A stretch of 32,000 bases of DNA from Candidatus Electronema halotolerans (GTDB lineage: Bacteria > Desulfobacterota > Desulfobulbia > Desulfobulbales > Desulfobulbaceae), in contig OW818675.1 of NCBI GenBank assembly GCA_942493095.1, forward strand, positions 1,830,001 through 1,862,000, written 5' to 3'. The notes under the pieces were generated by a model that saw nothing but the letters and a program-made list of their open reading frames with translations, did no database searches and was not told where the DNA came from. Positions 1 to 32,000 of this stretch are shown here, one piece after another. The position numbers and the translations under genes were made by a program. Positions within the stretch are counted from its first letter, which is position 1. Every line of letters begins with the position of its first letter.

Positions 1-800
1 CCTCCGATGTAGTCGTACATATAGAACGAGGCAAGATACTTGGCCGGATCGTCCATCGGGCTGCCCGCGCCTGTAACCGCGATGAGATGCTTGGCCGGAT
101 TCAGCCCGGCCTCAGTCAGGGCCGCCCGGACCAAGTCCTCGTTGGTGCGGGTTTCAAGGGTAGTGCCGCTCTTAGAAACTACGTTGATCAGGGTGCGGGA
201 CAGATCAAGGCTGGCCAGCACAGCCGCAGCGTCGTCCGGGTCAACATTGGCGATGAACTTGGCCGAACGTCCTGGCAGACAGTATTTCTCCAAGGCTAAA
301 TACAAGGCGCGGGGGCCGAGGTCAGAGCCGCCAATGCCCACTTGCAGCATGGTGGTGAACGGTTCGCCTTTGGCATTGCAAATTGCGCCGCTTTCTATCT
401 CGGCAAGAAAGGCTTGCAGCCGAGCGAGCTGCTCCTTGGCCTGCGCAGTCGCTTCCGGGGCAAGGGGCGCATCGCTGAAAATATCCCGGCAGGCGGTGTG
501 CAGAACCTGCCGCTCCTCGCTGGCATGACCGACGATCCGGTTCATGACCTTGCCGCGCTTCATGGCCTTGAACTGGTCAACCAAGCCAGCCTCGTCCGCC
601 AAATCCTGCAAGGCGGTCAGGACACTGTCATCAACCCGCTGCGTTCCATAAAGCAGATCAAAACCGCAGGCTGAGGCTCGACAAGCAGCAATCCGTTCCG
701 GCGGCAAACTGTCAGACCGGGCCAGATTACAGGGATTCTGCGCCAGCTCTGTCAGCCACTGGACGGTCTTCAGTTCGACAAAATTCTTCCAATGCTTCAT
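1..800 (-). CDS. pgi: glucose-6-phosphate isomerase, N-terminal 266 codons (3' end runs off the window)
   Basis: Absent from the ORF track because it is open at the window edge. My minus-strand translation from the ATG at 800-798 reads MKHWKNFVELKTVQWL...MLQVGIGGSDLGPRALYLAL...FIANVDPDD...TLINVVSKSGTTLETRTN...YMYDYIGG. IGIGGSDLGP and SKSGTT.ET are PGI signatures. AAGGAG lies 6 nt upstream of the ATG. Confidence 0.85.
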   Translation of the reverse strand, partial: MKHWKNFVELKTVQWLTELAQNPCNLARSDSLPPERIAACRASACGFDLLYGTQRVDDSVLTALQDLADEAGLVDQFKAMKRGKVMNRIVGHASEERQVLHTACRDIFSDAPLAPEATAQAKEQLARLQAFLAEIESGAICNAKGEPFTTMLQVGIGGSDLGPRALYLALEKYCLPGRSAKFIANVDPDDAAAVLASLDLSRTLINVVSKSGTTLETRTNEDLVRAALTEAGLNPAKHLIAVTGAGSPMDDPAKYLASFYMYDYIG

Positions 801-817
801 GATCATCTCCTTTTTTT

Positions 818-1093
818 TCACCAGACCAGCAAATCTAACGAATACAGATATGCGAATGCCAGCAGAGAGCCGACTATGCCCAGCCAGACATCGTCCCAGC
901 TCCAGAGCTGCTTGCTCCAGAGATCAAGGGCCTCTTTGACCACATTGACCACAATGCCGGAAAGATAGAGCGGCGGCCAATACACGCCCAGCAGGGTGAG
1001 GGCAAAGCCCCAGAAAAAGTGCGCTTGGAGGTCGAAGCGGAAAATTCGCATCACGATCTCGCCCCAGTGCTTGTATCGCTCCAGCAGGCTCAT
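818..1093 (-). CDS. small hydrophobic membrane protein (91 aa), unknown family
   Basis: ORF-track protein with about 3 hydrophobic segments ([24 protein letters not shown]; [15 protein letters not shown]). Its ATG overlaps the rpe stop (ATGA), and it ends 17 nt before pgi, consistent with an rpe-orf-pgi operon. Confidence 0.5.
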
Positions 1094-1758
1094 TGCTTGA
1101 ATCCAGCCAGCTCCTTCATCTCCCGGATCACGGCGGCGTAATCCGGCTGACCATAGACAGCCGAACCAGCCACAAAGATATTGGCTCCGGCCTCAGCCAT
1201 TGCCTTGATCGTCTTGGGACTGATGCCGCCGTCAATTTCAATCCCTGCCGCCGGGTTGACCTGATCAAGCATGGCCCGCAGCTTGCGGCACTTGCCGAGC
1301 GTGGATTCAATGAAGGACTGGCCGCCAAAGCCAGGATTGACGCTCATCAGCATGACCAAATCCACTTCTTCGAGCACGTATTCCAGCGCAGAGAGCGGCG
1401 TGGCCGGATTCAGGACTGCGCCCGCCTTTTTGCCCAATTTGCGGATCGCGTTCAAGGTTCGGTGGAGATGGACGCAGGCTTCGGCATGAACCGTGATCCA
1501 GTCTGCCCCGGCCTCAGCAAAATCCTGCACATAGCGGTCCGGTTCAGTGATCATCAGGTGGACATCCAAGGGCAGCTTGGTCACTTGCCGGGCCGCCTTG
1601 ACCACCAGCGGGCCAATGGTGATGGCTGGAACAAAATGCCCGTCCATCACGTCAATATGGATAACATCAGCCCCAGCCTCCTCCACTGCCTTGATCTCCT
1701 CGCCAAGGCGGGAGAAATCAGCGGAAAGGATGGAAGGGGCGAGCATGAGGTTTTTCAT
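1090..1758 (-). CDS. rpe: ribulose-phosphate 3-epimerase
   Basis: 222 aa. Contains [39 protein letters not shown] and IEIDGGI, the canonical Rpe TIM-barrel motifs. Confidence 0.95.
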
Positions 1759-1990
1759 GGTCTTTCCTTTGCTTCAACAGGAACGGCGCAGCAGGATTTT
1801 GTGCCGACAGAATATATCGAGAAACTTACCACGATCAGGCTTGCGCTGGCAAGGGGAGTTCAACAGCGGCGACAGGCGAATGAACATAACCGGTCTGCAG
1901 ATGCGCATTTTTTTATTTTCCTCAGCCAGTCTTCCTGATAAGCTGCACCGGACATCTCCTTCAATCTCAACAGCCAGCAGGCAGCCCATA

Positions 1991-3577
1991 ATGAGCAGCA
2001 CCTTGCAGCAGGAAATCCAGCAACGCCGCACCTTCGGCATCATCAGCCACCCGGACGCAGGCAAGACCACTTTGACTGAAAAGCTCCTCCTCTTTGGCGG
2101 GGCCATCAACATGGCCGGGGCGGTCAAGTCGCGCAAGACGGCCCGCCACGCCACCAGTGACTGGATGAGCATTGAGCAGGAGCGCGGCATCTCGGTCACC
2201 ACCTCGGTGATGAAGTTCAACTACCGCGACTTTGAAATCAACCTCTTGGACACGCCCGGCCATCAGGATTTCTCGGAAGACACCTACCGCGTTCTGACAG
2301 CGGTTGACTCGGCCCTGATGGTGATTGACTCGGCCAAGGGCGTGGAGGCGCAGACCACCAAGCTGATGGAGGTCTGCCGGATGCGCAACACGCCGATCAT
2401 CACCTTTATCAACAAGCTCGACCGGGACGGCCTGAATCCGTTCGACATTCTTGCCGATATTGAGGAAAAGCTCCAGATTGAGTGCGCGCCGCTCTCGTGG
2501 CCCATTGGCATGGGCAAGGGCTTCAAAGGAGTTTATGACCTGCGCCGCAATGAGCTGAATTTGTTCACGCCCAGCCGCGACACCCGTCCCGAAGACCGCA
2601 TTGTCGTCAAAGGCTTGGATGATCCGCGCTTGGACGAGCTGCTGGGACGCGATGCCGAACAGCTCCGCGAAGATGTGGAGCTGCTGCACGGCGCAGCCAA
2701 TCCTTTTGAATATGAGCAGTATCTGAAAGCTGGCCAGACCCCGGTCTTCTTTGGCAGCGCGATCAACAACTTTGGCGTGCGCGAGCTGCTCGACAACTTT
2801 GTCGAGCTGGCCCCGCCGCCCGGCCCGCGTCAGACCGTCAGCCGGATGGTCGCGCCGGACGAGGAGGCATTCAGCGGCTTTGCGTTCAAGATTCAGGCCA
2901 ACATGGACCCGGCTCATCGCGACCGCATCGCCTTTTTCCGCATCTGCTCCGGCAAGTTCATCCGGGGCATGAGGGTCAAGCACCACCGCCTTGGCAAAGA
3001 GATCAACCTCAGCAATGCCACGGTCTTCATGGCCCAAGAGCGCAGCCATGTGGATGAAGCCTATCCCGGCGACATCATCGGCATTCACAATCATGGCACG
3101 ATCAAGATCGGCGACACCTTCACCGACAAGGAGCCGCTCAAGTTCACTGGCATTCCCAACTTTGCCCCGGAGCACTTCCGCCGCGTCCTGCTCAAGAATC
3201 CGCTCAAGACCAAGCAGCTTGCCAAGGGCCTTGTGCAGATGGCCGAGGAAGGCGCAGTGCAGGTCTTCCGCCCGGTGCTTGGCAATGACTACATCCTCGG
3301 CGCAGTCGGTGTGCTCCAGTTTGAAGTGACAATGGCCCGGCTCAAGGCGGAGTACGGCGTGGAGGCAGTGATTGAGGGGACGAACTGGAACCTTGCCCGC
3401 TGGGTGAGCTGCGCTGATCCGAAGCGGCTCAAGGCCTTTGAGGCCAAGAATCAGGGCTATTTAGCCTTTGACGCAGAAGGGCATCTGACCTTCCTCTCCG
3501 ACGGCCAGTGGCGGCTCAAGCATGTCGGCGAGCTGTTCCCGGAGATAGTCTTTCATAAGACGCGGGAGCATGATTGA
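1991..3577 (+). CDS. prfC: peptide chain release factor 3 (GTPase)
   Basis: The ORF-track frame is open from 1547, but homology starts at [37 protein letters not shown] (ATG at 1991). G-motifs are [12 protein letters not shown] and NKLD. The 528-aa length is typical of RF3. Confidence 0.93.
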
Positions 3578-3610
3578 TCATCTGCTCTGGCTTAAAGATG
3601 ATGTTCTTTC

Positions 3611-3653
3611 ATGCGCAGATGAAGCGTCAGCAGCTGACACGCCATCTGCGCAT
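3611..3653 (+). terminator. long imperfect hairpin 34 nt after the prfC stop (possible terminator)
   Basis: ATGCGCAGATG (3611-3621) pairs with CATCTGCGCAT (3643-3653), with an inner GCGTCAG/CTGACaCGC stem. Only a weak T tract (TT) follows. Confidence 0.3.
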
Positions 3654-3985
3654 TTCGCCCACCGCATCCTTTGGCAGCAGCCGCAACAATTCGATTGACA
3701 AAATACCCGCCGCGTTTTAGTTTTCGCTGGATGCAGCACTGCCCTTCCGCATCTCTCCTCATCCTCACGCCGGAGAACGATCATGTTGACTATTCTATGG
3801 CAGCCTGTCGTGAATGCTCACCAGTGCAGTTGCTGCGGAGAATCTTGCTGAACTGATCAGTCTGACACGGGACAACTACAGCGGCAGACTGGTGGATATA
3901 TTGGACATCAGTCTGCCATAAGGCGCAGGCGTGAATCTGCGCATATCAATTTGACTTGCAGAATAAAGGTAAAGGAACAACATTC

Positions 3986-5281
3986 ATGCACATCAACACC
4001 TACGACCTGAACACACTCACAGCAACGGACAAGGCCAGAATCCTGCGCCGTTCCGAATTGGACATTGAGAGCTTTCAAGAGACTGTCCGGCCCGTGATCC
4101 GCGACGTGCGCGAGCAGGGTGATCAGGCCCTGATCGACTATTGCGCCAAGTTCGACAAAGTGACCATGCCTGCCTCTGCCCTGCAAGTGACTGAGGCGGA
4201 GTTTGCCCAGGCCGAGCGCAATCTCGACCCGGCCATCAAGGCGGTGATCGAGCGGGCAGCGGTCAATATCCGCAAGTTTCATCAGGCTCAGATGCCGGAG
4301 GAGATGTGGTTCACCGAGATTGAGGACGGCGTTCTGGCGGGCGAGAAGATCACCCCGATCACTTCGGTCGGCATTTATGTGCCGCGTGGCAAAGGCTCTT
4401 TCCCCTCGGTCATGCTGATGCTCGGCATTCCGGCAGTGATTGCCGGGGTGCCGGAAATCATCATCTGCACCCCGCCCACGCCTGAAGGGGGCGTTGATGA
4501 TGCCTCGCTCTTCACGGCCAAGGTCTGCGGCATTGAGACGGTCTATAAAGTCGGCGGGGCGCAGGCAATTGCGGCGATGGCCTTTGGCACCGAGACGGTG
4601 AAAAAGGTGCATAAGGTGATCGGGCCGGGCAATGCGTATGTTTCAGCAGCCAAACGCCTGCTTTACGGCCACTTGGACGTGGGCACTCCGGCTGGTCCGA
4701 GCGAGTCGATCATCCTCTGCGACGAGAGCGTTGATCCGAAAATCGCGGCCTTGGATTTGCTGATCGAGGCCGAGCATGGCCCGGATTCCACCGCCCTTTT
4801 GGTCACGCATTCACGCGAGCTGGCGGATAAGGTCAAAGCTCTGCTGCCGGACTTGATTGCTGATCTGCCGGAGAAGCGGCAGGAATTCTGCAAGACCGTG
4901 TTCTCGAACTACGGCGGCATTGTCCTGACCGCAGATTTGGCGGCCTCGATTGATTTTGTCAACGACTTTGCCCCGGAGCATCTGGAGGTGCTGACAGCCG
5001 AGCCGATGCTGGTTCTGCCGAAAATCCGCAATGCCGGAGAAATCCTGCTCGGCCAGCACACGCCGATTTCAATTGGCAACTACGCCTTGGGCGTGAACGC
5101 CATTCTGCCAACCGGCGGTTTTGCCAAAACTTTTTCCTGTGTCACGGTCTTTGACTTTCTCAAACGCTCGTCTATTGGCTATATGTCCAAAGCAGGCTAC
5201 GACAGCCTGAAAGATGTGGTGCGGCAGTTTGCCGAGTATGAGGGCTTTCAGTCGCATGCGAATGCGATTCGCAAGCGCTGA
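3986..5281 (+). CDS. hisD: histidinol dehydrogenase
   Basis: The ORF is open from 3956. I prefer the ATG at 3986 (MHINTYDL), which is preceded by AAAGGAAC. HisD-typical stretches include GIYVPGGKG-like IYVPRGKGSFPSVMLM, YKVGGAQAIAAMAFGT, GPGNAYV, AGPSE and EAEHGPDS. Confidence 0.92.
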   Translation: MHINTYDLNTLTATDKARILRRSELDIESFQETVRPVIRDVREQGDQALIDYCAKFDKVTMPASALQVTEAEFAQAERNLDPAIKAVIERAAVNIRKFHQAQMPEEMWFTEIEDGVLAGEKITPITSVGIYVPRGKGSFPSVMLMLGIPAVIAGVPEIIICTPPTPEGGVDDASLFTAKVCGIETVYKVGGAQAIAAMAFGTETVKKVHKVIGPGNAYVSAAKRLLYGHLDVGTPAGPSESIILCDESVDPKIAALDLLIEAEHGPDSTALLVTHSRELADKVKALLPDLIADLPEKRQEFCKTVFSNYGGIVLTADLAASIDFVNDFAPEHLEVLTAEPMLVLPKIRNAGEILLGQHTPISIGNYALGVNAILPTGGFAKTFSCVTVFDFLKRSSIGYMSKAGYDSLKDVVRQFAEYEGFQSHANAIRKR

Positions 5282-5296
5282 GATGGTGGCAAGGGA

Positions 5297-5322
5297 GGGC
5301 GATGCTTGTGCTCGCCCTTTTC
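5297..5322 (+). terminator. intrinsic terminator after hisD
   Basis: AGGGCGA (5297-5303) pairs with TCGCCCT (5313-5319) across a 9-nt loop, followed by TTTTCGC. It starts 16 nt after the hisD stop. Confidence 0.5.
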
Positions 5323-5631
5323 GCATCGTGCGATTCAAGTTAAATGCGTGATGCTAATGCGCTCGCATTGCAGAGACTAATTGCTTCGCAAAGCGGGTCA
5401 TTTCATAGAATTGCTGTCGGTTTCCTGATTCAGCAACACCAAGGAGGGAGACCGACAGATTTTGCAGCAATGGATTGCTGATCACTTCGGCCCAGTCCAT
5501 GCGGCACTCCTGCTGCTGAAGAAAATTCTGTTGGCGGCGGAACTCGAATTTTCCAACATCCTGCGCCAATCCAGCACGCTCCGAACCGTCATGCTGTCAG
5601 AAGGCAGCCTTCGCCTCGTCAGCGGCAGCAG

Positions 5632-6477
5632 TCATATTTTCCTTTCCCGCACAATAAAACGCGCCACTATATTGAGCAGCAGCACAGCGGTCATGATAAG
5701 CAGCGAGGCTCCCCAAGCAATCTGATTCCAGTCATCATAAGGGGACATGGCGTACTGATAAATGGTGACAGTCAGGTTGGCAAGCGGTTCATTCAAAGAC
5801 TTCATCATATAGGAGCTGTTCAGGGCCGTGAAGAGCAGCGGCGCGGTCTCGCCGCTGACTCTGGCCACTGAGAGCAGCACCCCGGTGATCAGGCCGGACT
5901 TGGCAGCCCGGAAAATGATGTTCAGGGTGGCCAACCAGCGCGGATTGCCAATTGCCAAGGCTGCTTCGCGCAGAGCGTTGGGCACCATGCTCAACATGTC
6001 CTCGGTGGTGCGGGCTACAACCGGAAACATGAGGATTGCCAAGGAAACCCCGCCTGCCCAACCGGAAAAACTGCCAAACGGATAGACCAGAATCGAATAA
6101 ACAAAAAGGCCAAGAATGATGGAGGGAATGCCCATCAGGACATTGACCGTGAAGCGCACCCAGGCACCGAGGCGGCTGTGCTTGCCAAATTCAGCCAAAT
6201 AAACCCCGGCCATCAGTCCGGCTGGCACACCAAGGAGAACGGCGATGCCTGTCATGAGCACGGTGCCGAGAATGGCGTTGGCCACGCCGCCGCCTTCCAT
6301 GCCGGGCGGAGTGGGCAGCTGGGTGAAAAACTGCCAGTTGATCGCAGCAATGCCCCGGTCCACCACCACAAAAAGAATCCAGCCAAGAAAAAATATGCCG
6401 AGCAGGGCGGCGCAAACCGATATTGCCTTGACTGTCCAGTCAAGCAGCTTGCGGCTTTTGTCTGATCGCGGAATCAC
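5632..6477 (-). CDS. pstA: phosphate ABC transporter permease PstA
   Basis: 281-aa polytopic membrane protein with the EAA-type loop (EAALAIGNPRWLATLNIIFRAAKSG) typical of PstA. GTG start overlaps the pstC stop. Confidence 0.9.
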   Translation of the reverse strand: MIPRSDKSRKLLDWTVKAISVCAALLGIFFLGWILFVVVDRGIAAINWQFFTQLPTPPGMEGGGVANAILGTVLMTGIAVLLGVPAGLMAGVYLAEFGKHSRLGAWVRFTVNVLMGIPSIILGLFVYSILVYPFGSFSGWAGGVSLAILMFPVVARTTEDMLSMVPNALREAALAIGNPRWLATLNIIFRAAKSGLITGVLLSVARVSGETAPLLFTALNSSYMMKSLNEPLANLTVTIYQYAMSPYDDWNQIAWGASLLIMTAVLLLNIVARFIVRERKI

Positions 6478-7433
6478 AGCAGATCACCTCCCATCTTTCT
6501 TTTCACCCGCTTGAGCCAGAGCTGGGTGACGATTTGCAGGACAAAGGTCATCAGGAAGAGGACCAAGCCCAACTCCATCAGGGCACTCAGATACATTGGT
6601 TCTGCCGCCTCGGCAAATTCATTGGCCAAACGGGAGGCAATGCTGTTGCCTGCCTCGAACAGGGAAATGAAAATGTCGCTGCTGTTGCCGATGACAAAGG
6701 TCACAGCCATTGTCTCGCCGATGGCCCGGCCCAAACCGAGCAGGCAGGCTCCGATCATGCCTTGGATGCCGTAGCGGATGGTCACGTCCTTGGTCACTTC
6801 CCAAGTGGTCGCGCCCATGCCGTAGCCCGCCTCTTTCATCACATCCGGCACCATAGCAAAGACATCCCGCATCACGGTGCTGATAAAGGGCAGAATCATC
6901 AAAGCCAAAATAATTCCGGCGGTCAACATGCCGATGCCCATTTCCGGCCCTTGAAAGAGCGGCAGCCAGCCGAGATATTCAGAGAGCAGGGGCTGGACAT
7001 AATCGGCCATGAAGGGCGCAAAGACAAAGAGTCCCCACATGCCGTAGATGATGCTTGGCACAGCGGCCAGCAGCTCAATGGCATTGCCGACCAAGTAACT
7101 GATCTTGGGCGGAGCCAGCTCAACTAAGAATAGAGCAATGACCATGCTCAGGGGCACTGCTAGGAGCATGGCAATGGCGGTGGACATCAGGGTGCCGTAG
7201 ATGCTGCTCAGGGCACCGAAGTTCTGGCTGACCGGATCCCAAGCCGTGGAAAAAAGAAAGCTGATGCCGAATGCTTTGATAGAGGGCAGCGAGTTCCAGA
7301 CCAAGGAAATAAAAATGCCTGCCATGATCAGCAGGACCAGACCTGCGCAGGCAGCGGTGATGCCCCGGAACAGCAAGTCGGTGCTGCGGCTGGTCTTCCA
7401 GCCCTGATGCCTTCCTGTTGTGCTGTGCTCCAT
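6474..7433 (-). CDS. pstC: phosphate ABC transporter permease PstC
   Basis: 319-aa polytopic protein. KEAGYGMGATTWEVTKDVTIRYGIQG and RAIGETMAV are PstC-type motifs. ATG start at 7433. Confidence 0.9.
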   Translation of the reverse strand: MEHSTTGRHQGWKTSRSTDLLFRGITAACAGLVLLIMAGIFISLVWNSLPSIKAFGISFLFSTAWDPVSQNFGALSSIYGTLMSTAIAMLLAVPLSMVIALFLVELAPPKISYLVGNAIELLAAVPSIIYGMWGLFVFAPFMADYVQPLLSEYLGWLPLFQGPEMGIGMLTAGIILALMILPFISTVMRDVFAMVPDVMKEAGYGMGATTWEVTKDVTIRYGIQGMIGACLLGLGRAIGETMAVTFVIGNSSDIFISLFEAGNSIASRLANEFAEAAEPMYLSALMELGLVLFLMTFVLQIVTQLWLKRVKRKMGGDLL

Positions 7434-7478
7434 AAAATCAGTTCACGTGGAATTCAGTCTTGTTCAGGGCCGTTTCTA

Positions 7479-7721
7479 TTACAGCCGCTCTTCCTTGAGG
7501 CAGAAATGCAGGTCATTCAGGTGCATGGCCCGGACCCGCTTAGGAGTCCAGTGATGCTTCTGGATCAAATAATACCAGATCGCCTCCAAACCGGAAACCT
7601 GTTCATAGCCTTCCCGCTTGGCCAGCCGGTCGCCCAGCTCCGCCATGAGCTGTTTGCAGATGTTGTCAGCATGCTCAATCTCAGTCTTGTCAGATTTGGC
7701 TTTCACCTTGCATTTACTCAC
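7479..7721 (-). CDS. 80-aa hypothetical soluble protein embedded in the pst operon
   Basis: GTG start with GGAGG 7 nt upstream. It lies 88 nt downstream of pstS and 46 nt upstream of pstC on the same strand. The product is charged and non-repetitive (MSKCKVKAKSDKTEIEHADNICKQLMAELGDRLAKREGYEQ...). I recognise no family. Confidence 0.5.
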   Translation of the reverse strand: MSKCKVKAKSDKTEIEHADNICKQLMAELGDRLAKREGYEQVSGLEAIWYYLIQKHHWTPKRVRAMHLNDLHFCLKEERL

Positions 7722-7808
7722 AACCTTGCCTCCGATTAAAACAAAAGTGCGGGCAGGAAGACCGCCTTCCTGCCCGTTGCTCTCCTGATCAGTCTTGCCG
7801 CTGCAAGA

Positions 7809-8864
7809 TTATTTTGCCGGCCAGACCGAGCTGCCGCCTGCGCTGATTTTCTTGGCCCAGGCTGCTTCAACCATCTCCACCACCTTGTCCGGCATGGAAA
7901 CGTAATGCAGCTTCTCAGCAGTCTCCTTGCCGTGCTTGTAGCACCAGTCAAAGAACTTGAGCATGGCCTGAGCAAGATCAGCTTTTTTCTGCTGTTTATG
8001 GAGAAGAATATACGAAACGCCAGTGATCGGCCAGCTGTCCTTGCCCGGCTGATCCGTCAGATACATGGCAAAACCGTCCTCAGCCTTCCACTCGGCATTG
8101 GCCGCAGCCGCCTGAAAACTTTCAATGGTCGGATCAACCTCGCCGCCGTCCCGATTTTGCAGTTTGACATGAGCCATCTTGTTCTGCAAGGCGTAGGCGT
8201 ATTCAACATAGCCAATTGAGCCGTTGACCTTGCGCACATAGGCGGAAACACCCTCGTTGCCTTTGCCGCCCACGCCGGTCGGCCAAGAAACCGTCTTGCC
8301 CTCGCCGACCTTGTCCTTCCATGCCGGGGAGACTTTGGTCAGATAGTTGGTGAAGATGCTGGTTGTGCCGGAACCGTCAGCCCGATGCACCACGGTGATC
8401 TTCTTGCCCGGCAGCTTGAGGCCCGGATTCAACCCAGCAATGGCGGCATCATTCCACTTGCTGATCTTGCCCAAGAAGATGTCAGCCAGCACCGCATTGC
8501 TCAGTTTCATTTCCCCGGCCTTGATGCCTTTGACATTGATGATCGGCACCACCCCGCCCATGATCATCGGAAATTGCAGCAGTCCGGCCTTATCCAGCTC
8601 CTGTTTTTTCAGCGGCGCATCAGACGCGCCAAAGTCAACCGTCTTGGCCTTGATCTGAGCAATGCCGCCGCCAGAGCCGATGGACTGATAGTTGAGCTGC
8701 ACCCCGGTCAGCCCGTGGTACTGGTGCGCCCACTGCGCATAGACTGGAAAAGGGAAGGAAGCGCCTGCCCCGTTGACTGACAGGGCTGCCCCAGCTGGAG
8801 CGGCGACATGCAGCACAGCGGCAACTGCGGCTGCGGTAATCCAGCGAACTGCATTCATTCTCAT
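7809..8864 (-). CDS. pstS: phosphate-binding periplasmic protein PstS
   Basis: The ORF is open to 8900 (GTG). I prefer ATG 8864 (MRMNAVRWITAAAVAAVLHVAAPAGA, a signal peptide), which is preceded by AAGGTG. NGAGASFPFPVYAQWA, YQSIGSGGG, FGASD and HRADGSGTT are PstS hallmarks. Confidence 0.9.
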   Translation of the reverse strand: MRMNAVRWITAAAVAAVLHVAAPAGAALSVNGAGASFPFPVYAQWAHQYHGLTGVQLNYQSIGSGGGIAQIKAKTVDFGASDAPLKKQELDKAGLLQFPMIMGGVVPIINVKGIKAGEMKLSNAVLADIFLGKISKWNDAAIAGLNPGLKLPGKKITVVHRADGSGTTSIFTNYLTKVSPAWKDKVGEGKTVSWPTGVGGKGNEGVSAYVRKVNGSIGYVEYAYALQNKMAHVKLQNRDGGEVDPTIESFQAAAANAEWKAEDGFAMYLTDQPGKDSWPITGVSYILLHKQQKKADLAQAMLKFFDWCYKHGKETAEKLHYVSMPDKVVEMVEAAWAKKISAGGSSVWPAK

Positions 8865-9180
8865 AAGATACACCTTGCTTGAGGTTGGCTTCTTCTGCAC
8901 GTTTATATTTTATAAACAACTTGCGTGCAGAGTTCAATCTTTTCCTGAGGCAATATGCAGAGGTTTTGTTAGAAAATGATGAAGAAAAGATAAAAATAAA
9001 CTGATCAGGAAAAAAATGCCGGGCAGGATGCTGCCAAGGGCAGCCAGCGGCGATGTGATTTTTTTCCCGGCCTGATTGACAGATCGTCCAAGCATGCTTA
9101 TTGGTTTGAGGCGCAGGAAAGCAGCTCTGCGGCGGAGCAGAGTCCAAACAAGGCCTGCGAAAAAATAGCATGGCACCTGC

Positions 9181-9208
9181 TTGACAGAAAACAAATCGTG
9201 CTTAAATT
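9181..9208 (+). promoter_or_regulatory. candidate sigma70-type promoter upstream of hsp20
   Basis: TTGACA (9181-9186), a 16-nt spacer, then TAAATT (9203-9208), about 85 nt upstream of the hsp20 ATG. Confidence 0.3.
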
Positions 9209-9253
9209 ACAGATAACCAAGAAGGGAGCAGTACGATTCCTGAACAGCAAATT

Positions 9254-9262
9254 TGATATAAT
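9254..9262 (+). promoter_or_regulatory. extended -10 element (TGaTATAAT) proximal to hsp20
   Basis: TGATATAAT at 9254-9262. AAGGAGG follows at 9281-9287 and the ATG at 9293. No good -35 element. Confidence 0.3.
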
Positions 9263-9292
9263 CTTGACATTATTTGCGTAAAGGAGGTAATC

Positions 9293-9730
9293 ATGAACCT
9301 GTCAGTATGGGATCCGTTCCGGGAGATGGAAGCGCTGTTAGACAGATACAGCAGATCAGCACGAAAAACAGCGGCTGCTGGCGACAGCAAAGCGATTGAG
9401 TCGGGTGACTGGACACCGGTCGTCGATATTGTCGAGAACGAAGGCAGCTTCATTGTCCGAGCCGAACTGCCTGGCGTGGCCAAGGATGATGTGAAAGTGC
9501 ATATCGACAACGGCATTCTCACCATCAAGGGCGAAAAAAAGGTGGAGAGCAAGGATGAGAAGCGGCATCGGGTCGAATGTCTGTACGGCTCCTTTGTCCG
9601 CAGCTTCACGCTCCCCCAAGATGTGGACGTGGAAAAGGTTGAAGCTGGATATAAAAACGGCATTCTCAGCCTGACTATTCCCAAGCTGGAAAAGGCCAAG
9701 CCGAAGCAGATCGAGGTGAAGGTTAGCTGA
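9293..9730 (+). CDS. small heat-shock protein, Hsp20/alpha-crystallin family
   Basis: 145 aa. The alpha-crystallin core reads WTPVVDIVENEGSFIVRAELPGVAKDDVKVHIDNGILTIKGEKK...YGSFVRSFTLP...GILSLTIPK. Strong SD (AAGGAGG). Confidence 0.93.
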   Translation: MNLSVWDPFREMEALLDRYSRSARKTAAAGDSKAIESGDWTPVVDIVENEGSFIVRAELPGVAKDDVKVHIDNGILTIKGEKKVESKDEKRHRVECLYGSFVRSFTLPQDVDVEKVEAGYKNGILSLTIPKLEKAKPKQIEVKVS

Positions 9731-9814
9731 TTCGCCGTCTATGGCAAAGCAGCAAGATGTCTTCAGCATGGTTGTTATCGGGAAACACTCAACAGGGTGA
9801 CGACTGTATTTCGA

Positions 9815-9836
9815 GCGCAGCGAGAAATCGCTGCGC
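9815..9836. terminator. GC-rich hairpin between convergent hsp20 and the Aas-like gene
   Basis: GCGCAGCGA (9815-9823), GAAA loop, TCGCTGCGC (9828-9836). It sits between the stops at 9730 (+) and 9845 (-). T tracts are weak on both sides. Confidence 0.35.
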
Positions 9837-9844
9837 GCTCTTCA

Positions 9845-12487
9845 TCATTCACCGTTCACCATTGCCCCTTCCCGCACCAGCCTGCCGATGACAGTATAAT
9901 CCGTCTTGCCGCTGCCGAGAAGCGGGATCGCCTCCACCTGCTGCACCAGCCGGATATTATGCAGCGGCGACAGCCCGGCAGCACGGATGGCCTGATTGGC
10001 CTCCTGCCGGTCCGTGGCCAAAGTGGTCAGCAGCACCAGCTCCGGGTGCTGCTCGTCGCCGCTCGCAGCCACGGCCAGCACCGGCCCCTCGCCTGCCGGA
10101 TAATAGCTCTCCAAGGCCTGCTCAATTGCGGGCAGAGAAATCATCTCGCCGCCAATCTTGACAAAACGCTTCAGCCGCCCGGCAAAGACCAGCACCCCTT
10201 CCCACTCAAACATCAGGTCGCCGGTGTCGTACCACAACTCGCCGTCAAACTCAACAAAAGGCGACTTGGCCTCGCCAATATAGCCGCTGAACACATTTGG
10301 CCCGCGCACCAAGAGCCGCCCGTTCCTGCCCGGCGCAACAGGCTCGCCTGTCTCCGGGTCAAGGAGGATGCGCTGCATCGAGGGCAGCAGCTTGCCAACC
10401 GTGCCCAGCCGGGGATTGCTGAGGGAGTTGATTGCAATCATTGGTGAGCACTCGGTCACGCCGTAGCCTTCGCAAAGCACGGTCTGCGGGCATTTCTCCT
10501 TCAAGGCGGCAAAGACGTGGTCCGGGCATTTCTCGGCCCCGCTGCCGATCAGGCGCAGGGTGCGCAGCTGCTCCGGCTTGGCCGTGCGCAGCATTCCCTG
10601 CAAAAAAGTGGGCGTGGTGATCAGCACGGTTGTCCTGTAGGCGGCGGTCATCCGGGCCAGCATGGCTCCTTCGGTCGGATTGGGCCAATAAACAGTGCGC
10701 AGCCCGGTGCAGAGGGGCATGATCACTGTGCCCGCCAGACCAAGCGAATGAAAAATCGGCAGGATGCCAAGCAGACGGTCGTTGGAGGACAGGGACAGCA
10801 CTTGGGCGAAATCGCGCAAGTTGGCGAGAAAGTTGGCATGAGTAAGCGGCACGGCCTTGGGCCGCGCTTCTGAGCCGGAAGTAAAAAGGATGGCCGCGTT
10901 CTTGGCAATCTTGGCGTGACGGAGCTGGCTCCAAGACAATTGACTCTTGAGCAGAGCCGCGAGTTTCTGTCCCGCGCTGATGCCAGCCGCGATTTCTTCC
11001 AGATAAAGCCACGTCACCCCGACCTGGTCCAGCGCAAGTCCCTGTCCGGCCAGCCGCTCAGTCAGGGCTTTGGCAGTGATCACATTCTTGGCCCCGACCA
11101 CGCCGAGCGAGTGCTGCATATTGGCAATGCCGCTAGTCCAGTTGACCAAGACCGGTTCCTTGCCGCTGAAAACCACGGTCAGCCACGCCACTGCCGCTGC
11201 CACAGAGCTGGGCAGCATGATGCCGACGCGCTGCTCAGGCAGTTTCTCGATTTCCGGCAGCAGGGCGAAAATTGCCATGACGAGCTGCCGCCACGTCCTG
11301 TCGCCCCTGAGCTGGTCAGAAAGAATGACCTGATCAGGATTTTTTCGGGCCTGATCAAGGAACAGCTCGGCAAGAGTATTCCCCTCTGGCATGGTCAGCT
11401 TCCGCTCTTCGACCTGCGCAAACCAGCCTGCCGAAACCGGCTTCAGCTCCGCGCCTGCCAAGGTTGGCATGATGCCGCCCGCCGCCAGGATGCAGTCCGC
11501 AACTGTGCGCAGAGTCTCCAGATTGTCGGCGGAAACCCCGAATTCCTGTTGAAGCCACGCTCCAAACTCAGCCAAGACAATGCTGTCCAAACCAAGATCA
11601 GCGGCCAGACTGTCGCTTTCCTCAATATCCTCTGTTCCGGCCAGCTCTTGCAGCTTGGCCATGACTAACGTGCGGATTGACTCAGGAATCTTGCTCGTGT
11701 CCTTGTCGCTGAATTCCGGCTGGGTCTCGTCGTGATAAATCGGGGCACTGCCCTGCCACCACCAGAGCGGCACCTCGCTGTGGCGGTCAGGATGCTGGTT
11801 GTAAAAATCCTCCAGCCAGCGGTTGATCACCTGCTTGCCTGCGTTGCGGGGCGGAAAATCTGCTGGCTCCTCAACAAATTCCAGCTCAACCCGGCGGCGC
11901 GGCAGAAAAAAAATGCCGTTGGCCAGCACCGCCAGCAGCACCTTGCTGACATCCTTGAGCAGCGAGGGAATGCCTCGCGCCCGGCTGTAGCGGCTGCCCC
12001 AGAGGCCCCGCAGGCGGACCAGCACAATCCGGGCCTCCGGCACCGCATGAATGATCGTGGCTGCGCCGCTGTTGCCGCCGAGCAGCTCCAGATTGCCACG
12101 GCTTATTCGGCCTGATGGATAGAGCAGGATGCTGTCACCCTGCTTGAGCGCGGCAATGATTTCCTCAATGCCGACAATGACCTGATCTCGGACCTGCTGG
12201 CCGCTGGTGCTGAGGTCGGGAATGCGAATCGCCCGCAGCTGGTCCATCAGCCAGCGGAAGAGCGGCTGCGCAGTCTGTTTTTCGTCAGCCAGCGGACGCG
12301 GGGCAAAGGCAGGATAAATCAGGCTCATAATGATTATCGGGTCAATCAGAGCTTGATGATTGGGCAGAAAAAGCACTGGCCGATGGTCGTTGCGGCGGCT
12401 TTTCTTGATCTCCCGCAGGCCAGTGACACGGAGGCGGTAGCGGAGGCGGAGAAGCAGGGCAAAAAGATGCGAGAGCAGCGTTTTCAT
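9845..12487 (-). CDS. tri-domain lysophospholipid acyltransferase (PlsC-type) / acyl carrier domain / acyl-AMP-forming ligase (Aas-like)
   Basis: 880 aa. The N-terminus has the HX4D acyltransferase box (LPNHQALIDPIII) and PSGRISRG. The middle has a phosphopantetheine site (LAADLGLDSIVLAEF). The C-terminal half has adenylation motifs (ILFTSGSEARPKAV, EGYGVTE, YDTGDL, GRLKRFVKIGGEMIS). Confidence 0.85.
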   Translation of the reverse strand: MKTLLSHLFALLLRLRYRLRVTGLREIKKSRRNDHRPVLFLPNHQALIDPIIIMSLIYPAFAPRPLADEKQTAQPLFRWLMDQLRAIRIPDLSTSGQQVRDQVIVGIEEIIAALKQGDSILLYPSGRISRGNLELLGGNSGAATIIHAVPEARIVLVRLRGLWGSRYSRARGIPSLLKDVSKVLLAVLANGIFFLPRRRVELEFVEEPADFPPRNAGKQVINRWLEDFYNQHPDRHSEVPLWWWQGSAPIYHDETQPEFSDKDTSKIPESIRTLVMAKLQELAGTEDIEESDSLAADLGLDSIVLAEFGAWLQQEFGVSADNLETLRTVADCILAAGGIMPTLAGAELKPVSAGWFAQVEERKLTMPEGNTLAELFLDQARKNPDQVILSDQLRGDRTWRQLVMAIFALLPEIEKLPEQRVGIMLPSSVAAAVAWLTVVFSGKEPVLVNWTSGIANMQHSLGVVGAKNVITAKALTERLAGQGLALDQVGVTWLYLEEIAAGISAGQKLAALLKSQLSWSQLRHAKIAKNAAILFTSGSEARPKAVPLTHANFLANLRDFAQVLSLSSNDRLLGILPIFHSLGLAGTVIMPLCTGLRTVYWPNPTEGAMLARMTAAYRTTVLITTPTFLQGMLRTAKPEQLRTLRLIGSGAEKCPDHVFAALKEKCPQTVLCEGYGVTECSPMIAINSLSNPRLGTVGKLLPSMQRILLDPETGEPVAPGRNGRLLVRGPNVFSGYIGEAKSPFVEFDGELWYDTGDLMFEWEGVLVFAGRLKRFVKIGGEMISLPAIEQALESYYPAGEGPVLAVAASGDEQHPELVLLTTLATDRQEANQAIRAAGLSPLHNIRLVQQVEAIPLLGSGKTDYTVIGRLVREGAMVNGE

Positions 12488-12590
12488 AGGAAAAATTGGA
12501 CAGATTTTAAATTACAATTTATCGACCTGCTTATCTGTCCTATTCTGCCCCGGAATCGCAAAAAACGCGAGCTTTTCTCAAAAGGGGCAA

Positions 12591-13213
12591 TTATTCTTTC
12601 CGTCCAGGCCGACCTTGCTTTTTATTTGACAGGCGAATTCCCAGTTTCTTTTCGATCTCTTCCTGAAATAGATTGCTGCCGGTCAACTGCCCTCTTTGCA
12701 ATGCTTCCCGTATCAGCTTGATTTCATATTCCTTATACGCTGTTTGCCGTTCCTGTTCAGCATCTCCTAATGAGAGATAAAACGGCGGTAGATCAACAAC
12801 TGCATCTTTTCAGATACTCCTTGGTGGATATTATGCTGGATTTATAGTGTCCTTTCCACAAGCTGCCTGAACGGCCCTCCATTTTGTTGACATATCTCGT
12901 CTGCTGCCCAGCAACTCGCTTCATCAGGAGCGCAAGTGATTCTGGATTCCCGCTTTAGTCAACGATGAGGTGGACATGGTTGGTCATCAGGCAGTTTATC
13001 CGCCACACGTAGGGTCGATTCATGAATCGACCCTACGTGTGGCTCCGGCTATATTTTGCAGCCGAACTCCTGTTAAAAGGCAGCAAGGTTTTCTCGGTAA
13101 TAATTATAATCGTCATCGGAAGTGAAAACAGTTTGACGATTATGTCCTCGCTGAACAATGTGGTGAGGAGTGTATGGAAGTATCATTCCGGCTGATCGAG
13201 GCCTTTTTGTCAT
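12591..13213 (-). pseudogene. decayed IS200/IS605-superfamily Y1 (HUH) transposase, REP-associated (RAYT-like)
   Basis: My minus-strand translation has three pieces. (1) 13213->: MTKRPRSAGMILPYTPHHIVQRGHNRQTVFTSDDDYNYYRENLAAF*QEFGCKI*. (2) After the 42-bp palindrome: RINCLMTNHVHLIVD*SGNPESLALLMKRVAGQQTRYVNKMEGRSGSLWKGHYKSSIISTKEYLKRCSC*. (3) After a frame change: VVDLPPFYLSLGDAEQERQTAYKEYEIKLIREALQRGQLTGSNLFQEEIEKKLGIRLSNKKQGRPGRKE* (stop at 12591-12593). The HUH box (HVHL) and the Y-motif (GHYKS) are recognisable. The gene carries several in-frame stops, an internal deletion and an insertion. Confidence 0.7.
13002..13043. repeat. 42-bp perfect palindrome (REP-like, GTAG-containing) inserted in the RAYT pseudogene
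   Basis: GCCACACGTAGGGTCGATTCA|TGAATCGACCCTACGTGTGGC, perfectly self-complementary with no loop. It lies between the FGCKI and INCLMTNHVHL segments, which are adjacent in intact family members. Confidence 0.9.
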
Positions 13214-13277
13214 CACGGTTATATCAAAATTCCGGTTTTCGTTATTTCTTCAAGAAAGCCGCTTTTACAAGAAGCAT

Positions 13278-13327
13278 CAAAAGGGGACAGATTTATTTTT
13301 TTAAAAAAATAAATCTGTCCCCTTTTG
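13278..13327. repeat. 50-bp perfect palindrome (REP/MITE-like; could act as a bidirectional terminator)
   Basis: CAAAAGGGGACAGATTTATTTTTTT|AAAAAAATAAATCTGTCCCCTTTTG. The GGGGACAG...CTGTCCCC stem is flanked by A4/T4. It makes the two overlapping track ORFs encode the mirror peptide KRGQIYFFKKINLSPF. Confidence 0.9.
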
Positions 13328-13510
13328 CTTATCAAGGTCAAGCAGAAGGTTTCCGGCTGCTTCCGAACACTTGAGGGAGCAGAACGATTCGCCTGTATCC
13401 GGGGATATATCTCCACGGTCCGTAAAAATTCAAGAAACATTTTTGAAGCGATCAAAGATGCTTTCCTTGGAAGTCCTTTTATCCCCGATGCCGCAGTATA
13501 AAAAACGAGT

Positions 13511-13548
13511 AAGGCCGTCTTCAGCACTTCTGAAAACGGCCTTTTTTG
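13511..13548. terminator. intrinsic terminator hairpin downstream of the Rhs/52-aa ORF unit
   Basis: AAGGCCGTCTTCAG ... CTGAAAACGGCCTT forms a 14-bp stem with 1 mismatch. TTTTTTG follows on the + strand, and ACTCGTTTTTT follows on the - strand. It lies about 110 nt beyond the 52-aa ORF stop. Confidence 0.45.
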
Positions 13549-13660
13549 TCAGGCTGAGTAGTTACTATTTCTCCTCCTCAAAAGTCCCCTTTTGCCTTGA
13601 AAACTGTTGAGATTTAGTAATTTTTTTTGCCGTTTTCGTCATTCAAGCAAACCTATTTAG

Positions 13661-13819
13661 CTATCTCAAATAATTACTAACAAGAAAAAAAAGTAAAAGA
13701 AAAAAACTTGCAAGCCCACCTTTTAGCAAATAGCTTTCTATTCCGACAACGTTGCTAATACGTTGAATACCAAACCCCATAACAATACAATATAAAGTAA
13801 ATGTAAACAAAAATCTCAT
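13661..13819 (-). CDS. 52-aa two-TM protein, candidate immunity protein for the Rhs C-terminal toxin
   Basis: Not in the ORF track (under 60 aa). My translation is MRFLFTFTLYCIVMGFGIQRISNVVGIESYLLKGGLASFFLLLFFLVSNYLR*. ATG at 13819-13817, 28 nt after the Rhs stop; TAG at 13663-13661. Two hydrophobic helices, very AT-rich. The SD is weak. Confidence 0.4.
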   Translation of the reverse strand: MRFLFTFTLYCIVMGFGIQRISNVVGIESYLLKGGLASFFLLLFFLVSNYLR

Positions 13820-13847
13820 AGAAGTCACTTGCTATAAATTTCCCACT

Positions 13848-16800
13848 TCAATTACCATCACAAGGTGATGTTTGCTTCCATTCACCATTAATTGACTGTT
13901 CAGTAGCTCCCCCTAAAACTCCCCCCAATACAGCTGCTCCTATTGTTGTTGATACACTCCCGCCAATCAGTATAGCAGACGGATCACCTGTGACTGCTCC
14001 TACTACTGCCCCAGTAACGGCCCCCACTACTGCTCCACCTGCCGCTGCACCGATAATGTTTTCAGCATGGAATCCATTGCCTTGGATTGCTGAAATTACT
14101 TGAGAACCTAATCCGTATGATGCGCCACCAAGTCCCCCAATAACGGCCCCCGCGCCAGTGGCTGCCCAACTCCATAGCTTTCCCTCAGGATCAACCAACC
14201 CCACCGGATCCCCCACCACATACCCATACAAATCCACATCCCCGCCCGCAAAGAAGATCGGGTCTTTAGCAACCCAACGCCCAATTGCCGGGTCGTAATC
14301 CCGGAAACCGAATTTGACCAGCCCGGTATCCCGGTCATGCAGGCCGCCTGCAAAGCCGAAGGGCACGGCCAAGGCGGGATTGCTGTCGGAAAGAATCGTG
14401 CCAAAGGAATCATAGCTGATTTCTTTGACCACATTGCCGGTCGCATCGGCAACAGTGCGCAGCGAGCCGACCTGATCATAGCCCAGATAATAGGTCGCGC
14501 CGCTGGCGGTCATGGCTGCGGGCATTCTGCCGTCCGCATACTCAAAGCGCATCAGCAGGTTGTCGCTGCCGTCATAGACTGCCATGAGTTTGGTCAGGCC
14601 AAGCCAGAGATATTTTTCCACAATCGTGCCGTTGACCTTCTTGGCAATCCTGCGGCCCAGCGGGTCGTGGAGGTATTCAATGCTCTTTCCGTCCGGCAAG
14701 GTGACTTGCAGCAGCTCGCCGCGAGAGGAATAATTGTAGGCAGTTACCTCAGCACCTTGGGTCTTCTTGGTCAAGAAGCCGTCTTTGTCAAACTCGTAGC
14801 TCACATCGCCTGCGGAGAGCAGATGATCTTCCTCCGAATAGCTATAATCCCGGCCAGATACACCCTTGAGGCTGTTCATTTCATGTGTGCGGCTGCCGTT
14901 CAGCCCGTACTGATACTCTTCCACAAGAATGCCGCCTTTTTTCACGGTCAGCAGCCTGCCCATGTCGTCATACGTGTAGGCATAGTCAACCGCGCTGCCG
15001 TTCACGGTCTCGGTCTTGCTCAGTATCCTGCCGTTTTTATTCCGAGTCACCGACCAGCCATTGACAGGCTGGGCATTGACCGTCGAGTTTTCCGCAGTCA
15101 GTTCGCCATAGCCGTTAAAGGTGCGGCTGCGGTTCAGGGCATTGCCGCTGACCTGCTCCGGCAAACCATTGGCCGCATTTCTGCTTATGGAATAAACACC
15201 GGAACTGATCAGCAGGCCGTCGTCATCATAGCTGAGATTTTCCGTGCTTCCGGCATACGTGATTGCGGAAAGATTGAAATCGTTATTATACGAGAACGTC
15301 AGCGTCTGATTGAGCGTGCCGCTTTTGCTTTCCGAGGTGAGCAAACTGCCGTCATAGCTGTAGGAAATGCTTTCACCGCCTTTGCTGATCGAACCAACCT
15401 TGGAGCTGCAAAGGTACGTATAATCAATATTGCCTTCAGGAGTCTGCGTCTGAGTCAGCAGATTGTCGGTGTAGATATTGCTGATCTGCGCGCCTGACGG
15501 GAAATCCGTTCGCTTCAGCCGCCTGTCCTTGTCATAAACATAGCTGTACGAGCCGCTGATCGGTGTTTGGTAAGCGTTCTGCCTGTTGACCTTGTTGTAG
15601 GCAAACAGATGGTTTGTCGCTGATGGATTGGTCAGCGCGGTCATGTTGCCGTTGCTGTCGTAGCTGAACTGCACAGTTGTTGTATCAGGCCGGGTTATTG
15701 CGGTCACTCTGCCGACTGCATCATGGCTGTAGGAGGTGCTGCGGCCTTCCGGGTCAGTCTGCGAGGCAAGAAAGCCCTGCGCGTCATAGCTGAACGCCGC
15801 TGTCCGGGTATCCGTGGTGACCGAGGTCAAACGGCCCTTGCTGTCGTAGGCATAGTTGGTCGGAGAAAGGCCAGGAATTTCCACGCTCGTAGTGAGCAGG
15901 GTCGCCGGATCATACGCAGCAGTCACAGTCCTGCCTTCCGGCGTAGTGACCGTCTTTTCCGCTGTCAGGGTGTTATGAACAAGGGTTGTTATTCTGCCGT
16001 CGCGGGAGACAGTTTCCGTAATCAGGTCAGGTATCTCGTCTGTATTCGTATCCTGATAGGTTTTATCTACTTGGGCGACTTTGGTCAGTCCGGCAGGCGA
16101 CTGCGTGCCTGTGCCATGCGCGACTTTGTACTTGTATTCCGCATCCAAACCGTAGTCTGTCCAGCTTGTCATGCCGCAGGAAAGCTCCCGTGTTTCACTG
16201 AGGCCGTCAGCAGAACGGCTGAACGTGCTTTCATTGCCGCTTGGATCAATTGTGGTGGTGGAAAAGGCACCGGTGGAAGCGGTATTATCCAGATTGGTGG
16301 TGCGGTTGCCCTCGGCAGTGAGGGAGTCGATCTGCACCTCGCCGTTCGCCAGCCGTTGGCGGGAGTATTGCCACTGGCCGCCTTCCTCGTCAAGCACCTC
16401 GACGATTTTGCCGTTGGCATCAAAATGATGTTCAAAACGGTTGCCGTTCGGCTCCGTCTCAACGGTCATCAGGCTGTCAGGGCTGTAGGTGAAATTGTAG
16501 GCACTGCTGTCCGGGTAAACGATCTTGGCAAGCTGCTTTTCCGCATTGATGTGCAGCTCGGTGCGCAGGCCGTCCGGGGAAACAATGGCAGTTGTTGTGC
16601 CGTTTGCATCCCGCTCAATGGTCGTGACATTGCCGAACTGGTCGGTGATGGAAAGCAGGTTGTTGTCGCTATCATAGCCGAATTCCTGTAGGACAAGGCC
16701 ACTGTCTAAATCAATGGTCTTTTTATGCAGACCGGCAGCGGACATGATGTAGCCGAGGCCGTTGGAGTCGGCAAAGGGGATGTCGCCTGCGGCAAGCAGG

Positions 16801-19800
16801 TCTGACTTGAATACAGCGGCGGCAAATTCAACTTTGCGGATGCGGTGGTGATCATACTCAGCCATGAAAATATTGCCAAGCTGATCCACTGCCACTTCAA
16901 TAGGATCATCAAGACTGGCCTCAAGAGCTGGGCCGCCGTCTCCGGCATAGCTCGATGACCCGTTTCCTGCCACTGTAGTAATGATGCCGTTTGGATCAAT
17001 CTTGCGGATACGAGAGTTGTATTCGTCGCAAATAAAGAGATTGCCCGCCTGATCTAGAGCAACATCCGTTGGACTGTTAAGTCGAGCTTCAATTGCCGGA
17101 CCGCCGTCACCGCTGTAGCCTGATGACCCTGTTCCCGCTACAGTGGTGATGACGCCGCTGGAATTAACCTTGCGGATGCGATCATGTACGGGGTCGGCGA
17201 TAAAAAAATTGCCAGCCTGATCGACTATTACTCCGGCTGCCCTGATTTTAGCTTGAACAGCAGGAATGTTGTCACCTGTAGAGCTGCCGCCACCCGCCAC
17301 AGTGTTGATGATGCCATTTGTATCCACCTTGCGGATGCTGTCATTGTAGTATCCAATCACATTGACAATAAAGATATTGCCGATTTCATCCACTGCCACT
17401 TCATAAGGTTCATCAAGCTCGGCATCAATAGCTGGGCCGCCATCACCGCCGGAGCCTTCAGTGCCGTTGCCTGCCACAGTGGTGATAATGCCGTTTGTAT
17501 CCACTTTACGGATGCGGTTGTTTCCGGTATCAGCAATAAAAATGTTGCCGAGCTGATCAACTACTACATCATCTGGGTAAGAAATATTGGCCTCAATGGC
17601 TGGAATGTTGTCACCGTTGTAGCCGGAAGAGCCGGTACCGACCACAGTGGTGATGATGCCGTTTTTATCTACCTTTCTGATACGATGGTTATTTCTATCG
17701 GCAATCAAGATATTGCCAAGCGTATCCACTGCCACATCGTCAGGATAATAAAGTTTGGCCTCGGCAGCCGGAATGTCGTCGCCGTTGTAACCGGAAGAGC
17801 CGGTGCCTGCCAGTGTTGTTATGATACTGGAGTTCTTGTTTTCCAGAATGGAGCCATTTCCTTTGTACAGGTGCGCGGCTCGTCTTCCAAAAACATGATG
17901 ATCAGACAGGCTCCAGCCTTCAGCGATATTACCCGCAGCCTTTCCTGCACCAACCTGAAGTTCAAAACGCTGCCACGAAATAACCTCCTGCCGTGCCCGG
18001 ATGCCGGTAACATCACTCCCGGCCTGCGCAAAGGCATTGGAAAAATTCCCGGCTGTCAAGTAAACAGCTTCATAGACAAAGCCGATAGCTACATCAGCAT
18101 CCACAGTTCCTGCTTCCCGGCCCAGATAATCCAAACCATCCCAAGTAAATTGGGCCTGCTGGTTTGGCAACGGTTCCAAAGTCTGGGTCAGCGTGCGCCC
18201 GGCAAGCTTCACCTCCACAATGATGCTCTTCAGACTGTCCGGCACCGTGTCGCTGCTGGCCGGAACCGTGATCACCTGCTTGTAGTCGTCCACCCGATTA
18301 GAGGCGTAATGCAGGGTCATGCCAGTGCCGGGAATCGGAATATCTTCATGAAAGACCCGTCCCCGTTTTTTGACGTAGGAGTTGATGCAGTCGATGTCAT
18401 CTGGATTTTTACCATCGGTTGTTTCAGCTCCTTCCGCATCAGGCGTACCCTTACCATTCGGCGGGATTGCATCCTCCTTCGGGCCATACGGCCAGTTACA
18501 ATCCCACGGCGTGAAATGGGTGATTGCTGCCCGCCAGAAGGTCTTTCCCGGCGCATAGCGGCTCGCATCTTCCAAGCCGATCACTTCATCAGCAAAGGAA
18601 CCATCACTGTTCAAATCATTCGGCAGGTCGTCTTTGTCTGAATCCAGAGCATCTACAACGCCGTCGCCGTCCACATCCAAGAGCTTGACCACAAGGCCGT
18701 TCTCAGACGGCACCCAGACCCCGCGATCCCGGTCGTAATAGCCCACGGGCACGGCCTCGCCGACTTCAAAGCCGAGGAAGTTGTCCACCCAGACAGTAAC
18801 CGGCTTGTCAAAGCGCACCCGTGCCGCACCATCCACCGAAAGCTCTGAACAGTAGGTGTAGGCGGAATTCGGCGGCAAAACCGCAGGCATGGACTCCTGC
18901 GTCTTGAACTCCGTGGCTCTGGCCGTAATGTTCGGCAATTCCTGAATATCATTGCCCTGCTCATCAACCAGATGGGCCATGTTGTCGCCCTGAAAAACTA
19001 TGGTCGCAGAGCGGCTGCCGAATTCGTCCGTAACCGGCGTGCTTACATGCGTGACCACTGTTGCAGGATTGCCGTCAAAAGTGACTTGCGTGGCCGCTGA
19101 ATCTTCAACCAGCATCTGCACCGTTTCAGCAACAGCAATATCATTCCACGGCACATATATTTGACGATGCGCGGTGATATACCCGGCCCGTTTGTAGGCA
19201 ATGGTCATGGTGCCGCCGCCTTCTGCGGGAAGGGTGAATCTGCCGTCCGCAGCGGTCTTTACAGTGCCGTATTCAGGATGCCCATGCACCGTGACGCGCA
19301 CATCCTCTAACGGCGCATCTTGCAGATCATGCACCATGCCAGTGATCAGCGAAAACCGCTTGGCATCGTATTCATCAATCGTCGCATCGTCCGGCACAAG
19401 GTCTTCATACTGCTCACCAAACGAGCCTTCCGGCTGCGCTTCCGGGCTGTTCGTCACTTGCACTGTCACCTGCGCGCTGACCGTGCCCTTGCCCCCTGAA
19501 CCGGTGATGGTGTAGGTTGTTGTGTTTTCTGGACTAACACTGCGGGAATCATTTGCCGCGACCACACCAATGCCGTTGTCAATGCTGATATTTTCAACGT
19601 TGCGGCTCTGCCAGGACAGCTCGGTGGATTCACCGGCGGCAATGGTCTCCGAGACGGCAGAGATGGTGATTGAAGCAGGCACCACGTCAACTGTGGCAGT
19701 GTCCGAGGCCGTGCCGCCCGCACCAGTGGCGGTGATTGTATAGGTGGTGGTCGCTGTGGGAGAAACGCTTTTTGTGCCGTTCAGATCAACCGTACCAATC

Positions 19801-20261
19801 CCGTTGTCTATGCTGACCGTATCGGCATTTGTACTGGTCCAAGTCAGGGCCGAGCTGTCTCCTTCGACGATGGAGGCCGGATCAGCGGTCAGAGAAACCG
19901 TGGGCGGCTGGAGCACAGTGATTGTGACGCTGTCCGTCACAGCGCCTTTTGCTCCTGTGGCAGTGGCCGTATAGATTGTGGTCGCTGTCGGCTTTACAGA
20001 CATGGAGCCGTTCAGATCAACCGCACCAATGCCGTTGTCAATACTGACTGTTTCCGCGTTCTTGCTGGTCCATGTCAGCGTTGCTGTTCCACCCAATTTG
20101 ATCGCAGCCGGTTCTGCGCTCAAAGACACCTTGGGCGAGGAAGCTGTTCGTATCATCATGAACATGCGCAGCAGGGAGCTGTCCGTCTTGTCAGCCCATG
20201 CTGAGGGCAGCAGGAAACAGCACAACATCGCGGCAAGAGACAGCAGGATTGTTTTCTTCAC
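13848..20261 (-). CDS. secreted teneurin-like YD/Rhs-repeat polymorphic toxin (2137 aa)
   Basis: GTG start with GAGGA upstream. Signal peptide is MKKTILLSLAAMLCCFLLPSAWA. In order: 3 Ig-like repeats, a TTR/carboxypeptidase-regulatory-like module, 6 NHL blades, many YD repeats (YDSKGRL, YDAQGFL, YDSNGNM ...), and an Rhs core (YYLGYDQVGSLR...FGFRDYDPAIGRWVAKDP...LYGYVVGDPVGLVDPEG), followed by a 110-aa tail. Confidence 0.93.
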   Translation of the reverse strand: MKKTILLSLAAMLCCFLLPSAWADKTDSSLLRMFMMIRTASSPKVSLSAEPAAIKLGGTATLTWTSKNAETVSIDNGIGAVDLNGSMSVKPTATTIYTATATGAKGAVTDSVTITVLQPPTVSLTADPASIVEGDSSALTWTSTNADTVSIDNGIGTVDLNGTKSVSPTATTTYTITATGAGGTASDTATVDVVPASITISAVSETIAAGESTELSWQSRNVENISIDNGIGVVAANDSRSVSPENTTTYTITGSGGKGTVSAQVTVQVTNSPEAQPEGSFGEQYEDLVPDDATIDEYDAKRFSLITGMVHDLQDAPLEDVRVTVHGHPEYGTVKTAADGRFTLPAEGGGTMTIAYKRAGYITAHRQIYVPWNDIAVAETVQMLVEDSAATQVTFDGNPATVVTHVSTPVTDEFGSRSATIVFQGDNMAHLVDEQGNDIQELPNITARATEFKTQESMPAVLPPNSAYTYCSELSVDGAARVRFDKPVTVWVDNFLGFEVGEAVPVGYYDRDRGVWVPSENGLVVKLLDVDGDGVVDALDSDKDDLPNDLNSDGSFADEVIGLEDASRYAPGKTFWRAAITHFTPWDCNWPYGPKEDAIPPNGKGTPDAEGAETTDGKNPDDIDCINSYVKKRGRVFHEDIPIPGTGMTLHYASNRVDDYKQVITVPASSDTVPDSLKSIIVEVKLAGRTLTQTLEPLPNQQAQFTWDGLDYLGREAGTVDADVAIGFVYEAVYLTAGNFSNAFAQAGSDVTGIRARQEVISWQRFELQVGAGKAAGNIAEGWSLSDHHVFGRRAAHLYKGNGSILENKNSSIITTLAGTGSSGYNGDDIPAAEAKLYYPDDVAVDTLGNILIADRNNHRIRKVDKNGIITTVVGTGSSGYNGDNIPAIEANISYPDDVVVDQLGNIFIADTGNNRIRKVDTNGIITTVAGNGTEGSGGDGGPAIDAELDEPYEVAVDEIGNIFIVNVIGYYNDSIRKVDTNGIINTVAGGGSSTGDNIPAVQAKIRAAGVIVDQAGNFFIADPVHDRIRKVNSSGVITTVAGTGSSGYSGDGGPAIEARLNSPTDVALDQAGNLFICDEYNSRIRKIDPNGIITTVAGNGSSSYAGDGGPALEASLDDPIEVAVDQLGNIFMAEYDHHRIRKVEFAAAVFKSDLLAAGDIPFADSNGLGYIMSAAGLHKKTIDLDSGLVLQEFGYDSDNNLLSITDQFGNVTTIERDANGTTTAIVSPDGLRTELHINAEKQLAKIVYPDSSAYNFTYSPDSLMTVETEPNGNRFEHHFDANGKIVEVLDEEGGQWQYSRQRLANGEVQIDSLTAEGNRTTNLDNTASTGAFSTTTIDPSGNESTFSRSADGLSETRELSCGMTSWTDYGLDAEYKYKVAHGTGTQSPAGLTKVAQVDKTYQDTNTDEIPDLITETVSRDGRITTLVHNTLTAEKTVTTPEGRTVTAAYDPATLLTTSVEIPGLSPTNYAYDSKGRLTSVTTDTRTAAFSYDAQGFLASQTDPEGRSTSYSHDAVGRVTAITRPDTTTVQFSYDSNGNMTALTNPSATNHLFAYNKVNRQNAYQTPISGSYSYVYDKDRRLKRTDFPSGAQISNIYTDNLLTQTQTPEGNIDYTYLCSSKVGSISKGGESISYSYDGSLLTSESKSGTLNQTLTFSYNNDFNLSAITYAGSTENLSYDDDGLLISSGVYSISRNAANGLPEQVSGNALNRSRTFNGYGELTAENSTVNAQPVNGWSVTRNKNGRILSKTETVNGSAVDYAYTYDDMGRLLTVKKGGILVEEYQYGLNGSRTHEMNSLKGVSGRDYSYSEEDHLLSAGDVSYEFDKDGFLTKKTQGAEVTAYNYSSRGELLQVTLPDGKSIEYLHDPLGRRIAKKVNGTIVEKYLWLGLTKLMAVYDGSDNLLMRFEYADGRMPAAMTASGATYYLGYDQVGSLRTVADATGNVVKEISYDSFGTILSDSNPALAVPFGFAGGLHDRDTGLVKFGFRDYDPAIGRWVAKDPIFFAGGDVDLYGYVVGDPVGLVDPEGKLWSWAATGAGAVIGGLGGASYGLGSQVISAIQGNGFHAENIIGAAAGGAVVGAVTGAVVGAVTGDPSAILIGGSVSTTIGAAVLGGVLGGATEQSINGEWKQTSPCDGN
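13851..14180 (-). other. C-terminal cargo domain: glycine-zipper hydrophobic peptide (residues 2028-2137)
   Basis: KLWSWAATGAGAVIGGLGGASYGLGSQVISAIQGNGFHAENIIGAAAGGAVVGAVTGAVVGAVTGDPSAILIGGSVSTTIGAAVLGGVLGGATEQSINGEWKQTSPCDGN. Codons mostly end in A/T (GGT, GGA, GCA, GTA, ACA, TCA, ATT, TTA), unlike the upstream shell. Confidence 0.8.
16824..17828 (-). repeat. six tandem NHL-type beta-propeller blades (residues ~813-1146)
   Basis: About 55-aa units: IITTLAGTGSSGYNGDDIPAAEAKLYYPDDVAVDTLGNILIADRNNHRIRKVDKNG, then IITTVVGTGSSGYNGDN...RIRKVDTNG, and so on through ...IFMAEYDHHRIRKVEF. The DNA copies are diverged. Confidence 0.85.
19449..20135 (-). repeat. three tandem ~76-aa Ig-like repeats (residues ~43-271)
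   Basis: PKVSLSAEPAAIKLGGTATLTWTSKNAETVSIDNGIGAVDLNGSMSVKPTATTIYTATATG... / PTVSLTADPASIVEGDSSALTWTSTNADTVSIDNGIGTVDLNGTKSVSPTATTTYTITATG... / ITISAVSETIAAGESTELSWQSRNVENISIDNGIGVV...TTTYTITGSG... Confidence 0.85.
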
Positions 20262-20300
20262 AAGAGTCCTCAGCTATTATCTGAAAAATGAACAAAAAAG

Positions 20301-20329
20301 CTTGTAGCACATTTGAGCAAGAATGTCAA
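20301..20329 (-). promoter_or_regulatory. candidate sigma70 promoter for the Rhs gene
   Basis: On the minus strand: TTGACA (20329-20324), a 17-nt spacer, then TACAAG (20306-20301), about 40 nt upstream of the GTG start. The -10 match is only 4/6. Confidence 0.3.
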
Positions 20330-20395
20330 CTCTTATGGACAAGAAAATGACTGTAGGGGCCCATGAATTGCCCTTGCAATGGCAGCCCGGTGTTT

Positions 20396-22270
20396 TCACG
20401 TTATTCCAACATGTTGTACCTGTGTCAGGCCGCGCACGGAATTTGCCAGATAGATTGCCGCCGCTGCCTGCCGCACATCCTCAACGGTCAGAATGCGCTC
20501 CACTGCCCTGCCCTGCTCCAGCAGCATGCGCCGGTAGGTTCCTGCCAGCAGGCCGCTGGCAACTGGCGGCGTGCAAAGAAGGTCTTCGCCCCTGTTTTTG
20601 ATGAAAAGATTGGAGATTGCCCCTTCTGTGACCTGCCCGGCAGTGTTGGTAAACAGCACCTCATGGCAGCCTTGGGCAAGAGCGGCCCTGCGCTCCTGCT
20701 CATAAAGATGCCGCCGGGTGGTTTTGTGGAACAGATGCGGATTGCTTGGGTCAACCTGCTGCTGCGAGAAGAGCACCTTTGGCAGCTCGGCTGATGGCTG
20801 CTCTGCCGGGATTGGAGTCGCGGTCAGGCTCAGTTCGCCGTCCCGATGCAGAAGCAGCCGCACCCGGAGCAGCTCCTTTGCCTGCGCCACTGCTCCTGCC
20901 AAGCGGGAACGAATTTCTTGCACATCACAGGAAAAATGAAAATAGCGGGCTGAGTCTGACAAGCGTTCCAGATGATATTCCAGCAGAAAGAAGCCGCTGT
21001 CCGGCTGCCAGAGCATGGTTTCAATGAGCTGGAAATCCGGCTCGCTGACAGTGAGAAAATTGCCCTTGAGCAGACATTCGGCCCATTCCTCCTCCGGCTG
21101 AGAATCCGCAACAATACCGGAACCAATCCCCATCCTCCCGCTGTCGTTGTCCAGCTCCAGCGTGCGGATCGGCACATTGAAACAGCTTGCCGCTTGACTG
21201 GCATAGCCAATGGCCCCGCAATACACACCCCGCTGCTGCCGTTCCAATTGGTGAATGATCTCCATCGTCTTGATTTTCGGCGCGCCCGTGACTGAGCCGC
21301 AAGGAAACAAAGCTCCAATAAGCTGCTGAAACGATGGTTTGCCGCAGGCCGGAAGGCCGTCAATGGTCGAGGTCATTTGCAGCAGGGATTCGTAGCACTC
21401 GACAGCAAAGAGGCTGTGGGGCGCGACTGTGCCGCCGCCGGTCTTGTGCAGCAAACAGGCGAGATCATTGCGGAGCAGATCAACGATCATCACGTTCTCA
21501 CTCCGGTTTTTCGCATCAGTATGAAGCCGCTCCTGCTGGGCCTTGTCTTCGGCATTGGTGCGGCCCCGGCGCAGGGTGCCTTTCATGGGCCGCACCCGCA
21601 CTTTGGCCGCATCAGCGCGGAAGAACAGCTCCGGGGAAAAGCTGAGGATGTCCCTGCCCTGCTGGCGGATCCAGGCGCTGTAGCAGACTGACTGATTGCG
21701 GCGCAGGGCGCAGTACAAGGCCGCGATGGAACCGTGCAGGGTGAAATCAACGTGCAGGGTGAAATTGACCTGATAGGTGTCTCCGGCCCGGATATGCTCC
21801 TGAATGGCGGCAATGGCTTGGAGATATTCCTCCTTGCTGATGCTGGTGCGCAGGTCGGCGCAGGTGAAGTCTTCCGCGACCGCCTCCTGTCCGTCATCCG
21901 GCCCTGCGCCGTTGCTCCACTGGTCGGTCTGATGATCAAAGATCAGCGGCTCCTGATAGACTCCCAGCGCGGCCAGCGGCCTGCTGCTGTCAACGAGACA
22001 GGGACGCAGGCGCGGCTCCAGCAGATAGGCGAATTCATAGCCTATCCAACCGGCGAGAAAAGCTCCTTGCTCCTGAAGCTGATCAGCTTGGCGGAGAAAG
22101 GCGGCAGCATCATCGTCAGGCCAGCATTGCAGCCAGTGGCGCGGCTTGAGAAAGAGGAGGGAATGATGATTCTCGGCAGTCACTCTGGAACTTTCCAGAA
22201 AAACAAAGTCATCCTGCCGGGCCAGCCAAGAACTGAGACGGACGATGTCGGCATTACTGAAAGGCTTCAT
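20396..22270 (-). CDS. pabB: bifunctional aminodeoxychorismate synthase component I / aminodeoxychorismate lyase (PabB-PabC fusion)
   Basis: 624 aa. Chorismate-utilising motifs are GDTYQVNFT, SFSPELFFR, PMKGTLRRG, ENVMIVDLLRNDL, FPCGSVTGAPK and RGVYCGAIGY. The C-terminal ~200 aa are class-IV aminotransferase/ADC-lyase-like (HKTTRR, VTEGAISNLF, TPPVASGLLAGTYR, ANSVRG). Confidence 0.85.
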   Translation of the reverse strand: MKPFSNADIVRLSSWLARQDDFVFLESSRVTAENHHSLLFLKPRHWLQCWPDDDAAAFLRQADQLQEQGAFLAGWIGYEFAYLLEPRLRPCLVDSSRPLAALGVYQEPLIFDHQTDQWSNGAGPDDGQEAVAEDFTCADLRTSISKEEYLQAIAAIQEHIRAGDTYQVNFTLHVDFTLHGSIAALYCALRRNQSVCYSAWIRQQGRDILSFSPELFFRADAAKVRVRPMKGTLRRGRTNAEDKAQQERLHTDAKNRSENVMIVDLLRNDLACLLHKTGGGTVAPHSLFAVECYESLLQMTSTIDGLPACGKPSFQQLIGALFPCGSVTGAPKIKTMEIIHQLERQQRGVYCGAIGYASQAASCFNVPIRTLELDNDSGRMGIGSGIVADSQPEEEWAECLLKGNFLTVSEPDFQLIETMLWQPDSGFFLLEYHLERLSDSARYFHFSCDVQEIRSRLAGAVAQAKELLRVRLLLHRDGELSLTATPIPAEQPSAELPKVLFSQQQVDPSNPHLFHKTTRRHLYEQERRAALAQGCHEVLFTNTAGQVTEGAISNLFIKNRGEDLLCTPPVASGLLAGTYRRMLLEQGRAVERILTVEDVRQAAAAIYLANSVRGLTQVQHVGIT

Positions 22271-22335
22271 GGAGGGAGAGGAGAAGATGTTTGAGCTTCT
22301 GCTGCGTCAGGGCGGACACAGCAGAAGGTGATGAC

Positions 22336-23655
22336 TCAGGCTGTCGGCTGCTCTTCGGCCCAAGTTGGTCGTTTGACAAACTGGACCATGATTGCTCCGA
22401 CAACCAGCAGGGCGGCGGAAAGATAAAAGGCGTAATCCAAGCTGCCGGTCAGGTCTTTGATGATCCCGCCCAGTTTGGCCATGAAAAAGCCCATGCCCCA
22501 GCCAAGAAAGACTAATCCGTAGTTGATGCCCAGATTCTTGGCCCCGTAAAAGTCGCCGGTGAAGAGCGGCATCAGGGACAGGCCGCCGCCGTACTGCCAG
22601 TAGGCATTGCCCACAACAATGAAGAGGAGGAGAATGTTCTGCGACTGGATGGCCATTGGCACCAAGAGCAGGCAGAGAGCTGAGATCACGCAGTTCAGGG
22701 TGTAGGAATGCGCCCGCCCGATTTTGTCGGAATACCAGCCCGTGCCAATCCGCCCGGAGGCGTTGATCAAGCCGCCGTAGGCCACGAGCAGCCAGGCGTT
22801 CTCGGCAAAGAAGGGAATCTTCCCGCCAGCGTTTTTCAGCATGCCAGCGGCATTGGCAATGATCAGCATGCCGGACTGGGTGGTGAGGATGAACATGAAG
22901 ACCAAGGCGTAGAACTGCCATGTTTTCAGCATTTCCTTGGCTGACCAGTCATGCTGGGTGGCTGCGCTGGCAATCTTGCTTGTCCGGGCGCATTTCGGCG
23001 CAGGCGGCACATAGGAGCCGTCCGGGTACACCTCGTTCGGGGTTTTCAGGAGCTGTCCGGCAATGACCACCACCGTGGCGAAGAAGAGGCCAAGAAAGAT
23101 GAAGCTCTTGGAGATGCCGTAGTTGTTGATCAGGTATTCGGCCAGCGGGCTGATGTACAGGGCTGCGCCGCCATAACCGCCCACCACCAGTCCGGCGATC
23201 AATCCCCGACGATGCGGGCCGAACCATTTCAGAGCTGCGGGCGTGGGCGCGGCATAACCAATGCCCATACCCATGCCGCCCAAGATGCCGAAACCGATGA
23301 TCAGGCCGAGGTAGCTCTGCATCAGTCCGGCAATGATGCAGCCGGAGGCGAGAAAGAGGCCGCCAATGGTTGCGCCGAACTTGGGGCTGATTTTGTCCTG
23401 AATCCGTCCGCCGGGAATCATGAGCAGGGCGAACATGACCATGCAGATGGAAAAGGGCGTGGCCGCCTGAGCATTGGTCAGATAGGTCCAGCCCTGATTC
23501 AGGCCGGTCATGGGCTGGCCTGCCTTGTCAACATTGGTCAGGGCTGCTGACCACATGCTCCACGCATAAAGTATGCCAAGACATAAATTGACCGCCACCC
23601 CGGCAAAGGTGGTGATCCATGCCTGAAGAGGCTCTTTTTCACAGTGCGCTGCCAT
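22336..23655 (-). CDS. MFS transporter (oxalate/formate antiporter-like subfamily)
   Basis: The ORF is open to 23745. I prefer ATG 23655 (MAAHCEKEPLQAWITTFAGV), preceded by AAAGGAGAA. About 12 hydrophobic segments. The subfamily call is tentative. Confidence 0.8.
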   Translation of the reverse strand: MAAHCEKEPLQAWITTFAGVAVNLCLGILYAWSMWSAALTNVDKAGQPMTGLNQGWTYLTNAQAATPFSICMVMFALLMIPGGRIQDKISPKFGATIGGLFLASGCIIAGLMQSYLGLIIGFGILGGMGMGIGYAAPTPAALKWFGPHRRGLIAGLVVGGYGGAALYISPLAEYLINNYGISKSFIFLGLFFATVVVIAGQLLKTPNEVYPDGSYVPPAPKCARTSKIASAATQHDWSAKEMLKTWQFYALVFMFILTTQSGMLIIANAAGMLKNAGGKIPFFAENAWLLVAYGGLINASGRIGTGWYSDKIGRAHSYTLNCVISALCLLLVPMAIQSQNILLLFIVVGNAYWQYGGGLSLMPLFTGDFYGAKNLGINYGLVFLGWGMGFFMAKLGGIIKDLTGSLDYAFYLSAALLVVGAIMVQFVKRPTWAEEQPTA

Positions 23656-23833
23656 GATTTCTCCTTTTTTTGGTCTGGAACCGCCCGCAGTTCTGCCGAC
23701 GGCGTATATGGCACGTACTGTAGCACAAGCGAAGCAGGGGCGCAATTACGGAGAACAGCTGTCTTTTTGCAGGAGCTTAATCTTCTTGAAGCATGACGGC
23801 TCAGAACAGTGCCTATCCCTGCTTTCTTGAACA

Positions 23834-23842
23834 TGGTACAAT
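23834..23842 (+). promoter_or_regulatory. extended -10 (TGgTACAAT) 6 nt before the rarA ATG; possible leaderless transcript
   Basis: TGGTACAAT at 23834-23842 and ATG at 23849. No SD between them. Confidence 0.25.
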
Positions 23843-23848
23843 AGCCGC

Positions 23849-24652
23849 ATGAACAGCCGCCGACCATCCACCGCTCCTCTTGCCGAGCGGATGCGCCCGC
23901 GCTCGCTGGCTGACTTTGTCGGCCAAGAGCATTTGGTCAGCCAAGGCCGACTCCTGCACGAGCTGATCCGCAGCGGCAGGCTGCCATCCCTGCTTCTCTG
24001 GGGGCCGCCTGGGTCCGGCAAAACCACCCTTGCCAATATCCTCGCCAGCAGTGTGCAGGCTGAGTTTGTCTTTTTCTCCGCCGTGCTCTCCGGGGTCAAG
24101 GAAATCAGACGGATTGTTCAGCAGGCCGAGGCCCGGCAGACGCAGACGGCCACCGTCCTTTTTGTTGATGAAATCCACCGCTTCAGCAAGAGCCAGCAGG
24201 ATGCCTTTCTCCCCCATGTCGAAAGCGGCCTGCTGACCCTGATCGGCGCGACCACGGAAAATCCCTCCTTTGCAGTCATTGCCCCGCTTCTGTCCCGCTG
24301 TCAGGTGCTGCTGCTCAAGCCGCTGCTTCCTGAGCATATCCAGCAGATTTTGGGCCGCGCTCTGAGCGATGCCGGACACGGGCTTGGCAGCCAAGAACTT
24401 GCCGCAGATGAGCAGGCCCTTGCTCTGCTTGCCCGCACTGCGGACGGCGACTGCCGCCGCGCCCTCAACTGCTTGGAAACAGCAGCGGCTCTGGCGCAAA
24501 AAAAAGGCGGCGGCCTGATCAGCAGGGAGCTGGCTAACGAAGTTCTGCAAGAGCGGACACTGCGTTACGACAAAAACGGCGAGGAGCATTACAACCTGAT
24601 CTCGGCCCTGCACAAAAGCCTGCGCGACAGTGACCCGGACGGGGCCTGCTAA
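23849..24652 (+). pseudogene. rarA: rarA/mgsA (replication-associated recombination protein A), 5' fragment truncated by IS insertion
   Basis: LAERMRPRSLADFVGQEHL, Walker A LWGPPGSGKTTLA, Walker [17 protein letters not shown] and GATTENPSF. It ends ...HKSLRDSDPDGAC* at the IS junction. Confidence 0.88.
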
Positions 24653-24660
24653 CTGGCTGG
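24652..24660. repeat. target-site duplication, copy 1 (ACTGGCTGG; 8 or 9 bp depending on the IR boundary)
   Basis: Identical to 25548-25556, directly abutting the IS inverted repeats. Confidence 0.8.
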
Positions 24661-25547
24661 GTGATGGTGAACTGTGAGTGATCAATTAAACAAAAGATTA
24701 TTATTATAATCTTGAATGAACCTCCAGACAGATGCAGTTAAATTTTCGATGCTTCTCGAAAATGAAATGGTCTTTCTGACAAGTGCAGATAATCTTTGTC
24801 TGAATGTCAAATTGAGCCTTTCGATATGACTTGTTTTTCCGCTTCCTTTGCTGACAATTCTATGCCTTTCAGCTGGAAACACGCTCGAATAAGCGGCGAG
24901 TCCATCCGTAAAAAATATTCCGTTCTTTTTGCAATCCTCAGAAAGGGAGTCCCACAAGGCGGCTGCTCCTGCATTATCTCTTTTTCCAACATGATATCCG
25001 ACAATAAGCTTTGTTCTTCTCTCGACAGCAAGCCATATCCAAATATCATTTTTCTTGTCACCAACGAAAGTCCACATTTCATCGGCTTCGATGAAGATTT
25101 TTCCGTTGCGGGACATATTGAAAGCCTCTTTTTTGACTTCATTTCGTTTTTTTTTAACATATTCCTGAAGCCATCTTTTTGAGATGGAAACGGCTCTCGC
25201 AATCCCAGCCAAGGAGATTCTTTCAACAAGAAGCTTATCAACTATGCGCCATTCAGCATCAGATATTGTTTTGTTCTGAGGATTCTCAACGAATTGACGT
25301 GAGCAGTCCTTACATAAAAATTTCTTTTTCCCATTCGCATTGGAGCCATTTTTCACAATGACTGATGAACCACATCTTGGGCATTGCACAGCTTTCTTCT
25401 CCATGTTTGTTTTTTTCATAATGACGGCTTGACATGCGCATCCGACGAAGAGCCGATGGGACAGAGAGCATCCCTTGCCGCCAGTATATTATATTTTTCA
25501 GCAATTTCAACATATTTTCAACCTATCACTCACGATTCACCATTACC
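24660..25547 (-). mobile_element. IS1-family insertion sequence (~888 bp)
   Basis: Terminal inverted repeats are GGTGATGGTGAACTGTGAGTGAT (24660-24682) and the reverse complement of 25525-25547, GGTAATGGTGAATCGTGAGTGAT (20/23 identical, IS1-like GGTGATG...TGAT ends). Flanked by direct repeats, with a single transposase ORF. The interior is AT-richer than the flanks. Confidence 0.88.
24682..25419 (-). CDS. IS1-family transposase (fused InsAB-type, no frameshift)
   Basis: N-terminal zinc finger CPRCGS...CKDCSRQF, an HTH (LAGIARAVSISKRW), and a DDE region ADEMWTFVGDKKNDIWIWLAVERR...FFTDGLAAYSSV...IERLNLTFRQRLSALVRKTISFSRS, collinear with E. coli InsB motifs. Confidence 0.9.
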   Translation of the reverse strand: MKKTNMEKKAVQCPRCGSSVIVKNGSNANGKKKFLCKDCSRQFVENPQNKTISDAEWRIVDKLLVERISLAGIARAVSISKRWLQEYVKKKRNEVKKEAFNMSRNGKIFIEADEMWTFVGDKKNDIWIWLAVERRTKLIVGYHVGKRDNAGAAALWDSLSEDCKKNGIFFTDGLAAYSSVFPAERHRIVSKGSGKTSHIERLNLTFRQRLSALVRKTISFSRSIENLTASVWRFIQDYNNNLLFN

Positions 25548-25556
25548 ACTGGCTGG
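25548..25556. repeat. target-site duplication, copy 2 (ACTGGCTGG)
   Basis: Identical to 24652-24660. Confidence 0.8.
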
Positions 25557-26059
25557 GCCGGATGCTGGCAGGCGGCGAAGACCCGCTCTACATTGCCCGC
25601 CGCCTGATCCGCTTTGCCAGTGAGGACGTGGGCATCAGCGACCCCAGAGCCTTGGAGGTGGCCCTGAGCTGCCGTCAAGCCTGTCACCTGCTCGGTTCAC
25701 CGGAAGGCGAGCTGGCTCTGTATCAGGCCGCAGTGTATCTTGCCACTGCGCCCAAGAGCAATGCCCTCTATGTCACGGAAAAGACTGTGAAGGAGGAAAT
25801 CCGGCGGAGCGGCTCGCTGCCAGTGCCGCTCCATCTCCGCAATGCGCCGACCAAGCTGATGCGGGACTGCGGCTATGGCAGAGGCTACGAGTATGCGCAC
25901 GATCAGGCGGATGCGCTGACTGCGCAGGAGCATCTGCCAGAGGAGCTGGCCGGGAAAAGGTTTTACCAGCCTTCTGAGCGCGGCTATGAGGCGGTGGTTC
26001 GGGAGCGGCTCCTCAAATGGCGGGAGATTCTCCGGCAGCGGCGCACAAAAAAGCAGTGA
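25548..26059 (+). pseudogene. rarA: rarA/mgsA, 3' fragment
   Basis: WLGRMLAGGEDPLYIARRLIRFASEDVGISDPRAL...APKSNALY...VPLHLRNAPTKLMRDCGYGRGYEYAHD, the conserved RarA C-terminal domain. It resumes exactly at the IS end. Confidence 0.88.
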
Positions 26060-26096
26060 CCAGACAGGACGGATTGCAAAAATGTCTCTATTTATC

Positions 26097-26125
26097 TTGC
26101 GAAAATTCCCACGATGTGGCATTAT
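26097..26125 (+). promoter_or_regulatory. candidate sigma70 promoter for the HTH/Cys-rich regulator
   Basis: TTGCGA (26097-26102), a 17-nt spacer, then CATTAT (26120-26125). Confidence 0.25.
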
Positions 26126-26186
26126 CAATGCTCGATTGCCGTAACTCCTTGTGCGCATTTCCCTGCAATATTTGATTCAGCCTGTC

Positions 26187-26558
26187 ATGACTTCTGAAGA
26201 ATTCAGCCGCTATCGCAAAAAACTCAACAAAACCCAGAAATCACTGTCCAAGCTGCTGGGGGTCTCTCTGAAGGCCGTGCAGAGCTACGAGCAGGGCTGG
26301 CGGTCAGTGCCGCTGCATATAGAGCGCAAGCTGCTTTTCTTGGTCGTCAATCAACGCCGGGATGACTCCTCAAAACGAAAAGAGTGCTGGATGCTGAAGA
26401 AATGCAACTGCAAAAAGGAATGTCCGGCCTGGGAATTTCAAGCCGGGCATCTTTGCTGGTTTCTCAACGGCACGCTTTGTGAATGCACATCCGGTAAAGA
26501 AGGCAAAGAAAAGATGGAAATCTGCCGCGAATGCGACGTGCTGACCTCGCTGCTCTGA
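26187..26558 (+). CDS. XRE-type HTH protein fused to a Cys-rich two-CW-like domain
   Basis: The ORF is open from GTG 26151. I prefer ATG 26187 (MTSEEFSRYRKKLNKTQKSLSKLLGVSLKAVQSYEQG, the HTH). The C-terminus ECWMLKKCNCKKECPAWEFQAGHLCWFLNGTLCECTSG...ICRECD has two CW dipeptides and 9 Cys. Confidence 0.75.
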   Translation: MTSEEFSRYRKKLNKTQKSLSKLLGVSLKAVQSYEQGWRSVPLHIERKLLFLVVNQRRDDSSKRKECWMLKKCNCKKECPAWEFQAGHLCWFLNGTLCECTSGKEGKEKMEICRECDVLTSLL

Positions 26559-27017
26559 TCCTTTTCATCCTGCTGCATTCGTTTTCTGCCGCAACGTGAT
26601 GAGTTGCAGCACAGTGCGACTCATCATTTCCTCTGCATCACCTTCCCAGTCTCCGGCTTGAGAACAGCTATTTTCCGCCGCCGCTGACCGCCCTTGCTGT
26701 CCGCGCATTCCTGCTCCTGCCCTTTCAGATGCGCATTCTCCCTCTGGCAGCATCACCAATCTTCCTGCCGCTACGTCATCCGCATAAGCTCTGGACATGC
26801 TCTGATGGCCGCCCGCAAAACAGATATGCGTCCTGCTGTCTTTAAAATATTTTAATATCAGATACATGGAAAAAGCATGCGCTGATTATGCGAATTCACT
26901 GTTGCTCATCCTGAACCGTATCATATATTATGACTGCATGAAGACCATTATACTGCAAAGCACGAAAGGCTGCATGCTCTGCTGAGACACCGCTGTTTTT
27001 TCCCTGCAAGAGAACGC

Positions 27018-28751
27018 ATGACCAACCGAACCATCCTGCGCCGCCTGCGGGAGACACTTCGTCCCTACGGCAGCAAGCTGCTTGTCGCGATGACCGCAAT
27101 GGTTGTCGTGGCCCTGTTCAATGCGGTGCAGGCCTACATGGTCCAGCCGCTCTTGGACAAGATATTTTACGAAAAAAATGCCAGTTGGCTGACCGTCCTG
27201 CCGCTGGCCCTGCTGGTGATTTTTTTTATCAAAGGGATCTTTTATTTTTTTTATTCGTATCTGCTCGAATGGGTGGGGCAGTCGGTGATCAAAGACCTGC
27301 GCAAGGCCATTTACAGTCATCTGCACGAGCTGTCCATGAGTTTTTTCTATAAAAATTCCACGGGCGAGCTGATTTCCCGGATCATGAATGACGTGGCCAT
27401 GCTCCAAGGCACGGTCTCGCATGCCCTGATCTACATTCTCCGCGATTTTTTCACTGTCCTTGGCCTGCTGGCAGTGATCTTTTACATGGACTGGCGGCTG
27501 GCCATGCTCTCGCTGATCTTCATCCCCATGGCCGCAGTGCCGATTGTGATTTTCGGCAAAAAATTCCGCCGGATCAGCACCAGCTACCAGCAGGGCATGG
27601 GCGAGGCCAGCGATTTTCTCAACGAGACCATCCGGGGCATCCGCATCGTCAAGGCCTTCTGCACCGAGAAGCAGGAACAGACCCGCTTTGCCGCCAAAAT
27701 GGAGCAGCTCTTCGAGACCCTGATGAGCGAGACCCGCTACCGCAGCCTTTCCCACCCGATGATCGAATTCCTCGGCGGCATCGGCATGGCCCTGATCATC
27801 TGGTTTGGTGGAAACGAAGTGCTGAAAGGCCATTCCACGCCCGGCACCTTCATGGCCTTTCTCACCGCCTTGGTCATGCTCTATGAGCCGGTCAAAGGGG
27901 TGAGCAAGCTCAACTCGACCATTCAATCCGGTTTGGCAGGAGCGGTTCGGATTTTTGCCCTGCTCGACATTGAGCCGGAGATCAAGGAAAAGACCCGACC
28001 AACAACCCTGCCGCCTTTCCAAGGCGCAATAGAGTTTCGCGAGGTCAGTTTCGCCTATCAGCCCGGCGAACTGGTCCTGCACAAGATCAATTTGCATATC
28101 AGACAAGGCGAGATAATTGCCTTGGTCGGGCCGTCTGGCGGCGGCAAAAGCTCCTTGGCCAGCCTCCTGCCCCGCTTTCATGATGTCTGTGAAGGAGCAG
28201 TTCTGATCGACGGCCATGACATCCGCGACCTGAGCCTGCATTCTCTGCGCAGCCAGATTGCCATTGTCACGCAGCAAACAATTTTGTTCAATGATACGGT
28301 GCGCAGTAATATTGCTTACGGCAGTCCTGACTGCACTGAGGAAGATGTCTGCCGGGCTGCAGACGCGGCTTTCGCCTTGGATTTCATTGAAGACTTCCCG
28401 GAAGGTTTTGACACCATGATCGGCGAGTCCGGGGTGCGGCTCTCCGGCGGCCAGCAGCAGCGGATTTCCATTGCTCGCGCCATTCTCAAAAATGCGCCTA
28501 TTCTCATCTTGGACGAGGCCACTTCCGCCTTAGACACTGAATCAGAACGCAAGGTGCAGCAGGCCCTTGACAATCTGATGAAAAATCGCACCACCTTGGT
28601 CATTGCCCACCGCCTCTCGACCATCAAAAATGCGGACCGGATTGTGGTCATGCAGGAGGGACGGCTGGCAGAGGAAGGCAGCCATGCGCAGCTGCTGGTT
28701 TTGGGCGGCATCTACAAAGGGCTGCACTCCATGCAGCATGCCGAACAATGA
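27018..28751 (+). CDS. msbA: ABC exporter, fused TMD-NBD, lipid A flippase MsbA-like
   Basis: 577 aa. Six-TM domain, then Walker A GPSGGGKSS, signature LSGGQQQR and Walker B ILILDEATSALD. The LPS-gene context supports the msbA assignment. Confidence 0.8.
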   Translation: MTNRTILRRLRETLRPYGSKLLVAMTAMVVVALFNAVQAYMVQPLLDKIFYEKNASWLTVLPLALLVIFFIKGIFYFFYSYLLEWVGQSVIKDLRKAIYSHLHELSMSFFYKNSTGELISRIMNDVAMLQGTVSHALIYILRDFFTVLGLLAVIFYMDWRLAMLSLIFIPMAAVPIVIFGKKFRRISTSYQQGMGEASDFLNETIRGIRIVKAFCTEKQEQTRFAAKMEQLFETLMSETRYRSLSHPMIEFLGGIGMALIIWFGGNEVLKGHSTPGTFMAFLTALVMLYEPVKGVSKLNSTIQSGLAGAVRIFALLDIEPEIKEKTRPTTLPPFQGAIEFREVSFAYQPGELVLHKINLHIRQGEIIALVGPSGGGKSSLASLLPRFHDVCEGAVLIDGHDIRDLSLHSLRSQIAIVTQQTILFNDTVRSNIAYGSPDCTEEDVCRAADAAFALDFIEDFPEGFDTMIGESGVRLSGGQQQRISIARAILKNAPILILDEATSALDTESERKVQQALDNLMKNRTTLVIAHRLSTIKNADRIVVMQEGRLAEEGSHAQLLVLGGIYKGLHSMQHAEQ

Positions 28752-31213
28752 TTAGCTGGCGGAAAATTCAGGCGGGCGCAGGCCAAGTCAATAGCTGGCT
28801 GCCCGGTCTGCTGGCTTTTGTCCTGCCGCTTTCCACCTCAGCAGTGACTGTTGTCGCCCTGCTGATCCTGCTGCTCTGGCTGATCGAAGGCAATTTCTGG
28901 GAAAAATGCGCGGAAACCGCGTTCACTCCGGTGGCAGTGACAGTTCTGCTCTATCTTGCCCTGCTCTGTCTGGGCCTGCTCTGGACAGCCAACCCAGCAG
29001 AGGGTTTTACTGTGCTCCAAGATCATTGGAAAATTGCCCTGCTGCCAGTTTTTCTCACCACTGTCCGCTTTGAACGGCGGTCGTTCTATATCGGCTCTTT
29101 TCTCGCCGGAATGACAGCAGCCATGCTGCTCACCTATTTAGCTTGGTTCGGCCTGCTGCGCTATGCGGATGTCAGCCCCACCCATCTGACTCCCAAGACC
29201 TTTCATGTTGTCTATAATCCGCTGCTGGCCTTTGCCATCTATTTAACGCTCCATGAAGCCCTATGGGGCGGACGCGCAGGCAGGCGGCGGACAGCTCTTT
29301 TTGCCTTGGCCGGGCTGATGAGCTTCAACATGTTCATCACCGAAGGCCGCACTGGCCAGGCTGTTTTTTTTGTCCTCAGCAGCCTGCTTCTTTTGCAGAT
29401 TTTCACCAAGAACCGCTTCCGGGCCGTCTTGGCGGTCTGTCTTCTCCTGCCCGCAGGAGGGGCAGTCTGTTATTTGGCCAGCCCGGTCTTTCAACAGCGG
29501 GTTGATTTGGCTCTGCGGGAAATTTCAGATTTTCAGGAAGACCCGAACACCTCAGTCGGTCTGCGGCTGCAATTCTGCGAAAATTCATGCAGTCTTTTTC
29601 TCCGGCATCCTTGTCTGGGAGTCGGCACCGGTGATTTCCGGGCCGCCTACGCTGAAATCAATCGGCAGCAAAGCCCGCAGGTCATTGCCACCGACAACCC
29701 GCATAATCAGTATCTGTTAAGCGCGGTCATGCTCGGCCTGCCCGGCCTGCTGGCCCTGCTGCTCATTTTTGCCGCCATGTTCTTTCAGACCCGCACCGAT
29801 GAAGACCGCAGGCTGCAACGGGCGCGCCTTGCCTTTCCCCTGTTTTTCTTGGTCATCATGCTGGCTGAGTCGTACTTGAAAGTTTATCAGACCGGCTTTT
29901 TCTTTGCCCTGCTGGCGGCAGTGCTCTATAAAAAACAGCCGGAGCAGAAAGCAGAAGGCCGCTGCTGGCTGATTCTTTCCTACCGGGCCAATATTCCCGG
30001 TTCAGCCTGCTCGCAGCACATTGACGACCGCCTGCCTCATTTCCGGGCGCATGGGATTGAGCCGATTCTACTCACCGGCCCGGCAGGGCGGAAATCCACG
30101 CACTGGCAGCATCACCGCGCCCTGAGCATTGCGCCCTCTGGCATCCGCTTTGAGCTGCGCCATTTTCTCCGCCGTCATCTTCATAAACGCTGGCAGTTCA
30201 AGACCGTGGAGACTCTGCTCCTCCTGCCGGTCCTGCCGTTCTATCTGCTGGAAAAAATCATTGTTAATCTGGAAAGCGAATGGTCGTGGTGCCTGCTTGC
30301 CTCGCTGCGCGGCCTGCTCCTCTGCCGCCGCCTCCAGCCGGAAATGCTCTACTCCACAGGCGGTTCCGCTTCCGCCCATCTGGCCGCCCTGCTGATCAAA
30401 AAATGGACCGGCACCAGCTGGGTGGCCGAAACCCAAGATCCGCTTGTGCATGATGAGGACTGGAGCCGCAGCCGGTTGGTCCTGCTGCTCTATAAAAATC
30501 TGGAGCAACGGATTTGCCGACAGGCCGACTTGTTTGTCTTTCTGGTCCGGGCGGCAATGGAACATTGTCAGCAACGGACTGGAAGCTGCCAGGCAGCCAC
30601 GGTCTATCCAGGGGCGGAGCTGTCTTGGTTTGGCCAGACCCAATATGTCAAAGGCGAACGCTGCCGCTTTGCTCATTTCGGCTCCTTGGCCGGAACCAGA
30701 AATTTATCAGTCTTTTTTCAAGCCTTGGAGCAGGTGGTCAGCCGCAGGCCGGAGCTGCGCAGGCTTGTCCGGGTTGAGGTTTATGGCTCCTTTGACAGCC
30801 TGTCTGCGTGGGAAATGAAACGGCTGCGCCTGTACGATCTTGCTGCCGTGCATGGCCCGGTGCCGAGGCAGGAAGCGGTCGCCAAGATGCAGCAGGCTGA
30901 CTGCCTTCTGCTGATCCAGAACACTATTTATTTTTCCTGCGAGACCATTCCTTCCAAGGTCTATGAGTATCTGCTCACAGGCCGTCCGCTCCTCGGCCTC
31001 CTGCATCACAATCAGGAGCTGGAGGTCATGCTGACTGAAGACGGGCACCGGATTGTACCTGCGGATGACGTGCAGGCAACTGCGGCAGCCATTGAAGCTG
31101 TGCTGGATGACTGGGCTGCTGACCGGCTGCCAAGCAAAGCGGCAGTCAAGACGTGGACTGTTGCCGAGGCGGTGCAAAGGCTGCTTTGTCTGACTGAGCA
31201 CAGATGCAGTTAG
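28748..31213 (+). CDS. O-antigen-ligase-like (WaaL/Wzy_C) membrane domain fused to a GT-B (GT4, WcaI-like) glycosyltransferase domain
   Basis: 821 aa, with ATGA overlap onto msbA. The N-terminal ~400 aa are polytopic, with ITEGRTGQ and DNPHNQYL, both ligase-type motifs. The C-terminal ~410 aa are soluble, with ...LLIQNTIYFSCETIPSKVYEYLLTGRPLLGL, a GT-B EX7E-like region. Confidence 0.75.
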   Translation: MISWRKIQAGAGQVNSWLPGLLAFVLPLSTSAVTVVALLILLLWLIEGNFWEKCAETAFTPVAVTVLLYLALLCLGLLWTANPAEGFTVLQDHWKIALLPVFLTTVRFERRSFYIGSFLAGMTAAMLLTYLAWFGLLRYADVSPTHLTPKTFHVVYNPLLAFAIYLTLHEALWGGRAGRRRTALFALAGLMSFNMFITEGRTGQAVFFVLSSLLLLQIFTKNRFRAVLAVCLLLPAGGAVCYLASPVFQQRVDLALREISDFQEDPNTSVGLRLQFCENSCSLFLRHPCLGVGTGDFRAAYAEINRQQSPQVIATDNPHNQYLLSAVMLGLPGLLALLLIFAAMFFQTRTDEDRRLQRARLAFPLFFLVIMLAESYLKVYQTGFFFALLAAVLYKKQPEQKAEGRCWLILSYRANIPGSACSQHIDDRLPHFRAHGIEPILLTGPAGRKSTHWQHHRALSIAPSGIRFELRHFLRRHLHKRWQFKTVETLLLLPVLPFYLLEKIIVNLESEWSWCLLASLRGLLLCRRLQPEMLYSTGGSASAHLAALLIKKWTGTSWVAETQDPLVHDEDWSRSRLVLLLYKNLEQRICRQADLFVFLVRAAMEHCQQRTGSCQAATVYPGAELSWFGQTQYVKGERCRFAHFGSLAGTRNLSVFFQALEQVVSRRPELRRLVRVEVYGSFDSLSAWEMKRLRLYDLAAVHGPVPRQEAVAKMQQADCLLLIQNTIYFSCETIPSKVYEYLLTGRPLLGLLHHNQELEVMLTEDGHRIVPADDVQATAAAIEAVLDDWAADRLPSKAAVKTWTVAEAVQRLLCLTEHRCS

Positions 31214-32000
31214 CCCAGAGCCGCATTCTGATTGTCAAACCCAGCTCGCTTGGTGACATTGTTCACACTCTGCCTGTGGTTCATGCCATCAAGCGCAGCC
31301 TTCCTGATTGCTGCATCGGCTGGATTGTTCAGCAGACGTTCGCCCCGCTGCTGGCGGCAGATGCAAGCATCAATCAGCTTTACCCAATTCAGATACCATC
31401 GACCAGCGAGCCGCAGGCAGGCCGTTTTGCTTGGCAGGCAGCCTTGCGGGCCACGCTGCATACGCTGAAGAAACTCCGGGCGCAGTTCCGGCAGGAGCCG
31501 TATGATTTTGTCCTTGATCTGCACGCCTCTTTCCGCAGCGGCCTGCTGGGACGCTGCAATCCCGGCGGCCTGCGCATCGGTTTCCGTGATGCCAAGGAAT
31601 TGAACACCTTGTTTCAGAATCAGCTCGTGGCCGTGCCAAAGACAGTGCAGCATGCGCAGGCGAAAAATTTGCTCTTTTGTGAGCAGCTCGGCATCAGTCC
31701 GGCAGACGAAGATTTTCATCTCCGCTGCCGCGAAGAAGACCAATCGGCGGCGCAGACCTTTTTGCGCGAACAAGGCGCAGCAGATAAACAAATCATCTAT
31801 GCCAATCCGGCAGCCCGCTGGCAGACGAAATTTTGGCCTGTCGAAAATTGGGCCGCGCTGGCTGATCACTTTGCCGCCCAAGGCAAGGTGCTGATCTTTG
31901 GCGGCAGCGATAAAGAGGCAGAGTATATCGCCGCCATTGCCCGCCTGATGCGCAGCCAGCCAGTGATTGCCGCTGGCCGCCTGAATCTGGCTCAATCCGC
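31204..32000 (+). CDS. LPS heptosyltransferase (glycosyltransferase family 9), 5' part; runs off the window
   Basis: Absent from the ORF track (open at the edge). My translation from ATG 31204 is MQLAQSRILIVKPSSLGDIVHTLPVVHAIKRSLPDCCIGWIVQQTFAPLL...DFVLDLHASFRSGLL...IIYANPAARWQTKFWPVENWAALADHFAAQGKVLIFGGSDKE. This is classic GT9 (WaaC/WaaF-like). The start overlaps the upstream stop. Confidence 0.85.
   Translation, partial: MQLAQSRILIVKPSSLGDIVHTLPVVHAIKRSLPDCCIGWIVQQTFAPLLAADASINQLYPIQIPSTSEPQAGRFAWQAALRATLHTLKKLRAQFRQEPYDFVLDLHASFRSGLLGRCNPGGLRIGFRDAKELNTLFQNQLVAVPKTVQHAQAKNLLFCEQLGISPADEDFHLRCREEDQSAAQTFLREQGAADKQIIYANPAARWQTKFWPVENWAALADHFAAQGKVLIFGGSDKEAEYIAAIARLMRSQPVIAAGRLNLAQS

Follow-up and report, generated by a model that had tools for sequence, protein, structure and literature searches.

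Bacterial proteins with the teneurin fold were reported in 2018 to form a widespread class (PMC5851990), and a 2026 study presented the cryo-EM structure of one of them, BiTLP, together with toxicity assays and immunity genes (PMC13018210). [quoted passage not shown] TLPs also have an RHS-core aspartyl autoprotease (an Arg and two Asp in DPxG-type motifs) by which the C-terminal domain is freed, a second self-cut at a conserved Ser of the FN-plug loop, a short (~15 kDa) and hypervariable C-terminal domain, and an immunity gene directly downstream (PMC5851990, PMC13018210). Among metazoan teneurins, those from arthropods and from higher chordates have no TIP, and metazoan teneurins do not release their C-terminus and have lost the RHS aspartyl-protease motif (PMC13018210). 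The hydrophobic C-terminal domain (CTD) of BiTLP permeabilises E. coli only if it is sent to the periplasm; of the three CTDs that proved toxic when made in the cytoplasm, apparently none was an 'OMP-like' one from Desulfobacterota or Paenibacillus (PMC13018210). Membranes are depolarised by the glycine-zipper C-terminal domains of EsxX, TelE and TspA and by the Rhs toxin Tse5, all of which membrane proteins can neutralise (PMC12744356), and the immunity proteins of CDI ionophores are two-helix hairpins (PMC11630599).

The window (the whole stretch of DNA that was analysed, 32,000 nucleotides) comes from the cable bacterium Candidatus Electronema halotolerans. Cable bacteria are multicellular, electrically conducting filaments. 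The gene under study is a single intact open reading frame whose 2137-aa product is 100% identical to the hypothetical protein GCAAIG_08125 of the same organism.

13848..20261, minus strand: complete TLP gene, GTG start, 2137 codons plus stop
20267..20271, minus strand: Shine-Dalgarno sequence GAGGA, 5 nt upstream of the GTG (read from the sequence)

Long antisense ORFs within this gene had no matches in a family search and were taken as spurious. Its neighbours in the 32-kb window are housekeeping genes (pabB-like, MFS, acyltransferase/AMP-ligase and ABC transport), and the PADLOC defence models gave no match. Small ORF fragments at 12.5-13.6 kb were without Pfam matches; one of them was recognised, by tblastn only, with a Y1 transposase.

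The encoded protein is almost certainly a bacterial TLP. Among solved structures its sequence matched BiTLP (9pt5/9ifo) across aa 65-2030 with E=3e-295, and teneurin-2 with E=6e-93. A Foldseek search with an AF2 model of aa 290-1170 returned 9ifo first (8e-44), followed by 12 entries for teneurins and only after these by generic NHL propellers; the structural comparison suggested in the preliminary description thus ranked BiTLP and the teneurins first, and not a generic PAAR-Rhs or TcC cocoon. The domains named in that description from the letters of the sequence (a signal peptide, three Ig repeats, TTR, six NHL blades, a YD shell and an Rhs core) are all present, far beyond chance, as are the peptides it quoted, and the order that it had likened to the teneurin superfold (TTR, plug, NHL, YD shell, RHS core, C-terminal toxin) agrees with that superfold. 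The profile search that it proposed gave matches above cut-off to TTR_TEN1-4, TEN_NHL, TEN_YD-shell and RHS_repeat, and also found Rhs_assc_core; the FN-plug model was sub-threshold.

It is very improbable that the protein is instead a T6SS Rhs effector of the ordinary sort, or a BC-type cocoon of a Tc toxin, with an N-terminal region that merely looks like that of a teneurin. The YD shell and RHS core are indeed common to all of these proteins, and the PDB matches include T6SS Rhs proteins, Tse5, Tse15 and TcdB2-TccC3, but those matches fall short of the ones to BiTLP and the teneurins by 50-250 orders of magnitude and cover only shell and core (in the case of TcdB2-TccC3 the RHS core only, E~1e-8), and the protein carries a Sec signal peptide. 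Among solved structures the bacterial TLP, and after it every metazoan teneurin, outrank the T6SS Rhs and Tc proteins. Both versions of this explanation were rejected: PAAR and VgrG-binding domains were not found with Pfam and NCBIfam and the window holds no T6SS genes, while SpvB and TcB/TcdB domains were likewise not found, the window holds no TcA genes, and the shell is a single chain, unlike the two-chain cocoon of TcB and TcC.

Bacterial proteins of this architecture had been called functionally uncharacterised at the outset, a statement that is out of date given the cryo-EM structure, toxic CTDs and immunity proteins published in 2026 (PMC13018210). They had also been called rare, which holds per species only: the TIP + FN-plug module, at E<=1e-10, was counted in 3217 50%-identity clusters, and the same module defines at least 192 loci in species-representative genomes. 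The claim of novelty fails, since the TLP family was already described and structurally solved between 2018 and 2026. What is new here is a TLP member from a cable bacterium; the picture of what the protein is remains unchanged. Cable bacteria are not named in the text and some of the supplementary files of the 2026 paper, and their TLP fits the published trend that TLPs occur in socially complex bacteria (PMC13018210). The ancestor-type fold of the teneurins is present, and intact, in cable bacteria.

From the N-terminus up to the RHS core, the protein is divided as follows.

20193..20261, minus strand: Sec signal peptide, aa 1-23 (MKK, hydrophobic core, AWA before the cleavage point and D after it; read from the sequence)
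19452..20132, minus strand: three tandem Ig-like repeats of ~75 aa each, aa 44-270 (self-alignment)
19113..19370, minus strand: transthyretin-like (TTR) domain, aa 298-383 (PF25020, TTR_TEN1-4)
18486..19112, minus strand: TIP domain, ~210 aa, aa 384-592, aligning to BiTLP upstream of its FN-plug
18381..18485, minus strand: variable acidic linker, aa 593-627, with Cys625 at 18387-18389
17832..18380, minus strand: FN-plug, aa 628-810, covered from aa 631-636 on by alignments to teneurin structures
16812..17831, minus strand: NHL beta-propeller of six blades, aa 811-1150 (above cut-off with both TEN_NHL and NHL)
14415..16811, minus strand: YD-repeat shell, aa 1151-1949 (TEN_YD-shell, RHS_repeat, YD_repeat_2x)

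The signal peptide, as judged from its residues, is of the signal peptidase I type and has no good lipobox. The Ig-like repeats, which match Ig_ADGRF3 of Pfam weakly (E=1.7e-4), are a variable adhesin-type N-terminal module; among TLP relatives the module ahead of TTR is 108 to 1604 aa long. The TTR domain matches its model at E=5e-19 (68 bits, cut-off 27), is all-beta in the AF2 model (pLDDT about 80) and contains the stretch VRVTVHG...WND (aa 321-374).

The ~420-aa region that the preliminary description placed between TTR and propeller does exist (427 aa); it is, however, two units, TIP and FN-plug, split by a variable linker with a predicted self-cleavage site. The order TTR, TIP, FN-plug is thus present in the Ca. 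E. halotolerans protein, and aa 384-627 align to BiTLP 481-723. TIP encloses an acidic loop (DVDGDGVVDALDSDKDD, aa 529-545), is 56-89% identical to that of TLP relatives and, together with the RHS core, forms the most conserved region among them (mean identity 0.71). Its AF2 model (pLDDT 81, pTM 0.78) had no fold match with E<0.001 in the PDB and BFVD, so that the most conserved domain is one that resembles neither a solved structure nor a predicted viral one at this threshold. The best three PDB matches of the model were GAIN domains of adhesion GPCRs (E 0.07-0.6), a lead and not evidence.

Beyond the linker, FN-plug, NHL propeller and YD shell follow in that order on one chain. The FN-plug_TEN1-4 model (PF24329) stays below the Pfam threshold (E=9e-4, 19.9 bits vs 27.8), and pLDDT in this region is only 45-74 when it is modelled without the shell; it includes FHEDIPIPGTGMTLHYASNR (aa 637-656), FTWDGLDYLGR (aa 705-715), GWSLSDHHV (aa 782-790) and LYKGNG (aa 798-803). 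The propeller, with blades starting at aa 813, 869, 925, 984, 1037 and 1093, matches TEN_NHL at 131 bits (Pfam cut-off 27), and NHL is also above its cut-off; pLDDT here is above 90. TEN_YD-shell extends over aa 1171-2000 (E=2e-41, 142 bits vs a cut-off of 50), and RHS_repeat exceeds the Pfam gathering score.

Two predicted self-cleavage sites could be located by alignment to BiTLP.

14178..14414, minus strand: RHS-associated core (aspartyl autoprotease), aa 1950-2028 (TIGR03696)
18378..18383, minus strand: predicted N-terminal autocleavage site between N627 and S628, aligning with BiTLP G723 and S724

The core model (TIGR03696, NCBIfam) was found at aa 1950-2027 with E=2e-19, and the motif DPVGLVDPEG occupies aa 2018-2027. 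Residue by residue, R1987, D2000, D2024 and K2028 align to R2103, D2116, D2140 and L2144 of BiTLP, and each of the first three is kept in 116-119 of 120 relatives. From these residues, C-terminal autocleavage is predicted after K2028 by an R1987/D2000/D2024 aspartyl protease. We infer a second self-cut between N627 and S628, with the serine as the putative nucleophile: that column holds Ser in 114 of the 120 relatives and S, C or T in all 124 of the more distant representatives, among which the core residues and the plug serine are also conserved.

The segment that the C-terminal cut would set free is the candidate toxin.

13851..14177, minus strand: polymorphic C-terminal toxin domain (CTD), aa 2029-2137, 10.1 kDa, glycine-zipper rich

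Among relatives the CTD has a mean identity of 0.14, as against 0.51-0.71 in the body (TTR through RHS core), and a hypervariable CTD on a conserved body is a signature of toxin-immunity arms races. Nor are the TLP loci syntenic, which also fits a polymorphic toxin. The CTD of this protein is without similarity to those of 119 other TLPs, and a search of 5.8 billion proteins gave one homologue, P0121, which is an orphan C-terminal fragment. Pfam at E<=10 gave only sub-threshold glycine-zipper and TraT matches (Gly-zipper_YMGG, 15 bits vs a cut-off of 28.9), no match to PDB sequences was significant (only a glycine-rich segment of the prion protein, E=0.37), and neither an ABD nor a Tox-GHH domain was found in Pfam and PDB searches. 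Very probably, in our judgement, the protein acts as a toxin.

An alternative to a toxin, and an improbable one, is that the protein serves mainly in cell-cell adhesion or kin recognition within the multicellular filament, a role nearer to that of animal teneurins, with the glycine-rich C-terminus as a membrane or outer-membrane anchor. Glycine-zipper domains occur also in harmless outer-membrane lipoproteins. The weak Pfam matches of the CTD are to glycine-zipper families of just such proteins, the Ig repeats and NHL propeller are interaction modules, cable bacteria are multicellular, and delivery machinery was not found in the 32-kb window. Within the window no outer-membrane export route is visible, and gene context indicates no secretion partner; the neighbours differ entirely among the four related TLP loci that were compared. 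The 2026 study, too, left a signalling role open and reported enrichment in socially complex bacteria (PMC13018210). Against an adhesin stand the variability of the CTD on its conserved body, the intact aspartyl-protease triad and plug serine (the protease motif being lost in metazoan teneurins), and the BiTLP structure, in which the CTD is wholly enclosed in the shell (PMC13018210) and so cannot anchor.

As for how a toxic CTD would act, its composition and the analogy with known depolarising toxins incline us slightly towards a membrane-depolarising domain. The 109 residues include 26 Gly and 18 Ala (40% together), with a single cysteine, Cys2134, in an SPC motif. Five GxxxGxxxG motifs occur, vs a mean of 1.25 in shuffles, of which 1.9% reach five, and the glycine-zipper run reads GAVVGAVTGAVVGAVTG. 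The CTD might instead work otherwise than by ion-conducting pores, for example by binding a target in the periplasm or envelope or as a translocation segment; we consider this unlikely. In its favour, no homology to proven pore formers appears in the PDB or Pfam, the hydrophobicity of the domain is no more than moderate (GRAVY 0.60, with window-averaged values above threshold only briefly), and the glycine zipper of the T6SS effector Tde1 is reportedly required for translocation and not for killing (PMC10240207). On the other hand, a domain so small and low in complexity, with no recognisable catalytic motif, is ill suited to most enzymatic activities, and a periodic GxxxG run of five glycines is the hallmark of EsxX, TelE and TspA (PMC12744356).

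The single CTD cysteine has a counterpart just ahead of the N-terminal cleavage site, where C625 aligns with BiTLP C719. A cysteine within 15 aa upstream of the cleavage serine is present in 119 of 120 close and 121 of 124 distant relatives, and at least one is kept in 113 of 114 and 53 of 55 otherwise unrelated CTDs (the composition of the body predicts 0.46-0.48), among the 120 closest relatives usually as a single PC motif near the C-terminus. Nearly all of the ~170 scorable relatives have the equivalent of the pair C625 + C2134, which corresponds to the disulfide of BiTLP. Probably, to judge by this conservation, a C625-C2134 disulfide ties the CTD to the 63-kDa N-terminal fragment; a bond so far observed in BiTLP alone would seem to be general among TLPs.

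Downstream of the TLP gene lie two further elements.

13661..13828, minus strand: candidate immunity gene, a 55-aa ORF starting 19 nt past the TLP stop
13511..13543, minus strand: hairpin resembling an intrinsic terminator (14-bp stem, then a T-run) at the end of the TLP and candidate immunity unit

The ORF encodes two hydrophobic helices, has a GC content of 29.8% (55% in the window) and a poor ribosome-binding site, and is not called as a gene in the database. It has no homologue among 5.8 billion proteins, so conservation lends an immunity role no support, and it is not significantly similar (E=0.25) to a short ORF, also with two helices, that neighbours the one CTD homologue. The hairpin has a folding energy of -23.1 kcal/mol (z=-4.6), and 0 of 200 shuffles were as stable. 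Two related TLPs with glycine-zipper CTDs are followed by a conserved gene (41% identity, E=8e-44) whose product, read from the sequence, has two hydrophobic helices. Many Desulfobacterota TLPs carry glycine-zipper cargo, and at the two loci examined a gene of this two-helix kind comes next. The 55-aa ORF is a plausible candidate for the immunity gene, a call for which we see the chances as evenly balanced.

The reading that we favour, with a rough probability of 0.7, is that of a Sec-exported polymorphic TLP toxin that cuts itself twice, carries a glycine-zipper depolariser and is accompanied by a 55-aa immunity protein. The protein would be exported by Sec into the periplasm of Ca. E. halotolerans. 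Its teneurin superfold, as sequence and structure comparison show, is a YD shell with the FN-plug as its plug, the six-bladed NHL propeller at its flank and the RHS core as its closure. As suggested by the catalytic residues and the BiTLP structure, the two self-cuts would leave a 10-kDa CTD enclosed in a 150-kDa shell, and the C625-C2134 disulfide would link it to the 63-kDa N-terminal fragment. Once free at a target cell, the CTD may enter the cytoplasmic membrane from its periplasmic face, oligomerise and, by analogy and composition, dissipate the membrane potential, while the two-helix membrane protein of 55 aa would protect the producer.

More speculatively, and with considerable doubt, the near-universal cysteines would fit an active toxin that is the disulfide-linked pair of the 63-kDa Ig-TTR-TIP fragment and the 10-kDa glycine-zipper peptide, the latter never freed alone, with the highly conserved TIP as a receptor-binding or translocation module and the 150-kDa shell as a disposable folding cage. 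The cells of one cable-bacterial filament share one periplasm, and there such a Sec-exported toxin, paired with a membrane immunity protein, could police the filament's own membership and not attack strangers.

Of the described systems, BiTLP of Bacillus inaquosorum CW14 (9pt5/9ifo; Raoelijaona et al., Nat Commun 2026, PMC13018210) is collinear with our protein from the Ig-type repeats through the RHS core. The two share the plug cysteine and both predicted points of cleavage, and each has a short, hydrophobic, cysteine-bearing CTD and a small gene directly downstream. They differ in host, the cable bacterium being Gram-negative so that Sec export ends in the periplasm, and in the CTD, which is unrelated in sequence because the alignment ends two residues past the cleavage point. 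Residue -1 is Asn here and Gly in BiTLP at the N-terminal site, and Lys here and Leu in BiTLP at the C-terminal site; the tether cysteine lies 3 residues from the C-terminus here and 21 in BiTLP.

Metazoan teneurins (chicken Ten2 6fb3, mouse Ten3 8r50, human Ten4 7bam, fly Ten-m 8fia) run in the same order through FN-plug, six-bladed NHL and YD shell to the RHS core, have a TTR domain upstream, and matched with E=6e-93 to 2e-52 by sequence and 2e-37 to 2e-25 by Foldseek. The TLP lacks their intracellular domain, their type II transmembrane helix, their EGF repeats (no Pfam match; a signal peptide and Ig-like repeats stand in their place) and their Cys-rich region, as well as the uncleaved C-terminus that leaves the shell to form ABD and Tox-GHH domains, whereas TIP and an intact RHS autoprotease motif, both present here, are lacking in mammalian teneurins. 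By analogy, the role of the TLP would be toxin delivery and not synaptic adhesion.

In the case of Tse5 (RhsP1, PA2684) from Pseudomonas aeruginosa, too, a twice-cut YD/Rhs cocoon holds a small, hydrophobic C-terminal toxin that is reported to depolarise target membranes (PMC12744356, PMC9637101, PMC10684867), and the shell and core of Tse5 (8cp6_B) match the TLP weakly. Its delivery relies on the T6SS and a PAAR/VgrG module, and it has no TTR, TIP, FN-plug or NHL; similarity between the two CTDs was not detected by sequence. EsxX, TelE and TspA (T7SS) and the CdiA-CTs of CDI ionophores are built on other scaffolds (LXG/T7SS and CdiA/T5SS), and homology to them is not detectable. The likeness is one of motif and logic only: each likewise places an extended (G/A/S)xxxGxxxG in a short C-terminal domain and is paired with a small or polytopic membrane immunity protein (PMC12744356, PMC11630599).

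The teneurin-like protein (TLP) gene is a single intact open reading frame (13848..20261, minus strand; GTG start, 2137 codons plus stop), with a ribosome-binding site (GAGGA) 5 nt 5' of its start. All of the peptides quoted in the preliminary description were located at their expected positions in the translated ORF, the three N-terminal repeats (each ~75 aa) that it had counted are mutually alignable, and its count of six NHL blades was reproduced. Three teneurin-specific Pfam models exceeded their curated thresholds, namely TTR_TEN1-4 (aa 298-383), TEN_NHL and TEN_YD-shell (aa 1171-2000), as did RHS_repeat and NHL, and NCBIfam placed an RHS-associated core across aa 1950-2027. Judged by sequence, the signal peptide is of the signal peptidase I type (cleavage between AWA and D); in some Electrothrix relatives, and in 7 of 108 relatives in all, a lipobox takes the place of this site. 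Three antisense ORFs of 322-485 aa within the gene (14337-15497, 15723-16691 and 17184-18641, all on the plus strand) gave no Pfam or family match and are probably spurious, as artefacts of the repeat-rich coding strand.

In a sequence search of the TLP against all solved structures, the top matches were both bacterial 'Teneurin-like protein' entries (9pt5_A and 9ifo_A; E=3e-295, collinear over aa 65-2030), which represent the TLP of Bacillus inaquosorum CW14 (BiTLP). All metazoan teneurins followed (E=6e-93 to 2e-52, from aa ~631 in the FN-plug to about aa 2000), while T6SS Rhs proteins, Tse5, Tse15 and Tc cocoons ranked far lower, with alignments limited to the shell and core. An AlphaFold2 model built for aa 290-1170 (mean pLDDT 74) was most confident in the NHL region (>90), with TTR and TIP (the 'teneurin insertion protein' domain) at about 70-87 and a lower value for the FN-plug, as expected because the shell was absent from the model. 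A structure search with this model returned 9ifo first (E=8e-44), then twelve teneurin entries, and generic NHL propellers later. The profile matches, together with sequence and fold rankings led by TLPs and teneurins, agree with the teneurin superfold proposed from the initial reading; we looked for missing modules, or for a generic Rhs or TcC protein as the best match, and found neither, and the proposed architecture therefore stands as supported.

One part of that reading required revision: the region between the TTR module and the NHL blades, described as a single unit of ~420 aa, comprises two units separated by a linker.

Features between the TTR module and the NHL propeller
aa 384-592 (18486-19112), minus strand: TIP domain, an insertion between TTR and FN-plug as in bacterial TLPs
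between TIP and FN-plug: acidic linker, poorly conserved
aa 628-810: FN-plug (Pfam FN-plug_TEN1-4, sub-threshold, E=9e-4)

The DVDGDG...DSDKDD motif lies within TIP, and FHEDIPIPG, FTWDGLDYLGR and GWSLSDHH lie within the FN-plug. TIP has been defined in bacterial TLPs as an insertion at the TTR/FN-plug boundary (PMC13018210), and a 2018 study had already noted that Monosiga and Branchiostoma teneurins retain it, as a domain of unknown function (PMC5851990). Among 119 relatives, mean identity was highest in TIP and the RHS core (0.71), and fell to 0.28 in the linker and 0.14 in the C-terminal domain (CTD). Modelled alone, TIP formed a confident all-beta domain (pLDDT 81, pTM 0.78), for which searches of the PDB and BFVD gave no significant structural match. 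Its three best weak PDB matches were adhesion-GPCR GAIN domains (GPR110, E=0.07, probability 0.91; latrophilin-3; and GPR56; E 0.07-0.6). This apparent resemblance is intriguing, given that a predicted self-cleavage site closely follows TIP and that latrophilin is a ligand of teneurin, but it is a lead only, with scores too weak to build on.

In a residue-level alignment, catalytic R2103, D2116 and D2140 of BiTLP and its last ordered residue, L2144, correspond to R1987, D2000, D2024 and K2028, and the predicted released CTD is therefore aa 2029-2137 (10.1 kDa). The second BiTLP cut, between G723 and S724 in an FN-plug loop, aligns to N627 and S628. Among the 120 best homologues, aligned with MAFFT, the cleavage-serine column holds Ser in 114 and Cys or Thr in 4, and the catalytic Arg and two Asp residues are each kept in 116-119; among 149 more distant representatives, all 124 that have this region carry S, C or T at the site.

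BiTLP C719, which is disulfide-bonded to cargo residue C2216 (PMC13018210), aligns to C625. In 119 of the 120 best homologues, a Cys precedes the cleavage serine by no more than 15 residues. Cys is also present in 113 of their 114 cargo domains that are 60 aa or longer (48% expected from the Cys frequency of the body), though the cargos are mutually unrelated. Exactly one Cys is found in 95 of these domains, preceded by Pro in 61 of the 95; the median position of the cargo Cys is 3 residues from the C-terminus. The more diverse set behaved similarly (cargo Cys in 53 of 55, 46% expected; upstream Cys in 121 of 124). The pair in this protein is C625 and C2134, the latter in an SPC motif 3 residues from the end. 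The main text of PMC13018210 gives the disulfide for BiTLP only and terms it surprising; the family-wide conservation of these cysteines suggests that the disulfide tether is a general TLP feature.

The protein matches, at 100% identity, 'hypothetical protein GCAAIG_08125' on a 3.2-Mb contig of Candidatus Electronema halotolerans, a cable bacterium; its close relatives (68-83% identity) belong to Electrothrix sp. AU1_5, E. gigas, E. communis and Electrothrix sp. AW5. Housekeeping genes flank it, with a pabB-like gene upstream and, downstream on the same strand, an 880-aa fusion (9845-12487, minus strand) of acyltransferase, phosphopantetheine-binding domain and AMP-binding enzyme. Genes for T6SS, Tc or two-partner secretion are absent from the 32-kb window, which also gave no match to defence-system models. 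Related TLP loci share no synteny with this one, which fits an accessory gene. Elsewhere in the window, an IS1-family transposase (InsA zinc ribbon plus DDE domain) adjoins a 194-aa ORF that holds only the C-terminal domain of an MgsA AAA+ ATPase (24682-25419, minus strand; 25475-26059, plus strand); the insertion may have truncated an MgsA-type gene.

Directly 3' of the TLP gene lies a candidate immunity gene:

13661-13828, minus strand: 55-aa ORF with two hydrophobic segments, starting 19 nt after the TLP stop

At 29.8%, its GC content is below that of the window (55%) and of the toxin body (54%), and about 120 nt beyond it is a terminator-like 14-bp GC-rich hairpin with a T-run (-23.1 kcal/mol, z=-4.6). 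An immunity function is plausible but unproven, because the ORF has no homologue in the protein database searched, is not a called gene, has a weak ribosome-binding site and shows no significant similarity to the similarly sized two-helix ORF beside the cargo homologue P0121. Indirect support comes from two related TLP loci with glycine-zipper cargo (L003 and L004), where a conserved protein (41% identity, E=8e-44), which by our reading of its sequence would form two hydrophobic helices, lies directly 3'. Several immunity proteins listed for Desulfobacterota TLPs in the 2026 supplement likewise look small and hydrophobic (PMC13018210).

Downstream of the Electrothrix AU1_5 TLP (L001, 11405-11990) are ~600 nt of repeated units, with the same peptide strings across several ORFs, followed by PIN/PhdYeFM and VapB toxin-antitoxin genes; no obvious immunity ORF was found there. 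The sequence 3' of the present toxin unit (12500-13650, notably 12799-12993 on the minus strand, 13002-13043 and 13278-13327) is low in GC (43%) and contains two perfect REP-like palindromes (42 and 50 nt) and a degraded Y1 (IS200/RAYT-type) transposase, related to an intact Y1_Tnp gene (38% over 65 aa, E=6e-8) at the same relative position in L004, after the TLP-immunity pair. Small ORFs of this stretch had no Pfam match; by our reading, further fragments may resemble a RAYT N-terminus (13073-13216, minus strand) and an IS66 transposase C-terminus (13325-13501, plus strand).

The cargo (aa 2029-2137) contains 26 Gly, 18 Ala and one Cys in 109 residues, with five GxxxGxxxG motifs, the run GAVVGAVTGAVVGAVTG among them; composition-matched shuffles averaged 1.25 such motifs and reached five in 1.9%. 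Pfam returned glycine-zipper matches only, all sub-threshold, and the PDB nothing significant. A search of 5.8 billion proteins found one homologue, P0121 (49% identity, pairwise E=1e-20), an orphan fragment that starts inside an RHS core (MPFGFAGGL...) on a 3-kb metagenome contig (L002, 1-1204). P0121 is flanked by small hydrophobic ORFs (53 aa upstream, 56 aa downstream), and the contig looks like an orphan toxin/immunity array. The cargo is unrelated to those of 119 other TLPs, including the 83%-identical Electrothrix protein, as is typical of polymorphic toxins. From analogy with three groups of toxins, we infer that it would insert into and depolarise membranes: the hydrophobic BiTLP cargo permeabilises E. 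coli only if targeted to the periplasm (PMC13018210), membranes are depolarised both by the Rhs cargo Tse5-CT and by the glycine-zipper domains found in EsxX, TelE and TspA (PMC12744356), and CDI ionophores, which also carry such zippers, have two-helix membrane proteins as their inhibitors (PMC11630599).

The TLP family is large in absolute terms: a search with the TIP plus FN-plug segment matched 3817 clusters (50% identity), of which 3217 reached E<=1e-10 and 2213 reached E<=1e-30, and species-representative genomes hold at least 192 loci, the majority from Thermodesulfobacteriota. TIP-containing loci also occur in metagenome-assembled genomes beyond the six published phyla, where binning contamination is possible: L027, L035 (Candidatus Scalindua), L050, L079 (Omnitrophota), L062 (Nitrospirae) and L066 (FCB group). 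Our literature search found no paper connecting cable bacteria to teneurin or RHS proteins; the text and supplement of PMC13018210, in the parts available, include Desulfobulbaceae (Desulfoprunum, Desulfurivibrio) and not Electrothrix or Electronema. The preliminary description had considered bacterial members of this architecture functionally uncharacterised, a view superseded by Raoelijaona et al. 2026 (PMC13018210), who determined the structure of BiTLP, defined TIP, established that the protein cuts itself twice, and demonstrated that C-terminal domains are toxic and have matching immunity proteins encoded downstream; they listed 139 positive genomes in six phyla. The fold class had been described as widespread among bacteria as early as 2018 (Jackson et al.; PMC5851990). 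Relative to that characterized system, the interest of the present protein lies in its cable-bacterium host, the conserved cysteines of the putative tether, a TIP domain that is a fold orphan yet highly conserved, and a near-unique glycine-zipper cargo.

Follow-up and report, generated by a model that had tools for sequence, protein, structure and literature searches.

Here we report the identification of a bacterial teneurin-like protein (TLP) of the polymorphic-toxin class, assigned by its sequence, in the cable bacterium Candidatus Electronema halotolerans. The gene lies in a 32,000-nt stretch of genomic DNA, hereafter the window, and the locus probably forms the end of a teneurin-like polymorphic toxin at which toxin and immunity are encoded, with the last 110 residues of the protein as cargo and a 52-aa ORF behind it as candidate immunity gene.

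Bacterial TLPs were defined in 2026, with BiTLP of Bacillus inaquosorum as the prototype (PDB 9IFO/9PT5; Raoelijaona et al., Nat Commun; PMC13018210). They possess an Rhs C-terminal autoprotease with the motif PxxxxDPxG, two catalytic Asp residues and a conserved Arg, a cleavage site with a conserved Ser in the N-terminal FN-plug, a short (~15 kDa) and hypervariable C-terminal domain, and immunity genes located downstream (PMC13018210). The hydrophobic cargo of BiTLP inhibits growth if directed to the periplasm but not otherwise, and confers permeability to propidium iodide (PMC13018210).

Domain architecture of the teneurin-like protein

The gene was delimited from the ORF list and translation, and its parts were assigned as follows.

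13848..20261, minus strand: TLP gene, 2137 aa (CAK8718667.1)
20193..20261, minus strand: signal-peptide-like segment, aa 1-23 (VKKTILLSLAAMLCCFLLPSAWA, followed by DK), recognized by eye in the translation
19452..20129, minus strand: three tandem Ig-like repeats of ~75-95 aa each, aa ~45-270, from the translation
19113..19370, minus strand: transthyretin-like (TTR) domain, aa 298-383 (PF25020, E 5.4e-19)
18027..18566, minus strand: FN-plug region, aa ~566-745 (phmmer against BiTLP 9ifo/9pt5 residues 668-846, E 3e-27)
18387-18389, minus strand: codon of Cys625 within the FN-plug, in a loop shared with BiTLP C719 and offset by two positions
18378-18380, minus strand: codon of Ser628 within the FN-plug, opposite the BiTLP cleavage residue S724
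16812..17774, minus strand: NHL beta-propeller, aa ~830-1150 (PF25021 and PF01436)
14262..16751, minus strand: YD/Rhs shell, aa 1171-2000 (PF25023 over 1171-2000; seven RHS_repeat matches)
14181..14414, minus strand: Rhs-associated core with aspartyl autoprotease motif, aa 1950-2027 (TIGR03696, E 2e-19)
14210..14181, minus strand: junction DPVGLVDPEG, aa 2018-2027, from the translation

Pfam comparison of the whole protein returned TEN_YD-shell (2.3e-41), TEN_NHL (6.1e-38), TTR_TEN1-4 (5.4e-19) and RHS_repeat, together with faint Ig-like matches over the three-repeat region, and found no PAAR or VgrG-type domain. The Pfam FN-plug model on its own is weak (E 0.055), and the same region also aligns with animal teneurins at E about 5e-12. 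The N-terminus resembles a Sec signal ending in AWA before D, as judged from the translation and not by a predictor. In an alignment to BiTLP 2104-2146, the residues R1987, D2000 and D2024 stand opposite BiTLP R2103, D2116 and D2140, and the autoprotease residues are intact. Of the elements by which TLPs are recognized, NHL, YD-shell and FN-plug, autoprotease residues, the FN-plug Ser, and a short variable tail are present.

The protein shares with BiTLP the order of TTR, FN-plug, NHL and YD-shell domains, equivalent aspartyl-protease residues and FN-plug Ser, a small polymorphic cargo of hydrophobic, membrane-type sequence after DPxG, an immunity-type gene downstream (here a candidate), and the combination of a cargo Cys with a Cys in the FN-plug loop. 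It differs in its host, a Gram-negative cable bacterium absent from the genome list of PMC13018210, and in its cargo, which has no sequence similarity to that of BiTLP (the tail family profile found no match in the PDB, including the full 9pt5 chain with its cargo). The cysteines also differ in position: the cargo Cys lies 4 residues from the end compared with 21 in BiTLP, and a shift of two residues separates the FN-plug Cys from its BiTLP counterpart. We considered whether the whole protein might be anchored in a membrane at its C-terminus, and set this aside given the intact autoprotease residues and the location of the BiTLP cargo inside a closed shell.

An AT-rich cassette exchanged at the Rhs junction

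Downstream of the junction, the following features complete the locus.

13851..14180, minus strand: polymorphic C-terminal cargo, aa 2028-2137 (110 aa), delimited by translation, GC3 break and end of homology
13860..13862, minus strand: codon of Cys2134, candidate tether to FN-plug Cys625 by analogy with BiTLP C2216-C719
13661..13819, minus strand: 52-aa ORF, candidate immunity protein, with an ATG start (55 aa from the GTG at 13828)
13511..13543, minus strand: terminator-like hairpin with a 14-bp stem and a T-run, apparently closing the toxin-immunity unit, from a consensus scan

The 110-aa tail follows DPVGLVDPEG directly and reads exactly as first quoted in the earlier note on this DNA, which had taken it for the swapped tip of a polymorphic toxin beginning at a sharp codon-usage break. 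Both points are borne out. The GC3 profile is not flat: the shell has 0.615 and the tail 0.291 (Fisher p=2.4e-11), no stretch of 110 codons in the shell goes below 0.445, and the maximum-likelihood change point is located at ~aa 2039, 12 codons past DPVGLVDPEG. Among glycine codons, GGC decreases from 64% in the shell to 15% in the tail. Other genes in the window have GC3 of 0.66-0.76, and the 52-aa ORF has 0.21 (0.212). BLASTN homology to the TLP of Ca. Electrothrix gigas (L006; 82% over 5.7 kb) and to a metagenomic TLP (L007; 72% over 5.9 kb) stops in both cases at 14181, the final base of the DPEG Gly codon. The tail family is absent from all 120 closest shell relatives, and a relative with an unrelated tail displays a comparable GC3 drop, from 0.644 to 0.287. 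These observations show a cassette swap, in which the tail and the 52-aa ORF were gained as a single AT-rich unit through recombination precisely at DPxG.

No tandem orphan toxin cassettes were found downstream within the window, where tblastn with the core and tail matched only their own gene. An IS200-like transposase pseudogene is located just downstream of the locus. Ten neighboring ORFs were scanned, and they include an acyl-ligase/acyltransferase, a PABA synthase, an MFS transporter, an IS1 transposase, the substrate-binding protein and permeases of a binding-protein-dependent transporter, and three ORFs without a match.

Alternatively, the tail could be a low-complexity remnant of a recombination event, decayed or without function and followed by a chance ORF, a reading to which we give a small probability. 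It would fit the AT-richness of the tail relative to the host gene, the neighboring transposase pseudogene, the 5% chance probability of the downstream ORF, and the condition of the closest relative, the Ca. Electrothrix gigas TLP, which is broken into several ORFs and retains a tail of only 20 aa. However, the reading frame of the window gene is intact across 2137 codons, its catalytic R/D/D residues are preserved, the tail matches its family profile end to end over positions 1-104, and the C-terminal Cys typical of the clade is kept, as are S4, G53, G57, D66 and P67 (although the alignment that defines these residues includes the window tail).

A rare family of glycine-zipper modules in Rhs proteins

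The cargo consists of a glycine-zipper module, in which a WSW motif precedes a Gly ladder and a GDPS turn, and of a 16-aa extension ending in SPCDGN. It comprises 26 Gly, 18 Ala and 11 Val, with only 8 charged or His residues and no Arg. GxxxG pairs number 10 in the tail, where composition-preserving shuffles give 5.7 +/- 1.9 (P=0.024), and triple small-xxx-small zippers number 18, where the shuffles give 11.0 +/- 3.0 (P=0.022). The enrichment above composition is only modest, and the significance of the zipper lies mainly in the conservation of its Gly ladder across homologues.

By sequence, the tail belongs to a rare, unnamed family of Rhs C-terminal domains, of which ~30 members were found. 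An exhaustive phmmer search with the tail yielded 24 matches at E<=0.001 (E down to 2e-16, 41-56% identity), 23 of them genuine and 5 below 1e-10; the remaining one, P0132, is a repeat protein and was rejected as spurious. A word-indexed homology search retrieved only 5 proteins with the family alignment and nothing with the tail alone, probably because low-complexity candidates displaced the real ones. Six further members came from metagenome contigs, where a looser DNA pattern gave 120 stretches and hmmsearch kept 6 loci with 7 module copies. On genome contigs, the strict degenerate DNA pattern gave 6 matches, all out-of-frame chance occurrences and five of them in GC-rich actinomycetes, and this search found the family in no named isolate genome. 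In every member for which the upstream sequence is present, the module begins directly after the Rhs DPxG, while the shell types differ.

The invariant columns of the family are S4, G53, G57, D66 and P67, in an alignment that includes the window tail, and W5, G11, G15, G34, G49 and G61 are conserved in at least 90% of members. The window tail spans profile positions 1-104 and carries all the hallmarks, namely WSW, G11, G15, G34, the G49-G53-G57-G61 ladder and the invariant D66-P67. No enzymatic match was found for it in Pfam, NCBIfam or the PDB, which supports the proposal of the earlier note that the tail is a non-enzymatic, membrane-type glycine-zipper peptide.

The only Pfam matches are sub-threshold ones to glycine-zipper families, with which the tail shares a Gly-ladder helical hairpin (PF13441 YMGG, PF13488 Omp, PF13436 OmpA, PF05433 2TM). 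The best match of the window tail, PF13441, scores 15.0 bits against a cut-off of 28.9. Among 22 family members, weak matches occur to PF13441 in 6, to PF13436 in 4 and to PF13488 in 4, judged by E-values alone, which go down to about 6e-5. Unlike these families, the tail family has its own WSW and GDP(S/T)A turn. The W-TIP pore-forming toxin domain, defined by two TM helices, an RxxR signature and the W-TIP motif (Zhang et al. 2012, PMC3482391), was rejected as an assignment, since the tail lacks both Arg and the TIP tripeptide.

An AlphaFold2 model of the tail, of low confidence (pLDDT 60.7), predicts helices at residues 2-32, 39-65 and 67-98. Over windows of 19 residues, Kyte-Doolittle hydropathy peaks at 2.0 in helix 2 and at about 1.7 in helix 3, and both predicted helices would be hydrophobic enough to span a bilayer. 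The invariant Asp-Pro turn would join them, and the conserved ladder G49-G53-G57-G61-(G65) of helix 2 would suit helix-helix packing. A Foldseek search of the PDB with this low-confidence model gave only matches to unrelated membrane helices at E>=5.

Downstream ORFs of stand-alone and composite members

A role of the 52-aa ORF as an immunity gene appears plausible. The ORF starts 28 nt past the TLP stop, and its hydropathy profile has two peaks corresponding to two hydrophobic helices. Small TM ORFs follow the module in every stand-alone member with readable downstream DNA (the window, L001, L003, L004, L026, L125 and L002), an arrangement to be expected if such ORFs confer immunity to a toxin that acts on membranes. 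These candidate immunity ORFs have no significant mutual similarity, the best pair being those of the window and L125 (40% over 30 aa, E 0.04). Against an immunity role for the 52-aa ORF, an ORF of its length arises in 5% of shuffles, it lies in DNA of 32% GC, where T-rich codons yield hydrophobic residues, and no obvious Shine-Dalgarno sequence is seen upstream. The hairpin beyond it is by itself weak evidence for the end of a unit, given 5 terminator-like sites in total against 2.4 expected in shuffles.

The family divides by what follows the module. At most 70 residues follow it in 26 of 32 members, in which the module is therefore taken as the whole cargo. The 6 composite members have a further 91-293 residues, in which a linker, Pro-rich or of the RPRPG type, leads to a variable domain that is not hydrophobic. 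Two of them (L014b and L005) share an extra domain (KLxHIFGKPQHNL...) and a conserved soluble downstream ORF, and have no TM ORF. Neither the extra domains in the composite members nor the soluble ORFs behind them matched anything in Pfam.

This arrangement recalls Tde1, a T6SS DNase of Agrobacterium, in which an N-terminal run of GxxxG motifs permeabilizes the membrane and serves translocation (PMC10240207); the composite members likewise carry the module ahead of another domain, whereas no further domain follows it in the window protein and the other stand-alone members. It suggests, from sequence, that in the diverged composite subfamily at least the module serves membrane entry and is not itself the lethal part. 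Extended to the whole family, the module would be an insertion or translocation device rather than a killer, acting in the window protein in contact, signaling or some sub-lethal effect. Among composite relatives, its task would be to bring a soluble toxin domain through the target membrane. In the window protein, which carries no additional domain, the module would do no more than insert into a membrane, and a Cys2134-Cys625 disulfide could allow it to anchor or display the adhesin fragment from the N-terminus. The composite members with their soluble ORFs speak for this extension, as do the Tde1 glycine zipper, required for translocation and not for DNase activity (PMC10240207), and the TLP study itself, which raises both a cargo linked to N-terminal domains by a disulfide and a role in cell-cell communication (PMC13018210). 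We nevertheless consider it unlikely: nothing substantial follows the module in 26/32 members, a small TM ORF is the consistent downstream neighbor of the stand-alone ones, and the module of the composite subfamily has diverged, being longer and with an internal repeat. The status of the extra domains as toxins is itself putative, as they match nothing in Pfam. A membrane-acting toxin with its own immunity gene is the reading that we prefer for the window.

Comparison with known membrane-acting toxins

The earlier note had likened the tail to microcin V. A peptide of the colicin V or class II bacteriocin type, whether homologous or acting alike as a free diffusible peptide, would share its Gly/Ala-rich hydrophobic core, its near-terminal Cys and the presence of a small hydrophobic ORF nearby, reminiscent of cvi. 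However, BLASTP could not align the tail with CvaC at E<=100 (the CvaC sequence being verified at 100% identity to annotated cvaC genes), comparison of the family profile with CvaC by hhalign gave a probability of 4% over 15 columns, and Bacteriocin_IIc (PF10439) was not matched at E<=1. The tail has no double-glycine leader and no gene of its own but ends a 2137-aa protein, after an Rhs autoprotease site; the ten neighboring ORFs scanned include no C39-peptidase ABC exporter; and there is one Cys, where colicin V has two that form a disulfide. The likeness is compositional as far as sequences tell, and we regard a colicin V-type peptide as highly improbable.

Closer precedents exist among proteins that enclose or deliver membrane-type cargos. 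In Tse5 of Pseudomonas aeruginosa, an Rhs cocoon chaperones an autoproteolytically released, pore-forming toxin that depolarizes the membrane and is paired with the immunity gene tsi5 (PMC10684867). The window TLP likewise has an Rhs shell with a membrane-type cargo, whereas Tse5 depends on type VI secretion with VgrG1c and the TLP has a signal-peptide-like N-terminus, teneurin-type N-terminal domains and no PAAR/VgrG. No sequence relationship to Tse5 was detected with the family profile in a copy of the PDB that may lack Tse5-CT. Pairing of a membrane-attacking cargo with a teneurin-like shell, which the earlier note had expected to be unusual, is therefore of an already documented kind, in view of BiTLP (PMC13018210) and Tse5 (PMC10684867), and 23 of 110 tails on the teneurin-like shell clade are Gly+Ala-rich.

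Comparable toxins also occur in other delivery systems. EsxX (LXG/T7SS) is a glycine-zipper depolarizing toxin with membrane immunity proteins (PMC12744356), CdzC/CdzD of Caulobacter form a glycine-zipper depolarizing toxin (PMC5380434), and the CdiA-CT ionophores are hydrophobic and paired with membrane-localized CdiI (PMC11630599). These are non-enzymatic glycine-zipper or helical-bundle toxins carried as the C-terminal part of polymorphic delivery proteins and neutralized by small or polytopic membrane immunity proteins, in highly polymorphic toxin-immunity pairs. The window cargo and its candidate immunity protein resemble them, but homology was not detected. The CDI ionophores are predicted five-helix bundles located after an entry domain, while the window module has three predicted helices.

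Candidate disulfide latch and proposed mode of action

The earlier note was apt in drawing attention to a Cys near the C-terminus. The tail has a single one, C2134, fourth from the end, and it is probably disulfide-bonded to FN-plug Cys625, by analogy with the C2216-C719 bond that joins cargo to FN-plug in the structure of BiTLP and has been seen in BiTLP only (PMC13018210). A Cys is found within the last 8 residues in 62 of 120 shell relatives, against a Cys background of 0.5%.

We propose the following mode of action. The 2137-aa protein probably exits the cytoplasm by its Sec-type signal and would build a cocoon of FN-plug, NHL and YD-shell. Self-cleavage at the Rhs aspartyl-protease site, predicted after K2028 +/- one residue from the alignment with BiTLP, would free a hydrophobic peptide of ~109 aa that remains within the shell, and the shell would act as chaperone for a cargo otherwise insoluble. 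The end of the peptide would probably be tied to the FN-plug by Cys2134. In the envelope of a neighbor, the peptide most likely enters the cytoplasmic membrane from the periplasmic side, where it may oligomerize via its Gly faces and dissipate the membrane potential or permeabilize the membrane. In the inner membrane of the producer, the 52-aa two-helix protein would block the module by helix packing.

Implications for teneurin-like toxins and cable bacteria

The window TLP adds cable bacteria to a recently defined class of bacterial teneurin-like toxins; it fills in a member and leaves the understanding of Rhs and teneurin toxins otherwise unchanged. The Cys-containing tip in 62/120 clade cargos suggests that the single disulfide seen in BiTLP is a general cargo latch. 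The clear conserved motifs of the tail family give concrete residues for mutation, and its occurrence both as a whole cargo, with TM ORFs, and ahead of another domain, with soluble ORFs, provides a natural experiment on glycine-zipper killing versus translocation.

A more far-reaching scenario, which we offer tentatively as the less probable course, is that the module is an undescribed and dual-use one. Alone it would be a complete depolarizing toxin countered by tiny two-helix immunity proteins, and fused upstream of soluble domains it would be their entry device. Every cargo of the clade would be latched to the FN-plug by a near-terminal (often Pro-Cys) cysteine, with release gated by disulfide reduction or exchange. 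If so, the toxin would enforce kin exclusion between the filaments of cable bacteria, which depend on a shared, energized envelope.

Domain architecture of the teneurin-like protein

The teneurin-like protein (TLP) gene of the window is the minus-strand ORF 13848..20261, whose 2137-aa product matches exactly the sequence of CAK8718667.1, a protein annotated as hypothetical from the cable bacterium Candidatus Electronema halotolerans, which has a 3.2-Mb genome. Its features are as follows.

19452-20129, minus strand: three tandem Ig-like repeats of ~75-95 aa each, at the N-terminus, upstream of the TTR domain
aa 298-383: TTR_TEN1-4 domain (Pfam)
teneurin NHL and RHS repeats, present (Pfam)
aa 1171-2000: teneurin YD-shell (Pfam)
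aa 1950-2027: Rhs-associated core (NCBIfam)
14210..14181, minus strand: DPVGLVDPEG, aa 2018-2027 (translation)

The Ig-like repeats presumably form an adhesion or display part. TLPs were defined in 2026 as a class of polymorphic toxins, in which a cocoon of FN-plug, NHL, and YD-shell encloses a hypervariable cargo of ~15 kDa, autoproteolysis occurs at two places, the FN-plug Ser and the Rhs DPxG site, and the immunity gene lies directly downstream of the toxin gene (PMC13018210). Among PDB sequences, the window TLP is matched best by 9IFO and 9PT5, both labelled "teneurin-like protein" and both from that study. In the alignment with BiTLP, the Bacillus inaquosorum prototype, the catalytic residues R2103, D2116, and D2140 correspond to R1987, D2000, and D2024, and the FN-plug cleavage serine S724 corresponds to S628.

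Tail composition and codon usage

The earlier note had described a Gly/Ala zipper-rich tail with a Cys near its C-terminus and a sharp codon-usage break following DPVGLVDPEG, and these observations stand. The 110 residues after the junction (14180..13851), exactly as quoted there, include 26 Gly, 18 Ala, and 11 Val, just eight charged or His residues, and a sole Cys, C2134, fourth from the end; they contain ten GxxxG pairs versus 5.7 +/- 1.9 in shuffles (P=0.024). The GC3 profile is not flat, falling from 0.615 in the shell to 0.291 in the tail (Fisher p=2.4e-11), with a minimum of 0.445 in any 110-codon shell window and the best change point at aa 2039, while the GGC share of glycine codons drops from 64% to 15%. 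The AT-rich stretch runs through a downstream 52-aa ORF (13661..13819, minus strand; GC3 0.21) to a terminator-like hairpin at 13543..13511; seven other genes of the window have GC3 of 0.66-0.76.

Other elements were observed in the window.

12835-13213 (approximate), minus strand: frameshifted IS200-like Y1 transposase remnant, one fragment matching PF01797 (28.1 bits, cut-off 23), adjoining the toxin-immunity cassette beyond the hairpin
13279-13326: AT-rich perfect palindrome with a 20-bp stem (AAAAGGGGACAGATTTATTTTTTT/AAAAAAATAAATCTGTCCCCTTTT), between the hairpin and the remnant
24682-25419, minus strand: IS1-family transposase (DDE_Tnp_IS1 and InsA zinc ribbon), a second foreign element, with GC3 of 0.37 versus 0.66-0.76 in host genes

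The palindrome could serve as a terminator in both directions, or it could represent a transposon end or an element of the REP type.

Cassette swap at the DPxG junction

Searching with the C-terminal 500 aa of the TLP gave 1519 relatives, the best 120 of which were examined. They are 54-88% identical across the aligned region, which in most of them covers ~78% of the query and represents the shell part; their post-DPxG sequences are related neither to one another nor to the window tail, and the tail-family profile described below had no significant match among them. In DNA comparisons with the TLP of Ca. Electrothrix gigas (82% over 5.7 kb) and with a metagenomic TLP (72% over 5.9 kb), homology breaks off each time at base 14181, where the glycine codon of DPEG has its final base. 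The tip of the window TLP is thus a swapped cassette, given that homology ends at this base, GC3 breaks, and the tail family is absent from the best 120 relatives; the earlier reading from the codon usage, that of a swapped polymorphic-toxin tip, was right.

In the metagenomic TLP (L007, 6001-7806), with its unrelated tail, GC3 likewise drops at the junction, from 0.644 to 0.287. An AT-rich tip on a shell of higher GC may be a general trait of the shell clade. A series of PIN and PhdYeFM toxin-antitoxin genes lies downstream at this locus. The closest relative (Ca. Electrothrix gigas, GCA_942491745.2, L006, 5518-11488; 82% DNA identity) is split into several separate ORFs with a 20-aa tail, being either a pseudogene or affected by assembly frameshifts, and its genomic neighbourhood differs from that of the window gene.

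An unnamed Gly-ladder family

Comparison of the tail with Pfam and NCBIfam gave only sub-threshold matches, to Gly-zipper_YMGG (15 bits, cut-off 28.9) and TraT. When 1.84 billion cluster representatives were searched exhaustively with phmmer, 24 proteins matched at E<=0.001, five of them below 1e-10; one match, P0132, was rejected as a spurious repeat protein. Six further loci were found in metagenome contigs by a degenerate-pattern scan followed by hmmsearch. In every homologue with upstream sequence, the match starts immediately after the Rhs DPxG motif, and the shells differ in type, being teneurin-type or classical Rhs. The family alignment (consensus xxWSW..G.GA..G..GG..YG.G.Q..SA..G..F.W..VG..T..GA..GA..GA..GA.TGDPSAL) has invariant S4, G53, G57, D66, and P67, and at least 90% conserved W5, G11, G15, G34, G49, and G61. 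The window tail belongs to a real, unnamed family.

AlphaFold2 with the family alignment predicted, at low confidence (pLDDT 60.7), helices at 2-32, 39-65, and 67-98, and the best Foldseek match of this model in the PDB had E=5. Helices 2 and 3, whose Kyte-Doolittle means over 19 residues reach 2.0 and about 1.7, flank the invariant Asp-Pro in the model and therefore would form a Gly-ladder helical hairpin.

Comparison with known toxins

The label "microcin-V-like" given to the tail earlier reflects composition only, since BLASTP of the tail against the colicin V precursor CvaC (a sequence 100% identical to annotated cvaC genes) found nothing, and hhalign of the family profile gave a probability of 4% over 15 columns; the likeness is an analogy, not homology. 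The profile matched no PDB chain, even with the full BiTLP chain including cargo in the library, and the tail is therefore unrelated to the BiTLP cargo by sequence; the two proteins differ in cargo, whereas they share the cocoon architecture and catalytic residues. W-TIP, the one pore-forming domain listed in a 2012 survey of polymorphic toxins and defined by RxxR and W-TIP motifs (PMC3482391), was rejected, as the tail has neither motif.

The pairing of such a cargo with this shell, previously considered unusual, turned out to be common and of a documented kind. The hydrophobic cargo of BiTLP inhibits the growth of E. coli only if it carries a signal peptide, and it renders cells permeable to propidium iodide (PMC13018210); the Rhs shell of Tse5 chaperones a pore-forming, depolarising cargo (PMC10684867); and the depolarising toxin EsxX, which has a glycine zipper, is neutralised by immunity proteins of the membrane (PMC12744356). 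Moreover, 23 of 110 tails (at least 50 aa, from the best 120 of 1519 shell relatives) have at least 30% Gly+Ala. These are hydrophobic and fall outside the WSW/GDPS family, and therefore several unrelated glycine-zipper-type cargo families occur on one shell type.

The C-terminal cysteine

A disulfide joins C2216 of the BiTLP cargo to C719 of the FN-plug, which lies four residues ahead of the cleavage site G723|S724 (PMC13018210). In the window TLP, the same FN-plug loop (DDIDCINS, in which S628 aligns with S724) contains C625.

13860-13862, minus strand: Cys2134 codon, cargo tip
18387-18389, minus strand: Cys625 codon, FN-plug loop

Both relatives with N-terminal sequence have a Cys in this loop and another at the cargo end. 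Among the best 120 of 1519 shell relatives, 62 carry a Cys within the last eight residues of otherwise unrelated tails, penultimate in 37 and often as Pro-Cys, at an overall Cys frequency of 0.5%. Together with the Cys of the FN-plug loop, and by analogy with the BiTLP disulfide, this pattern suggests that the near-terminal Cys is a general cargo latch across the shell clade.

Candidate immunity gene

The 52-aa ORF, which has two hydrophobic segments, begins 28 nt beyond the stop codon of the TLP gene. Each stand-alone homologous tail (one that forms essentially the whole C-terminal region) with readable downstream DNA is likewise followed by a small transmembrane-type ORF.

L001: 56 aa
L003: 52 aa
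L004: 55 aa
L026: 52 aa
L125: 94 aa
L002: 115 aa, called gene 1729-2076, used in place of an alternative 140-aa ORF that starts upstream, within the toxin gene

These ORFs have a common architecture and no significant sequence similarity (best pair E 0.04). The window ORF lacks a clear ribosome-binding site, and when the AT-rich spacer is shuffled, 5% of the shuffles contain an ORF of its length; the window ORF is a plausible candidate immunity gene.

Composite members

The module is followed by at most 70 residues, often Pro-rich, in 26 of 32 family members, and by 91-293 further residues in the other six. In one composite subfamily (L014a, L014b, L124, L052, P0139, and frameshifted L005), the module is longer and internally repeated, and an RPRPG or Pro-rich linker connects it to variable non-hydrophobic domains, which Pfam does not recognize.

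L014, 214-1122 and 2105-2779, minus strand of the stored locus: composite members, metagenome
L005, 2312-3438: composite member, metagenome
L124, 1554-3044: composite member, metagenome
L052: composite member, metagenome

L014b and L005 have in common an extra domain and a soluble downstream ORF. The recurrent domain reads KLxHIFGKPQHNL..., with the conserved soluble ORF behind it, and the L014 and L005 loci resemble arrays of orphan Rhs-tip cassettes.

In these proteins the module precedes soluble domains, which fits a membrane-entry role there, and such a role was reported for the glycine zipper of Tde1 (PMC10240207). That the module is a membrane-entry or anchor device in the stand-alone form as well is the main rival reading, which we consider unlikely.

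Proposed mechanism

For the window TLP, we favor, with fair though not high confidence, a membrane-attacking cargo toxin with a two-helix immunity protein. The protein would be exported via Sec, after which the cocoon would fold. The architecture, the junction, the swap, the family membership, and the gene neighbourhood are demonstrated above; from cleavage onward, the scheme is modeled on homologues and analogues: the TLP would cleave itself near G2027/K2028 and at N627|S628, keeping the hydrophobic cargo inside the shell, tied via C2134-C625, until contact-dependent release. The helix 2-3 hairpin would then insert from the periplasm into the cytoplasmic membrane of the target, and Gly-ladder oligomerisation of the peptide would lead to depolarisation or permeabilisation, from which the two-helix membrane protein would shield the producer.

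The text-form supplementary genome lists of the TLP study include no cable bacteria (PMC13018210). With its unnamed cargo family and its new host group, the window TLP is a new member of a kind of system that is already known.
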